A stretch of DNA of 64,000 bases from Ignavibacteriota bacterium (GCA_963727825.1 CAVSHO010000007.1:160001-224000), one strand, 5' to 3'; shown: positions 1 through 64,000, counted from the first letter of the stretch. The notes: generated by a model from the sequence alone, not told the origin. Numbers and translations: made by a program.

Positions 1-48
1 ACTGAAGAAAATAACCATTGTCTTATAATATATCTCAAAGGATGAATT

Positions 49-912
49 GTGAATAACCAACAAGACGGAAGTTTTTGGAGCGCCTTCGAAAGGTATCTTG
101 TTTGTCTATTATCTTTGGTTTCCGGTTTGGTACTTATCTATTTGGCGATTGAAGGCCCACTTTTCTTGAATAACATTCACTACAGAACCTCTCTTTCAGG
201 CATCTGCCAACTCAAAGGTCAGGATTTTGTTAATTTATATTTATTAAGTCCACTTTTACTTTACAGTTCAATTGTTCTTTTTCTTAGAAAAGAAATTTCG
301 AAGTATCTCATGATTCTTACCCCGCTCTATTTGATATACTATGTATTAAGCTATACCATAGGAATGGAATGGAGTTCGCCAATCTATAGCGGCAATAGTG
401 AAAAATATTTATTCTATTATTTATTTATCATGGTTTCGGCACTCATTACGTTGTTGTATGCACTCAGCGTATTCCCAAAATCTTTCCAGAATAGTTTTAA
501 AAAGAAATGGCTTGCATTATATTCTGTTATTTTTGTTCTTTTTATTCTCATATTTGCATCAATGTGGTTTAAAGAGGTTGTGAGCGTTATTCAAACAGGA
601 ACTACCCTGGGCTATAATGAAATGCCAACGGCATTTTGGACAATCAGAATTCTTGATCTTGGCTTTTCAATTCCTGTGGGTCTTATAAGCGTATATTTAC
701 TCTGGACAAGGCCAAATGAAACTTACTCAATTCAGTTATTATTTTATGGCTTTTTTATTACGATGATAGCAGCAGTTAATTCTATGGGAATTATTATGTA
801 CCTCAATAATGACCCAACGCTTACGGTAGGAGGTATGCTCGTCTTTATGATTTTGGCACTCATTGTCTTTGCCGGTTTTATTTTTGTAATTAAAAACTTT
901 AAAAGAATGTGA
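49..912 (+). CDS. Hypothetical multi-pass membrane protein
   Basis: 287-aa ORF with about 8 hydrophobic segments; no recognised family. Confidence 0.75.
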   Translation: MNNQQDGSFWSAFERYLVCLLSLVSGLVLIYLAIEGPLFLNNIHYRTSLSGICQLKGQDFVNLYLLSPLLLYSSIVLFLRKEISKYLMILTPLYLIYYVLSYTIGMEWSSPIYSGNSEKYLFYYLFIMVSALITLLYALSVFPKSFQNSFKKKWLALYSVIFVLFILIFASMWFKEVVSVIQTGTTLGYNEMPTAFWTIRILDLGFSIPVGLISVYLLWTRPNETYSIQLLFYGFFITMIAAVNSMGIIMYLNNDPTLTVGGMLVFMILALIVFAGFIFVIKNFKRM

Positions 913-922
913 AGGAACTATT

Positions 923-1327
923 ATGCAAAGTATTTCAAAATCAGAAATATATCTTAGGGTTATTGCTTGGACTGTTCTAATATTAGGAGTTGCTATGGTA
1001 GTTTATTGGATAATGTTCCTTGTCAAAAGGATGCCAATAGGAGATATTCCAGTTCTTTCAGAATCAATAACAGCATGTTTAGCTCTTATAACCGGATACG
1101 GATTATTGTATCGAAAACATTGGTCGGTGCCCTGTTGTTTGGTATTAGCGGGTATGTTGGCATATAGTGTCATCGGTGGTATAACTATTGTGTTTAAGCA
1201 TGGTCTTAATTTCGACTCTCCCTTTGGAGCGATAACAGATGCCCTTCTGTTTCCACTTATTTTGCTATTCTCTATCTTTATGATTGTAACAATTTGGAGA
1301 CAGAAAGAATATTTCAATGTCTCCTAA
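923..1327 (+). CDS. Hypothetical membrane protein (about 4 TM)
   Basis: 134-aa hydrophobic ORF, AAGGA RBS upstream. Confidence 0.7.
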   Translation: MQSISKSEIYLRVIAWTVLILGVAMVVYWIMFLVKRMPIGDIPVLSESITACLALITGYGLLYRKHWSVPCCLVLAGMLAYSVIGGITIVFKHGLNFDSPFGAITDALLFPLILLFSIFMIVTIWRQKEYFNVS

Positions 1328-1405
1328 TTAGCAACTTAATTAAGCATTATAAATGAACGTGTGAATTCTATTCTTAAAATTGTTGGAATATAACCAAAAT
1401 ATCAG

Positions 1406-1789
1406 GTGGCATATATGATAAATCAAGTATTACTTATTGTGGGTGCGCTAACAACGAGTATATGGGGAGTATCACATTTATTTCCAACAAATAAGGTAGT
1501 GAAAGGATTCGGCGAAATATCGGCTGATAATAAGAATATAATTACGATGGAATGGATTGCAGAAGGTGTTAGCCTTATATTTATTGGTATGCTTGTAGCT
1601 ATGGCGACATTAATTGATCCAACTAATGCGGTGTCAAAGATGGTATACTGGATATGCGCCGGGGAATTGAGTGTCCTTACAATAATCTCTCTTTTTACTG
1701 GCGTTAAAGTGAACCATCCTGCATTTAAGTTATGTCCTATTATATTTTCATTTTCTGCTTTGTTAATAATAATCGGAAGTTTAATCTAA
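1406..1789 (+). CDS. Hypothetical membrane protein (about 4 TM)
   Basis: 127-aa hydrophobic ORF; true start may be the ATG at 1415. Confidence 0.7.
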   Translation: MAYMINQVLLIVGALTTSIWGVSHLFPTNKVVKGFGEISADNKNIITMEWIAEGVSLIFIGMLVAMATLIDPTNAVSKMVYWICAGELSVLTIISLFTGVKVNHPAFKLCPIIFSFSALLIIIGSLI

Positions 1790-2002
1790 TTATTAAAATC
1801 AATAATTCTGAACGCTTAACTATTCGCTCCCGACTAAAAGATGGCATTCAGGCAAGTTGATGGAATAATCTCAATAACCAAAATTAATAATTTTATCCAA
1901 TGTGCGGACAATATGCACTAGTAGACGGAAAAATGATTTTTCAGCTATTTGGTAAATGCCGCTCCGATGTAGATAATCATTCCCATTAGCGAGAATTTAT
2001 TT

Positions 2003-2386
2003 ATGAGTGAGATCAAAAATATTACCCAGAAAGATTCATTTGCGAAATTGTTAGGAATTAAGATTTTATCAATCGGAGAAGGAACAGCAACAGCAGAGAT
2101 GACCATCACAAAGGATCATCTCAATGGAGCTGGAACTACTCATGGCGGTGCTATTTTTTCTCTTGGTGACACAGTTTTCGGGGCAGCATCGAATAGCCGC
2201 GAAGGACTGGCTATGGCAATTAATGTCAGTATCTCGTTTTTCAAAGCAACCACAGAAGGAAAACTCACTGCTGTTGCGGAAGAAGTATCCCTGCGCAAGA
2301 AATTAGCAACTTATATCGTAAGAATCTTCGATGAGACATCAAACATCATCGCCCTATTTCAGGGAACAGTGTATAGAAAAGAATAA
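2003..2386 (+). CDS. PaaI-family hotdog-fold thioesterase
   Basis: HLNGAGTTHGGAIFSLGD matches the PaaI NxxGxxHGG motif. Confidence 0.9.
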   Translation: MSEIKNITQKDSFAKLLGIKILSIGEGTATAEMTITKDHLNGAGTTHGGAIFSLGDTVFGAASNSREGLAMAINVSISFFKATTEGKLTAVAEEVSLRKKLATYIVRIFDETSNIIALFQGTVYRKE

Positions 2387-2865
2387 GTAATTCGTCATTA
2401 TAATGTAATGCTTCGCGCTTATTGAATACACGTCATTTTACCATCATTGCCAGACGCCAAAAAGGTCTCGAGAAGATCAAAAAATATGATAAAGGAATGA
2501 CAAAATAGTCACGCTGTAAGTTCATTATTATTTTTAGTAATTGAGCGAATTGAGCCCTCGATTGAAACTGCCCAAATGAAAATTATCTTGAAATCGGCGG
2601 TGAAAATTGTTAATTCATTTCTTGCCATCGTTTCAAATTTGATTTTCCATCATCATTCGGTTACATTATTTGCAACAAATAGATACCAATGAGTGCACAT
2701 TTCAGGGATAATTCAATAAAGAGATAAATATAGGATGAAGTGTGTAGTTGGACATAACTATAAAAGAAATGATTCATTGCACGATTTTACTTATAACAGC
2801 TATCAGATGGTAGATAGTTTCATAAATGAAATAAAAATGTATGTAGTGTAAATGAAAGTATTGCT

Positions 2866-5800
2866 ATGAGTTCTCTTCGAGATAATTACAACCAAGGAAA
2901 AGTAGCTGATTTCCTCAAAGAAGTCATCCAGCCGAAATCAAAACTTTCCTTTGTCTCCGCGTATTTTACAATTTATGCCTACAACCAGCTAAAGACGCAA
3001 TTGGATTCCATTGACCATCTGAGGTTCTTATTTGGCGAGCCAACATTTATTAAATCCATTGATCCATCGAAGACAAATTCACGCGAATTCAAAATAGAAG
3101 ATGATCAGCTTATTATACCCATTGAAAGCAGAATGACACAGAAGGCTGTAGCAAAAGATTGTGCTGAATGGATAACAAATAAAGTTGATATCAAATCAAT
3201 GGTAAAGCCTAACTTCCTCCATGGCAAAATGTACCACATCGAGAATCCTAATGGTGTGAAGGAAGCAGTAATGGGGAGCTCGAATTTCACAGTCAATGGA
3301 CTCGGTTTAGCAGGAAGCAACAATATAGAACTAAACATGGTTATTCAAGATCGCAGGGATTTAGAAGACCTTGAGAAATGGTTCGAGAGCTTATGGAACG
3401 ATAAAACAGGATTAGTTGAAGATGTTAAATCAGAGGTACTGAAATATTTAGATCAATTTTATGTTGAGAATGAGCCAGAATTTATTTATTACAAAACCTT
3501 GTATCATCTATTTGAAAAATTTCTTGATGAGCAGGAAAAAGGCGGCTTGCTGAATAAGCAGACAGGTTTCTTTGAGAGTGAAATCTGGAATATGCTGTAC
3601 GACTTCCAGCAAGATGGAGTCAAAGGAGCCATCAATAAAATTCTCAGACATAATGGATGCATCATTGCCGACAGTGTCGGTCTTGGTAAAACTTTTGAGG
3701 CACTGGCTATCATTCAATACTTTGAGAAGTTGAATTATCGGGCATTAGTACTATGCCCTAAGAAATTGAAAGACAATTGGACTGTTTACCAGTCGAGTAA
3801 AAACAACAAACTCAATCCATTCAGAAAGGATCGATACAATTATCACATTCTCTATCATACCGATTTAGGAAGAACATTTGGCATTTCCGATGCAGACGGT
3901 CATGACCTTTCCATCGATAAATTCAATTGGGGTGCCTATGATTTGGTAGTTATTGACGAAAGCCACAATTTCCGTGGTAACCCAATGGAAAAGGTCAGAG
4001 ATGATGGTGAATTGCGGATGAACCGGGCAAAGTGGCTAATGGAAAAAATAATTAAGGAAGGTGTGAGTACAAAAGTTTTATTGCTTTCCGCTACACCGGT
4101 GAATAACAATTTACGCGATTTACGTAATCAGGTATTGCTTATCACGAAAGGTGAAAACGATGCGCTGTTTAAGGACACACAAATTAAGGATATTGAACAA
4201 TCGTTAAAAAACGCGCAAACACAATTCACGAATTGGGCAGATTCTGACAAGAATCCAAATCGAACAGTAAAACAATTATTAGAACGGCTTGACTCTTCAT
4301 TCTTCAAGCTTCTCGATGAGTTGACAATTGCCCGGAGTCGCAAACACATTAAGAGTTTTTACAATATTAAGGCAATTGGGCAATTCTCAGAGCGGTTAAA
4401 GCCCCATTCTATATATCCGAATATAGATATAAAGGATCGCTTTTTTACATACGATTCACTAAATAAAAAAATTCTCGCGTATAAACTGTCAGTGTTCAAT
4501 CCTTCTGCGTATTTGAAAGATGATGAATCCATAAGAGAAAAATATAAAGAACGTGCCGGACAGGAAATCCTTTCATTTACACAGAAAGATCGTGAAAACT
4601 TCCTTATTGGTATGATGAAGGTTAATTATTTGAAACGGCTTGAGAGTTGTATTGAGTCGTTTGAGATTTCAATAGATCGCACAATTAAAAAAATCGAGTC
4701 ACTCAAGGAAAAGATAGATGAATTCAAGAAAAAGAAATTGAAGAACCAGGAAGATGATTTATCTGACGCGCAGCCGGAAGATTCTGAACTAGAGGAAAAT
4801 GCCGATGACCTTGAACAATGGCAAGTCGGTAAAAAATTGAAATTTGATCTTGCTGATCTTGAACTTGATAAATGGTTAATAGATTTGGAGGGCGATAAAG
4901 CGGCTTTATCAGATATCTACAATAATGCGGTCGCTGTTACACCTGATCGTGATGCAAAATTGAAAGAACTCAAGGAGCAGATTGTCTACAAATTAAAACA
5001 TCCTATAAACGGCACCAACAAGAAGATTCTTATTTTTACAGCATTTGCTGATACAGCTGAATATCTCTATAAAAACCTTGAGCCCTGGATTACAAAAGAC
5101 CTCCACCTCCAATGTGCATTAGTCGTCGGAAGTTTTACAAAGACGACTTTTGGAAGAAACGATTTTTCAAACATTCTTACAAACTTTTCACCGCTTTCAA
5201 AGAATAGGGCAAGACTTGAAAAAATGCCACAGGATAATGAGATCGATATCCTCATTGCAACAGACTGCATTAGTGAAGGGCAAAACTTGCAGGATTGTGA
5301 TTATCTCATCAATTATGATATTCACTGGAATCCGGTTCGCATCATCCAGCGATTTGGCCGTATAGATCGTTTAGGTAGCCACAATGACAAAATTCAATTA
5401 GTTAATTTCTGGCCTACGAAGGACCTGGATAATTACATAAATCTGAAAGAGCGCGTTGAAGCTCGAATGGCGCTGGTCGATGTAACGGCTACAGGCGAAG
5501 ACAACATTCTAAATACAGAACAATTGGAAGACCTTATTGAAGAAGACCTGAAATACCGGAATCAGCAGTTGAAGCGTTTGCGTGATGAAGTCCTTGATTT
5601 GGAAGATATGAATGAAAGCATATCATTAACTGACTTTACATTAGACGATTTCCGTGTTGAGCTTTCCAATTACCTTGAGAATAATCGAAAGAAATTAAAG
5701 GACGCACCATTAGGTTTGTATGCAGTCGTTCCATCTCCATCCGGAAACCATGCACAATATTTTAATCTTGATAAATTCTCCGAGGTGGAACGAAAAATTA

Positions 5801-6210
5801 TCAAACCCGGAGTTGTCTATTGCCTTAAACAAAAAGGAGATACGGACGGCAACGAAGAGGTGAATCCATTGCAGCCATACTTCCTCGTCTATATTTGGGA
5901 AGATGGACAAGTGCGGTTCAATTACACTAATGCTAAACAGATTTTAGAAATTTATCGATTGCTCTGCCAAGGGAATATAACAGCATTTCAGCAGCTGTGC
6001 GATCTTTTCAATACAGAAACTGACCATGGCACTCGTATGGAACCCTATGCAGATTTATTAAAAAAAGTCGTTGATGAAATTATTCGTGTGTTCAAGAAAC
6101 GGATAACACAAAGGGTTCTTACAGACAGAGCTGGATTGATTATTCCGCAATCAAAGCAGGTCAATGAAGTGAACAATTTCGAGCTCGTCACTTGGCTGGT
6201 GATTAAATAG
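2866..6210 (+). CDS. Phospholipase D-like nuclease fused to SNF2-family helicase (restriction/defence-associated)
   Basis: N-terminal HGKMY...GSSNFT PLD motif; Walker A DSVGLGKT, DESH box, SAT motif III, SEGQNLQ and QRFGRIDR helicase C-terminal motifs. Confidence 0.9.
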   Translation: MSSLRDNYNQGKVADFLKEVIQPKSKLSFVSAYFTIYAYNQLKTQLDSIDHLRFLFGEPTFIKSIDPSKTNSREFKIEDDQLIIPIESRMTQKAVAKDCAEWITNKVDIKSMVKPNFLHGKMYHIENPNGVKEAVMGSSNFTVNGLGLAGSNNIELNMVIQDRRDLEDLEKWFESLWNDKTGLVEDVKSEVLKYLDQFYVENEPEFIYYKTLYHLFEKFLDEQEKGGLLNKQTGFFESEIWNMLYDFQQDGVKGAINKILRHNGCIIADSVGLGKTFEALAIIQYFEKLNYRALVLCPKKLKDNWTVYQSSKNNKLNPFRKDRYNYHILYHTDLGRTFGISDADGHDLSIDKFNWGAYDLVVIDESHNFRGNPMEKVRDDGELRMNRAKWLMEKIIKEGVSTKVLLLSATPVNNNLRDLRNQVLLITKGENDALFKDTQIKDIEQSLKNAQTQFTNWADSDKNPNRTVKQLLERLDSSFFKLLDELTIARSRKHIKSFYNIKAIGQFSERLKPHSIYPNIDIKDRFFTYDSLNKKILAYKLSVFNPSAYLKDDESIREKYKERAGQEILSFTQKDRENFLIGMMKVNYLKRLESCIESFEISIDRTIKKIESLKEKIDEFKKKKLKNQEDDLSDAQPEDSELEENADDLEQWQVGKKLKFDLADLELDKWLIDLEGDKAALSDIYNNAVAVTPDRDAKLKELKEQIVYKLKHPINGTNKKILIFTAFADTAEYLYKNLEPWITKDLHLQCALVVGSFTKTTFGRNDFSNILTNFSPLSKNRARLEKMPQDNEIDILIATDCISEGQNLQDCDYLINYDIHWNPVRIIQRFGRIDRLGSHNDKIQLVNFWPTKDLDNYINLKERVEARMALVDVTATGEDNILNTEQLEDLIEEDLKYRNQQLKRLRDEVLDLEDMNESISLTDFTLDDFRVELSNYLENNRKKLKDAPLGLYAVVPSPSGNHAQYFNLDKFSEVERKIIKPGVVYCLKQKGDTDGNEEVNPLQPYFLVYIWEDGQVRFNYTNAKQILEIYRLLCQGNITAFQQLCDLFNTETDHGTRMEPYADLLKKVVDEIIRVFKKRITQRVLTDRAGLIIPQSKQVNEVNNFELVTWLVIK

Positions 6211-6352
6211 TCTGAACCATGATTAGAAGGATTAAAGGATTTCCATGATTAAGAATCATGAGTCTGAACTATGATTAGACGGATTAAAGGATGATCTTGA
6301 TTAAATATAATCATGGTCATCGGGTTCATCAAGTAGAATCATGGTTCAGACA
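6209..6352. repeat. Cluster of about 44-bp repeats: two direct copies and one inverted copy
   Basis: 6209-6252 and 6261-6304 match at 38/44; inverted copy at about 6308-6352 ending AATCATGGTTCAGAC. Confidence 0.9.
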
Positions 6353-6794
6353 ACTTTAGGAAACAATCATGCTTTATGAAGATACAACAAAGCGTATTAT
6401 TGCTTCTGCAATGCAAGTGCATTCTACACTCGGAAATGGATTTCAGGAGGTCATCTATCAAAGAGCGCTAGGAATTGAAATGCCTTTACATAATCTATCC
6501 TTTGAGCGCGAAAAGGAAATGCCCATCTTTTATCGGGAACAAGAAATTGGAACACGCAGGGTAGATTTCTTTGTTGAAAATTGCATCATGGTCGAATTGA
6601 AGGCTATTATTGCTCTTGAAGATGTTCACCTTGCGCAGGCTATGAATTACTTAGAAGTATATAATATGGAAATTGGCCTCCTTATTAATTTTGGCGCTAA
6701 AAGCCTTGAATTCAAGCGAGTTCACAATAATAAGCTTCTAAAAAAATAAATAATCCTTAAATCATGTAAATCATGGTCAAATCAAGGTTCAGAC
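6210..6794. mobile_element. Putative IS-like GxxExxY cassette with 15-bp terminal inverted repeats
   Basis: GTCTGAACCATGATT (6210-6224) and AATCAAGGTTCAGAC (6780-6794) are inverted repeats (14/15); AATA on both flanks (6206-6209, 6795-6798). Confidence 0.6.
6369..6749 (+). CDS. GxxExxY protein (PD-(D/E)xK nuclease-like)
   Basis: LGNGFQEVIY signature, RVDFFVE...VELKA, GLLINFG. Confidence 0.92.
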   Translation: MLYEDTTKRIIASAMQVHSTLGNGFQEVIYQRALGIEMPLHNLSFEREKEMPIFYREQEIGTRRVDFFVENCIMVELKAIIALEDVHLAQAMNYLEVYNMEIGLLINFGAKSLEFKRVHNNKLLKK

Positions 6795-6795
6795 A
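6751..6795 (-). repeat. Fourth, inverted copy of the GxxExxY-associated repeat
   Basis: Reverse complement reads TGTCTGAACCTTGATTTGACCATGATTTACATGATTTAAGGATTA, the same family with periodic GATT units. Confidence 0.85.
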
Positions 6796-6798
6796 ATA

Positions 6799-9700
6799 AT
6801 GACAGAAGATATAAGAATAAAAATTCAGAATTCTCTGCAGGCATTCGCTCAAGGTAATTTGACAAAGAACTCACTTGCCTTGTTTGAAACATTGGGGTAT
6901 GTGACCGACCGACAAGCACCATTAGATAAACCAACGTTCGCACAGTTCAAAGAATCTTATATTTCGATAGATTCGCACTTCAATGTAGAAAAGGCACAAG
7001 TAAAACAATGGAAACAAGTTGATCTGTTGTTCCAGCTATCCGGCAATGAAATAATTAAAACAACAGACATGTTTGATTCTAAAGCGGTCGTTACAAAAGA
7101 TGATGGAAATAAAATAGCCATCGAATCGTATTTGTTCTTCGTTGTTGAACTTGATGGTCAAAATTATTCAAGGACTCAGTTTTCGCACATAACGCGCGAG
7201 ATCAATCGCTTGTTTCCTATGCCTGTAATGATACTTTTTAAGTATGGTTCATTTTTGACACTTGCTGTAATAGATCGCCGGTTACACAAACGAGATGCGA
7301 GCAAAGATGTGCTGGAAAAAGTAACGCTGATTAAAGATATATCGATTGCCTCTCCGCATCGTGCACACATCGAAATACTCTTTGATCTCTCGCTTGATGA
7401 ATTGAAGAAGAGCAGCAAAGAACCAATTACTAATTTTATTGCTCTTCACAACGCCTGGCGCAAGACACTCAATATCTCTGAACTTAATAAGAAATTCTAT
7501 CGCCAGATTGCGGACTGGTTCTATTGGGCTGTTTCCAATGTCGAATATCCGCTGGCGCCAAATATTACAAACTGAGCGGGAAAATGCATCTATCAATGTT
7601 ATTCGCCTACTGACACGTATTATTTTCGTCTGGTTTCTCAAGGAAAAAAATCTCGTTCCAGACGATCTTTTTGATGAGAATAAATTAGCTGCAATCCTTA
7701 AAGATGATGACCTGCAAACAGAGAAGAAGTGGAATTATTATCGAGGTATTTTGCAGAATCTGTTCTTCGCTACACTCAATCAAAAAATGAACACAGTAAA
7801 AGAGCCGAATAACCGTGAATGGGTGAGCGATAAAAGAACGTCTTCTGGTTACAACGAAGATTATACCATTGCAAATAAGTATCGCTTTCCTGAGTTGTTC
7901 AAAAATCCGGATCAGGCTCTCCAGCTTTTTTCAAAAATACCATTTCTTAATGGCGGATTGTTCGATTGCCTTGACAGAAGAGGCAACAAACAAAAAGGGG
8001 ATATTTTTATTGATGGTTTTACCCGTCATACAAAACCCCAGCCAAAAGTCCCCAATATGTTATTCTTCGGAAAAAAGCGAAAAGTTGATTTAAGCAAAGT
8101 ATTCGAAGACAAAAAATGGAGCAAAGAAGAAGTCAAGGGACTCATTCATATTCTCAATGACTATAAGTTTACTATTGCTGAAAATACGCCGATTGAAGAG
8201 GAAGTCGCGCTTGATCCTGAATTATTGGGAAGAATTTTCGAAAACCTGCTTGCGGCGTACAATCCTGAAACCGGAACCACTGCCCGCAAAGCAACCGGCA
8301 GTTTTTACACCCCGCGCGAGATTGTGAACTACATGGTGGATGAATCGCTTCTGGCATATTTGAAAAATGCCATGCTGGATGAAGCAGTGGGAGCAGTTTT
8401 AACCGGGCATGAACAGGTTGATGCTTTTGGGAATGACGCAAGAAAGGGGCAATTGAAAATTGAGGATAAAGTTGAGCGTAATCCGTGGAAAGAGAAGGAA
8501 GAGGAGTTAGAAAATCATTTACGCGATCTTTTATCCTATTCTGAGAAACCTAATCCATTGAACATCACTGATACAGACAGACTTATTTCAGCAATTGGCA
8601 GCTGTAAAATCCTCGATCCTGCGTGCGGCTCAGGCGCGTTCCCGATGGGAATGTTGCTGAAAACAGTTCACGTCCTCCATAAGCTCGACCCGAATAATGC
8701 AAAATGGCAGCAAGTGCAGGAAGACGCCGCGCGTAACCATACCCGATCCCGAAATACAGCTGGATACGCTCGCAAGGATTGAAGAAGCGTTCAGCCCGGA
8801 AAACAATTATGCCGATTACGGCAGAAAGCTTGTGCTGATACAAAACTGTATTTACGGAATAGATATACAGCCCATTGCCGTACAGATTTCCAAACTGCGG
8901 TTCTTCATCTCACTGTTAGTGGACCAAAAATACAACGACGCAAAAGAGAACCGCGGAGTGCTTTCTTTACCGAACCTTGAGACCAAATTTGTTGCCGCCA
9001 ATACACTGATCGGTATTGATGAAAGCATACAAGGTTCTTTGCACAACGTCGATATACAGCAGTTGGTTGGGAAATTGCACGATGTGCGAAAACAGATTTT
9101 TAATGCACGCTCATACCGCAATAAAAAGGAATTGCAGAAACAGGACGAACAACTACGTAAACAATTAGGCGCTTTGCTGGAGCAGAAAACGCTGGAAGCG
9201 CAAAAAGTGCTTGAGCAACAGATAGAGACACTTCGAAGTCAAAAAGCGGTAAGCGAAAAAAACTTGAAAGAGAAAAACCTGCTTCCCGGTGTACGCAAAC
9301 AAACCGAGGAGGTAATAAAAAAGATTGATAAACAGGTGGAAGAACTGCAAACGAAGCTGTTGGATAGGCATATTGTAGAAACCAACGCCACACGACTTGC
9401 CGACTGGGATCCGTATGATCAAAATGCTTATGCCGATTACTTTGATAAGGAATGGATGTTTGGAATGCAGAGTGGATTTGATATTGTGATTGGAAATCCA
9501 CCGTATGGAGTTGAAATATCTGAAGGAGAACGATTCTCCTATGAGACCAGAAATATTGAAAGCTATACGAAATGGTCAAAAATTGCTGTCTTGTTTATTG
9601 ACATTGCAAACACATCATTTATTACAAGTCAATGCGACATCGACTCTTTTATTGTTCCAAAATCACTTTGTTATTCGCAGAAAATTGGTCTGAGTGTAGC

Positions 9701-10618
9701 TAAATGATATTATCACTGATCTTGCAATCCAATGTCATTGATATAGAAAGGCATTTGAAAATGTATTGCTAGAACAAGTAGTCTTTGTCCATGTAAAGAA
9801 TAGAAATACAAAACAATATCAAGCGCAAAAATTTCTTAATGGACGATTATGATGATAACGAAACTCGGTATATAGAAAAGTATTATCCAAAGAAGTATTC
9901 AAAGCGTACAATGGATATGCGATGTAAGACAAAAAGAAATCGAAATTATAAAGTCGATAAAATGTCCCATCGTACCATTGTCTAAAATATCAAACACAAA
10001 ACGAGGCTCGGTATTCAAGGGTAAATTCAACTAAGCATAGGCTGGTAGTATCCCTGTAATTGGCGGAAAAAATATTGGCAGAGTATTTTATTAGTGACAT
10101 CAGAGGGATACAATAAAAGTAAATCTTAAGGGATATTCAAAAAGATTGGAATATTATCAATCAAGCCAAAAATCCTTACTCAGTTAGACTTGTTGCACAT
10201 GTTCAGAAACCAACGCCTCATTTAATAATTATGGCAGCTTGGATGAGACGGGAAAGTATTGTCTATCGATACTGTGGAAAACACGATACTTATTAACGAT
10301 TAAATATAATTAGAGTTTGCTGTTGGGACTTAACAATTGCAAAGCTGTTTACGAGTTGGTACGCTTATAAATTTATTTATCGTCAGCCATCCGAACACAT
10401 GGATTTTGATAATTATTATATCGGGAAAATATTCATTCCAGATATCTCAATTAAGGAACACAAAATCGTTATTCATTATTGGTTGAATCATGTTCTATCT
10501 AAAACAAAAACATCCAAATGCCGATACAACTGAATTGGAAAAGGAAATAGATTCCATCAGTGTACAGATTTATGGCCTTACAGAAGAGGAGATAAAGATT
10601 GTGGAGGGGAAGAAGTAA
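6799..10618 (+). CDS. Eco57I/TaqI-like N6-adenine DNA methyltransferase with C-terminal target-recognition domain (frameshifted in this assembly)
   Basis: ORF pieces 6799-7575, 7439-8782 and 8697-9707 carry FLNGGLF, GSFYTPREIV, motif I LDPACGSGAF and motif IV FDIVIGNPPY; TRD fragments and the typical tail ELEKEID...YGLTEEEIKIVEGKK* end at 10618. Confidence 0.85.
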
Positions 10619-11008
10619 ATGGCAGACACAACGATAGCAACAAAAGATGTTGAAAATTGGATAAGAAACGAATTCCTCTCCAGGAAGTATCGCCAGACTT
10701 TTGCAAAACGCAAATTAGGCGTACAGTCCGGCGGAGAATTTGAATGCGACGCAGTCTCCGAAGATGGCAAAATAGTCTGCTTTATATCAACAAGCTCAAG
10801 TAAGACAGCGGGCGAAAAACCCGGAGCTGGTAAGCTTGCTAAAATTCGTGCGGATGCTTTTTGGGCAGGTTCCCTCAGTGAAAAACCGCAGGAAATTGTG
10901 TTTGCATTTACAGATAAATCAATGGTCGAGTTTATCAAGCAAGAAAAAGATAATGGACGCTTCCCAAAACACATTAAAACGCTTTTGGTCAAGTTGCCGG
11001 AGAAATAA
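10619..11008 (+). CDS. Small restriction-endonuclease-like protein, possibly truncated by an insertion
   Basis: Starts immediately after the MTase stop; EFECDAVSEDGKIV resembles a PD-(D/E)xK core; a continuation to 11120 follows a 52-bp palindromic segment. Confidence 0.6.
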   Translation: MADTTIATKDVENWIRNEFLSRKYRQTFAKRKLGVQSGGEFECDAVSEDGKIVCFISTSSSKTAGEKPGAGKLAKIRADAFWAGSLSEKPQEIVFAFTDKSMVEFIKQEKDNGRFPKHIKTLLVKLPEK

Positions 11009-11053
11009 AATAAGACATCCCGCCATGCGGGATGACATTTTCAGGCCTCCGGC
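10996..11053. repeat. Palindromic mini-insertion
   Basis: GCCGGAG/CTCCGGC outer arms; inner stem CATCCCGC-CAT-GCGGGATG (11016-11034); CCGG at 10997-11000 and 11049-11052. Confidence 0.6.
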
Positions 11054-11145
11054 TCTTGAAAAGAAACTTGCAGAGATGAAGAAGAAGGCGGCGGAGGAAG
11101 TATCTCGCATGGACGTATAGCGTTACATTCCTATAAATGTTTTTA

Positions 11146-11170
11146 GTCATTCCCGCGTACGCGGGAATCT
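11146..11170 (+). repeat. REP/dRS3-like palindrome, left copy
   Basis: GTCATTCCCGCGTACGCGGGAATCT, containing the ATTCCC-N8/9-GGGAAT type core. Confidence 0.85.
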
Positions 11171-11174
11171 TATT

Positions 11175-11516
11175 ATGAAAATCGACAAAACATATTATGT
11201 ATATATGCTTGCAAGCAAGAAGAACGGTGTCTTATATATTGGAATGACAAATGACCTTGAACGGCGAATTCATGAGCATCGAAGCGGGACCATCGATGGT
11301 TTTACGAGAACATATCACGTGAAGAGACTCGTGTACTATGAACTATTTGAGAAGCCATATGATGCTATTTGCCGTGAGAAAGCAATGAAGAAATGGTACA
11401 GAAAATGGAAGGTCGAATTAATTGAAGATAATAATCCTGAATGGAAAGATTTAATGTCAACTGACGGTACAATCCTCTCGATGGAGGAAGTAAGATACCC
11501 GCTTTCGCGGGTATGA
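11175..11516 (+). CDS. GIY-YIG nuclease (UPF0213/SLX1-like)
   Basis: YYVYML...LYIGMTNDLERRIHEH, AICREKAMKKWYRKWK, NNPEWKDL. Confidence 0.92.
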   Translation: MKIDKTYYVYMLASKKNGVLYIGMTNDLERRIHEHRSGTIDGFTRTYHVKRLVYYELFEKPYDAICREKAMKKWYRKWKVELIEDNNPEWKDLMSTDGTILSMEEVRYPLSRV

Positions 11517-11517
11517 C
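11493..11517 (-). repeat. REP/dRS3-like palindrome, right copy (inverted)
   Basis: Reverse complement GTCATACCCGCGAAAGCGGGTATCT; compensatory T-A to A-T stem change relative to the left copy. Confidence 0.85.
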
Positions 11518-11582
11518 AATAAGAATAGAGAAGGCGGCAGAGGAAGTATCAAATCAGAATAGAGAATCATAAGAGGTTTAAT

Positions 11583-12602
11583 ATGGGTAAAGATTTAACA
11601 ACTTCGAAGATAGACCGGCAAAATATACTGAATAATCCGTATGCTATCGAAGAAGTCAGAATAGCGACCGGAATCTCAGGGATCGTGTTCGAAGGAGAGT
11701 TTAAGTTCTTGAAGGATCAGCTTGCCAAATTCTTTGAAGTTGAACCCAGGACTATTGATAGATATATAGAAAACCAATCGGAAGAACTATCAACAAACGG
11801 ATATGAAGTCTTACGCGGTAACCGATTGAAGGAATTCAAGTTAGCACTGAAATCGGGGGATGTTAACGACATGAATGTCGTTAACAAGGCGCCACAAGTT
11901 GGAGTCTTTAACTTCCGTGCATTCTTAGACTTAGCGATGCTTTTAACCGAAAGTGATCGGGCAAAATCCCTTCGAAGCGTCATTTTGGACATTGTCATAG
12001 ATACGGTCAATAAAAAGACCGGTGGGGGGACCAAATATATCAATCAAAGAGATGAGGACTTTGTCGTCAATTTTCTTCGGGGAGAAGATTATCGCAAAGA
12101 ATTTACCGATGCTTTGCGCGATTATGTTGATATGGGGAAAGCAAAATATCCAATTTATACTGATAAGATCTATAAAAGTATATTTAAAGAAAACTCTCAG
12201 GATTACCGGCAAATTCTGAAGCTTCATAGCAAAGAAAATGTCCGTGAAACAATGTACGCAGAAGTATTACTGCTTATCTCTAGTTTCGAAGTTGGTTTTG
12301 CCGATGTTTTAAGAAAAGAATTTGAAAAATTAAATCGAAAATTAACACCTATCGAAGTGGATAAACTTTTCGCTGATTTTGAATCACAACGTCTTTGGCT
12401 TCCACAGATACAAGATGCCCGGACAAAAATGGCCAGCCGTGATCTTGGATTTAGAGAAGCATTGCATATCCGCCTGAAAGAATACATTAATGCTATTCCA
12501 CCTACAGATTTTGAGAGGTTTCTTGGAGAAAAGAGCAAGGATCTTTCTGCCAGATTGGAGGAAATGTCCGAGGTATTCAAACGCCTGAAAGACAGACAAT
12601 GA
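11583..12602 (+). CDS. DNA-binding protein (RhuM/DinD-like), putative partner of Doc
   Basis: HTH-like LAKFFEVEPRTIDRYI; ATGA overlap with the Fic/Doc gene. Confidence 0.65.
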   Translation: MGKDLTTSKIDRQNILNNPYAIEEVRIATGISGIVFEGEFKFLKDQLAKFFEVEPRTIDRYIENQSEELSTNGYEVLRGNRLKEFKLALKSGDVNDMNVVNKAPQVGVFNFRAFLDLAMLLTESDRAKSLRSVILDIVIDTVNKKTGGGTKYINQRDEDFVVNFLRGEDYRKEFTDALRDYVDMGKAKYPIYTDKIYKSIFKENSQDYRQILKLHSKENVRETMYAEVLLLISSFEVGFADVLRKEFEKLNRKLTPIEVDKLFADFESQRLWLPQIQDARTKMASRDLGFREALHIRLKEYINAIPPTDFERFLGEKSKDLSARLEEMSEVFKRLKDRQ

Positions 12603-13045
12603 ATGTTGTTTACATCGATATTGATCAGGCGATTGAAACGCATCGATTAACCGTCCAAGTAAGTGGCGGCGGTCTATTATCAGTTATTGATGCCGGTAAA
12701 TTGGAAAGTGTTCTCGCACATATTCAAAACGATGACTACTATCCCTCTTTTGTTGATAAATTGACTCACTTAGTTTTTTCGGCCAACAAATTCCATTGTT
12801 TTTCTGATGGAAATAAAAGAATAGCTATCTCGCTTGGTGCTCAGTTTCTTCTTTTAAACGGCTATGTATTTATCGCACGCCGGTTTATTCAAGAAATGGA
12901 AAATATCAGTTATCACGTAGCAGCAGGAAAGATTGATAAAGATTTTCTCAAGGAAATAATCACTTCCATCATTTATGAACCGGACTATCCAGAAGATCTA
13001 AAATTAAAAATATACGATGCGATAAAAGACGATGTAAATCCTTAG
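12599..13045 (+). CDS. Fic/Doc family toxin
   Basis: HCFSDGNKRIA is a Doc-type HxFxDGNKR motif. Confidence 0.9.
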   Translation: MNVVYIDIDQAIETHRLTVQVSGGGLLSVIDAGKLESVLAHIQNDDYYPSFVDKLTHLVFSANKFHCFSDGNKRIAISLGAQFLLLNGYVFIARRFIQEMENISYHVAAGKIDKDFLKEIITSIIYEPDYPEDLKLKIYDAIKDDVNP

Positions 13046-13056
13046 GAGAAGATCAA

Positions 13057-13242
13057 TTGGAAGAAGAAAAGAAAGAGATTCAACCCACCATCGGCGAATA
13101 TCAGGGCAAGCCGATCATACGCATCCCAACCGTAGATAATCCGAATCCAGAGACCACATGGCATTGGATGTCGTTTGGAAAGAACAAAGCGAAAGCGATT
13201 GTTAAATATTTCGAGGCAATCAAAAAGTTTGCATATGAATAA
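13057..13242 (+). CDS. Small hypothetical protein
   Basis: AGGAG RBS, TTG start, 61 aa, directly downstream of doc. Confidence 0.65.
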   Translation: MEEEKKEIQPTIGEYQGKPIIRIPTVDNPNPETTWHWMSFGKNKAKAIVKYFEAIKKFAYE

Positions 13243-13343
13243 TCACCCACTCCACCTATACCATCATATCCCGCATCAACAACGGCGAGTTGTTATAGAT
13301 GAATTGTGGCTGTCGAAAAGATAGATATATGAAAGGAAAAACT

Positions 13344-14174
13344 ATGAAGAAGAAAATATTTATCGGCATCGGAATAGCAGTGCTTGTCGTACTCATAAGC
13401 GCAGTTATCATATTCTATCCTATGATCCGCTTTATGACACAGAAAGAAATTATCCAGATCGATCCAAACCTGACTTTGGTTATGGGTGGTGGCGGCAACA
13501 GCGGCATTGTCTTAGGCGATAGCGCTGTTGTTGTTATCGATACAAAGATGATGAGTCCTTCTGAAGACCTATACAAACTTGCAAAGGAAAAGGCGGGTCA
13601 GAAACCTATTATCGTAATCAACACACATTATCATAAAGATCACGTAAGTGGAAATAAGTTCTATAAGGGAAGCAGAATCTATATCGGGAGTTATGAAAAA
13701 GATTTTATCCAGAAAAATGTTGATGCAGAGAATCAACCAACAGATTTTGTGAAGGACAGTCTATTGATTGATCTTGGCAATGAGAAAGTGCATCTGTATA
13801 ACATTGGCCAGGGTCATACGATGAATGATCTTGTAGTCTATCTATCAAACCATCGTATCTTGTTCACCGGAGATTTAGTTTTCAATCGAATTAATCCTGT
13901 ATTAAAGAAAGAGAGCGGGGCAAATGTACTTCGTTGGATAGGTTTATTGGATACAATTTTAAATCGCTGGGGAGATAGTAAAATTGTTCCTGGGCACGGT
14001 CAGGTGGGTAATAAAGAAATAGTGGCTTCTATGCGCCAATATTTTGTTGATATGATAGCCGCTGTAACAGACCCGAGTAAAATGGACAAATATAAAGATT
14101 GGATGACTATGCCGAATATGGCATCGCCGGAAAAGACGATCGAGTATATAAAGGGCTCTGAAATAAAAAAATGA
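13344..14174 (+). CDS. Metallo-beta-lactamase-fold hydrolase, membrane-anchored
   Basis: THYHKDH, GHT, GDL and PGHG motifs; N-terminal TM; start chosen at MKKKIF after AAGGA. Confidence 0.85.
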   Translation: MKKKIFIGIGIAVLVVLISAVIIFYPMIRFMTQKEIIQIDPNLTLVMGGGGNSGIVLGDSAVVVIDTKMMSPSEDLYKLAKEKAGQKPIIVINTHYHKDHVSGNKFYKGSRIYIGSYEKDFIQKNVDAENQPTDFVKDSLLIDLGNEKVHLYNIGQGHTMNDLVVYLSNHRILFTGDLVFNRINPVLKKESGANVLRWIGLLDTILNRWGDSKIVPGHGQVGNKEIVASMRQYFVDMIAAVTDPSKMDKYKDWMTMPNMASPEKTIEYIKGSEIKK

Positions 14175-14222
14175 AAAACAATTATTGCCAGTTTAAAATC
14201 AAATACATTTAATAGTAAAGAG

Positions 14223-16391
14223 GTGTTTATGCAATACTATAAGAACTTACCAATTGGCCAATTTATTGTCCTCGTTAGTTTATCGATTATCTTAATCTCA
14301 GGGTGTTCAAGATCGAAGCTTGTATATCCAGTTACAGAACGGAAACCCGTGACAGACGATTACTATGGCACAAAGGTTGTAGACGAATATCGCTGGCTTG
14401 ACAATCTCAGCGATCTGGCAGTTCGGCAATGGAACAATGAACAAAACGCTTTCAGCCGAAAACACTTCGATAATATCCCGGCGCTTCCCCTCATTCGAGA
14501 ACGATTAAAGCAGCTGTACAGTATCCAATCCGTGGATTATAGTTCTCTGGTTATGTGCAAAAAACTCTTTGCACTGAAATTTCAACCGTCGAAGGATCAA
14601 CCATTTATCGTGGTTTTCGATTCGCCGGAAAACCTCCAATCGGAAAAAGTGGTCGTTGATCCGAACGAACTCAATCCAAAAGGGACAACAGCTATTGATT
14701 GGTTTGTTCCATCGCTTGATGGCAGTATGATCGCAGTGTCGCTTTCGGAGAATGGAAGCGAGAACGGATCAGTGCATGTGTTTGAGGTGGCAACAGGCAA
14801 AGAGATAGCGGAGGTTATTCCGCGTGTCCAATATCCCACGGGCGGCGGAAGTCTGGCATGGAACAAAGACGGAACAGGATTCTTTTACACGCGATACCCG
14901 CATGGGAATGAACGCCCCGCGGAAGATATGAACTTCTACCAGCAAGTGTATTATCACAAGCTGGGGACTCCAGTATCGAAAGATGCTTATGTCATCGGTA
15001 AAGAGTTCCCGCGGATTGCCGAGGTCGCTCTTTTCTCGAGCAAAGATGGGAGGTACATTCTGGCGCAGGTTGCAAACGGAGACGGTGGCGAATTTGCGCA
15101 CTTTCTGATGAAACCCGGCGGAAAGTGGGTGCAGATCACACAATTCTCCGATAAAGTTACTACTGGCGTTTTTGGCAAAGAGATGCTCTATCTTCTTTCA
15201 CACCAGAATGCTCCTAAAGGAAAAATTCTTGCTCTCCCGCTTGCGAGCCCGCAGTTTCAGGAGGCGAAGGTGATTGTGCCGGAGAGCGACGTCTCTATCT
15301 CAAATGTTGCCGCCGGAGAGAAGAACATCTGCATCGTCGATATGAATGGAGGACCTTCGCAAATCCGAATTGTCAACATCGCTGACAAAACAGTGAAACC
15401 TGTACCGATTCAATCGATCTCTTCCGTGAACGAAGTTGTCCTCCTGGATCATGATGAATTGTTGTTTCTTATTGAAACGTATCTTACTCCTCCTCTCTGG
15501 TACCGGTACAGTCCGGTCAGTCAAGCAGTGGCGAAGGTTTCCCTCAATCCGGCATCACCTGACGTATTTGGTGATATAGAGGTAGTACGGGAGTATGCGG
15601 TCTCGAAAGACGGAACGAAGATTCCCGTAAACATTCTCCGTCGGAGAGGAATAGAACTGAACGGCAAGAATCCAACCATTCTTTACGGATACGGCGGGTA
15701 CGCACTTTCCGAAACTCCGAGTTTCCGGATACGGCGATTGGTCTGGTTAGAGCAAGGCGGTGTCTATGTGATCGCAAATTTACGCGGCGGAGGAGAATAC
15801 GGCGAGGAGTGGCACAATCAAGGCAGACTAACAAAAAAACAAAATGTATTCGACGACTTTATTGCATGCGCGGAATTTCTGATTAATGCGAAATACACAA
15901 GCCCATCGAATCTGGCAATCGAGGGCGGGAGTAATGGAGGGCTGCTGATGGGAGCCGTACTCACGCAGCGTCCGGAACTTTTTAGGGCAGTTGTCAGCAG
16001 TGTTGGCATCTATGATATGCTGCGTGTGGAGCTCTTTCCAAACGGTGCATTTAATGTTACCGAGTACGGAACGGTAAAAGATCCGGAACAATTCAAAGCG
16101 CTCTATGCCTATTCTCCTTACCATCACGTTGTTGACGGCACGTCATATCCTGCCGTGCTTTTTATGACGGGCGACAATGATGGACGTGTCGATCCTGCAA
16201 ATTCACGAAAGATGATGGCGCGTCTTCAAGCAGCATCGAGCTCGCAGTATCCGCTTCTGTTACGGACAGATTCTAATGTGGGTCATGGAATCGGAACGGG
16301 ATTAAGTACACGGGTTGTTCAAAATGCAGATATGTATGCATTTCTCTTTGAGCAATTGGGAGTAACATATAAGAATGTGAGCGGGAAGTAA
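14223..16391 (+). CDS. Prolyl oligopeptidase (S9A), lipoprotein
   Basis: GGSNGG nucleophile motif, DGRV, GHG; lipobox LISGC. Confidence 0.93.
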   Translation: MFMQYYKNLPIGQFIVLVSLSIILISGCSRSKLVYPVTERKPVTDDYYGTKVVDEYRWLDNLSDLAVRQWNNEQNAFSRKHFDNIPALPLIRERLKQLYSIQSVDYSSLVMCKKLFALKFQPSKDQPFIVVFDSPENLQSEKVVVDPNELNPKGTTAIDWFVPSLDGSMIAVSLSENGSENGSVHVFEVATGKEIAEVIPRVQYPTGGGSLAWNKDGTGFFYTRYPHGNERPAEDMNFYQQVYYHKLGTPVSKDAYVIGKEFPRIAEVALFSSKDGRYILAQVANGDGGEFAHFLMKPGGKWVQITQFSDKVTTGVFGKEMLYLLSHQNAPKGKILALPLASPQFQEAKVIVPESDVSISNVAAGEKNICIVDMNGGPSQIRIVNIADKTVKPVPIQSISSVNEVVLLDHDELLFLIETYLTPPLWYRYSPVSQAVAKVSLNPASPDVFGDIEVVREYAVSKDGTKIPVNILRRRGIELNGKNPTILYGYGGYALSETPSFRIRRLVWLEQGGVYVIANLRGGGEYGEEWHNQGRLTKKQNVFDDFIACAEFLINAKYTSPSNLAIEGGSNGGLLMGAVLTQRPELFRAVVSSVGIYDMLRVELFPNGAFNVTEYGTVKDPEQFKALYAYSPYHHVVDGTSYPAVLFMTGDNDGRVDPANSRKMMARLQAASSSQYPLLLRTDSNVGHGIGTGLSTRVVQNADMYAFLFEQLGVTYKNVSGK

Positions 16392-16434
16392 GCGTTTAAT
16401 GGAAAATGCCGATTAGTATGAAACGAAAAAACAA

Positions 16435-16520
16435 CTCAACCCGCATGTCCTGCAAAGGACATGCGGGTTCTGAGCCAAAGGCTCATGCGCCTCTAGCGCA
16501 GAGTTCCACTCTCGGCACAA
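16435..16520 (+). pseudogene. tRNA-Leu-like 3' remnant interrupted by a 30-bp double hairpin
   Basis: Variable-arm-like TGTCCTGCAAAGGACA, then GCGGGTTC[insert 16471-16500]GAGTTCCACTCTCGGCACAA; no intact D arm or anticodon stem. Confidence 0.5.
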
Positions 16521-16617
16521 TTTACAAAGATCAAATGTCACATCTGCTTACATTATTAAATTAGATCATGTATTTATTCCTTACCTTATATTGCTTTAAT
16601 CACTAAAAGGAATATCA

Positions 16618-17118
16618 ATGAAAACCTCGTTTCTTTTCTTACTTGTTCTAATACTACTTTTCGGTTCATCATCTGCAAAACAACTTGCTGATTCCACAAG
16701 ATTAACTTCTGAACAAAACCAGAAGTTTGATCCGGCACGCGATGCAAAGAAAGATATTCAAGCTGCCATAAGTCGGGCGCAAAAATCTAACAAACGCATA
16801 CTTCTTGATGTTGGCGGTGAATGGTGCATCTGGTGCCACCGCCTCGATAGTCTGTTTCTTCAAAACAAAGATCTTGCAGAGTATTTGAACAAGCATTATG
16901 TTGTCATTAAGATTAATGTGAGCAAAGAGAATATGAATCAGGAATTTCTATCAAAATATCCTAAGGTAGCTGGGTATCCACACCTCTTTGTATTAGATAG
17001 AAACGGTAAATTGCTGCATTCACAAGATACAGGGGAATTAGAGTATCCTAAAAATTATCCTATCAAAGGGCACGATAAGAAAAAAGTATTTAACTTCTTA
17101 AAAAAGTGGGCAAAGTAA
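16618..17118 (+). CDS. Exported thioredoxin-family protein
   Basis: Signal peptide, WCIWC, YPHL cis-Pro loop. Confidence 0.88.
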   Translation: MKTSFLFLLVLILLFGSSSAKQLADSTRLTSEQNQKFDPARDAKKDIQAAISRAQKSNKRILLDVGGEWCIWCHRLDSLFLQNKDLAEYLNKHYVVIKINVSKENMNQEFLSKYPKVAGYPHLFVLDRNGKLLHSQDTGELEYPKNYPIKGHDKKKVFNFLKKWAK

Positions 17119-17141
17119 GTTTTAATCTTTGCGAGGCATAT

Positions 17142-17372
17142 ATGACATCGGTCGAACAGCGCAAGATGGTTCAGAAACTAAAGTCAATTGTTATGAAGAT
17201 GAGTGTCGATGAAAGGCAGGCGTTTGAGATGATGGCAAAACGAGACCGCGACGATGAAGAACTTGATTCGCTATCAATGACGAAGTTGAAACAACTGCAC
17301 ATAAAGTTTTTTCCGAAGCACTCAAAACAAGATCTCGAAGATGCTTGGAATAAGCTATCAAAAGGGAAATAA
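17142..17372 (+). CDS. Small hypothetical protein
   Basis: GAGG RBS before MTSVEQ; helical charged 76 aa. Confidence 0.6.
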   Translation: MTSVEQRKMVQKLKSIVMKMSVDERQAFEMMAKRDRDDEELDSLSMTKLKQLHIKFFPKHSKQDLEDAWNKLSKGK

Positions 17373-17386
17373 TCAGGGAAAAACAC

Positions 17387-18358
17387 ATGGAATATAGAGC
17401 TTTTGGAAAAACAGGAATAACTATTTCAGAAATTGGCTATGGAGCATGGGGAATTGGCGGTGCAATGTGGCAGGACTCGAAAGATGATGAATCACTTCGT
17501 GCGTTACATCGCGCAATTGATCTTGGTTTGAATTTTATCGACACGGCATTAGTGTATGGCAATGGGCATTCTGAGAATTTGGTCGGAAAGGTGATCAAAG
17601 AACGGAAGGAGCGATTATTTGTTACGTCGAAAATCCCGCCGAAAAACCTCAAATGGCCTGCTCAGCCTGGAACAGCTTTGCGAGATACTTTTCCTTTTGA
17701 TCATATCATCAAATGCACAGAAATGAGTTTGAAAAACCTTGGCGTTGATACGATTGATGTGCAGCAATTCCACGTGTGGGATGATTCTTGGGCAGCAGAA
17801 ACCGAGTGGCAGGATGCAGTTGCCAAATTAAAAGAACAAGGAAAAATACGTTTCTTCGGAATGTCTCTTAATAATCACGAGCCGGATAATGCCCTGAAAG
17901 TGGCTGCAACCGGACTAGTTGATTCATTTCAGGTTATCTATAATATTTATGATCAGACGCCGGAGAAAAACCTCTTTCCACTATGCCAAAAGAATAATAT
18001 CGGCATCATTGTGCGTGTGCCGTTAGATGAAGGCGGATTGTCAGGAAATATTACTGTGGACACAAAATTTCCCGCAGGCGATTTCCGTAACACTTATTTT
18101 CGAGACAATCGGAAACAACAAGTTGTCGAGCATGCTGATGCACTCAAGAAACTTCTCGGTAAGGAAGCTGCAAAATTACCCGAGCTTGCTCTAAGATTTT
18201 GTTTACACCATCCCGCAGTTTCTACTGCTATTCCGGGGATGCGCAGCATTTCTAATGTTGAAGCGAATTGCGCGCTTTCTGATGGAAGAAAATTAAGTGA
18301 ATCTCTCATTGCTGAATTGCATAATCATAAATGGGAACGAGATTTTTATCAAGGATGA
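17387..18358 (+). CDS. Aldo/keto reductase
   Basis: GYGAWGIG, DTALVYG, PGMRS motifs. Confidence 0.93.
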   Translation: MEYRAFGKTGITISEIGYGAWGIGGAMWQDSKDDESLRALHRAIDLGLNFIDTALVYGNGHSENLVGKVIKERKERLFVTSKIPPKNLKWPAQPGTALRDTFPFDHIIKCTEMSLKNLGVDTIDVQQFHVWDDSWAAETEWQDAVAKLKEQGKIRFFGMSLNNHEPDNALKVAATGLVDSFQVIYNIYDQTPEKNLFPLCQKNNIGIIVRVPLDEGGLSGNITVDTKFPAGDFRNTYFRDNRKQQVVEHADALKKLLGKEAAKLPELALRFCLHHPAVSTAIPGMRSISNVEANCALSDGRKLSESLIAELHNHKWERDFYQG

Positions 18359-18431
18359 TCTATGTAATTTCTGGGATTACATGGAAAACTTAATGTAAAG
18401 CAATCTGCTCACTATTTCTTAATATAATAAG

Positions 18432-18956
18432 ATGGAGTCAGCGATGAAAATCTTCCCATTGTTCTTATTGTTAATATTAGTATCCTGCGTCTCGGATAAA
18501 AAGAAGACAACTGATGCTATGTCTGGAGACGTTGCAATGATTGAGCGTGAGATTGCTGATTTTCACCAAGCACTCAAACGAGCGTATAATGGTGCTTCCA
18601 TTAACACCGACAGCTTGATGGATAATTTCTTTGGGAGAGATGTGTATTATGTAACCTATTGGGGAATGACCGAACCAATCGATTCGACAAAATCGCGTTT
18701 ACGTCGTGCATTGCCCTTAATTAAAGATTATGATAACCGGATAGAAAACGTGAGCGTTAAAGTCTATGGCGATGGAGCCTATGCCTTTTTTATCTTGCGT
18801 CAGACATACACATTAAACGGTGTTCTCATGGATGAATACCTTCCAACGACATTTGTTTTTGAGCGTCGTGAGAATCGTTGGATAGTAGTGCATTCGCAGC
18901 GTTCAGCTGATTTTCAAACTATTCAACAGCTAATGAATGTGGCAAAACGACAATAA
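18432..18956 (+). CDS. NTF2/SnoaL-like lipoprotein
   Basis: Lipobox LVSC; C-terminal TFVFERRENRWIVVHSQRS. Confidence 0.7.
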   Translation: MESAMKIFPLFLLLILVSCVSDKKKTTDAMSGDVAMIEREIADFHQALKRAYNGASINTDSLMDNFFGRDVYYVTYWGMTEPIDSTKSRLRRALPLIKDYDNRIENVSVKVYGDGAYAFFILRQTYTLNGVLMDEYLPTTFVFERRENRWIVVHSQRSADFQTIQQLMNVAKRQ

Positions 18957-19022
18957 AAGCGATTGGATAATAGAACAAATGGGAAGAAATGAATTGGTAT
19001 ACAGAAGTTGATTTTAAACGCA

Positions 19023-19053
19023 AAGCCCCTCCAATAATTAACTGAAGGGGCTT
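19023..19053. terminator. Hairpin between convergent genes
   Basis: AAGCCCCT...AGGGGCTT. Confidence 0.6.
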
Positions 19054-19077
19054 CGTAGTAAAAATATGTGTAGAGAT

Positions 19078-19272
19078 TTAAAGTTCTTCTGACGCTGCAC
19101 GTATAGTCCGGCGAATTGCTTTTGCCTGCTTCATACGCTTCTTGACCGAAGGTTTTGTGAAAAATGCACGTTTCTTCACTTCCTTTAGAATACCCGATCG
19201 TTCATATTTCTTTTTAAACCGGCGTAATGCACGATCTATAGGTTCATTCTCACCAATAATAATGCCGACCAA
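19078..19272 (-). CDS. rpsU: 30S ribosomal protein S21
   Basis: IDRALRRFKKK...FFTKPS; TTG start after GGAGGTG. Confidence 0.95.
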   Translation of the reverse strand: MVGIIIGENEPIDRALRRFKKKYERSGILKEVKKRAFFTKPSVKKRMKQAKAIRRTIRAASEEL

Positions 19273-19304
19273 GAAATCACCTCCTTCACTCAAGATTACA
19301 TTTT

Positions 19305-19721
19305 TTATACAGCTTCGTTTTCAATTGCTTCTTCTACTATATTTTCCAATAATTTCCGCTCACCAAGTTTCTCGAACGCGACAATGATAGAATGAACTCC
19401 GTTCGACATTTTATCTTTTCCAATAACTCTTCCCATATCATCCAAATCCGAGTGATAAATCTGCTCGCCGATATTAAATATCTTATATTTGGAGTACGGA
19501 GTGCATTGTTCACGAATGAGAGCTGCGGCTTGAACCTTCTTCTTCGTTTGACTGGCAAGAGAAAGGGTCAACAGAGCTGTGTGTTTGCACTTGCCGCATC
19601 GGTACCACATTTTTACGGTCTCAGCGTCGTTATTCACATTCGGTTGATCGCCTACAAATTCCATTTTTGTTTCCCGCCGGCAGTATGCACATTGATGCAT
19701 GATGTATTTTGTTTTTGCCAT
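19305..19721 (-). CDS. Zn-ribbon hypothetical protein
   Basis: CAYC...CGKC pairs plus a small C-terminal beta-rich domain. Confidence 0.7.
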   Translation of the reverse strand: MAKTKYIMHQCAYCRRETKMEFVGDQPNVNNDAETVKMWYRCGKCKHTALLTLSLASQTKKKVQAAALIREQCTPYSKYKIFNIGEQIYHSDLDDMGRVIGKDKMSNGVHSIIVAFEKLGERKLLENIVEEAIENEAV

Positions 19722-19910
19722 ATTAATTCCCTATAAAATCTTTTCGGGGACTGTTTCAGATTGGCCGATTCAGCGTGAATGATATAGGAGTATGCCAACT
19801 GTTTTTAAAGGTACGTAAAAATGAATGGTAAGTCAAGCCGCTGGAAATTTTGACTTTTAGCCTTTTTTTGCTATACTTTATACTTGAATGAAACATATAT
19901 GAAGTAAAGG

Positions 19911-20810
19911 TTGAAGCTTTTGGCAGCAGAGAGTCAGCACCATAGTTCAAAAAAAAACCGTTTCACCATTGTTTTAGTGCCGGATGAAGATGCCAGTAAA
20001 GCAAAAAACTTTAGGTTAGCTCCTTGGCAGCTTATTACGGGATTAATAACATTCGCGATGATAGCAGTTGTGTTCGTACTGCTCATTCTAATTTATACTC
20101 CAGTGGGTGAGGTCTTCCCATTATCAAACCCATGGCTTGAGAATAAATATGGCAAAGAGTTAATTTCACTGAATCAGCGAATGACGAGTTTGATGGAAAA
20201 ACTTGTTGAGTTGCGAACCTACAACATCAAATTACGACGGGCGATGGGTGAAAACGTTTCAATTTCTGATTCTGGAATAGTGAAAACTATACCAAGAACT
20301 GCTGGTGTAGAAAAAAATAAGATCGACAGGGAAGAACAAGTGGCCGCGAAAGTTCAGCCATTAATGAGTCCGGAACAGGAGATGATTCCTTCCCGGTCAG
20401 CGAAGCTTGAGACAGATGCAAAAATTTCAGTTTCGTTTCCAGCGATCCTTCCAACAGAAGGATATGTGACGAGGGGATTTGAACCGGAACACAATCATTT
20501 CGGTTTGGATATTGCCGGGAAGACAGGAAATTTGATTGTTGCAGCGGCAGATGGAAATATAGTTTTTTCTGGTTGGACGTACGATGATGGTTATATCGTG
20601 ATTGTTTCTCATGCGAATGGTTTTTTGAGCTTTTACAAGCACAATCAATCGTTGCTGAAATCGTCAGGTTCGTTTGTGCGGCGTGGCGAACCGATTGCAA
20701 CACTCGGTAATTCTGGAACAACAAGTTCTGGTCCGCATCTGCATTTTGAGATTTGGAAAGACGGAGTTCCAGTGGATCCATCTATCTATTTGATTAATTT
20801 CTATTTCTAG
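19911..20810 (+). CDS. M23 family peptidase
   Basis: HFGLD, GPHLHFE; N-terminal TM and coiled coil. Confidence 0.92.
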   Translation: MKLLAAESQHHSSKKNRFTIVLVPDEDASKAKNFRLAPWQLITGLITFAMIAVVFVLLILIYTPVGEVFPLSNPWLENKYGKELISLNQRMTSLMEKLVELRTYNIKLRRAMGENVSISDSGIVKTIPRTAGVEKNKIDREEQVAAKVQPLMSPEQEMIPSRSAKLETDAKISVSFPAILPTEGYVTRGFEPEHNHFGLDIAGKTGNLIVAAADGNIVFSGWTYDDGYIVIVSHANGFLSFYKHNQSLLKSSGSFVRRGEPIATLGNSGTTSSGPHLHFEIWKDGVPVDPSIYLINFYF

Positions 20811-20819
20811 AGGTGACAC

Positions 20820-21185
20820 GTGTCGACAAAATTTGATCCTGTAAAAGAGATGAATATCATTGGCGCTGGAACGGTTGTCGAAGGAAAAATTCGAAGCCAA
20901 GGAAATGTGCGCATCGATGGAAAATTGATTGGTGAGGTAACGGCGAGTGAATCGCTTTCAGTAGGCGTTGCCGGTGAAATTGAAGGAAATGTTACAGCAA
21001 AGAATGTCACCGTTGGTGGAAAAGTGCGCGGCACTATTAGTGCTTCAGAGAAAATTGTATTTGAAGGGAAATCGGTTGTCCGAGGCGATATAAGAGCCAC
21101 GCGTCTTGTTGTTGACGAAGGATCGATCTTTGATGGAAGAGTTTCAATGACTGAAAAAGTCCCGATATACGAAGTAAAACATTAG
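20820..21185 (+). CDS. Bactofilin (polymer-forming cytoskeletal protein)
   Basis: IIGAGTVVEG...VRIDG beta-helix repeats; typical pairing with an M23 peptidase. Confidence 0.92.
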   Translation: MSTKFDPVKEMNIIGAGTVVEGKIRSQGNVRIDGKLIGEVTASESLSVGVAGEIEGNVTAKNVTVGGKVRGTISASEKIVFEGKSVVRGDIRATRLVVDEGSIFDGRVSMTEKVPIYEVKH

Positions 21186-21217
21186 GTCGAAATGATTGTG
21201 GAGAACAGGGGCATAAA

Positions 21218-21514
21218 ATGAGCTCTGAACCTCCAAGCGATAGTGCGGAAAACAAAAAGAAAAAAAACGATATCCAAAGTACCTATAGAGAATACGGACA
21301 ATACCTCACTCTTGGATTTCAATTAGCAGCCGCAGTCGTTGTTTTCTTTTTCCTGGGTGATTGGATCGATAGGCGATACGGAATTGCTCCGATTGGAAAG
21401 TTGGTAGGAACATCGATAGGAATGGTTGGAGGATTTATTAAATTTTTTAAGTCCGTTGCATCGATGATAGCAGATGAAGACCGAGCGCGGAAAAGTAATA
21501 AGCATGAAGATTGA
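21218..21514 (+). CDS. AtpZ/AtpI-family protein
   Basis: GDWIDRRYG, two TMs, first gene of the atp operon. Confidence 0.8.
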   Translation: MSSEPPSDSAENKKKKNDIQSTYREYGQYLTLGFQLAAAVVVFFFLGDWIDRRYGIAPIGKLVGTSIGMVGGFIKFFKSVASMIADEDRARKSNKHED

Positions 21515-21887
21515 TTGGTCGTTTTTACGGTTAGTGTTTTTTTGCTTTGCTTCTGCAGCCGTATTGACGTATTACCCGATTTCAGAGTTTGCAACTGCAG
21601 ATGTGATGCATAGTATTATTGCCGGCGGTGTTATGAGCCTGGCAAATTTACTGTTGGGATATTTGGCAATTGAAGCATCGTTTGAACGATCCCACACGAC
21701 TTTTTTAAAATATGTCTTAGGTGGAATGGTTGGGCGATTGATGCTCATGTGGGGAGTTTTTTTATTGCTCACATGGGTTTTCGGATTCCATGCGGCATCG
21801 CTGATGCTTACATTGCTATTTTTCTATGCGATGAATTTGGGACTAGAAATTTATTTTCTTCAGAAAAAAATATCTACAAAAAAATAG
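21504..21887 (+). CDS. ATP synthase protein I-like
   Basis: Four TMs, GGMVGRL, upstream of atpB. Confidence 0.7.
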   Translation: MKIDWSFLRLVFFCFASAAVLTYYPISEFATADVMHSIIAGGVMSLANLLLGYLAIEASFERSHTTFLKYVLGGMVGRLMLMWGVFLLLTWVFGFHAASLMLTLLFFYAMNLGLEIYFLQKKISTKK

Positions 21888-21899
21888 ATTGAGTTTATA

Positions 21900-22829
21900 G
21901 TGCTATTCGAGAATCCAAAAATAAATGAAACACTGCATCAGGTTGCTGCAGTTGTTGCTGATAGCGTTCGACATGGTATTGCACAGAGCGCTGGAGCATC
22001 AGAGCATGGAGAGGGGTTCAATTTTCAACATCTTCTAGATCATGTGAAAGACTCACATACGATCGAGTTGCCTTTCCTTCATTTTGAGTTGCCACAATTT
22101 CCACCGATTCATATTGGCGGATTCATACTTGATCTTTCGCCAACGAAACATGTTTTTTTTCTCCTGCTTTGCGCTCTTCTTCTGATTGTAGGAGCGATCT
22201 TATCTGCTCGAGCATATCGTAAAACTCTCGTCCCTCGCGGATTCGCTAGTCTCATGGAAATGCTCATAGTATTTATTCGTGACGAAGTCGTTCTTCCCAA
22301 TATGGGACCAGGAGGTATGAGGTATATTCCCTATCTATTAACGACCTTTTTCTACATACTTTTCATGAATTTGATCGGGTTGATCCCCTATGGTGCAACA
22401 CCAACTGGGAATATCATGGTCACGGCAGGATTAGCAATAGTTGCGTTTCTTATGATTCAGATTTCGGCCATACGTGCACAAGGTTTAAAGAATTACCTTT
22501 TACACCTGACAGGAGGTGTCCACTGGGGCTTGTGGATTATTATGATCCCCATAGAAATTTTAGGACTATTTACAAAACCGTTCGCACTCTGTATTCGTCT
22601 TTTTGCCAATATGAGTGCAGGTCATATTGTTATTCTATCGCTTATCGGTCTCATTTTTATGTTCCAATCGATTGCGGTAGCCCCGGTTTCAGTTTTGTTT
22701 GCATTATTCATTAATATGTTGGAGTTGTTTGTGGCTGCTTTGCAGGCATATATATTTACCATGCTCACATCAGTGTTTATGGGATTTGGAGTACAGGCAG
22801 CACATGAAAATCATGAAGGAAATCATTAG
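21900..22829 (+). CDS. atpB: ATP synthase Fo subunit a
   Basis: IRLFANMSAGH, LQAYIF. Confidence 0.97.
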   Translation: MLFENPKINETLHQVAAVVADSVRHGIAQSAGASEHGEGFNFQHLLDHVKDSHTIELPFLHFELPQFPPIHIGGFILDLSPTKHVFFLLLCALLLIVGAILSARAYRKTLVPRGFASLMEMLIVFIRDEVVLPNMGPGGMRYIPYLLTTFFYILFMNLIGLIPYGATPTGNIMVTAGLAIVAFLMIQISAIRAQGLKNYLLHLTGGVHWGLWIIMIPIEILGLFTKPFALCIRLFANMSAGHIVILSLIGLIFMFQSIAVAPVSVLFALFINMLELFVAALQAYIFTMLTSVFMGFGVQAAHENHEGNH

Positions 22830-22884
22830 GTATTATTAGATCACGCAAATAACACATTCAATTCAATTACAGGAGAATTCTAAA

Positions 22885-23115
22885 ATGGGAATAAACGCTA
22901 TTGCACATCTCGCTGCTGGGTTAGGCGCAGGACTTATTATTCTTGGTGCATCGTATGGTATTGGTAAGCTTGCTGCAGCCACAATGGAAGCAAGTGGTCG
23001 TCAACCTGAAGTTGCCCCACAAGTTCGAACTGCCATGATTATTGCTGCGGCGCTTATCGAAGGCGTAACATTTTTTGCACTCGTCATTTGTATGGTACTC
23101 GCTGGTAAATCATAA
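22885..23115 (+). CDS. atpE: ATP synthase Fo subunit c
   Basis: GRQPE, ALIEG. Confidence 0.97.
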   Translation: MGINAIAHLAAGLGAGLIILGASYGIGKLAAATMEASGRQPEVAPQVRTAMIIAAALIEGVTFFALVICMVLAGKS

Positions 23116-23130
23116 TTTGAGGTTGAATAT

Positions 23131-23617
23131 ATGATAGAGATTAATCCAGGTCTGATTATATGGACCATCGTGACATTTGTTTGTCTTTGCCGTTGTGTTG
23201 GCAAAGTTTGCATGGAAGCCAATACTCAAGGTACTCAGCGACCGTGAAGAAAAAATTAGGGGTGCACTCGAGGAAGCGGATCGCGCGCGTTCGCAAGCGG
23301 CAGAGATGATAAAACAGAATGAAAAGAATCTTGCCCGTGCAGAAGAAGAATATCAAAAAATGATACGCGAAGGCAAGGCATTCGCCGAAAAAATTAAGGA
23401 TGATATTGTGGTAAAAGCAAAACAGCAGGCACAGCAGGAACTAGAACGAGCAGCGGAAGAAATTCAACGCAATGTCGAAGCAGCGAAGTTACAGCTTCGG
23501 TCTGAAGTTGCCGATCTTGCTATTAAAGCAACAGAGAAAATTCTCGAAGAAACATTAGACGAGAATAGGCAAAAAAAGCTTACAGATTCCGTGATCAATA
23601 AACTTCCAAAGAACTGA
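23131..23617 (+). CDS. atpF: ATP synthase Fo subunit b (frameshift near 23178, likely error)
   Basis: MIEINPGLIIWT joins KFAWKPIL in another frame. Confidence 0.92.
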
Positions 23618-23623
23618 CAGATT

Positions 23624-24176
23624 ATGGCAAATCTGCGAATAGCAAATCGATACGCTGAAGCTTTGTTGACCACCGCTGAAGAATTACATATACTTAAAAA
23701 TGTAAGCGATGATCTAACGATCATTCAGCGGATCATTAAAGAGTCGCACGAGTTTCAGCTTTTCTTGAAAAGTCCTGTCATCAAGAAAGAGAAGAAACAA
23801 GCAGGTGTTCAAAGCCACTTTTAGATCGTCAGTTCAAACACTCACACTTCACTTCTTATCTTTGCTTATTGAAAAAGAGCGGGAAGATGCTCTTCTGAGT
23901 ATCATCGAAGCCTTTTTTCGATTACAGGATGAAATATTAGGAATCGTTCATGTCAACATTAAAACTGCTGCTGGATTATCACAACAGCAGACGGCACAGC
24001 TGAAACAACGATTTGAAGCTTATTCGCAGAAGAAAGTGTTAATCGACCAAAGTTTAGATAAACAATTAATTGGCGGCTTTGTTGCTCGTATCGGCGACAC
24101 AGTATTTGATGGCAGTGTGAAGCAACAGCTTGAACTTCTCCGTAAGCGTTTTGCGGAGGAATTGATTGTAATATAA
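23624..24176 (+). CDS. atpH: ATP synthase delta subunit (frameshift near 23800, likely error)
   Basis: IANRYAEAL...LIGGFVARIGDTVFDGS. Confidence 0.92.
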
Positions 24177-24241
24177 TGTTTGCAATTCATTTTTTAATAT
24201 AATCCAGCAGCATTTGTGCTGGAAGTACATAGAGGAAGAAA

Positions 24242-25795
24242 ATGGCAGAAGTACGACCTGATGAAGTTTCGGCAATATTACGGAAGCAGCTTTCCGGTTT
24301 TGAAAAAGAAGTAGATGTGTACGATGTCGGCACTGTTTTGCAGATAGGTGACGGCATTGCACGTATTTACGGTCTATCAAAAGTTATGGCAAGCGAGTTG
24401 GTAGAATTCCCCGGCAACGTGTTTGGTATGGCATTAAATCTCGAAGAAGATAATGTCGGGTGCGTAGTCTTTGGTGAGATTTCTCACATCAAGGAAGGCG
24501 ACACTGTGAAACGAACAGGCCGTGTTGCATCCATGCCTGTTGGCGAACAAATGCTTGGCCGCGTGATGACTCCGCTTGGACAGCCACTTGATGGCAAGGG
24601 ACCAATCAAAACGAATAAATTTCTTCCGTTGGAACGTAAAGCCCTTGGAGTAATTGCGCGAAGTCCGGTGAAAGAACCGTTACAAACTGGTCTCAAACCA
24701 GTGGACGGCATGATTCCGATTGGACGTGGGCAGCGAGAATTAATTATCGGCGACCGCCAGACTGGAAAAACTGCAATTGCGATTGATACTATTATCAATC
24801 AAAAATATACACATACTGAAAAGGCAAAGAAAGAAGGCATTAAGCCAGTCTATTGCATCTATGTTGCTATCGGTCAGAAAGGATCGACGGTTGCACAGGT
24901 AGTAGCAACATTAGAAGAAAACGGTGCGATGGAATACACAACAGTGATTCATGCATCTGCAAGTGATTCGGCACCATTGCAGTTCATCGCCCCCTATGCA
25001 GGTGCCACACTTGGAGAATATTTTCGCGATTCAAGTCGTCATGCACTTGTGATCTACGATGATCTTTCGAAGCATGCACAAGCATATCGCCAGATGTCGT
25101 TACTATTGCGCAGACCTCCGGGACGTGAAGCATATCCTGGTGATGTCTTCTATCTGCACTCACGTTTATTAGAGCGGGCATCAAAGCTTAATGATGAACT
25201 CGGTGGTGGAAGTCTCACCGCTTTACCGATAATCGAAACACAAGCAGGCGACGTTTCAGCATACATTCCAACAAACGTTATATCAATCACCGATGGTCAG
25301 ATTTATCTTGAACCCAATTTATTCAATGCTGGTGTGCGGCCTGCTATCAATGTTGGTATCTCGGTATCACGTGTCGGCGGCAATGCACAAATAAAAGCGA
25401 TGAAGCGAGTGGCAGGACGTTTGCGCCTGGATCTTGCTCAATATCGTGAATTGGAGGCGTTTGCGAAATTCGGTTCAGACCTTGATAAATCGACACAGCA
25501 AACATTACGCCGAGGATCACGCCTTGTGGAATTGCTCAAACAAGATCAATATGTTCCAATGTCCGTGGAGAAACAGGTAGCGAGTATATTCACAGGCACA
25601 AATGGATATTTGGACGAGTTGCCATTAACAGAAGTACAGCGATTTGAAAAAGAGTTTCTCGAAATGATGGAAATGAAATATACAAATGTGCTCGATGCTA
25701 TTGCAGAGACAAAAGAGCTATCAAAAGATCTTGAAACAAATCTTCATAATATCGCAAAAGAATTTGTCAAGAAATTTAAAGAGACGTTAAAATAA
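24242..25795 (+). CDS. atpA: ATP synthase alpha subunit
   Basis: [29 protein letters not shown]. Confidence 0.99.
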
Positions 25796-25798
25796 TCT

Positions 25799-26700
25799 AT
25801 GGCAACGCTTCGAGAAATCCGACGCCGTGTGACAAGTGTTAAGAGCACGCAAAAAATTACTAAAGCCATGAAAATGGTTGCCGCTGCGAAGCTGCGCCGT
25901 GCGCAGGAAGCACTTATCTCGACGCGTCCCTATGCCCGCAAGATGAACGAGTTGCTTAGACATCTTGTCACTAAAGTTGATCTATCCATTCATCCATTAT
26001 TGCAAGAACGAGAAGTCAAACGAGTTGTGTTGGTAGTAGTCTCAGGTGATCGAGGGAATGTGCGGAGCATTCAACGGAAATATTGTCAAAGCCGCAATCG
26101 ATTATTTGAATACCCATTATTCAAATTTATTGAAAGAGCCAGACGGTGTCCGCATTGTTACGGTTGGGAAAAAGGCGACCGACTTCTTCTTGAAGAAAAA
26201 TTATAACCTATATGCGAAATACACAGGTTTATTTGGGAACCTTCACATTGGTCACGCAAGAACGATCATTCAACAATTGATAGACGATTACCTAACGGGT
26301 AAATTCGATAAAGTTGAAATTATATATAATGAATTTAAGTCGGTTATTCAGCAACGAATCATTGTCGAGCAGATCTTGCCGATTCCGCCAGAACAAATTC
26401 AGAAGACAAAAGATATCCATGCGCTCGCTCAAGTGGATTATATTTATGAACCGTCGAGCATTGAAATTATAAATGTGCTTGCTGCCAAAACATCTGAATT
26501 TTCTGATGTGGCATGTTTTGCTGGAATCCAGCACCGCCGAAGAAGGGGCGCGAATGACAGCGATGAACAATGCTACTGAGAATGCAAAAGAACTTATTCG
26601 TGATCTAACATTGTCTTACAACAAAGCACGGCAGGCAAGCATAACAAAGGAGTTACTTGAGATTGTCAGCGGAGCAGAAGCACTGAAAAAAGCAAGTTAA
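25799..26700 (+). CDS. atpG: ATP synthase gamma subunit (two frameshifts, likely errors)
   Basis: [24 protein letters not shown] and [12 protein letters not shown] spread over three ORF pieces. Confidence 0.95.
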
Positions 26701-26712
26701 AAGTTTTCGTTT

Positions 26713-26749
26713 TATCGTTCGTATGAATGACAAACGAACGATTGTTTTT
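26713..26749 (+). terminator. Putative terminator after atpG
   Basis: ATCGTTCGT...ACGAACGAT followed by TGTTTTT. Confidence 0.5.
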
Positions 26750-26813
26750 AGGAAAATTTAGAAATATCTAATTCAATTAGTTTATTGAGCCATCACTTCG
26801 ACGGAGAAGAGTT

Positions 26814-28104
26814 ATGGCAGTCACGCCGCAACAGCCAAACCAACCGCGCCCAATGTCTGGGCAAGGGCAGCAACGTATTTCATTGGAACAGATCGATGTG
26901 CAAACGCTATCAAAGGATAAAATCCGTGATATGTTCCGTCAAGGTAAACTTCCAACCGCCGATCAGATTGTTGAAGAAATTCTGGTCCGAGGTGTTCAGG
27001 CGAATGCGAATGATATCCATTTTGAACCGATTGAAGGGGAGATGCAAATTCGGTTAGGGTATGAAGGAACGCTCAAACGTTTGGTCTCTCTCCCGCTTGA
27101 TATGAACGATCCTATGATTAGTGTGCTGAAATCGAAAGCAACCCTTAATCAATTTGAAAAAAAGAAACCTCAAGAAGGACGTTTCTCGGCGGTCTACGGA
27201 AATGAACCGCTTGATTTTCGAGTAAACGTGATTCCTGTGCTTTCAGGCGAACGATGTCTGGTTCGATTGTTGCGCAAGACTGCAAGTATCTCCCGAATCG
27301 AAGAACTTGGATTCAGCAAAGAAAATCTTGAGCGGCTAAGGGTATTGCTTCGCAGCCCTCAGAGGGTTGGTGTTAATCACAGGGCCATCGGGGAGCGGCA
27401 AATCGACAACAGTTTATGCCGCTGTGAACTATGTGGCGAATCCGGAAAAATGCGTGATTACTGTTGAAGATCCGGTTGAGTATCGACTGCCATATGCAAG
27501 CCAAGTGCATTTGCCTCCTGATAAGTCATTTAACTTCATTGATGCGCTCAGGGCGATCCTTCGACAGAATCCAAACATTATTATGATTGGTGAAATCCGC
27601 GATGCGGAAACCGGCATTGTTGCAGGCGAAGCTGCACTCACAGGTAATCTTGTGCTTAGTTCCATGCTTGCTGATGATGCGATTGGTGCGATTCACCGTC
27701 TCCTCAATCTTGGTGTACCAGCATATTGGCTCGCTTCAACAGTTGTTGGAGTTGTGTATCAACTTTTAATCCGTAAAATTTGTCCTAATTGCAGAGAAGA
27801 ATACTTGCTCTCGCCAGAAGAACTTCAATTAATTGGCGCTCCAATGGAATCATCCGATCTTAAACTGTTCCGTGGCCGCGGTTGTCCTAATTGCTTGGGT
27901 ACGGGTTATAAAGGTCGAATAGCAATTAGTGAAATTGTGACAATTAGCCCGAAGTTGCGGGATATGATCTTTGAAAAAGCATCGATCCTGAATATGCGAG
28001 AAGAAGCTGCCAATTTCGGCTTCCAAGGTATCCGGCAGGATGCGATTCGTAAAGCGATTACTGGCATAACAACTCTGCAAGAAATTACGCGTGTGCTTGG
28101 TTAG
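26814..28104 (+). CDS. GspE/PilB-family ATPase (frameshift near 27362)
   Basis: DIHFEP, PQEGR, GPSGSGKS, VEDPVEY, GEIRD, CxxC...CxxC; His box altered. Confidence 0.9.
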
Positions 28105-28306
28105 AGCGTTCAAGATTAAGAATTTCTCTATGAGAAATGGTTCTATCTCTCTTTTCATAGAAATGAATATCCATAAAATAACTTCTTGATTGCCTCCCCT
28201 TTTTTCGCTATTTTTTAGTTAGTAATATGGTAGGAGTATTTAATCCTATCGTTTTTTTATGCTGAGACTGAAGATATATTACTGTGTAATTGACTGAGAA
28301 AAATGA

Positions 28307-29635
28307 ATGTTTGAAAGTCTTACTCAGAAGTTAGAAACAGCTTTTAAGAAACTTCGCGGACAAGGGAAAATAACCCCTCAAAATATTGAGGAATCCTTGC
28401 GCGAAGTGCGCAGAGCATTGCTCGATGCAGATGTAAATTATAAGGTTACAAAACAGTTCATTGAAGATGTTCAGAAAAGAGCATTAGGGCAGGAAGTGCT
28501 TGCGAGTATTACTCCAGGTCAGCTAATCATCAAAATTATTCATGAAGAGATGGTAAAGCTGCTTGGCGAATCAAAAGCGGATATTGCAACAGCTCAGGCT
28601 CCACCGACAGTCATTCTAGTGGTGGGATTGCAGGGATCAGGAAAAACAACATTCTCTGCAAAGCTGGCAAACCATTTGAAGAGCAAAGGGCGATTCCCGT
28701 TACTTGCTGCGGCAGATGTTCATCGGCCTGCGGCAATCGATCAGTTGGAGACGCTTGGGAAACAACTTCAAATTCCTGTATATGCAGAACGTGGATCTAG
28801 CGCAGTAAAGATTGCTGAAGATGCTATTAATTTTGCACGAAAAAACATCCGCGATACAGTTATCATAGATACTGCGGGACGCCTGCACGTCGATGAAGAA
28901 ATGATGAAAGAAGTAGAAGCTGTGCGTGATAAGGCACAGCCGCATGAAATTCTGTTTGTGGTTGATGCGATGACTGGACAGGATGCCGTTAATACAGCGA
29001 AAGCTTTTCATGATCGCCTGAATTTCGACGGCATTGTTTTGACAAAGCTTGATGGTGACAGTCGCGGCGGCGCGGCGCTTTCTATTCGTGTTGTGGTCCA
29101 GAAACCGATAAAGTTTATCGGTGTCGGAGAAAAATTAGACGCTCTAGAACCGTTTTATCCTGAGCGGATCGCTTCTCGAATTCTTGGTATGGGTGATATT
29201 GTAACTCTCGTCGAGAAGGCGCAAGAACATTTTGATGAAGCGAAAGCTGTCAAGTTAGAAGAAAAACTTCGGAAATCGCAATTTACGTTCGAAGACTTTC
29301 TGGATCAACTCCGTGAAATCAAAAAAATGGGTTCATTGGATCAAATGATGAGTATGATACCGGGGATGAATAAACTTCCGGCAAATACCGCGGTCGACGA
29401 GAAAAATCTCGTGCGAATAGAAGCGATCATTCAATCGATGACGGTAGAAGAACGCGTAAGGCCATCTATCATTAATGGAAACCGGAGAAAGCGTATTGCG
29501 TTAGGTAGCGGCACAACGGTGCAAGATGTCAATCGTTTGCTGAAACAGTTTGATGAAATGCAGCGGATGATGAAACGATTCAGCAAGGGAAATATGCGCC
29601 GTGCAATGCGTGGTATGCAACTCCCAATGAATTAA
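28307..29635 (+). CDS. ffh: Signal recognition particle protein
   Basis: GLQGSGKTT, DTAGR, TKLD, Met-rich M domain. Confidence 0.98.
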   Translation: MFESLTQKLETAFKKLRGQGKITPQNIEESLREVRRALLDADVNYKVTKQFIEDVQKRALGQEVLASITPGQLIIKIIHEEMVKLLGESKADIATAQAPPTVILVVGLQGSGKTTFSAKLANHLKSKGRFPLLAAADVHRPAAIDQLETLGKQLQIPVYAERGSSAVKIAEDAINFARKNIRDTVIIDTAGRLHVDEEMMKEVEAVRDKAQPHEILFVVDAMTGQDAVNTAKAFHDRLNFDGIVLTKLDGDSRGGAALSIRVVVQKPIKFIGVGEKLDALEPFYPERIASRILGMGDIVTLVEKAQEHFDEAKAVKLEEKLRKSQFTFEDFLDQLREIKKMGSLDQMMSMIPGMNKLPANTAVDEKNLVRIEAIIQSMTVEERVRPSIINGNRRKRIALGSGTTVQDVNRLLKQFDEMQRMMKRFSKGNMRRAMRGMQLPMN

Positions 29636-29697
29636 TCAAATAGTATGAAAACAACTATTTAATTAAAAGAATAAAGTTAAACAGAGGAGTAAAAACA

Positions 29698-30138
29698 TTG
29701 GTAAAAATTCGAATGCGAAGAGAAGGGAAAAAGCAGCATCCTATTTACAAATTAGTTGCAACGGATTCCCGCTCTCCTCGTGATGGTGGATACCTTGAAG
29801 CTCTCGGTCAGTATGATCCACATACTAACCCTATCACCTTAGTGTTGAAAGAACCGCGAATAGAATACTGGCTTAAACAAGGCGCACAACCCACTGATAC
29901 AGTGCGGTCATTGCTGAGACGGACTGGCTTCTGGCTGCGCTGGACACTTACACGCCAAGGTAAAGATGAGGCAACTGTAAATAGCGTTATGGAACGTTGG
30001 CAGATGCTTCAAGTCGACAAGCCAAAGCATGAAGCAGATCGTAAAGCAAGGCGTTCGGAGAGAAAGAAAAAAGCCGCTGCACCTCCAACGGAAGCTCCAG
30101 TTCAGGCACCAGTTGAAGCCCCTGTTGCTGCCGCATAA
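29698..30138 (+). CDS. rpsP: 30S ribosomal protein S16 with C-terminal extension
   Basis: VKIRMRR, DSRSPRDG, GAQPTDTV. Confidence 0.97.
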   Translation: MVKIRMRREGKKQHPIYKLVATDSRSPRDGGYLEALGQYDPHTNPITLVLKEPRIEYWLKQGAQPTDTVRSLLRRTGFWLRWTLTRQGKDEATVNSVMERWQMLQVDKPKHEADRKARRSERKKKAAAPPTEAPVQAPVEAPVAAA

Positions 30139-30384
30139 GGCGATCAACGAGCATAAACTCTTGTAGTACACCAAAGCGAGTTTAAGGAAAATCAGCAGGG
30201 CAGACGATGCTTAATAGTTTTTCCAGCAGACGGATTTTGATTTTTAAGCAGTTCAATAATCCATAGTTAGAGCAGAGGTGAAGCACTAACACAATTTCCA
30301 CAATCGAAATGGTTGTGAAATGGACGGGCGAAAGAATCAATCGCTGTGTTGACACAGCCATTTTCCTGCGCATGAGGTGGAACG

Positions 30385-30615
30385 ATGAAAGAATTTCTGG
30401 AGTTTATTGTGAAACATCTGGTGGATAATCCAGAAAGCATTATCGTAGAGTTTGAAGAGAAGGAAAATACTCAAATCTTCAAGCTCAAGGTGGCAGAAGG
30501 AGATATTGGGAAGATTATTGGCAGACATGGCCAAACGGCGACCTCCCTGAGAGTGCTGTTAAAAGCAGTTGCCGCAAAAGAAGGTAAGCGAGCGGTATTG
30601 GATATTGTAGGATAA
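30385..30615 (+). CDS. khpA: KH-domain RNA-binding protein
   Basis: GKIIGRHG; located between rpsP and rimM. Confidence 0.92.
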   Translation: MKEFLEFIVKHLVDNPESIIVEFEEKENTQIFKLKVAEGDIGKIIGRHGQTATSLRVLLKAVAAKEGKRAVLDIVG

Positions 30616-30667
30616 ATATTTTTCGATTGAAATCCTTCTATTTCAATTCGGAAATCAAAGAATCTGT

Positions 30668-31174
30668 ATGGATTTGATTGCGGTCGGAAGAATTTCTAAA
30701 CCGATTGGCACTCGGGGTGAAGTAAAAATTTTGCCGTTAACACAAGACAGGCAGAGGTTTGTAAATCTGCAAGATGTGTGGATTGGGTTTGATGCGGCTA
30801 ATGTAGAATTGAAGAAGATTATGGATGTGAGAATCAATACCAAACAAGTGGTTTTTAGCTTTGATGGTATTGAAACGGTTGAAGAAGCGGAAAAAATAAA
30901 GAATTCGTTTCTTTTTGTTGCTAAAGATGATGCCGTTAAACTTCGGAATGGAAGTTACTTCATAGACGATATAATCGGATGCGAAGTCGTGACAGAAGAA
31001 CAAACGACAATTGGCAAAATAACTGATTTGTTCTCGCTTCCGATGAATGATTTATGGGTTGTTAAAAAAGATGCAAAGGAAATTCTCATTCCGGCAGTTA
31101 AAGCGATTATCCGGCATGTGGATATCAAAAATAAACGCATCACTATTCACGATATTGATGGATTACTTGACTGA
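30668..31174 (+). CDS. rimM: 16S rRNA processing protein RimM
   Basis: VGRISKPIGTRGEVK, ILIP; synteny. Confidence 0.95.
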   Translation: MDLIAVGRISKPIGTRGEVKILPLTQDRQRFVNLQDVWIGFDAANVELKKIMDVRINTKQVVFSFDGIETVEEAEKIKNSFLFVAKDDAVKLRNGSYFIDDIIGCEVVTEEQTTIGKITDLFSLPMNDLWVVKKDAKEILIPAVKAIIRHVDIKNKRITIHDIDGLLD

Positions 31175-31851
31175 TGCGAATTGATATCATTACAGGTTTA
31201 CCGAAGTTGTTGGAAAGTCCACTCCAAGAAAGTATCTTGAAACGGGCGCAGGAAAAAGGAATTGTAGAGATCGTTGTTCACGACCTCCGTGCTTACACAC
31301 ACGACAAGCATCATACTATTGACGATACCCCTTATGGAGGCGGCGCAGGTATGATACTGAAGCCGGAACCGTTCTTTGAATGTGTGGAAGAGCTAAAAGC
31401 ACAACGCCGGTATAATGAAATCATTTTTCTTTCGGCTGACGGTGAGTTATTTTCGCAGAAAGTTGCAACGGAACTTTCGTTAAAAAATAATTTGATGCTG
31501 CTGTGCGGACATTACAAAGGCGTCGATCAACGAGTTCGTGAAATATTAGTTACACGCGAGATTTCTATCGGTGATTATGTCCTAACCGGTGGTGAATTGG
31601 CTGCGGCAGTTGTGGTGGATGCGGTTGTGCGGCTCATTCCCGGTGTGTTGAATGATGGTGAGTCCGCATTGACAGATTCATTTCAGGATGGGTTGCTTGG
31701 ATGTCAGCAATTCACGCGACCAGCGGAATTTCGCGGATTGACTGTGCCGGATGTATTGCTATCAGGAGATCATCAGGAAATAGATCGCTGGCGGCAGGAG
31801 CAGCGTGAACGAAGAACAAAACGTCTGCGCGGCGATAGTTTTGTTTCATAA
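31174..31851 (+). CDS. trmD: tRNA (guanine37-N1)-methyltransferase
   Basis: DDTPYGGGAGM, SIGDYVLTGGE. Confidence 0.98.
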   Translation: MRIDIITGLPKLLESPLQESILKRAQEKGIVEIVVHDLRAYTHDKHHTIDDTPYGGGAGMILKPEPFFECVEELKAQRRYNEIIFLSADGELFSQKVATELSLKNNLMLLCGHYKGVDQRVREILVTREISIGDYVLTGGELAAAVVVDAVVRLIPGVLNDGESALTDSFQDGLLGCQQFTRPAEFRGLTVPDVLLSGDHQEIDRWRQEQRERRTKRLRGDSFVS

Positions 31852-31902
31852 AAATAATTGAAGATAATACACAGTGACTTGATTTAGTGGAGTAAAATAC
31901 TA

Positions 31903-32244
31903 ATGGATAAGTTGAAACTTGTTGAGGCAACTCAACTAAAAACCGATGTCCCAAAATTTAAATCCGGCGACATCGTAAATGTGCATGTGAAAGTCAAGGA
32001 AGGCGATAAAGAGCGTATTCAGGAATTCCAAGGCATTGTCATTGGCCAGCGTGGTTCAGGGATTAATACAACGTTCACTGTTCGCAAGATGTCTGATGGT
32101 GTCGGTGTAGAGCGAATTTTCCCTGTGCATTCTCCTAGCGTTGCAAAAATCGAGAAGGTGAAAGATGGCAGAGTTCGCCGCTCAAAAATTTATTATGTTC
32201 GCGAATTGGCAACCAAAGCTGTTGCTCAAAAAACAAATGCCTGA
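31903..32244 (+). CDS. rplS: 50S ribosomal protein L19
   Basis: [17 protein letters not shown]. Confidence 0.98.
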
Positions 32245-33077
32245 TGAAATCGCGGCTTGCAGCATCTGATGCACTGTTTCTGAAGCCGCTCCTGTTTGGA
32301 TTGGATCGAATAGAATCTCCGTTTGATCTGGTCATAGACATTCCTGCAAAAAATGCAATAAAACTCAGTGAGCGTTCCGGTGGAATACGGAACGCTTTTT
32401 TATCGCCCATCGATTATGCACGGCATGGCGGGGAATACCGAATAGTACCGAATATTTGCATTGCTTCTTCCAATCAGACAAACACAATTCAGCTTATTCT
32501 CAAATCCAATCTGTATAACATTGAACGTATAGCAATCGATGTGCGATTTACGTCTGAAATCATTCTTGCAAAAATTATTCTATCAGAAAAGTACCAGAAC
32601 CAATCAACGCATTCTAACCTCCAATTTATTCCGATGATGCCAGATGTTGATGCAATGCTAGCTAAAGCCGATGCGGCTTTAATTGTCCAAGACAATCCGC
32701 ATATGATTGCTCGTGCAGATACGTTCACAATCGATCTTGTAGAAGAATGGAATGACCTGACGGGTTTGCCGTATATTCATGGATTTTGGGTTGGGCGTGA
32801 AGAAGAATTGTCAAAAGTGGAAGCGCAGGCATTATTCGCGGCAAAAAATAACGGTGTTATTCTGAAATCACAAATTGCACAAAGTATAGCACAGCAGCAG
32901 AATCTTTCTCTAAGTGAACTGACTAAATATCTCTCCTTGTTCTCGTATGAATTTAGTGAAAAGGAAGAAGAAAGTTTAACCGAATTTATTAATTATGCTT
33001 ACTTTCATGGCATCATCGGCGACGTTCCGCAGATACTATTCTTTGATATTGATGCACTTAATCAACCGCAGAATTGA
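32244..33077 (+). CDS. mqnA: MqnA/MqnD-family menaquinone (futalosine) pathway protein
   Basis: LSPIDYAR, DAALIV, DLVEEWNDLTGLPYIHGFW resemble chorismate dehydratase. Confidence 0.7.
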   Translation: MKSRLAASDALFLKPLLFGLDRIESPFDLVIDIPAKNAIKLSERSGGIRNAFLSPIDYARHGGEYRIVPNICIASSNQTNTIQLILKSNLYNIERIAIDVRFTSEIILAKIILSEKYQNQSTHSNLQFIPMMPDVDAMLAKADAALIVQDNPHMIARADTFTIDLVEEWNDLTGLPYIHGFWVGREEELSKVEAQALFAAKNNGVILKSQIAQSIAQQQNLSLSELTKYLSLFSYEFSEKEEESLTEFINYAYFHGIIGDVPQILFFDIDALNQPQN

Positions 33078-33143
33078 TTTGCTCCAAGAAGAATCTCTTT
33101 CATTGAAATTCCATCTTTTTTCCTTACATTTGAGCGAATCTGT

Positions 33144-34895
33144 ATGCTCAAATCACTGACCATCCGAAACTATGCTCTACTCGAATTCGTCGAAATCGAA
33201 TTTGAGAGCGGGTTGAACATTCTTACGGGTGAAACCGGCGCCGGCAAATCTATTATTATCGATGCATTGAGCCTAATACTCGGGGATCGAGCAAGTTCTG
33301 ATGTAGTACGTAAGGGAACCGACAAAGCCGTTGTTGAAGGTATTTTTGGAATAGCGGAAAACGGAAAAGTAAAAGCACTTCTGAAACAGAATGAGATCGA
33401 ATTGCAGGAAGATTTTATTCTTCGCCGTGAAGTTTCTATTAAAGGACAATCACGTTGCTTTATAAATGATTCGCCTGTTTCGCTTACGGTTCTAAAAGAA
33501 ATCGGTGATCATCTTGTCGATCTTCATGGCCAGCATGAGCATCAATCATTGCTTCGACCGGAGACACACATCGGCTTGCTGGATGAATTCGGAAGTTTAG
33601 ACAAATTGGTGGATGAATATCGCGAATCATACGATCGGCTAACGGTGCTTTTTACGGAATTACGTGCGCTCTCGCTTAAGGAAAAAGAATTGAGAGAAAA
33701 GCGCGACCTTTATGAATTTCAAATTAAAGAAATTGATGCTGTCGATCCGCGTGCAGGTGAAGAAAGTGATCTGGAAAACGAACTGCGCATTTTAGAAAAT
33801 TCTGAAAAACTTTTTGAAGCAACATCTCAATTATATCAGTCACTTTACGAAGGAGAACCATCCCGGCTAAGTTCGGAGAATATCGGCGGGCAGTCGGTAT
33901 ATGATTTACTACTGAAAGCGCGTAATCAACTTGAAGACCTTGCGCAGATTGATACGACTTTCGAAGATATAAAGAATGAATGCGCTTCTGCAGCGGCGAT
34001 TGTTGGCGAACTTACAAAGTTTATCCAGAACTACAATTCAAAGATTGAATTTAATCCTGAGCGGTTAGAACAAATTCGAGAACGACTCGGTCAAATTGCG
34101 CTCCTTAAGAAAAAATACGGCGGTTCAATGGATGCTGTAATTGAACGTCGCGAGAAGATTGGCAAAGAATTTACAATGGCGGAAAACTTCGAAAGTGAAA
34201 TTCGCAAATTGAATGAGTACATTGAGCTTGAACGAATAACCTGTTCTGCTGCTGCACAGCGTCTTTCAACAAAGCGGCGTGAGTTGGTAGGTAAGATTAG
34301 TAAATCGGTCTGCGCGGAGTTAGCAAAATTAGGCATTGCAAATGCACAGTTCGATGTGAAGATTGAAAATCGCGTGTTGGGAAAATTGGAGGGCAAAGCG
34401 AACAGTGCTTATGTTAAACTGGGACGCGAATTTTACGACGCAACACAAAGCGGAATTGACTTTATCGAATTTTATCTTTCGACAAATGTTGGTGAGGACT
34501 TGAAACCATTGGCTAAGGTTGCATCCGGAGGCGAAATATCGCGCATTATGCTTGCGTTGAAAACAATTCTTGCCAAAGCAGATCGTCTGCCACTGCTCGT
34601 ATTTGACGAAATTGATGTCGGCATAAGCGGAAGAATAGCTCAGGCAGTGGGCAAAAGTATGAAGAGTTTATCGCAATTTCACCAAGTCATTGCCATTACA
34701 CATTTACCGCAGATTGCCGGATTTGCAGATTGCCATTTTGCAGTAGAAAAAAGCGAATTGAAACATCGTACGTCTTCGACAATTCGTAAGTTAAAGGAAG
34801 AAGATCGCATTCAAGAAATTGCCAGATTACTCAGCGGTGAAGAAGTGACTGAGGCAAGTTTGAACGGCGCAAGAGAATTAATTGGGAAGAGATAA
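33144..34895 (+). CDS. recN: DNA repair protein RecN
   Basis: GETGAGKS, HGQHEHQ, ASGGE, FDEID, THLPQ. Confidence 0.98.
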   Translation: MLKSLTIRNYALLEFVEIEFESGLNILTGETGAGKSIIIDALSLILGDRASSDVVRKGTDKAVVEGIFGIAENGKVKALLKQNEIELQEDFILRREVSIKGQSRCFINDSPVSLTVLKEIGDHLVDLHGQHEHQSLLRPETHIGLLDEFGSLDKLVDEYRESYDRLTVLFTELRALSLKEKELREKRDLYEFQIKEIDAVDPRAGEESDLENELRILENSEKLFEATSQLYQSLYEGEPSRLSSENIGGQSVYDLLLKARNQLEDLAQIDTTFEDIKNECASAAAIVGELTKFIQNYNSKIEFNPERLEQIRERLGQIALLKKKYGGSMDAVIERREKIGKEFTMAENFESEIRKLNEYIELERITCSAAAQRLSTKRRELVGKISKSVCAELAKLGIANAQFDVKIENRVLGKLEGKANSAYVKLGREFYDATQSGIDFIEFYLSTNVGEDLKPLAKVASGGEISRIMLALKTILAKADRLPLLVFDEIDVGISGRIAQAVGKSMKSLSQFHQVIAITHLPQIAGFADCHFAVEKSELKHRTSSTIRKLKEEDRIQEIARLLSGEEVTEASLNGARELIGKR

Positions 34896-34922
34896 GAAAG
34901 AAAGAGGTTTAGATAATTTACC

Positions 34923-36380
34923 ATGTCATTATTTATTTATAACACATTAAGCCGAAATAAAGAAGAATTCAAACCGATCCACGAAGGGCATGTAGGCATG
35001 TATGTATGCGGACCTACCGTGTACAGCCATTCACACATTGGCCATGCAAAAAGTTATGTTTCCTTCGATGTCATTGTTCGATACTTGCGTTATCTTGGCA
35101 ACGAGGTGCGCTATATTCAAAACATCACCGACGTTGGTCATCTTACCGATGATGCTGATGAAGGTGAAGATAAACTCGTCAAACAAGCGCGTCTTGATCG
35201 CGTCCATCCAATGCAGATAGCAGAAATGTTCACACGCAGCTATTTTGAAGATATGGATAAACTTAATATTCTTCGTCCGGATATTTCTCCGCGTGCATCA
35301 GGACATATCATAGAACAAATCGAAAGGGTGAAGCAACTTCTTGCGAACGGTTTTGCATATGAAGTGAACGGATCTGTCTATTATGACGTGCAGAAGTTTA
35401 AGAAATACGGCAGACTCTCTGGACGTGTACTAGAGGAATCGGTAGAAGGAACACGTGTCGAATCGCGTTCAGAGAAAAGGCATCCGGCTGATTTTGCACT
35501 ATGGAAGAAAGCAGAAAGCGGACATATTATGCGCTGGCCGAGTCCTTGGGGCGAAGGATTCCCTGGATGGCACATCGAATGTTCAGCAATGTCGATGAAA
35601 TATCTTGGCGAAACATTCGATATTCACGGCGGCGGAATGGATAACCAATTTCCGCACCACGAATGTGAAATTGCACAGAGCGAAGGTGCAACCGGAAAGC
35701 CGTTTGTGAAATACTGGATTCATAACAACCTTGTGACGGTTAATGGGAAAAAAATGTCGAAGTCACTCGGAAATTTTGTGACGCTAAAAGATGCCTTCAA
35801 GAAATATGATCCGCTTGTAATACGGTTTTTCATATTGCAAAGCCATTATCGCAGCACATTGGATTTCAGCGACGAAGCATTGCAAGGAGCGAATACCGGT
35901 TATGATAAATTGCTGAACACAATACGCAATCTCCGTGAAGAATCAAAGAAAGCTGGATCTGAACAACGGACAAATGGAACAGAATTTGATCTTTCTTTGT
36001 ATCAAAGAAACTTTTTAAAGGCGATGGACGATGATTTCAACGCACCGCTTGCTATCGGCGTGTTATTTGATTTGGCACGTGAGACAAATCAATCGCTTAA
36101 CTCCGAACAAAAGCTTAGTATTGATGCGCTTAAACAAATTGATCAACTCTTTAGCGAGCTTGGGGGAAAAGTGCTGGGGATTATACCAGACCAACTTCGA
36201 TCTGCAAATGGTGATGTAAAAGCAGAATCCAGTCTCATGAATTTGGTCGTAAGTATACGAGCAGAAGTACGCAAGCAAAAGCTTTGGGCGTTGTCAGATA
36301 TCATTCGTGATGGTTTGAAAACTATTGGTTTTATGATCGAAGATAAGAAAGATGGCACAAACTGGCGTAAGATAAACTAA
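34923..36380 (+). CDS. cysS: Cysteine-tRNA ligase
   Basis: CGPTVY, HIGH, GWHIEC, KMSKS. Confidence 0.99.
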
Positions 36381-36385
36381 TTTGC

Positions 36386-37913
36386 ATGATCGATTCAATT
36401 AAAATAATCGAAAACGGATTAGTTTTTACGTGGTGACAAACAAAATCGCGCTGGGAAACTCACGCTCATAATTCAGAACGGCCGTATTATCGAGATTGGC
36501 AAGCGCGCTGATGCTCTCAAGGCGACATATCCGAATGCCGAAGTTATTGATACCGCGGGAAAAATTATTTTGCCGGGATTCGTAGATGCGCATCATACGG
36601 GTGAATCGTTTATCTTGCGATATTTAACATCCGGTCAGCCGATGTCGAGATGGAATAAGACCCCGATCATCAGCCGCGCTAATGATTATTTACGCAAGGA
36701 AGCCACATTCCAGGAATTCTTAACCCTTTACCGATTGTCATATTATGCCGCGCTCAAATCCGGTGTAACAACATTGTCAGAATATGGCATCGATAATCTT
36801 GAACATTCTTTTACAGCATCACTCGAAGCAATGCAGCAAACGAATCAAAGAGGTTTTATCGGCTTGCATAATGGCGATCAGATTGAAGCGGCTCGTAAGC
36901 AGCACGAATCTTCAATTCGTTTCGCTTTTGTTATCACCGATGAAGAAAATCTTACAACTTACAATCTTCAATCAAGTATTCGTTCAGCGCGTGAACTTCA
37001 ATGGCCGGTAATATTGCATTTGGGCCAAACCCGGCAGGCATTTAATATTGTGAAGAAAAATTTCAATAAATCCATTGCCCAATTATATGCCGAATATAGA
37101 GCGATTGACTCGCCGGCGCATCTACTTCATCTCTCATGTTTTGAGGATGGAGATTTTGAAATCATTGCGAAGTCTGGTACGCCATTGGTATATTCGCCAT
37201 CGGCAATTCTTCAGAAGGGAACAGAAATCCCGCCATTCGAAGAATTACTCAAATACAAAATTATGCTCGCATTTGGTACCGATTGGGGAATTGCAAAGCC
37301 GTTAGAGAATATTCAATCCTATTGTTCTATTCTTAAAACGCTCGGTTTGCCGGATGAACGGGCGTACGATTTACTTGCTCTTCACACAAAAAATGGAGCA
37401 TATGCACTTGGGCTTGATGCGGAAATTGGAACGATTGAAACGGGAAAGAAAGCCGATCTTGTTTTCCTTAATCTATCTGAGTTTCGTATGAATTCCATCC
37501 TTGCGGATGACAATGCTGAACAAATTCTTGAGATTGTTCTTCAAGAAGCCGCCTCACAACAGGTAAGCGACGTAATGATTAATGGCGAATTTTACATCCG
37601 TGAAGGACATGCTCTCACTTATTCAGAAGAAGATTTGGCAAGGGAAGGGCAAACAATTTTCAAAAAGTTATTATCTTTCCATAAACAAAAAACATCAGGT
37701 CTGCCATTGTCAGCCCCGATACTCAAGTTCTCTGAAAAACAAAAAAAAGAAAGTAAATCTTCTGAAGAGGATATGATTGCTAAAGAAGGATTTAGAATTG
37801 TTCGAAAGGAACGAACAACGTCTGCTCCGCAAGCAAAAGGTAATGCCTCGCATGAAACGGCTAAGGAACTTCCAAAGAATGTTAAGAAAATATTTGGTGA
37901 CGACGAAGAATAG
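36386..37913 (+). CDS. Amidohydrolase superfamily protein (frameshift near 36430)
   Basis: PGFVDAH, FGTD, GTIETGKKADL; upstream ATG at 36386 in another frame. Confidence 0.8.
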
Positions 37914-37938
37914 TTTAGTTTATGAAAAGGAGAATCAA

Positions 37939-38719
37939 GTGAAAAAATCGAGTTTAATTCTGATTGTGAATCTTTTAATGATAGTGACAGTAGAAACGGC
38001 ATTAGCGCAAAGCTATGCAGGCGACGGAGCAACTATTGAACCGACAATGCTGATTGATAAACCGACAGCCGGTTTGCTAAAAAGAGGATCGTATTCTGTT
38101 TCTTCGAACTTCTTTCAAGACGGCGGCGTGTTGGTGGGGATTTCGGTGGGAGTTTTTGAACCGTTTACATTTGGAATTTCGTATGGCGGCACAGATATTA
38201 TAGGTCAGAATAAAATTAATATGAATCCAATGCCCGGAATAAACGCAAAACTGCGTCTTGTGAGTGAGAGTTCAACCATGCCAGCGCTCGCCATCGGTTT
38301 TGATTCTCAAGGCAAAGAACCATATCTCAATGCCGATACATTAAAACGCTATACAATCAAATCGCCCGGAGTGTATTTAGCCGCCAGTAAGAATTACGAA
38401 TTCCTTGGCAATCTCAGTTTGCATGGCGGATTGAATAAATCCATGGAAACAAATGATGGCGATAAGGATCTTAATGCGTACGTAGGTGCAGAGAAATCAA
38501 TAGGCAGAGATATCTCAATTATGCTTGATACGATTTTGCGAAAAATGATAATAATAATTATGCACTTGGCAAAGGAAACGGGTACCTCAATTTTGGTTTC
38601 AGATGGACATGTGCAAAAGGATTAGTTGTCGGCTTCAATTTAAAAATATCACAAAGAACCAAAACAACGTGGACCTTGGAAATCGCACACTCCAGATTGA
38701 TTACATAGGAAATTTTTAA
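37939..38719 (+). CDS. Exported YjbH-like outer-membrane protein (3' frameshifts)
   Basis: Signal peptide, DKPTAGLL, beta-strand pattern; coding-like sequence continues in other frames to a terminal Phe. Confidence 0.6.
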
Positions 38720-38857
38720 TCCTCTATCATAATAATATCTTGTTATTTAAATTTTAACTTATAAATCTGTCAGAAAATCTATTACTTAAATGTACAGGGC
38801 TGTGAACAGTAGCGTTTAGATTTGTAGACATATAAGAATTTGGGCTATAATTTAAAT

Positions 38858-38904
38858 GCCTGAATATAGCGAAAACTCGCCGAATTCAGGCTTTTTGTTT
38901 TTTT
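38858..38904 (+). terminator. Rho-independent terminator-like hairpin
   Basis: GCCTGAAT...ATTCAGGC followed by a T-rich tract. Confidence 0.6.
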
Positions 38905-38946
38905 ATCGCTGGCAAGAAACTTGAGCACTATTTAAGCGTCAAACAA

Positions 38947-39834
38947 ATGAGGTCAATCATGAAAACAATGATTTTATATTTCAAACTTCTTCTGTCGTTT
39001 GGACTAATGGCGATTTTCTTCCAAGGATGCTACACGCAATTTGTTCCAACGCGAGATGAAGATTTATCATATCGACAGGAACAACAATCTGCTGTTCAAA
39101 ATGATTCTTCATATTACGGTGAAGATAATGATAATTGGCAATCACACCAATGTCTCGGATTCTCTTATTATTATCCCGGCTGGAATTCATATTGGTCATG
39201 GGATTATGGATGTGTATACCCGTCGTATTGGGATCCATGGTACTGGGGTCCTGCATTCTATATTGGTTATTCCTATTATCCTCATTATTGGGGTTACAGG
39301 AGTTATTATTCAGGGTACGGTTATGGCTATCCTCGATCGTTTGTGACGCGCAATTTTGGCTATCAGAGAAGTGGAAATAGTAGACTAACTGGTACCACAA
39401 GATCTGGATATGCTGGAATAGGAACCACGTACAATGGTCGAGTTGAAACTAGCCAGGGAGGCGTTAGCCTTCCTCGCGCAGCTGGAAGTGCAGCCACTCA
39501 AAGTGGAAGTGCCGTAACAACAAGAACTTCGCGTAATTCTTCGAGGAGCGTCTCAACAAGCCGCCAAAGAGGCAATTGGTATAATCTGAGCGTTCAGCAA
39601 CCGCGTCATCGGGATCAAAGCACTATGACAACGAGCAGAAGATCTAGAACCGGCAGCTCGCACGGTCGTGTATATTCTCGAAGTCAAGGATCAAGTAACG
39701 GGCAATCTAGATCAAGTGGACGAAGTTATTCACCGCAATCATCAACTCGGACAAGTTCTTCTTCAAGCGCACCAGCATCAAGAAACGATGGCGGTAGTGG
39801 TCATCAAAGTGGTGGTTCGGGTAGATCACGCTGA
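38947..39834 (+). CDS. Lipoprotein with Y/W/G-rich and S/R/G-rich low-complexity regions
   Basis: Lipobox FQGC; strong compositional bias. Confidence 0.75.
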   Translation: MRSIMKTMILYFKLLLSFGLMAIFFQGCYTQFVPTRDEDLSYRQEQQSAVQNDSSYYGEDNDNWQSHQCLGFSYYYPGWNSYWSWDYGCVYPSYWDPWYWGPAFYIGYSYYPHYWGYRSYYSGYGYGYPRSFVTRNFGYQRSGNSRLTGTTRSGYAGIGTTYNGRVETSQGGVSLPRAAGSAATQSGSAVTTRTSRNSSRSVSTSRQRGNWYNLSVQQPRHRDQSTMTTSRRSRTGSSHGRVYSRSQGSSNGQSRSSGRSYSPQSSTRTSSSSSAPASRNDGGSGHQSGGSGRSR

Positions 39835-39857
39835 TAATTATATATCAAAACATTAGG

Positions 39858-41324
39858 ATGGGACATACGATGAAAATGATTCAGAAGATATTTGTCTTAG
39901 TTGTCGTTTTAACTTTAAGTTTGCAGGCACTTCAAGCACAATACGCTGAAGATGCACTACGCTATTCACAACTTGGGTTGGGAGTTGGTGCACGCGAACT
40001 TGGGATGGGTAACGCGACCGTTGGCGGTGTTAATGATTATTCGGCCCTTTTCTGGAATCCTGCAGGTTTAGCACTTGAACGTGATAATGAATTTTCTATT
40101 GGACTTTCAAACCTTGGATATTCAAATGATGTGTCATATTTAGGCACAAAAACTACCTCGAATAGTAATGTTTTAAATCTCAATAATCTTGGTATTGTTT
40201 ATGCAGTTCCGACTACACGGGGCAGCTTAACATTTGCCTTTGGATTCAATAGGGCGGCAGATTACACAACAACAGCTTCGATGAATGCATTTAATCCTTC
40301 TAGTTCTTTTTCTCAGTCAACATATTTACTCAATCAACCGTTAGACAACAATATTCCTTATCAATTATACTTAGCGAATATGGATACTTTGACCGGAAAA
40401 CTATCCTCGATTATGAAGGGCAATGTGCAACAAACTATAAATGTTTTAGAAGGAGGTGGATTAAACCACTGGACTTTTGGTGGCGCAATGGATGTTGGTC
40501 CAAATCTCTCTATCGGTGTATCACTCAATTTTGCTTCTGGCTCATATTCGTATGATCAAACGGTAAATGAAAACGATATATTGAATTTGTATACGACATA
40601 TCCAAACGATTTTAGCCAATTCACTTACGAGAATACAATTAATGATGATATCAGCGGATTCAATGCACTCTTAGGATTGATGTACAGAAATCCTGGAAAA
40701 TATTCAATTGGTATTGCTATGCGAACAGCTACTATTTATGATATACATGAAACGTATTCAGAATCTGCATCAAGTCAATTCAAAACGCCAGATGCTTCCG
40801 GTAATTATTCATATTTTTATCCTGTGACAGCAAATTCAACAAATTATAAAGTAACAACACCTTATGTACTTAGCGGTGGAATATCAATTCAGCCGCTTGA
40901 ATGGCTTTTATTAGCAGGAGATGCAGAGTATACAGATTGGACACAGATGGAGTTCAATGACAATGCAGCTTTTAGTGAGGAAAATTCCCGTATCAAGAAT
41001 CAAATGAGAGCAACAACAAATCTTCGCGGAGGAGGAGAGGTTTCGCTCTTTAATATAGGGCTAAAACTGCGCGCCGGAATTATTTATAATCCATCTCCGT
41101 GGAAAGGGGACCCAAGTAGTCGAGACCAGTTGTATTATACTGCAGGAATCGGATATTCGCTTGATGAGCGGACCGTTCTCAACGCTGCGTATGCATACGG
41201 GACATGGAAAACCTTACGGACAAATTATTCGTATATAGATGGATCAGGCGTGACTCAATATGTCGGAACCGATGAAACGGTTACCACCAGTAATTTTAAT
41301 CTGACGTTGTCCTACTATTTTTAG
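39858..41324 (+). CDS. FadL/OmpP1-like outer-membrane protein
   Basis: GARELGMG, WNPAGL, terminal Phe; likely start at 39870. Confidence 0.85.
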   Translation: MGHTMKMIQKIFVLVVVLTLSLQALQAQYAEDALRYSQLGLGVGARELGMGNATVGGVNDYSALFWNPAGLALERDNEFSIGLSNLGYSNDVSYLGTKTTSNSNVLNLNNLGIVYAVPTTRGSLTFAFGFNRAADYTTTASMNAFNPSSSFSQSTYLLNQPLDNNIPYQLYLANMDTLTGKLSSIMKGNVQQTINVLEGGGLNHWTFGGAMDVGPNLSIGVSLNFASGSYSYDQTVNENDILNLYTTYPNDFSQFTYENTINDDISGFNALLGLMYRNPGKYSIGIAMRTATIYDIHETYSESASSQFKTPDASGNYSYFYPVTANSTNYKVTTPYVLSGGISIQPLEWLLLAGDAEYTDWTQMEFNDNAAFSEENSRIKNQMRATTNLRGGGEVSLFNIGLKLRAGIIYNPSPWKGDPSSRDQLYYTAGIGYSLDERTVLNAAYAYGTWKTLRTNYSYIDGSGVTQYVGTDETVTTSNFNLTLSYYF

Positions 41325-41360
41325 TTTAGTTGCACTGCTTTTCAAGTTTGATTACATTAT

Positions 41361-41402
41361 TCCGTCTCGATTGATATGAACAATCGGGACGGATTTTTTT
41401 TT
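41361..41402 (+). terminator. Rho-independent terminator
   Basis: TCCGTCTCGATTG...CAATCGGGACGGA followed by T9. Confidence 0.85.
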
Positions 41403-41422
41403 GTACACTTAAAAGGTCGTTT

Positions 41423-43831
41423 ATGCGAAGGACTTTGATTGGAATCGGTACAATATTTATTATTGTTTTACTCGTTGGAACATTAATTGGATATTTCCTC
41501 GTGACGCGATCTTTCCCGAAGGTTTCAGGAACAATAGATGTTAAAGGATTGGCGCAAGATGTGAAAGTTTATCGGGACGAATTTGGCGTTCCGCATGTTG
41601 TCGCGCAATCAGAATATGATGCATTCTTTACAGTTGGTTTTACGCATGCACAGGATCGGCTGTGGCAAATGGAATTGACGCGGCGTGTTGGTATGGGGCG
41701 TCTATCGGAAGTATTAGGAGAACCGGCGCTTCAGATTGATAAAATGTTCCACACTCTCGGTTTATGGCGCCATGCACAAAAAATTTCACAGTCGCTCGAT
41801 GATGATACACGTAAAGCATTGCAAGCATATGCAGATGGCGTGAATCAATTCATTGTAACACATGCCGGTAAATATCCTATTGAATTTGATATGTTGAAAA
41901 TCGAACCGGAGCCGTGGACGATCGAGCATTCGATCCTTGTCAGCCGATTGATGGCATGGGAATTGAATTACTCACGCTGGATAGATTTACTTCTTGCCGA
42001 ATTAGTCCAGAGATTTGGTGAAGCGAAGGCGAAAGAGATCTTCCCGTACTGGCCGGATAACGCCCCTTTTATTATTCCAAAAGAATTGAAAGGGAAAACA
42101 ATTGCTGAAGACCTTCGTCCGTTGTTTGAAGCGGAAGGAGCATGCCGCTCGCTTCTCGGAATTCGCGCTCTTGAGTCTGGCAGCAACGCGTGGGCAATCT
42201 CTGGTGCTAAGTCTGTTACCGGAAAGCCTATGCTTGCAAACGATCCACATCTTATACTGATGTCGCCGGCGCGGTGGTACGAACTTCACATCAGCGCACC
42301 GAACTTGGATGTTGCCGGAATGTCTATTCCTGGTGTGCCATTTATTGTGATGGGAAGAAATCAGCGCATTGCATGGGGTGTAACGAATGCAATGATGGAT
42401 GACGAAGACTTTTACATTGAAGAAGTTGATTCGCTTCAACATCCGACACGTTATCGATTTAACAACGAATGGCTGTCTATCACTGAAACTGTTGATACGA
42501 TTGTTGTGAAGGGATCACTGCCGGTTGCAATTTCTATATATAGTACGCACCGTGGACCAATTGTAAATAAAATAGAACCAACTGCCCAATCAGCATCATC
42601 GCTCATATCAATGCGATGGACTGGAAATGAAATATCAAATGAGGCCGGCGCTTTGTATCGAATTGATAAATCTGGTAACTGGCAGGAGTTTCAGGAAGCG
42701 TTAAAATTATTTGCTGTACCCGCACAGAATTTTGTGTACGCTGATGTCGATGGCAATATCGGATATCGAACGGGCGGCAAGCTTCCGATCCGAAAAACGA
42801 AGGGACCGACACTGCCGTTCCCCGGTTGGACAGATGAATACGATTGGAATGGATTTGTCCCGTTTGACCAGATGCCGTATGTCTTCAACCCGCCAGAAGG
42901 ATTTATAGCGACGGCAAACAACAAGATTGTCGATGATTCGTATCCTTATAACATCTCTAATCATTGGGAATCTCCGTGGCGGTCAATCCGGATAAGTGAA
43001 GTGCTGAATGAACAAGATAAATTTACGGTAGATGAAATCCAGCATCTACAGCTCGATCTTGTTTCCACGCATGCAATGGAAGTTGTGCCGTACATCCTTC
43101 ATGCATACGATAGCGTCATTGTTATTGATGAAGATGTGAAAACGGCACTGGAATATTTCCGGAATTGGAATTTCGAAATGCGGAAAGAAGATGTGAGTAC
43201 TACTCTATTCCAAGCAACAATCAACAAACTTATCTACAATGTTTTCCATGATAAAATGGGTGATCGACTTTACGGATTGTATGATACGCTGGCAAGCACG
43301 CCTTTGTCAGCATTGTCTCATTTATTGAAGAACCCTAACTCGGAGTGGTTCGATGATCTTAACACACCTCCGCGTGAAACACGGGATGATCTTATACGCA
43401 AGAGTGTAAGCGACGCACTTGTTATGTTAAAAAACCAACTCGGCGGCAATCTCAAAGAATGGCAATGGGGAAGACTGCACACGGTAACATTCGGACATGT
43501 TTTTGGTGCGAACAAATTACTTTCTGGATTCTTCAATATTGGACCATTCCCGATAGGTGGTTCGCATTCTACAATTAATGTTGGGCAGTATTTCATTGCT
43601 CATTCTTTTAAAAGTGCCGTTGGACCGTCAATGCGGCAAGTATTTAATCTCGCTGACATCAATGATACGCGAAGTGTTTTACCGCCGGGTCAATCGGGGC
43701 AAGTGTTTTCCAGCCACTACAAAGATCAAGTAACACTCTGGCTCAATGGCGCTTATAAAACGCGTCCGATGCAGCAGTCGATTATTGAATCAACATGCCG
43801 AGATGTTCTTACGCTAAGGCCAATGAGATGA
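41423..43831 (+). CDS. Penicillin acylase family (S45) Ntn-hydrolase
   Basis: HAQDRLWQM, GSNAWA, ANDPHL, PGQSG. Confidence 0.93.
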   Translation: MRRTLIGIGTIFIIVLLVGTLIGYFLVTRSFPKVSGTIDVKGLAQDVKVYRDEFGVPHVVAQSEYDAFFTVGFTHAQDRLWQMELTRRVGMGRLSEVLGEPALQIDKMFHTLGLWRHAQKISQSLDDDTRKALQAYADGVNQFIVTHAGKYPIEFDMLKIEPEPWTIEHSILVSRLMAWELNYSRWIDLLLAELVQRFGEAKAKEIFPYWPDNAPFIIPKELKGKTIAEDLRPLFEAEGACRSLLGIRALESGSNAWAISGAKSVTGKPMLANDPHLILMSPARWYELHISAPNLDVAGMSIPGVPFIVMGRNQRIAWGVTNAMMDDEDFYIEEVDSLQHPTRYRFNNEWLSITETVDTIVVKGSLPVAISIYSTHRGPIVNKIEPTAQSASSLISMRWTGNEISNEAGALYRIDKSGNWQEFQEALKLFAVPAQNFVYADVDGNIGYRTGGKLPIRKTKGPTLPFPGWTDEYDWNGFVPFDQMPYVFNPPEGFIATANNKIVDDSYPYNISNHWESPWRSIRISEVLNEQDKFTVDEIQHLQLDLVSTHAMEVVPYILHAYDSVIVIDEDVKTALEYFRNWNFEMRKEDVSTTLFQATINKLIYNVFHDKMGDRLYGLYDTLASTPLSALSHLLKNPNSEWFDDLNTPPRETRDDLIRKSVSDALVMLKNQLGGNLKEWQWGRLHTVTFGHVFGANKLLSGFFNIGPFPIGGSHSTINVGQYFIAHSFKSAVGPSMRQVFNLADINDTRSVLPPGQSGQVFSSHYKDQVTLWLNGAYKTRPMQQSIIESTCRDVLTLRPMR

Positions 43832-44571
43832 ATATATCCGAAAAGCTTCGTTTGTTGCTTCAAAACACAGATTCAATTTGTGTGCTGACAGGGGCGGGCA
43901 TTTCAGCAGAAAGTGGAGTAGAAACTTTCCGCGGTTCCAATGGATTATGGTCGAAGCTAAAACCGGAAGAGCTGGCTAACTTCAATGCATTTATGCGTAA
44001 TCCGGAGTTGGTATGGGAATGGTACAATTATAGAAAAAAAATTATTCACGATGTGAAACCCAACCCTGCACATTTCGCTCTTGCGCGCATGCAGGAATTG
44101 GTAAAAGATTTCACATTAATTACGCAGAACATCGACAATCTACACGTACGTGCTGGCAGCAAAGCTGTGTTAGAACTCCATGGAAACATAGAGCGCAGCT
44201 ATTGTATTAATTGTGGAAAATTTGCTTCCAACGTCGAAGTTTCATTTGAAAACAAAGTGCCGCACTGTCAATCCTGTAATGGAATCATTCGTCCAGACAT
44301 TGTATGGTTTGGCGAAATGCTGCCGGAAGGAGTCTTTGAATCAGCGACAGAAGCAGCGAACCGGTGTGAATTATTTCTAACTGTCGGTACATCGGCAGTT
44401 GTATATCCTGCCGCAAATCTACCTTTAATAGCACGGAAGCAGGGTGCATATGTTGTAGAAATTAATATGGAGCGAACGGAAATATCGCATAACGTTAATG
44501 AGACAATACTTGGAAAAGCAGGCGAAGCACTGCCGCGTCTTGTGAAGATTAGAGAAGAAATAAGAGGATAG
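43828..44571 (+). CDS. cobB: NAD-dependent protein deacylase (sirtuin)
   Basis: GAGISAESG, TQNID, HG, two CxxC, GTS. Confidence 0.92.
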   Translation: MNISEKLRLLLQNTDSICVLTGAGISAESGVETFRGSNGLWSKLKPEELANFNAFMRNPELVWEWYNYRKKIIHDVKPNPAHFALARMQELVKDFTLITQNIDNLHVRAGSKAVLELHGNIERSYCINCGKFASNVEVSFENKVPHCQSCNGIIRPDIVWFGEMLPEGVFESATEAANRCELFLTVGTSAVVYPAANLPLIARKQGAYVVEINMERTEISHNVNETILGKAGEALPRLVKIREEIRG

Positions 44572-44575
44572 AACT

Positions 44576-46015
44576 ATGAGAAGTAAAAGAACAGTTGCCA
44601 AGACAAAAATTATTTGCACACTCGGCCCTGCTTCGCAAAGTGTTGAACAATTGGTGGAATTAATTCAAGCAGGTATGGATGTCGCACGATTGAATTTTTC
44701 GCATGGAACGCATGAGGATCATCTAGCGGCGATAAAAAATGTACGAGAGGCAAGTAAACTCACTGGAGAGCACATTGGCATTTTACAGGATTTATGCGGG
44801 CCAAAGATTCGTACCGGTAAGTTGCAGAATAAATCTGTAGAGTTGAAAGAAGGGGCAATGTTCGTATTCACTATCGATGAAATTGAGGGAGATGAACATC
44901 GGGTTACTACGACATATCGCGAATTACCGGACGATGTGAAAGCAGGAGATATAATTTTATTGGATGATGGCAAGATGGCATTGCGCGTAGTAATGAAGAC
45001 AGCAAAGGATGTTGAATGCACGGTGGTGAACGGCGGCATTCTGAAAGAAAATAAAGGAATGAATCTTCCTGGTATCAGGTTAAGCACGCCATCACTAACA
45101 GATAAAGATATCGAAGATTTAAAGTTCGGTCTTGCACATGACGTAGATTATGTGGCACTATCGTTTGTGCGTTCCGCAGGAGATATTCGAAATCTTCGAT
45201 CTGTTATTCAACAGCAGACGAAATTACGTGTTCCAATTGTAGCAAAGATCGAAATGAAAGAGGCGATCGATTTCATTGATTCCATCGTGACGGAAACTGA
45301 TGCAGTTATGGTAGCGCGCGGCGATCTCGGAGTTGAGATGTTGCCCGAAGATGTACCAATCCTACAGAAAATGATTGTGCGAAAGTGTAATGAAGCTGGT
45401 GTCCCAGTGATTATTGCAACGCAAATGCTTGAATCGATGATAGAAAATCCACGACCCACGCGTGCCGAGGCAAGCGATGTCGCGAACGCCGTGCTTGATG
45501 GCGCAGATGCTGTAATGCTAAGCGCAGAAACATCGATTGGGAAATTTCCAGTAGAGACTGTGCAAACGATGGATCGTATCATCTGCCGCGCCGAAATTCG
45601 CAGGCACGATCACCTAAGTATCAAACAAATTCCGGCGGAAACTCAGGAAAATGTGTTCGATGCAATCGCCCGTGCAGCTTGTGTTTTGGCTCGCCAGGTA
45701 AATGCTACAGCAATCGTACCAATCACACATTCAGGTGGGACAGCATTACGAATCAGCAAGTATCGCCCTGAATCGCGAATTATAGCTGTAACAAGTGATG
45801 AAAGAGTTCTCCGCAGTTTGAACCTCGTATGGTCTGTTCGTGGTATCACCATCAAAGATTTCATTCATGATAATGATACGGCATTCCGCAAGATTATTGA
45901 ACACCTCAAACAACAAGGATATGTTGAACGGGGGGACTTTGTTGTTTTTACCGCTGGATTACCATTCTTGGCAATGGGAACCACGGATACCGTTAATGTG
46001 CAGCGCGTGGAATAA
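44576..46015 (+). CDS. pyk: Pyruvate kinase
   Basis: RLNFSHG, MVARGDLGVE, ATQMLESM. Confidence 0.98.
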   Translation: MRSKRTVAKTKIICTLGPASQSVEQLVELIQAGMDVARLNFSHGTHEDHLAAIKNVREASKLTGEHIGILQDLCGPKIRTGKLQNKSVELKEGAMFVFTIDEIEGDEHRVTTTYRELPDDVKAGDIILLDDGKMALRVVMKTAKDVECTVVNGGILKENKGMNLPGIRLSTPSLTDKDIEDLKFGLAHDVDYVALSFVRSAGDIRNLRSVIQQQTKLRVPIVAKIEMKEAIDFIDSIVTETDAVMVARGDLGVEMLPEDVPILQKMIVRKCNEAGVPVIIATQMLESMIENPRPTRAEASDVANAVLDGADAVMLSAETSIGKFPVETVQTMDRIICRAEIRRHDHLSIKQIPAETQENVFDAIARAACVLARQVNATAIVPITHSGGTALRISKYRPESRIIAVTSDERVLRSLNLVWSVRGITIKDFIHDNDTAFRKIIEHLKQQGYVERGDFVVFTAGLPFLAMGTTDTVNVQRVE

Positions 46016-46192
46016 ATGAGATGAGAGTCCGGAAAAATGCCGAATGTTTGTATAATTATGCTTTTATCGAAAAATCGGTTGTTGCGTCAATGGTACTTCT
46101 TTCATACATTTCTTTTAAAGAAAATACTCTGTCCAAAGAACTATGATGCATATGACAGTGTATGATTGCTGCTCATAAAAAACGAGCAACAA

Positions 46193-47100
46193 ATGGCAAT
46201 TACAGACCATCTCTGGGGAATCGTTCTAGCCGGTGGAGAAGGGAAACGGCTGCAGGAATTTATCCGCAAGCGGTATGGTGTTGAGCGTCCCAAACAATAC
46301 TCTGCAATAATCGGCAAGCGGATCCATGCTTCGCCACACACTTGATCGTGTGGAAAGAATTATTCCTCCAAAACAACTTCAAATTGTTGTTGCCCGCAAA
46401 CATCGCAAGATATCTTCCTGAAGTATTGAAAGAACGCGAGAAAAAAGCTGTTCTCTTTACACCAGAAAATCGCGAATCGGCGGCAAGCATCTATCTTGCA
46501 TTGTCTCATATTTATGTTCGCGATCCTGAAGCCATAATTGCACTATTTCCATCGGATCATTTCATTGGAGAAGAAGAGCGCTTTCTCCAGTATGTCGAAT
46601 TAGCGATTTCTTTCAATCAGGAACATCCGGATTATGTCGTTCTATTAGGAATTAAACCTACCGAAGCTGTCCCGGACTATGGGTGGATTGAGCCGAGTAA
46701 AAATTTCTTGCATTATAAAGGCAATCGTTTTTATAGAGTCGTCAGTTTTAATGAAAAACCAGATATTGAAAACGCACAGCAATATTTTAACAAAGGGTGG
46801 TTATGGAACTCGTTGGTGCTTGCAGCAAAGTGCGAGACACTAGTCAAAATGTACCGGCAGCATTTGGAAAGTATTTATAACGCATTCAAGAAAGCAAATA
46901 TAACTTATGGCACTGATAGTGAAGAAGGTTTTATTGCTAAAGCCTTTGCTGATATCCCCTCTAAAAATTTCTCAAAATCCCTTCTGGAAGAAATTCCTGA
47001 TAGCCTTTTTGTTTTACGCGTAGAAGGAATCCTTTGGAGCGATTGGGGAACAAAAGAACAGGTTTTAAAAGACCTCGATAGACTCGGTGTGGCTCATTAA
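46193..47100 (+). CDS. Mannose-1-phosphate guanylyltransferase-like nucleotidyltransferase (two frameshifts)
   Basis: VLAGGEGKRL...PKQY from the ATG at 46193; PSDH, YGWI, FNEKP, WSDWG. Confidence 0.8.
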
Positions 47101-47258
47101 AAAAAAACTATCGACGTGAAGCAAATATACATTCGTTAGAAATAAGTCCATCCTAAGCTACAATTCTTTATATCGTCAACAACGTTAAATAAATGTGTTG
47201 CATAGCCTATCTGTAGTTTTTGAACGCGAAGTAATTGTTTCGTATCTTAAGAAAAGAA

Positions 47259-48368
47259 ATGAAAGCCGACAATAAAAATATTACTGTAGCGGTTGGCATG
47301 AGTGGAGGTGTTGATTCCTCTGTTGCTGCCGCACTGTTGATGAAAGAGGGTTACAACGTCATTGGTATTACGATGAAGACGTACGATTATGTGGAAGTCG
47401 GTGGTTCTAGCCCAAATGAGAGCAGTTGCTGTGATCTAAAAGCTGTAATGGATGCTCATACCGTTGCAGAAAAGTTAGGTTTTCCGCATTACGTTATCAA
47501 CTTACGCGAAGAGTTTGGGATTGCAGTCGTAAATGATTTTGTAGGAGAATATTTGAAAGGGCGAACGCCAAATCCCTGTGTCATCTGTAATCGGAAGATT
47601 AAATTTGGCGTGCTATTGGAAAAGGCGCAAGAACTTGGGGCGCAGTATATCGCAACCGGGCATTATGCTCGTGTTCGTTTTGACAAGCAGCGTAAAAGGT
47701 TTATTCTTTCGCGCGGCAAGTATGCTGAGAAAGACCAATCGTATGCACTCTGGGCGGTAACACAAGAAGCACTTAGCAAGACAATGTTTCCTCTCGGTGA
47801 AATGACAAAGCCTGAAGTACGGGCACTGGCAGAACAGTATGAACTGCTCAATGCACGAAAACACGAAAGTTACGAAATATGTTTCATTCCCGATGATAAT
47901 TATGAAAGGTTTTTGAAAGAACGTATTCCCGGTTTGCAGGAGCAAGTTTCAGGTGGCGATATTATACAGGATGGAAATGTCGTCGGTAAACACATCGGAT
48001 ATCCTTTTTATACTATTGGTCAACGCCACAACATCGGAGCTTACGGTCAGAAAATGTATGTAACTGAAATCGACAACAAGACAAATACAATTAAAATTGG
48101 TACGAATGATGAACTTTATCATCACACTCTCATAGCGGGTCAAGTAAACTGGAGTGGATTAGCAGTATTGGATAAAGATCTGCGTGTGCAGGCGAAAGTG
48201 CGATATAAAGATAAAGGAACTGATGCACTTGTTTCTATAGAAGAAAATGGAAATATTAAAGTCATATTCGATCAGCCAAAACGCGCAATCACTCCAGGAC
48301 AATCAGTCGTAATATATGATGGAGACGATGTTTTATGCGGTGGTATAATAGAACAAGTTTTAGATTGA
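47259..48368 (+). CDS. mnmA: tRNA 2-thiouridylase
   Basis: SGGVDS, PNPCVICN, ATGHY, KDQSY, TPGQ. Confidence 0.98.
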   Translation: MKADNKNITVAVGMSGGVDSSVAAALLMKEGYNVIGITMKTYDYVEVGGSSPNESSCCDLKAVMDAHTVAEKLGFPHYVINLREEFGIAVVNDFVGEYLKGRTPNPCVICNRKIKFGVLLEKAQELGAQYIATGHYARVRFDKQRKRFILSRGKYAEKDQSYALWAVTQEALSKTMFPLGEMTKPEVRALAEQYELLNARKHESYEICFIPDDNYERFLKERIPGLQEQVSGGDIIQDGNVVGKHIGYPFYTIGQRHNIGAYGQKMYVTEIDNKTNTIKIGTNDELYHHTLIAGQVNWSGLAVLDKDLRVQAKVRYKDKGTDALVSIEENGNIKVIFDQPKRAITPGQSVVIYDGDDVLCGGIIEQVLD

Positions 48369-48506
48369 TTATATCGGAATAAAGATATTTGCAGCATATT
48401 TTGAATGAATAATAAATTTATTATATAATCACAATAAATGTTTCTTCGATTATCTTATCATTTTCATAACTTTGTTTCGACAAAACCGGCAACAATCATC
48501 AGCAAC

Positions 48507-48533
48507 GGAAACAAATTGAAACACCGGACGTTT
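48507..48533 (+). promoter_or_regulatory. Possible autoregulatory ECF sigma promoter
   Basis: GGAAAC-N16-CGTT directly upstream of the ECF sigma gene, similar to the SigW/SigM-type TGAAAC-N16-CGT. Confidence 0.45.
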
Positions 48534-48552
48534 ATTAGGAAACTGAAACGAC

Positions 48553-49125
48553 GTGACTGACGATTTCTCACTTATTAAAGCGATTCAGGAAGGTGACCAT
48601 CAAGCATTTGAGTCGCTTGTCCGCCGCTATCAGCGTCAGGTGGCAAACCTGATATATGTAACTATGGGCAGCAGTGACAGTGTGGAAGACATTGCACAGG
48701 AAGTGTTTATTCGCGTGTATCGGTCATTGCCCCGATTTAAGTTCGATGCATCGTTTTTTTCATGGATTTATCGGATTACGATGAATCTATGCATCGATGA
48801 AATTAGAAAACGTAAGATCAGGAAAGTTTTATCGTTGGATTTCTTAACGGAAGATGCATTGGAAAAAAGCCGAAAGAACAAAGATCATATGATGCCCTCT
48901 GATTCGATATTAACAGATGAAAGACGTCAGATGGTTCAATCGGCACTTCAACGGTTAAAACCAGAACATAGAGATATACTTGTGTTACGCGAATATAAAG
49001 ACTTAGGATATAGTGAAATTGCCGATGCACTTGATATTAGTTTGGAAGCTGTGAAATCGCGTATCTTTCGTGCACGATCAGAGCTCAAAAATCTCTTAAG
49101 TGAATATTTTGAGGAAAGAACATGA
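48553..49125 (+). CDS. ECF sigma-70 factor
   Basis: EDIAQEVF, WIYRI, YSEIA...VKSRIFRAR. Confidence 0.95.
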   Translation: MTDDFSLIKAIQEGDHQAFESLVRRYQRQVANLIYVTMGSSDSVEDIAQEVFIRVYRSLPRFKFDASFFSWIYRITMNLCIDEIRKRKIRKVLSLDFLTEDALEKSRKNKDHMMPSDSILTDERRQMVQSALQRLKPEHRDILVLREYKDLGYSEIADALDISLEAVKSRIFRARSELKNLLSEYFEERT

Positions 49126-49577
49126 ACCACAAAAAGATACAAATACTTGTGTCATCCTATTTGGATGATGAAGTCAACGATAGCGAAAAAGCTGAGGTGC
49201 TTTCACACCTCGAATTATGTTCGGAATGCCGTCAATTTATTGAGCATGCAAAACTCATGAAAGAAGAAATTAGTGCACTTGGTGAAGTAAAGCTTGCAAA
49301 TTCTTTTACAGCACAAGTGGCATATTCAGTAGAGGAACGAGATGAACAGAGTATGGAATGGCTTGGTATAGAACCATCAGCACGAAATACATTTTTCTTG
49401 CTTGCGGGTTTTGTCCTTGTAATAATCTTTCTCACGAGTTTCAACAACAACACTGTCTCAGCAATGAATGATCAACTATTAAATAGAATCACGTCGGATT
49501 CTATTTCGACACGTGTATTACTTCAACAAGAAAATCTCTCAAAGAATGATGTGTTGTATGCAGTGATGGTCAAATAG
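49122..49577 (+). CDS. Zinc-binding anti-sigma factor
   Basis: HLELCSEC (HxxxCxxC) plus a TM. Confidence 0.88.
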   Translation: MNHKKIQILVSSYLDDEVNDSEKAEVLSHLELCSECRQFIEHAKLMKEEISALGEVKLANSFTAQVAYSVEERDEQSMEWLGIEPSARNTFFLLAGFVLVIIFLTSFNNNTVSAMNDQLLNRITSDSISTRVLLQQENLSKNDVLYAVMVK

Positions 49578-49593
49578 GTGTAAGAGGTGAGTT

Positions 49594-49959
49594 ATGAAAC
49601 CAAAGACAAAAACAATCCTATTCATTATATTCAGCTTTATCCTTGGAGTTCTTTGCGGATGGTTTGTTCAGGATCGCTTTTTCCTAATGGCAAGTCATAA
49701 ACCGCCAGATTTCCAAAAAATGTTAACGGAGCGACTGCACCTCGATAACCATCAAGTTGTACAATTAGATTCGGTTCTGGAGGTGCGAAAGAAGCAGGTG
49801 GATATTCAATGGAATCAAATGCTTGCGGTACGGGATACAATACGAATGGAAATCCGTAAAATATTAAATGCAGATCAAACGAAAATATTTGATGAAATTC
49901 TCCAGGCAAAGGATGCACGCGAAGCAAAAATACGGGAACGTGATTCATCAAAAAAATAA
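49594..49959 (+). CDS. Spy/CpxP-like periplasmic protein
   Basis: TM, LHLDNHQ, ILNADQ; context. Confidence 0.65.
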   Translation: MKPKTKTILFIIFSFILGVLCGWFVQDRFFLMASHKPPDFQKMLTERLHLDNHQVVQLDSVLEVRKKQVDIQWNQMLAVRDTIRMEIRKILNADQTKIFDEILQAKDAREAKIRERDSSKK

Positions 49960-51036
49960 TGTTTAGGAAGTTATCAATGATCATTGGCAAAAAAAAGAAA
50001 TATTTTATTGGCGGTGGAATAATCCTTGGCCTTCTTCTCGTTGTGGGTCTACGAATTACCTTGACATCATCTGCAGACGACCCGCGGCGGTTGGGTACAG
50101 CGCTTGTTAAAATTCAAAAACCATTTAAAGAAACGATGAGAACAGTATTTACATATACTGGCGATGTTGTTCCTATGCAGCAGGCGACTATCTATTCCAA
50201 AGTAAACGGAAATTTGGAACGCAATTATGTCGAAATGGGATCCTACGTTCATAGCAATCAAATGTTGGCATTGATCGATACAACGGAATTATTCCAGCTA
50301 TATCAGCAGACAAACGCAACGTACGAAAATGCGTCTTTGTTATTTGAACGCACAAAGCAGCTTTTTGAAAAAAAACTTGCGGCACAGCAAGACGTGGATA
50401 ATGCCGAAGCGACAATGAAAGTCGCAAAAGCAAATTACGATGCCGCTGCAACGCATCTTAGTTATGCACACATTGTTGCCCCATTTAACGGTTTTGTTAC
50501 AAGAAGATTTCTAGATGCCGGTGCGTTAGTTAACGCAAGCACCTCTACCTTATTCACAATGATGTACTTGGACAGCGTGAAGATTATCGTCTACGTGCCG
50601 GAAAAAGATTTATCGAAAATGTATCATGTGCGGATAGCAAAAGTAATACTTGATGCACTGCCGAATCAGGAATTTACTGGATACGTTAGCCGATTTCAGC
50701 GAAGCCGTCGATTTGACAACACGCACGATGCCGATTGAAGTGGACATCCCCAACCATTCTCGCATCATTAAACCCGGTATGTTTGCAACTATCTCATTTA
50801 TTGTAAGTGAACGGGAAAATGCCGTCACATTGTCGTCGGATGCATTATTGAAAGATGATGACGGATATTTTGTCTTCATTTCGGATGCAAAAAAAGCACA
50901 TAAAGTTCGCATTAACATCGGCAACGAAACTAATTCGCACACCGAGATTCTCTCGGGTTTAAATGGCGATGAAGATGTTATCACAACGGGCCAGCAATTT
51001 GTTAAAGAAGGCACGGCTCTTAATATTCAAAAGTAA
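49959..51036 (+). CDS. RND efflux membrane-fusion protein (frameshift near 50690)
   Basis: IVAPFNG, TRT, IKPGMF. Confidence 0.9.
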
Positions 51037-51051
51037 AACGGTTTATTACCT

Positions 51052-54000
51052 ATGTGGATTACCAGACTTGCTCTTCGCTATCCAATCTCTACGTTTCTTT
51101 TTGCACTCACCATTGTTTTATTAGGATTTGTCTCATTCTCGCAGCTCCCCATCGATATGCTGCCGAATATTACAATTCCGGTAGTTACCACCGTAACGTA
51201 TTATACCGGTGCCAGCCCTCTCGATATGGAGCAGAGCGTAACACGCCTCATTGAGCGAAGTGTCAGTTCTATTAACGATGTGAGTTACGTAAAGTCTTCA
51301 ACACGTGAGGGAATTTCAGCAGTACAGGTATATTTCAATTGGGATGCCAACACCGATGTTGGGCTTGTGGATTGTGTACAACGTGTCAATCGAGTGTTGA
51401 GCCAGCTTCCCACCGGTATCTCGCAGCCTTCTGTGTTGCGATTCGACATTACGAGCCTTCCGGTATGCGTAGTTGCGGTTGAAGGTGATATGGATCAGCG
51501 GGATCTCTATGATCTGGCGTTCAATATTATTGAACCGCAGATCGAGCATATCGACGGTGTTGCTTCAGCAACTGTTTCAGGCGGAAGAATTCGGGAAATT
51601 CATGTCACGCTCGACAGGAATAGAATTCAGGCAATGAATATTCCTGTACAAACCGTTTTAAACGTTGTTGCCAATTCGAACCTCATCATCCCATCGGGTG
51701 ATCTTAAAACAGGCCCGTTTGATTACACCTTAAAGACGGAAAGCCTATTTAATGTCGTTAAGCCGATGGAAAATGTCGTAGTAACTACGGTCAATGGTGT
51801 TCCTATACGGCTGAAAGACATCGGTTCTGTTGAAGACAGTTATCAAGAACAAACAGAAATTGTCCGTGTCAACAGCAAACCCGGCGTCATAATGCGTGTT
51901 TTGAAGCTTTCAAGCGCAAATACAGTTCAAGTGGTCGATAATGTAGTGCGCGGTATTCCGACGTTAACAGGTATTCCCTCTGCAGTAAAAATGACAGTCA
52001 CATTCGATCAGTCTGTTTATATACGACAAACAATTTCCGGATTGCAGAGAGAAGCGATGCTTGGCGGTATTCTTGCAATGTTGATCATCATCCTTTTCTT
52101 GCGCAATATTCGCGGCACGTTAATTATCCTTGTTGCTATTCCGCTTTCCATTCTCATTACATTTATTTTATTCCGGTTTGGTAATATTACACTCAATATT
52201 ATGACCTTTGGTGGATTGGCACTTGCGGTTGGAAGGCTTGTCGATGATTCCATCGTCGAGTTAGAAGCAATCTCTCGTCACTATAATATGCGGAAGAAAG
52301 GTCAATCCCGTCTTGATGCAACATTAGATGCTGCAAAGGAAGTGGCTGCGCCGATATTTATTTCCACTCTCACAACGGTTATTGTCTTTTTACCAATCGT
52401 CTTTCTAAGTGGAATTGCAAAGCTTCTTTTTGTTCCCCTTACAATTACGATTGCTGTTGCATTGTTCGGATCATTCTTTGTCTCGAGAACAGTTACTCCG
52501 TTGATGTGCTTGAATTATCTCCCGCCGGAAAAAGAATTAGACAGGGTATCGACAAAATTTTCAGATCGAACGAGAGTTTATTTTCACGATATGCTAGAGA
52601 GTATTGAATCGTTCTATGAAACTTGCCTTCGCTGGACGATGAAGCATCGGAAAACAGTTGTTATTAGCATTGTTCTCTTCTCGGCATTGTCGCTCGGACT
52701 TTTCATGTTCATCGGAACAGAATTTTTCCCGGATCAGGATGAAAGCAGATTTACTGTATCCTTTAAACTACCTGTCGGTTCTCGTTATGAAGAAACGGAT
52801 TCAATAGCGCGACAAATGGAAAAAATCATTTCTTCGTCAGTTCCTGAAACACAGGTTCTCATTACAGATGTTGGTATTACCACCAATGCAAAAGCAAGTT
52901 CAGGCATCGGAGGTGGAGGTAATTCTGGCACCCATGCAGGAAATATTTCGGTTGGACTTGTGCCATCAGAAAATCGAAACCGTTCGGTGTTTGAAATTGC
53001 CGCAGATGTGCGACGTAGGTTAGCAAAACTGCCGGGTGTTCAGGTGTTTTTGAATCCCGGTGGAATATTGCGTTATCTGCTGAATTTCGGTTCATCCGCT
53101 CCCATTGATGTTGAAATACGCGGGTTTGATCTTGAGACCGGAAATGCACTCGGTAAGGAAATTGCACAAATTGTCCGATCAACTCCGGGTGCGGCGGATG
53201 TGCAGATCTCTCGCGATGATAACTTGCCTGAACTTCATATCAATATCGACCGCGACAAAGCTGGTGTGTTAGGAATTGATGTTGCAGGCATTTCAAATAC
53301 TATCTATACATGTATGGCTGGCTATGTTGCATCGTTGTACACAGATCCGGTATCTGGCAACCAGTATAATATTCTTGTACGGCTTAATCAGAATTATAGA
53401 AACCAGATCGAAGACTTAAAACAATTAACCATCACAACGGCAAATGGACAGCAAGTACTGCTGGGAAATATTGCAACGATCGAAAAACGCAGCGGCCCGG
53501 TACAGATTGATAGAAAATATCAGCAGCGCCTTGTTGAAGTGACAGCAAATGCCGTGGGACGAGATTTGGGAAGCGTTTCGAAGGATATTCAAGACAAACT
53601 CGATAAATTGAATGTGCCGCCGGGATTTGAAATCAAACAAACGGGCAACGTTGAACAGCAGAAAAAAACATTTAGTGATTTAAGTATGGCATTTCTGCTT
53701 GCCATTATATTAGTATACGTCGTTATGGCATCACAATTTCAATCATTCATCGATCCGTTCATCATTATGTTCACAGTTCCACTGGGCATTGCCGGCGTTT
53801 TATGGATGTTGTTCCTTACGCATACAACACTTTCGGTCACGTCGTTTCAAGGAGTGATAGTAATGGTGGGTATTGTTGTCAGCAACGGAATTCTGTTAGT
53901 GGATTATACGAATCACTTGCGCATAAGCGGTCTTGAATTGCACGAAGCGGTTATACGCGGTGGCAAAACGCGTTTAAAACCAATCCTTATGACATCACTG

Positions 54001-54309
54001 GCGACTGTTCTTGGATTGATTCCTATGGCAGCCGGCATAGGCGGCGAATCAACTCAAGCACCGTTAGCGATTGCAGTCATAGGCGGCTTAACATTTTCTA
54101 CAATCTTGACGTTATTCTTCGTTCCAATTCTTTATACGGTATTTGAAGAACGATTCAAGCGAGAGATACGAACCGATGATGTCGCACCAATTGAAATTGA
54201 ATCAATGCCTATGCAAGGCGAAGCTAAGGTAGAGCAGCCAACCGCTCTGCAAACACCGGCAGTACGAAAACCAAGAAAAGGGTCTCGCTCTTCTCCAGAG
54301 AAGAAGTAG
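51052..54309 (+). CDS. RND efflux permease (AcrB/MdtB-like)
   Basis: GRLVDDSIV, RLKPILMTSL, 1085 aa. Confidence 0.96.
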   Translation: MWITRLALRYPISTFLFALTIVLLGFVSFSQLPIDMLPNITIPVVTTVTYYTGASPLDMEQSVTRLIERSVSSINDVSYVKSSTREGISAVQVYFNWDANTDVGLVDCVQRVNRVLSQLPTGISQPSVLRFDITSLPVCVVAVEGDMDQRDLYDLAFNIIEPQIEHIDGVASATVSGGRIREIHVTLDRNRIQAMNIPVQTVLNVVANSNLIIPSGDLKTGPFDYTLKTESLFNVVKPMENVVVTTVNGVPIRLKDIGSVEDSYQEQTEIVRVNSKPGVIMRVLKLSSANTVQVVDNVVRGIPTLTGIPSAVKMTVTFDQSVYIRQTISGLQREAMLGGILAMLIIILFLRNIRGTLIILVAIPLSILITFILFRFGNITLNIMTFGGLALAVGRLVDDSIVELEAISRHYNMRKKGQSRLDATLDAAKEVAAPIFISTLTTVIVFLPIVFLSGIAKLLFVPLTITIAVALFGSFFVSRTVTPLMCLNYLPPEKELDRVSTKFSDRTRVYFHDMLESIESFYETCLRWTMKHRKTVVISIVLFSALSLGLFMFIGTEFFPDQDESRFTVSFKLPVGSRYEETDSIARQMEKIISSSVPETQVLITDVGITTNAKASSGIGGGGNSGTHAGNISVGLVPSENRNRSVFEIAADVRRRLAKLPGVQVFLNPGGILRYLLNFGSSAPIDVEIRGFDLETGNALGKEIAQIVRSTPGAADVQISRDDNLPELHINIDRDKAGVLGIDVAGISNTIYTCMAGYVASLYTDPVSGNQYNILVRLNQNYRNQIEDLKQLTITTANGQQVLLGNIATIEKRSGPVQIDRKYQQRLVEVTANAVGRDLGSVSKDIQDKLDKLNVPPGFEIKQTGNVEQQKKTFSDLSMAFLLAIILVYVVMASQFQSFIDPFIIMFTVPLGIAGVLWMLFLTHTTLSVTSFQGVIVMVGIVVSNGILLVDYTNHLRISGLELHEAVIRGGKTRLKPILMTSLATVLGLIPMAAGIGGESTQAPLAIAVIGGLTFSTILTLFFVPILYTVFEERFKREIRTDDVAPIEIESMPMQGEAKVEQPTALQTPAVRKPRKGSRSSPEKK

Positions 54310-54528
54310 TTTAATTACGTAAGCTCGTTCAAGAAAATGATTACCAGTGTTTTTCTACCTAAAAGGGAAGGAATATATTCGTACCTGAATATTTCTTCTT
54401 TCGTTTCCTTTCTGAAATGTGATTGTCGTCGTTTTCCTAACATTCCATTTGGTTTTCTCGGTATAAAAGAATAATTTGACGTCGAATTCGTTCTTGTCCA
54501 CTCAAAGTGTCTATAATTAGAAAATGTA

Positions 54529-55542
54529 ATGTTAAATTACGTCTGGATTTTTCTTATAGCAATTGCGCTAATCGTTGGTATCGGCAAAGATATCACCGAT
54601 GAATTGCAAAACACGTACCAAAATGGTGAGCCGATGGAAATAACATTTCTTTCATCGCAAATAGCATCTGGTACTGTTATGAGATTAGAAGGCCAGTTTT
54701 ATCTTACAGCAAAACAATTCAATGATTTCTACAAAATAACATCGCAGATTGAAGAAGTAAAACAACCGGTTGTTATTTCACTTTCATCAGATGGAACCGG
54801 AACGGGGAGCTTTCTTTTTTCATCCACAGATGCAACACCGATGCGCTGGAAGGAAATGAGTAAATCCGCTTCAGCCAAAGATAAACTAACGGGGAAAGTG
54901 GAGAAAATAGAATTCTCTGACGATAAATCTTGGGCAAAGGCGACTATAATATTGGAACCGATTCGCTTTGTGAAATTGAAAGCCATTACACAAGCCGCGA
55001 TTGATTTCGCAAATACTGCAGTCGAGATTGCAATTGGCTTGATAGGTGTAATGGCGCTTTGGCTTGGTCTCATCAAAGTTGCGGAGGAAGCCGGATTGGT
55101 GAAAGTGCTCACGCGATTGCTTACTCCAATTACAAAACGTTTATTCCCAGATATTCCTTCTGATCATCCTGCTATTGGTGCGATCATTATGAATACTGCG
55201 GCAAATATGCTCGGTCTCTCCAATGCTGCTACACCGATGGGTTTGAAAGCAATGGAGGAATTGAATAAGCTTAATCCCAAAGCCGGCACGGCAACGAATG
55301 CGATGGTGACTTTCCTTGCTATTAATACCGGTGGATTAATTTTAATACCGGCAACTGCGATTGCGGTCCGAGCAGCATCTGGCTCTGCAAATCCAGGTAT
55401 CATTATTGGCACTGCAATTTTCGGCGCTGGTTGTGCGACGATAACCGGAGTCATTGCATCAAAAATTCTTCAGCGTCTTCCAAAATATAAAAAGGAATTG
55501 GATAAAGAGGAAAAATTAGCGAAGGAGAAAGACAATGATTGA
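54529..55542 (+). CDS. spmA: SpmA-like nucleoside-recognition (Gate) membrane protein
   Basis: MLNYVW, ANMLGLSNAATPMGLKAM. Confidence 0.85.
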   Translation: MLNYVWIFLIAIALIVGIGKDITDELQNTYQNGEPMEITFLSSQIASGTVMRLEGQFYLTAKQFNDFYKITSQIEEVKQPVVISLSSDGTGTGSFLFSSTDATPMRWKEMSKSASAKDKLTGKVEKIEFSDDKSWAKATIILEPIRFVKLKAITQAAIDFANTAVEIAIGLIGVMALWLGLIKVAEEAGLVKVLTRLLTPITKRLFPDIPSDHPAIGAIIMNTAANMLGLSNAATPMGLKAMEELNKLNPKAGTATNAMVTFLAINTGGLILIPATAIAVRAASGSANPGIIIGTAIFGAGCATITGVIASKILQRLPKYKKELDKEEKLAKEKDND

Positions 55543-56083
55543 TCTCTTTCGTTCCATCATCAACCTGGTTTCTATCTTTGCAATTCCGCTAATGATTGCC
55601 GTGTTTCTTGGCTGGGGATTTGTCAAGAAAGTACGTGTATATGAAGTTTTTGTAGAAGGGGCTAAGGATGGATTCAATACCGCAATTCGCATAATTCCAT
55701 ACTTAGTAGGAATGTTATTTGCGATAGGTATCTTCCGTGCGAGCGGTGCTATGGATTTGTTGGTTTTAATAATTTCGCCAGTCACAAATTTAATCGGTAT
55801 GCCTGCAGATACATTGCCGATGGCGCTAATGCGACCGCTTTCGGGCAGTGGTTCATTAGGAATTATGACAGAGTTGATGAAGACGCACGGCCCGGATTCA
55901 TTTGTTGGCGTGCTTGCTTCTACAATGTATGGCAGTTCAGAAACAACGTTTTATGTGCTCGCTGTCTATTTCGGGTCAGTGAATATTAAAAATTCTCGTC
56001 ATGCCGTTCCAGTTGGATTATTGGCAGATCTTGCCGGCATGCTTGGCGCTGTTTTTATTTGCCGTATCCTTTTCGGAATTTAG
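55535..56083 (+). CDS. spmB: SpmB-like membrane protein
   Basis: FVEGAKDG, RPLSGSGS, ETTFYVLAVYFG. Confidence 0.9.
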   Translation: MIDLFRSIINLVSIFAIPLMIAVFLGWGFVKKVRVYEVFVEGAKDGFNTAIRIIPYLVGMLFAIGIFRASGAMDLLVLIISPVTNLIGMPADTLPMALMRPLSGSGSLGIMTELMKTHGPDSFVGVLASTMYGSSETTFYVLAVYFGSVNIKNSRHAVPVGLLADLAGMLGAVFICRILFGI

Positions 56084-56112
56084 AAAATATAAAGAAAATG
56101 ACAGGAGAAACC

Positions 56113-57429
56113 ATGAAATCTATTTTCATAATAATCTTTATGCTGATGTTACTATCGATTACTGCAACCGCACAACTCCAAAACGCCACCGCAGCACTAA
56201 TGGGGAATGGGAATAGTTCGATTCCTATGGGTGTTGGTGCAACTTTCATAGATGGTGAAACTTATTACTTAGTTAATATTGCGCCGGAACTCGCGTTCGG
56301 GAAACTCGGTTTAGGTCTTGATCTTAATTTACGCTTTAACACGCAGGGACAATTACGGCCGGGTGATTACGTAAAATTTGAAGATTATCTCCGCATCATT
56401 CGTTATGTCCGCTGGGCGCAGAAAGGTGATCCTCTTTACATACGAGTCGGACAACTTGACTACTCTATGCTTGGTCACGGATCAATTATCTATAATTATA
56501 ACAATAGTGCAAGCTATGATATGCGGAGGACAGGAATAGAATTAGATATGAATTTTGATAAACTCGGTTTCGAATCTATGTACAGCGATATTACGGGAAG
56601 AGGATTGCTGGGTTTGCGAGGCTATGTAAAGCCGTTAAAATTTACCAGTTTTGCTAAGGTTCCGGTTATAAATAACTTTGAAGTTGGCGCTACCTATGCG
56701 CGTGACTTAAACGAAAATGCAGATTGGACATATTTTTCAAATACATCTGAATATTATACAAAACGTTCAGGATTGTCCATTTATGGATTTGATTTTGGAC
56801 TGCCTATAATCTCCTATTCGATTTTGAAGTCTTCCTTATACTATGATTTTGCGCAAATCAATAACTATGGACATGGCTCAACTGTAGGCATCAATATGAA
56901 TTTCTCCGGACTTGGACTCGTTGACATTAGAGGTAAATATGAGTTACGTTATAATGGTATACAATATCTACCGGCGTACTTTAATGCATTGTATGAACAC
57001 GATCGATTTGATCCTGTCAGTGGTGTAAGCAAATCTGATACACTAAAATATGTAAGTGCAAATCATGGTTATTATAGCGAGCTCGTCATTAGTGTCTTGA
57101 AGACCTTTAACATCATCGCTGGCTATCAAGCGCCGTTTGATATCAAAGACCAAGGTGTTCTGCATGCAGAATTGCAATTGCCGCAAGTTACCGGCATCGT
57201 TGTACGATGTGCGTTTGATAAAACAAGAATAGGCCGGATTTTTATATCGGATGATAATACGATCCTGAGTGCAGAGGTTGGCTACAAGCCTGTCAAATAT
57301 CTATTGGTGTCAATGCTTTATCAGCGTACATTTTCAAACAGAAATCCGGATGGATCCTTACGCACTGATGGTTCCTTTATTAGACAAGATCGGGTAGAAC
57401 CGAAGGTCAGTTTTGTTTATGATTTTTAG
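56113..57429 (+). CDS. Hypothetical outer-membrane protein
   Basis: Signal peptide after AGGAG; terminal Phe. Confidence 0.7.
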   Translation: MKSIFIIIFMLMLLSITATAQLQNATAALMGNGNSSIPMGVGATFIDGETYYLVNIAPELAFGKLGLGLDLNLRFNTQGQLRPGDYVKFEDYLRIIRYVRWAQKGDPLYIRVGQLDYSMLGHGSIIYNYNNSASYDMRRTGIELDMNFDKLGFESMYSDITGRGLLGLRGYVKPLKFTSFAKVPVINNFEVGATYARDLNENADWTYFSNTSEYYTKRSGLSIYGFDFGLPIISYSILKSSLYYDFAQINNYGHGSTVGINMNFSGLGLVDIRGKYELRYNGIQYLPAYFNALYEHDRFDPVSGVSKSDTLKYVSANHGYYSELVISVLKTFNIIAGYQAPFDIKDQGVLHAELQLPQVTGIVVRCAFDKTRIGRIFISDDNTILSAEVGYKPVKYLLVSMLYQRTFSNRNPDGSLRTDGSFIRQDRVEPKVSFVYDF

Positions 57430-57691
57430 ATTTGCAAGATAGAAGAGTTAATCGAGTAAGTGCTTGCATTGATAATAATAGGGCGTTTCATTCTTGTCAG
57501 TTGAATAAACAAAACGCCTTATATTTTATTTTTAGAATAACATTCGCATAGATAATATTGGGTTTAATGTAATAAATTATCCCCCCACAATTGAGAGACT
57601 ATCCTGAAACAGATTTACTCTTTTTTGCATTTCACCTCTCTTCTTTCTATTTTCAAACATCAAATCATACTTTTACAGAAAGCAATATCTA

Positions 57692-59091
57692 ATGAACATT
57701 CAATTTCTAGGAGCTGCACGAACAGTCACCGGCTCAATGCATCTCGTCTCTGTGAATGGCACAAAAATCCTTCTCGACTGCGGTATGTTTCAAGGAAGGC
57801 GAGCAGAAGCGTATGAAAAGAATCGTAGTTTTCCATTCGATCCATCTAAAATTGATGCGGTCATTCTCTCGCATTCTCACATTGACCACGCTGGTAAACT
57901 TCCGAATCTTGTAAAGAATGGTTATCGACGGCCCTATTTATGCTACCTCGGCCGCACGCGATTTATGCAACATTATGTTGTACGATAGCGCTTACCTTCA
58001 AGAGCGGGACATTGAATATGTGAACAAGAAACACCAAAAAAGACATGAACCGCTTGTACAACATTTATATGATGTCGTAGATGTAACAAACGCTATGACG
58101 CAATTCATTAGCATTAATTACGAACAACAAGTGCAGGTTGCCAAGGGAGTGATGTTGAAATTTTTCGATGCCGGACATATTCTCGGTTCTGCTGTGACAG
58201 TGCTTGAAGTGGAAGAGAATGGTAAAAGGAAGAAAATCGGTTTCACGGGTGATTTGGGAAGGAAAGAATGCGCCGATTATTAGAGATCCACAACCAATTG
58301 GCAGCGTAGATGTATTAATTTCCGAAAGCACGTATGGCGGTAAATTACATGATCCAATAACCGGGATGAAGGATTCCTTATGCAAAGTCATCCAGCGAAC
58401 AGCTGATCGCGGCGGCAAAGTGATTGTGCCATCGTTCAGTGTCGGAAGGACACAGGAGATCGCATATCTTTTGTCAGAATTATTTGATGAAGGCAGATTA
58501 CCTGTTGTACCAATTTATGTCGACAGCCCGCTCGCAGTAAATGCAAGCGACATTTTCCGTTTGCATACCGAGTGTTTTGATCAAGAAACACTTGCTCATT
58601 TGCATGCGCATGAAGATCCTTTTGGTTTCAACAGGTTAACGTATGTGCGGTCGGTAGATGAATCAAAAAAATTGAATGATATGCATTCTCCGTGCGTTAT
58701 TATTTCAGCATCCGGAATGTGTGAAGGCGGAAGAATTGTGCACCATCTTGCCAACAACGTTGAAAATCCTAATAACACTATTCTGATATGCGGATATCAA
58801 GCGGAACATACGCTCGGCAGGCGAATAGTTGAGAAACAGCCAGAATTGAACATCTTTGGGGAAATACATAAACTAAATGCAGAAGTAGTAGTGTTAAATT
58901 CATTCTCCGCACATGCAGGTCAGGATGAATTAGTAGAGTATATTACAATGGCCGACCAAACTCAATTGAAGAAAATATTTCTTGTTCATGGTGAATTAGT
59001 GCAGATAGAAAAACTTTCTGCGAAGCTCAAAGAAACGGGTGTAAAAGAAGAGATTTGTATTCCCGTGACAGGAGAGAAGTTTGAAATATGA
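57692..59091 (+). CDS. MBL-fold beta-CASP ribonuclease (two frameshifts)
   Basis: GAARTVTGS, HSHIDH, AGHILGS, ESTYG, FSAHA, VHGE. Confidence 0.9.
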
Positions 59092-59192
59092 AAATGAGAC
59101 TTGATGAAATCGCATTTCCGGCTAAAATATCAACCAACGCGGGTTGCGAACGATTTCTGTAGATGTTCAGTGAATGATAATGGAATTAATCA

Positions 59193-61124
59193 GTGATATT
59201 CGTACGCAGAAGTCCGAGCATTTCTTTATATCCTTTTATTTTAGGATTGCTTTTCTTTCATCAACCAGCGACTGGTCAGGAATTATCTCGTCCTTTTACG
59301 GCTCCAAGTGTAGATAGTCTACAATCTTCCTCACTCAGTTTTGATCGCGATCTTAACACTTATGTATGGACAGGAGATTTCAAGAAAGAAATCTATGGAC
59401 AACTTTGGGATGTTGATTTACATCAGCAAATTCATTCTCGCCTTATCGAAACGGACCAGACTGCAATTCAAGATGAGTATCAAGGATTAATTGCTTTACG
59501 TGCAAGACTTTTTGAAGACTGGAATTTCCAATTAAAAAATTCATCCAATGTTCTTGCTGATAACCGTGCCATTGATCTTAGCAGAATGGCACAGCATCAA
59601 GTTCTTGCAGGTTTGGAGTACTTGCCGACGAGAAACATTGTCGGTGAAGCAATGGGAGGATATGAACTGAACACACAAGAAGAGGAGAACGACCATGGTT
59701 TTACTTACGCGTTCGGTTTAAATGCGCGTCAAGTGGCACTGGAAGAATTCAATGCTTCTCTTCAATCGTCTTGGAACCAATCCCTTCTAGGCCGTCGTTC
59801 TCCAAATACAGGAGACATCAAGCTTACACTCTTGCGCGATTTCGGGGATGGTATTGACGATTCACTTGCAGTTAACTACAGCACACAGCGCAGGCAATTT
59901 TATACGTCACTCGATTCTTCAAGTCAATTAGTTCTCGGTGTGTCGCATAATATTTTTCAGCGTGATGCAAGCGTTCTTGAAGTTTCTAACCAGACGAAGT
60001 ATAATTTAGGCCGAAGTTTCTCTACAGTTGTTTCAATCGGGATCTCAAATCAATTGATCAATCGAGGATATCGCTTCAAGGATTATCTTCATCCTGAATC
60101 ATTGATTCTGGATTCGCGCATCCAAGAAATGCAATTCTTTGGTATTATTTCAATGCGGTGGCAACCGATTTACTGGCTAGGCGCAGACATTAAACTTGCA
60201 TACACTGAAAAAGAAGAACGACATTCAGTATTGGATGATATTCATGCTTCGGATGCTATCGTTGATACACAACGAGCTTCGGCAAGCCGCTTAGAAAATA
60301 ATGCGCAACGTACAACGCTTACGGCAGGATTAGAAATTGATGTATCGCAGTATGATAAAATTCATTTGGTATCTTCGTCAAGTATTTTGCATTATGATAC
60401 ACCGGATATACTTAATACTGATGATCGTGATGAATTACTCTTAACGTCAGGAGCCGAGTATTTGCATAAATTTTCCTCTCGCTTGCTTCTGACGCTGAAT
60501 GCAGACCTGACATTATTTCATCTTGTTTATCTGAATGGAGATCAGAGTGCAAATAATAATTGGAACCGTGTTATCCGGCTGTCGCCAACTGTTGAGTATA
60601 TGCCGGATCCATGGTTCCGTACAGTTATGCGCACTGAAGTCCTGGCAAATTATACGGTCTATGATTATGAACAGCAGGTAGCCTCTATACAAAGCTTTTC
60701 ATTCAGGCAAGCTCTGTGGTCAGATTCTACCGCTATACGGTTATGCGAAAGAATCCAGTGTAATTTTTCAGGAAGCTTGCGTATCTTTGAAAATGGAACA
60801 CTTCGCTGGCAGGAATTTAAGGAAAATCCAGAAGAATACGTCGTCGAGAAAGCAATGTGGCCGGAATTAGTTTGGTCTTCGATGATTGGATTAAAAATTG
60901 GAATTGGATTCCGTTATTTTGGTCAAGATCGTTACACCTACCAAAGTGGTCAGCGAATATTCTCTCAAGGGATAGAAGCGTTAGGTCCGACCGCATCTAT
61001 TGAATGGTCAGGATTGGCTGGAGAAAAAGTTATGATTAATGGATGGCGGGAAGAACAAAGAAACAATGGGACGACGGCGGCAATAATTTCAAATCTCTCT
61101 ATACAAGTAGGGTTTATCTTGTAA
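59193..61124 (+). CDS. Hypothetical exported / outer-membrane beta-barrel protein
   Basis: 643-aa ORF, signal-like N terminus, amphipathic strands. Confidence 0.7.
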   Translation: MIFVRRSPSISLYPFILGLLFFHQPATGQELSRPFTAPSVDSLQSSSLSFDRDLNTYVWTGDFKKEIYGQLWDVDLHQQIHSRLIETDQTAIQDEYQGLIALRARLFEDWNFQLKNSSNVLADNRAIDLSRMAQHQVLAGLEYLPTRNIVGEAMGGYELNTQEEENDHGFTYAFGLNARQVALEEFNASLQSSWNQSLLGRRSPNTGDIKLTLLRDFGDGIDDSLAVNYSTQRRQFYTSLDSSSQLVLGVSHNIFQRDASVLEVSNQTKYNLGRSFSTVVSIGISNQLINRGYRFKDYLHPESLILDSRIQEMQFFGIISMRWQPIYWLGADIKLAYTEKEERHSVLDDIHASDAIVDTQRASASRLENNAQRTTLTAGLEIDVSQYDKIHLVSSSSILHYDTPDILNTDDRDELLLTSGAEYLHKFSSRLLLTLNADLTLFHLVYLNGDQSANNNWNRVIRLSPTVEYMPDPWFRTVMRTEVLANYTVYDYEQQVASIQSFSFRQALWSDSTAIRLCERIQCNFSGSLRIFENGTLRWQEFKENPEEYVVEKAMWPELVWSSMIGLKIGIGFRYFGQDRYTYQSGQRIFSQGIEALGPTASIEWSGLAGEKVMINGWREEQRNNGTTAAIISNLSIQVGFIL

Positions 61125-61137
61125 TTTTAGAAGCATA

Positions 61138-61590
61138 ATGAAATCAATTATGAACAGGAACAAGCCGGGCAGTATACATCAAAAATGTATTTATGAAATG
61201 GTGTGCCCAAGTAATCAAGAAGAAATAATGCGCATTGAAAAATTTCTGAAGCATTTAGGTACTCAGCTGCGTATAGACGATGGAATGATGCACCGGTTGC
61301 TCGTTTCATGTACAGAGGCAGTGAATAATGCAATTGTTCACGGTAACAAATCCGATCCTGATAAAAATGTAATTATTCGATGCGTTGTTAAAAAGAAGAT
61401 ATTAACCGTTTTCGTAATAGATGAAGGGAAAGGATTTAATTCAGAAAGCTTGCAAGATCCGCGTGACGAAAAGAATTTGTTGAAAGAAAACGGGCGTGGT
61501 GTGTTTTTAATGCGCTCACTCATGGATAAGGTGAAATTTAAGCGGCTTAAGTCAGGTTCTTTTGTGGAGATGCAGGTGAAGCTTCACTAA
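61138..61590 (+). CDS. RsbW-like anti-sigma/HATPase protein
   Basis: EAVNNAIVHG, DEGKGF, GRGVFLM. Confidence 0.9.
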   Translation: MKSIMNRNKPGSIHQKCIYEMVCPSNQEEIMRIEKFLKHLGTQLRIDDGMMHRLLVSCTEAVNNAIVHGNKSDPDKNVIIRCVVKKKILTVFVIDEGKGFNSESLQDPRDEKNLLKENGRGVFLMRSLMDKVKFKRLKSGSFVEMQVKLH

Positions 61591-61624
61591 CAACTTATAA
61601 CTGCGAGCATGAATTATAAAAAGG

Positions 61625-61656
61625 AAAAACCCGCCTCAAATGAAGACGGGTTTTTC
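61625..61656. terminator. Bidirectional terminator
   Basis: AAAAACCCG...CGGGTTTTT between convergent genes. Confidence 0.8.
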
Positions 61657-61679
61657 TTACTGTTAAAGATAAATTCAAC

Positions 61680-62999
61680 TCAGAAATTATAACCGAAATT
61701 AACGCTAATAATACTGGCGTTGGTGCTATAAGTTCCGGGAACCGTTGGTGTGGTGTTACCTGCACCGGAAGAAAATGGGGCAGTTTTATCGGCAAATAAC
61801 ACAAGCATATATGCCGCATCGATATATAATTTATCGGTAATTTTACAGCTTGCGCCAACCGTAAGATCAGTACGATCTGCATCGGGAAGCATAGGCTCTG
61901 TGACACTCGCAGGCTGCGGTGTCATATCCTCGATTGCTCCTATGCGAGCGGTCCAATTCTCATTTAATTTATATTCTGCACCGATGCGGAGAATTGGTTC
62001 ATCATCCCAATTTTTCGTATAGGTTACCGTGCCTGCGGGGGCAGGTAAATTGAGTTGAAGTTTATCATATGAAGACCATTGGACATACTGGAAATTGGCT
62101 TCGATTCTTAAGTCAGGTGACAGCATATACGCTGCACCAACATATAAATTCCCCGGCATGGGAAGAGTTGCTGTTCCGGTTCCATTTGGAAAGCCTGGAG
62201 CCAACACACTCATATTTGTGTAGGTTGCGTTTCCTGAAAAATCGATTTTGGTTGTTATCCGATATGATAAACCCAGTGATAATTTATCTACCGGTTTGTA
62301 TATAACACCAAGATTCGCATTAAATCCGTTTCCAGTGCCTTTTAATTCCATGTTTCCATTAAGACCATTTAGAATCGGAAAATATGCGGACGGACCGATC
62401 AGGCCCAAAGGAATAGATTTCGTCATATCAACGGTTGCATATACATAACTTACTCCCAAGCCGACTGAAAGATCGTTGTTAATTTTATATGCAATTGTTG
62501 GATTGAAATAATATGTTGCAATATTTGAATTAACGGATAGATAACTCCCGAGATAATTTCCGTAAAAAGGTGCAGTGGCTATTGTTTGTCCCCATAAATT
62601 AGGCCATTGTGTCCCCAATCCAAATGGATTGTAAATTCCAAGTCCAACAACGATCTGATCATTAACCTGATATGATCCATAAATATTAAAAGGAGTAAAT
62701 ACTTGAGAATTAGTAGATATAGAACCGGCTTGCATGAATGAGCCGGATGCAGGCGAATAAGTGGTCGATGGTATAATAAAATTAATACCGCCGAGAACAT
62801 TAATGCCGCTTTGGAATGCAAGTCCGGCTGGATTGAAATAAATTGCAGAAGGATCGGAAGCTGTTGCTACGAAAGCTCCGCCCATACCGACGGCTCGTGC
62901 GTCTTGTTCGTTAAGCTGATACCCGCCAGCAAACATAACGCCGACAACCAAGGCAGAAAGGACGATAATCCCGATTAAACGATTTGTAATGTTCCTCAA
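61680..62999 (-). CDS. FadL/OmpP1 long-chain fatty acid transport protein
   Basis: GGYQLNEQDARAVGMGGA, YFNPAGL, terminal YNF; TTG start after AGGAGG. Confidence 0.9.
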   Translation of the reverse strand: MRNITNRLIGIIVLSALVVGVMFAGGYQLNEQDARAVGMGGAFVATASDPSAIYFNPAGLAFQSGINVLGGINFIIPSTTYSPASGSFMQAGSISTNSQVFTPFNIYGSYQVNDQIVVGLGIYNPFGLGTQWPNLWGQTIATAPFYGNYLGSYLSVNSNIATYYFNPTIAYKINNDLSVGLGVSYVYATVDMTKSIPLGLIGPSAYFPILNGLNGNMELKGTGNGFNANLGVIYKPVDKLSLGLSYRITTKIDFSGNATYTNMSVLAPGFPNGTGTATLPMPGNLYVGAAYMLSPDLRIEANFQYVQWSSYDKLQLNLPAPAGTVTYTKNWDDEPILRIGAEYKLNENWTARIGAIEDMTPQPASVTEPMLPDADRTDLTVGASCKITDKLYIDAAYMLVLFADKTAPFSSGAGNTTPTVPGTYSTNASIISVNFGYNF

Positions 63000-63195
63000 G
63001 GTGACCTCCTGAAGTGAAGTGAGTGGTTTGTGATTTGTTGTTAAATCAAACAAAGCGTTGTGTATTCTGTTCCAATTGAAAGCAGTATAATAAATGAATT
63101 ATTAAGATGCAATTTTCAGAATATAAATTCAGTATTATGGATAGTAACAATAAGGGAAATGGTTAATCGGTAGTTATAAAAAATTCGTTGGTAAG

Positions 63196-63219
63196 AAAAA
63201 GCCTCCAAGTGGAGGCTTT
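63196..63219 (-). terminator. Terminator after rpmA
   Basis: AAAGCCTCC...GGAGGCTTT with a T-tract on the minus strand. Confidence 0.75.
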
Positions 63220-63236
63220 GTGAGAATAGCTTGATT

Positions 63237-63494
63237 TCAACCGGCTTGCACAATACTAATACGCTGCCTTGCCTTGCCAATGCGTTCAAATTTAACAACG
63301 CCTGTAGCAAGTGCAAAGAGAGTGTCATCACTGCCGATTCCAACATTGATGCCTGGATGAAACTTTGTGCCGCGTTGACGCACGAGGATATTGCCGGCAA
63401 GCACAACCTGACCGCCGAAACGTTTAACCCCGAGGCGTTGGGCATTACTTTCGCGGCCGTTTCTAGAACTTCCACCGCCTTTTTTATGAGCCAT
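63237..63494 (-). CDS. rpmA: 50S ribosomal protein L27
   Basis: [16 protein letters not shown]. Confidence 0.99.
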
Positions 63495-63508
63495 ACTACC
63501 TCTCCAGT

Positions 63509-63817
63509 CTAAGCAAGATTTGTTATTTCAATTTCTGTGTACTGTTGTCTATGTCCGTTGCGTACTCTGTAACCCTTCCGCTTCTTCTTTTTGAGCACTA
63601 TGACAGTTTCATCTTTCACGTGTCGCAGCACTTTCGCTTCGACAAACGCTCCTTTAATAAAAGGACTGCCGACAGTTGCTTTCTTATCATCACTCGTCAG
63701 GATTACTTTATCAAACTTTACCGTCGAGCCAACTTCCGACTGTATTTTCGGTACGAACACCTTATCAGAAGGGGAAACCTTCACTTGTGTTCCTGCAATT
63801 TCTACTACTGCGTACAT
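63509..63817 (-). CDS. rplU: 50S ribosomal protein L21
   Basis: MYAVVEIAG...GHRQQYT. Confidence 0.98.
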
Positions 63818-63911
63818 TATTGTCCTCAATTTGATTACAATCGTTTTTGAACTATACAATTTACTGAAAAAGCGTAAGAGAGTCAACGAATTTTGTAAGA
63901 AATGGAAAATT

Positions 63912-64000
63912 TCATTTCCCAACTAATTTGTCTTCGAGAACTTGCCGTATCTGTTCCAAAGGCATTTCCACTCCTGTCCAGAGCTGAAACGCCGCTGCTC
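63912..64000 (-). CDS. aroE: C terminus of shikimate dehydrogenase (partial)
   Basis: Minus strand reads AAAFQLWTGVEMPLEQIRQVLEDKLVGK*, matching the AroE C-terminal QxxxxFxxWTG motif. Confidence 0.7.
   Translation of the reverse strand, partial: AAAFQLWTGVEMPLEQIRQVLEDKLVGK

Follow-up and report, generated by a model that had tools for sequence, protein, structure and literature searches.

What is the small GxxExxY gene, bracketed by inverted repeats, that lies between a helicase gene and a methyltransferase gene of an Ignavibacteriota bacterium, and can the segment that carries it move? The 64,000-nt stretch of DNA analysed here (referred to as the window) contains this segment as a 585-base cassette at positions 6210-6794, comprised of four repeat arms and one intact GxxExxY (PF13366) gene. 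A first reading, made from the sequence alone, had described it as a discrete, transposase-free unit with an insertion footprint. The features of the locus are presented in Table 1.

Table 1. Features of the cassette and of the flanking host genes (positions in the window).
Feature	Position	Strand	Basis
Upstream host gene, HKD (PLD) nuclease + Snf2 helicase, 1114 aa	2866..6210	+	PADLOC C3a139 HKD+Snf2, E 1.7e-133
Left flank AAATA	6205..6209		last helicase codon + TA of stop; fits family consensus AAAwT
Outer left arm L1	6210..6259	+	terminal 15-mer 6210-6224; nhmmer 6207-6250, E 1.5e-8
Second direct arm L2	6262..6311	+	terminal 15-mer 6262-6276; profile 6262-6303, E 1.9e-6
Inverted arm R1	6297..6351	-	15-mer 6337-6351; profile 6355-6332, E 3.3e-4
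GxxExxY / PDDEXK_3 gene, 126 aa	6369..6749	+	family-model scores + motif residues
Outer right arm R2	6750..6794	-	15-mer 6780-6794; profile 6797-6778, E 1.1e-3, and 6777-6751, E 2.1e-3
Right flank AATA	6795..6798		first three bases AAT = family consensus
Downstream host gene, type IIG-like methyltransferase	6799..9602	+	DUF4391-like N-terminus + N6_Mtase + Eco57I

The terminal inverted repeats of the cassette match at 14 of 15 positions. A sequence scan with the left terminal 15-mer, GTCTGAACCATGATT, located a direct copy in L2 (1 mismatch) and its reverse complement in R1 (0 mismatches, i.e. perfectly complementary to the terminus of L1) and R2 (1 mismatch). By our own arithmetic, about 0.006 matches with up to one mismatch are expected by chance on both strands of 64 kb; the four observed, all inside 585 bp, are far beyond chance. 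The GATT units of L1 start at 6221, 6230, 6238 and 6247, L2 shares 82% identity with L1 over 51 nt, and the interior of R2 contains AATC units. Together, L1, L2 and R1 form a hairpin-like block 5′ of the gene (DNA fold −24.9 kcal/mol, z −6.1). An arm profile derived from 260 arms in other genomes, with the window left out, recovered all four arms (E 1.5e-8 to ~1e-3) and no second cassette copy or further arm in the 64-kb window below E = 2.9. The inverted repeats, the four repeat copies and the GATT periodicity had thus been placed correctly in the sequence-only reading, and the search for further copies that it proposed, run on the 64-kb window, returned just these four arms.

The identification of the GxxExxY gene was equally sound, its product scoring above the curated cut-offs of both TIGR04256 (134.7 bits, cut-off 35) and PF13366 (129.3 bits, cut-off 22). 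The eponymous motif is G-F-Q-E27-V-I-Y30, and E27, Y30, E37, D66 and E76-x-K78 may be read as a PD-(D/E)xK active site; Y30 and E37 are invariant in 55 sequences, while E27, D66 and K78 are conserved in at least 90%. Enzymes of the PD-(D/E)xK type hydrolyse DNA, frequently as dimers. Pfam side-matches of the relatives to Cas4 (7 of 55), SfsA (3) and Phage_endo_I (2), all with E >0.004, were rejected as too weak, and the comparison with solved structures gave no sequence match (profile matches at E 0.63 or worse only). The gene appears to be maintained under strong purifying selection, judging from a dN/dS of about 0.12 and the absence of internal stops in 84 of 85 genes; synonymous sites of the family are saturated, yet the arms are conserved. 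Neither a promoter-like site (+ strand) nor a terminator-like site was found around the gene. It is the sole ORF of the cassette, in which no transposase family was detected, and no match to the HUH Y1 transposase model (Y1_Tnp, PF01797) was found in the window protein or 55 relatives.

We compared 81 loci, i.e. the window and the best 80 relatives of its protein (65-86% aa identity). The sequence GTCTGAACNNTGATT is found beside close GxxExxY relatives in Bacteroidota, Chloroflexota, Ignavibacteriota, Patescibacteria and others; some of these phylum labels may be wrong, since numerous loci come from metagenome bins. With up to 2 mismatches allowed in its 13 fixed positions, the arm motif is present on both sides of the gene in 51 of the 81 loci, and 75 loci have it on one side or more, against a chance rate, by our own arithmetic, of ~0.009 per 800-nt flank. 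When window positions 5900-7100 were compared with the 80 loci (blastn), there was zero similarity before 6197 or after 6822; the alignments begin exactly at 6210 in 25 cases and at 6205 in 8, and 7 end at 6797. Similarity thus begins near 6205-6210 and stops near 6794-6797. Delimited in this way, the conserved block of the window spans ~6205-6797, with sharp ends, and it recurs in unrelated gene contexts across phyla, which bears out the discrete unit of gene plus repeats. Gene-bearing cassettes measure ~470-670 bp, with an arm-gene-arm layout in 20 of 52 elements; in one of them (L070) the two arms are identical at ~38 of 39 positions (counted by eye from the sequences). Four loci (L024, L060, L063 and L078) hold several gene-bearing copies. 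We also found 61 gene-less arm pairs, mostly 80-129 nt, that resemble hairpins of ~90 nt. Where adjacent arms lie 251-1500 bp apart, a GxxExxY gene is the sole cargo (27 of 27 pairs), in keeping with the earlier link of the repeats to these genes. No DNA or protein match to the cassette was obtained among 50,697 phage records.

The cassettes occupy junctions of co-oriented operon genes: the upstream neighbour is on the same strand in 64 of 73 cases and the downstream neighbour in 70 of 78. A long ORF ends between −12 and +30 of the arm start in 70 of 134 "+" arms, compared with 5.4% of random positions; these ORF ends peak at the TGA codons within the arm itself, and at least two frames are closed within 33 nt in 230 of 265 arms. 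A reading frame that runs inward into an arm is thus closed after no more than a few codons; in L1 this applies to every one of the three frames (TA|G at 6208-6210, TGA at 6213-6215 and 6220-6222, TAG at 6224-6226). The start codon of the next gene is often found a few bases past the right end of the cassette. A Shine-Dalgarno role of the right-arm AAGG was considered and rejected, there being no clear enrichment in a rough comparison of 18 of 41 start-followed arms (AAGG, AGGG and GAGG counted) with 32 of 92 others (AAGG and AGGG counted). Neighbouring genes include restriction-modification genes in 32 of 80 loci, as well as thiC/thiD, ilvC, leuC/D/B, glnA, dnaG, fabD/fabG and radA.

In the window, the helicase gene stops with TAG, whose G (base 6210) is the first base of the cassette. 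The protein ends in ...LVIK, with the same end residue in 119 of 120 homologues, and the N-terminus of the methyltransferase aligns with those of its homologues. The cassette therefore leaves the native helicase stop and the native methyltransferase start intact, in agreement with the first reading. The latter was also right in calling the downstream gene a methyltransferase, though the gene is broken by two frameshifts into three frames (6799-7572, 7565-8734 and 8736-9602); the last 355 residues of its closest homologue have no match in the window. Some methyltransferase homologues contain Y1_Tnp or DUF559 domains. The small nuclease is probably a passenger and not a subunit of the helicase-methyltransferase system.

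Differences in cassette content were observed at the leuC-leuD junction. A 550-bp cassette separates these genes in a Mucilaginibacter strain (L048), a congener (L043) has an unrelated 58-nt spacer and no cassette, and a third locus (L072) has a 77-nt gene-less arm. As the same junction is occupied or empty in related genomes, the cassettes are gained or lost as units. This is the single empty site found; the orthologues are ~63% identical, and the cassette does not simply interrupt the gene tail and spacer but takes their place. No recent movement was visible among the most similar gene pairs (≤89% nt identity). Their flanks match in sequence or their neighbours belong to the same gene families, so that they look like shared, not separate, insertions, which suggests that inheritance with the host operon is common.

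We consider, with moderate confidence, that window 6210-6794 is a copy of a large, undescribed family of selfish, repeat-bounded nuclease cassettes, whose mobility we infer. We also infer that the nuclease itself moves the cassette: the arms would be DNA sites rather than RNA stems, and the encoded nuclease, probably as a dimer, would recognise them and cut at or near them. Spread would proceed by homing-like break-and-repair copying, not by strand transfer of the transposase type, which would account for the missing target duplication (see below). The window copy would be a passenger in a helicase-methyltransferase defence operon, with both gene ends intact. More tentatively, a new class of mobile elements may rely on GxxExxY proteins as their only enzyme; in these, a dimeric nuclease would recognise and cut a palindromic two-arm GATT landing pad, and a gene-bearing copy would serve as the repair template. 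The arms of a gene-bearing copy would then be the same pad, split by the gene, and the homing targets of the element would be gene-less derivatives of itself that lie at operon junctions, with no transposase and no duplication.

Alternatively, the arms might be MITE- or REP-like repeats moved in trans by an IS200/IS605-type Y1 transposase, a RAYT or a tyrosine recombinase, with the GxxExxY protein as a passenger or accessory, e.g. a retention or addiction nuclease. We regard this as unlikely, although several observations fit it. Gene-less hairpins are common, the lack of target duplication resembles single-strand hairpin transposition, and we know of no PD-(D/E)xK nuclease that performs strand transfer alone, nor of any PD-(D/E)xK protein that is the only enzyme of a transposon. 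One element (L019) is preceded, at a distance of 75 nt, by a Y1_Tnp gene, and Y1_Tnp or DUF559 domains occur, as mentioned, in methyltransferase homologues. However, Y1 transposase genes are upstream neighbours in only 1 of 72 loci scanned, a helper enzyme would be needed in many phyla, and no cargo other than GxxExxY was seen. The sequence-only reading had proposed that repeat families be compared with GxxExxY clades, and unit type does follow protein clade: in a clade made up of L043, L048 and L067 (support 89), each of the eight GATT units has become GAATT, and elements with the CAGATT unit also form a clade (support 98). A search for specificity residues in the GAATT clade yielded no fixed protein change but Y3F; base-specific reading of the units by the GxxExxY protein is therefore not supported, and the switch from GATT to GAATT, tracked by no protein residue, is compatible with a helper enzyme. 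Distant GxxExxY genes have other bracketing repeats, of 30 nt in Bacteroides finegoldii and 28 nt in Bernardetia (0 of 500 shuffles match either), whereas a significant bracketing repeat within 130 nt was absent in 4 of 7 distant plasmid-borne homologues.

Still less probable, in our judgement, is an immobile unit, in which the arms are cis signals (RNA processing or stability stems, or autoregulatory operators) and the gene is a defence-operon accessory that travels only with its neighbours. The shared surroundings of the closest pairs, the purifying selection, the frequency of restriction-modification neighbours, the lack of a promoter-like site in a cassette co-oriented with the operon, and the ability of the terminal 13 bp to pair are all consistent with such a role. 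On the other hand, thiC, ilvC, leuCDB, glnA, dnaG and fabD/G have no common function, similarity stops sharply at the arms, presence and absence differ inside one genus, and arms also occur without the gene. An arm opens with the terminal repeat (T)GTCTGAAC, after which come about four GATT units 8-9 nt apart, starting at arm positions 12, 21, 29-30 and 38-39 (264 arms); three or more GATT units in both 55-nt arms were found in 34 of 52 elements, versus a background of 1.2%. The spacers between GATT units are no more complementary to those of their own partner arm (0.43) than to those of other partners (0.41), and G.T mismatches (35) balance A.C mismatches (42), i.e. there is no wobble bias and no strand bias. 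RNAalifold retained the terminal 9+4 bp alone, with almost no covariation (term +0.13). No Rfam family matched window positions 5500-7500 at E ≤1, and the relatives gave sub-threshold miRNA-type matches only, on one perfect hairpin in 7 loci. The RNA-structure reading was rejected on these grounds, the tests favouring the arms as putative DNA sites.

The insertion footprint proposed in the sequence-only reading did not hold. AATA is present at 6206-6209 and 6795-6798, and equals the consensus flanks of the family (right flank A in 44, A in 35 and T in 30 of 51 elements). Among the 51 elements with both flanks readable, tabulated as that reading had suggested, matches of at least 3 bp occurred in 17.6%, compared with 14.1% when flanks were paired across loci; trying three boundary offsets gave no signal of target duplication, and the flank analysis revealed no defined target sequence. 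The AATA footprint is not beyond chance, and a 4-bp duplication is largely refuted at the level of the family. The restored TAATG junction, the other part of that claim, is plausible. Among four distant cassette-free homologous systems, one (Shewanella, L091) has TAATG, and the others have an ATGA overlap, TAA, three nucleotides and ATG, and a 30-nt gap, respectively. As the 4-bp duplication is no family feature, TAATG is one of two equally simple reconstructions of the pre-insertion junction, the duplication-free one being TAA, three bases and ATG. A classical insertion sequence that duplicated AATA at a former TAATG junction, for which the two AATA copies and the Shewanella junction speak, is thus highly improbable, given the flank statistics, the consensus nature of AATA, the three differing junctions and the lack of a detected transposase family.

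GxxExxY/PDDEXK_3 proteins are very common and among the most abundant small "unknown" bacterial nucleases: 13,415 representative clusters (50% identity) match the family at E ≤0.001, and it is entered as unknown in a 2012 survey listing PD-(D/E)XK families (PMC3424549). The word GxxExxY is scarce in the literature searched, in which, outside subscription journals, no description of this cassette family was found. If correct, the proposed reading accounts for the position of GxxExxY genes inside restriction-modification, leu/ilv, fab and other operons, gives annotators a rule for spotting the cassette and its gene-less hairpins, and offers a two-part system (a 126-aa nuclease and a ~45-nt arm) for testing a possibly new form of DNA movement. 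It also bears on the interpretation of defence islands, in that the small nuclease here is probably a passenger.

The cassettes share traits with several known systems. Like integron cassettes, they are small, have no detectable promoter and place a stop codon within a flanking imperfect palindrome, and the arm ends read ...AAC / GTT..., as in attC core sites. Unlike integron cassettes, they form no arrays, the scanned window ORFs (up to ~30 kb) include no match to an integrase-like family, and the gene may sit inside the palindrome (arm-gene-arm), which is at odds with cutting of a cassette at G|TT; the attC reading was rejected on this layout.

Terminal inverted repeats, short gene-less derivatives and low-polarity insertion into operons are reminiscent of insertion sequences and of MITEs, such as the Correia and Chunjie elements. 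Insertion sequences differ in having a target duplication and a recognised transposase, and the gene-bearing form of the cassette is small (~470-670 bp). Gene-less hairpins exist (61, mostly of 80-129 nt); the window copy is coding and single in 64 kb. With IS200/IS605 elements and their palindrome-associated derivatives, the cassettes share the lack of duplication, hairpin ends around a small gene and conserved flank bases; they differ in that their ends are inverted copies of each other, without TnpA/TnpB and without strand bias of mismatches.

As with free-standing homing endonuclease genes, a small nuclease gene is inserted between conserved genes without duplication, and break-and-repair copying driven by the nuclease is plausible. 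The cassettes, however, occupy many unrelated junctions, and homing endonuclease genes, to our knowledge, have no conserved inverted repeats with periodic units at their borders and leave no gene-less hairpins. REP/RAYT systems with REPINs also consist of a small gene between inverted short repeats, copies of which both flank the gene and occur dispersed, and of gene-less, intergenic hairpin doublets. The differences lie in the protein, which is a PD-(D/E)xK nuclease (PF13366) and not an HUH/Y1 enzyme, in the periodic GATT units of the arms, in the possibility of several gene-bearing copies per locus, and in the single cassette of the 64-kb window. The comparison with RAYT/REPIN systems or MITEs, already drawn in the sequence-only reading, is nevertheless apt in form, because gene-less two-arm hairpins exist.

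The GxxExxY cassette of the window is a conserved one-gene unit with sharp boundaries and flanking repeats. It occurs at operon junctions; gene-less derivatives exist, related genomes differ in whether they carry it, and no target duplication is seen. The sequence-only reading had described it accurately: the repeat copies, the flanking AATA and the single GxxExxY gene were all recovered. The cassette consists of two direct arms (a terminal repeat followed by approximately four GATT units), one inverted arm, the GxxExxY gene and another inverted arm. The encoded protein of 126 aa carries the motif residues E27, Y30, E37, D66 and E76-x-K78; in a 2012 survey of PD-(D/E)XK proteins, PDDEXK_3 is listed as being of unknown function (PMC3424549). 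Neither promoter-like sites on the + strand nor terminator-like sites were detected in 5900-7100. All four arms of the window were recovered by a profile derived from 260 arms found in other genomes, which detected nothing further below E = 2.9 in the 64 kb.

Features of the GxxExxY cassette and of neighbouring regions of the window
Feature	Position	Orientation or remark
HKD (PLD) nuclease + Snf2 helicase ORF	2866-6210	terminates in TAG
AATA, left flank	6206-6209	
Terminal repeat GTCTGAACCATGATT	6210-6224	direct
Terminal-repeat copy, one mismatch	6262-6276	direct
Terminal-repeat copy, exact	6337-6351	reverse complement
GxxExxY / PDDEXK_3 ORF	6369-6749	
Terminal-repeat copy, one mismatch	6780-6794	reverse complement
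AATA, right flank	6795-6798	
ATG after right flank	6799	
Methyltransferase, split into overlapping ORFs	6799-9602	frame changes near 7565-7572 and 8734-8736
Second small nuclease cassette	11083-11550	3' of methyltransferase
22-nt direct repeat (95%)	11083-11104 and 11529-11550	brackets GIY-YIG gene
GIY-YIG gene, 113 aa	11175-11516	PF01541, E 4e-17
Doc/Fic family toxin gene	12599-13045	TIGR01550, 40.6 bits (cut-off 38.65)
Metallo-hydrolase-fold ORF	13299-14174	
ATP synthase gamma and GspE/PilB-type ATPase, likewise split	25799-26579; 26814-28104	

The GxxExxY family comprises 13,415 representative clusters at 50% identity. Among 8,000 scored relatives of the window protein, the best 120 share 79-100% identity with it (the first being the protein itself), and their named sources are Chloroflexota, Bacteroidota, Ignavibacteriota, Desulfuromonadaceae and Bacillota. 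We compared the loci of the best 80 of 595 confirmed relatives (65-86% identity), searching 800 nt on either side of the gene for arms and allowing up to 2 mismatches in the 13 fixed positions of the motif. Arms were present on both sides in 51 of 81 loci (window counted), upstream only in 16, downstream only in 8 and on neither side in 6, some loci stopping at a contig edge that limits the visible arms. The proposed tie between the repeats and the GxxExxY gene thus holds across phyla. In blastn comparisons of window 5900-7100 with the 80 loci, no similarity was found before 6197 or after 6822; 25 alignments begin exactly at 6210, 8 begin at 6205 and 7 stop at 6797. By these positions, the shared unit is the segment 6210-6794 together with at most five flanking bases on its left side and three on its right.

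Arm conservation begins abruptly at the G of GTCTGAAC. In 264 arms the GATT units start at positions 12, 21, 29-30 and 38-39, with spacings of 8 or 9 nt predominating. Three or more units are present in each of the two 55-nt arms of 34 of 52 elements, versus 1.2% of random 55-mers. An arm-gene-arm layout is found in 20 of the 52 elements (470-818 bp), whose arms may be long, near-perfect inverted repeats (approximately 38 of 39 positions identical in locus L070, by our own count). The second layout, to which the window cassette belongs, consists of a gene between two arm pairs, or of mixtures. All 27 adjacent arm pairs lying 251-1500 bp apart enclose a GxxExxY gene and no other cargo. A further 61 arm pairs, no more than 250 bp apart and mostly measuring 80-129 nt, enclose no gene and bear out the suggested likeness in form to RAYT/REPIN or MITE systems. 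One gene-less hairpin of 143 nt (8050-8192 of locus L011) lies in frame within a 434-aa ORF (7488-8792), the stop-free frame spanning the hairpin. Some cassettes look decayed, with truncated second GxxExxY copies (34-76 residues matched) near full ones (L027, 8460-8561; L055, 762-989; L080, 4620-4724).

The two arms of a pair resemble each other more than arms of other loci, in gene-bearing pairs (13.74 of 15 positions alike for the own partner vs 12.30 across loci) as well as in gene-less ones (13.08 vs 12.50). A functional RNA fold fits these data poorly. Position 10 of the terminal repeat is mismatched in most pairs, the spacers between GATT units show no complementarity (0.43 vs 0.41), and G.T and A.C mismatches are evenly represented (35 vs 42), i.e. 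there is no wobble bias. When RNAalifold was applied to 23 hairpins, the terminal 9+4 pairs were all that it retained (covariation term +0.13), and no Rfam family matched. The data agree with arms composed of a terminal inverted repeat and, after it, periodic protein-binding units; similar ends occur in known transposons.

The sequence-only reading had also suggested testing GxxExxY clades for covariation with repeat families, and covariation is seen at the level of clades. In three loci (L043, L048 and L067), which form one clade (support 89), GAATT replaces GATT in all eight units, and CAGATT-type units are likewise confined to one clade (support 98). Among seven plasmid-borne homologues of 27-63% identity, in which repeats were sought within 130 nt, those of Bacteroides finegoldii (30 nt) and Bernardetia (28 nt) have strong bracketing repeats of different, CACAGAG-type units (0/500 shuffles each); the repeat of a Treponema homologue is borderline (13/500 shuffles), and four of the seven lack one within that distance. 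At the level of residues, the sole fixed change of the GAATT clade is Y3F, which counts against direct reading of the units by the GxxExxY protein. Tandem fusions of two GxxExxY domains (250-277 aa), present in 14 of the best 150 representatives, hint that the protein may work as a dimer.

The nearest neighbours are mostly encoded on the same strand as the GxxExxY gene (64 of 73 upstream, 70 of 78 downstream). A long ORF ends at -12 to +30 of the arm start in 70 of 134 '+' arms, versus 5.4% at random positions, and the peaks of ORF ends are the arm's own TGA codons at +6 (23 cases) and +13 (13 cases). When arms are read inward, at least two frames are closed within 33 nt in 230 of 265 (control 31%), and all three in 93 of 265 (control 2.2%). 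In 30 of 52 elements an ATG, most commonly as AATG, is found no further than 15 nt from the right end. A Pfam scan that covered 72 of 73 upstream neighbours and 75 of 78 downstream ones (excluding the two of the window and two short minus-strand ORFs) revealed restriction-modification domains in 26 and 18 of them, respectively, i.e. in 32 of 80 loci. The remaining neighbours include thiC/thiD, ilvC, leuC, leuD, leuB, glnA, dnaG, ruvX, glycosyltransferases, Abi_2 and Roc-COR proteins. Distant members on annotated plasmid records have the same placement: fabD-[GxxExxY]-fabG in Sphingomonas, and immediately 3' of radA in B. finegoldii.

In the window, the G of the helicase stop codon is base 1 of the repeat. 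The helicase gene was assigned to C3a139 by PADLOC, and the downstream ORF codes for the N-terminal part of a methyltransferase. Homologues of this methyltransferase mostly measure 1,150-1,350 aa and comprise a DUF4391-like part and N6_Mtase, Eco57I and TaqI_C domains. Both host genes had been considered intact beside the cassette, and their adjoining ends are indeed native: among the matches listed, 119 of 120 helicase homologues stop at this very residue (...L(V/I)IK or a close variant), and the methyltransferase N-terminus lines up with those of its homologues. Further downstream the methyltransferase is spread over three frames, its last part without a match; the split genes of the window are either assembly indel errors or pseudogenes. 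The two nearest relatives of the helicase (98% and 94% identical) and of the GxxExxY protein (92% and 94%) lie on contigs of the same sizes, 61,053 and 10,980 bp, so close relatives probably carry the same insertion.

Four cassette-free homologous systems were examined, all distant (33-37% identity), and their junctions differ: TAATG in Shewanella, an ATGA overlap in Bacillus cereus, TAA + 3 nt + ATG in Weissella and a 30-nt gap in Planktothrix. Tight coupling of helicase and methyltransferase is thus typical. The TAATG that the sequence-only reading restored by removing the cassette with one AATA therefore has a counterpart in one system; the other three differ, and a reconstruction without duplication (TAA, three bases, ATG) is equally ordinary. 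In ten methyltransferase homologues (P0452, P0456, P0458, P0460, P0461, P0471; P0429, P0446, P0453, P0476), an IS200-type Y1_Tnp (PF01797) or a DUF559 Vsr-like endonuclease domain (PF04480) lies within the same predicted protein, which suggests that other small selfish genes may occupy gene ends in this operon. The GIY-YIG gene beyond the methyltransferase has short GC-rich palindromes immediately 5' of its start and at its end. The metallo-hydrolase-fold ORF scores far under the beta-lactamase cut-offs (97 vs 200 bits).

The AATA duplication itself is not upheld. Flank matches of at least 3 bp occur in 17.6% of 51 elements, versus 14.1% for left flanks combined with right flanks of other loci, and boundaries moved by 1 or 2 bases gave no better signal. 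The left flank consensus is A, A, A, A/T, T (-1 is T in 37 of 51) and the right one A, A, T (44, 35 and 30 of 51). AATA...AATA simply fits this consensus, and is thus no evidence of duplication.

When each element's flanks were compared against the remaining loci, one clear empty site emerged. In L048 (a Mucilaginibacter bin), a cassette of 550 bp separates leuC from leuD; at this junction L043 (Mucilaginibacter sp. X4EP1), with flanking proteins approximately 63% identical, has an unrelated 58-nt spacer. The leuC frame of L048 extends 27 nt into the arm and the cassette adjoins the leuD ATG; the cassette thus replaces the gene tail and spacer and does not simply interrupt them. In L072 (a Chitinophagales bin; 4285-7106), three successive leu junctions are occupied, by a 77-nt gene-less arm (leuC/leuD), a full cassette (after leuD) and a gene-less arm array of approximately 580 bp (after leuB); L041 has a full cassette 3' of leuB.

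The dN/dS of the GxxExxY gene is approximately 0.12 (0.062 for the closest pair), with finite estimates in only 58 of 600 random pairs and synonymous sites saturated (median dS 2.07); 84 of 85 genes are free of internal stops. Conservation of the arms where synonymous sites are saturated argues that the arms are also under selection. A quick tree places the window protein with four Chloroflexota sequences (support 86, under the star threshold), although its host looks like Ignavibacteriales, and phylum labels change 14 times (minimum 8). This suggests transfer, but the labels of bins may be wrong. Housekeeping proteins encoded in the window cluster at ≥90% with bins that bear the names Bacteroidota and Ignavibacteriales. 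Gene pairs of the highest similarity (up to 89% nt) have either flank sequences that match or neighbours from the same gene families, and so no recent movement was seen.

We propose that the arms are DNA sites on which the nuclease would act. PD-(D/E)xK enzymes hydrolyse DNA, and because no duplication arises, the cassette may spread by cutting followed by repair copying, and not by strand transfer. The target would be the gene-less two-arm hairpin. In the gene-bearing copy the gene would interrupt this site, so that the copy would escape cutting and could act as template for repair. As the main rival explanation, a different enzyme would move the cassette and the nuclease would be a passenger.

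No description of a repeat-bounded GxxExxY element was found in the literature searched with family names and arm 8-mers. The nearest analogues are REP/RAYT systems with REPINs, IS/MITE pairs, IS200/IS605 elements, free-standing homing endonuclease genes and integron cassettes; the cassette departs from every one of them in at least one defining feature.
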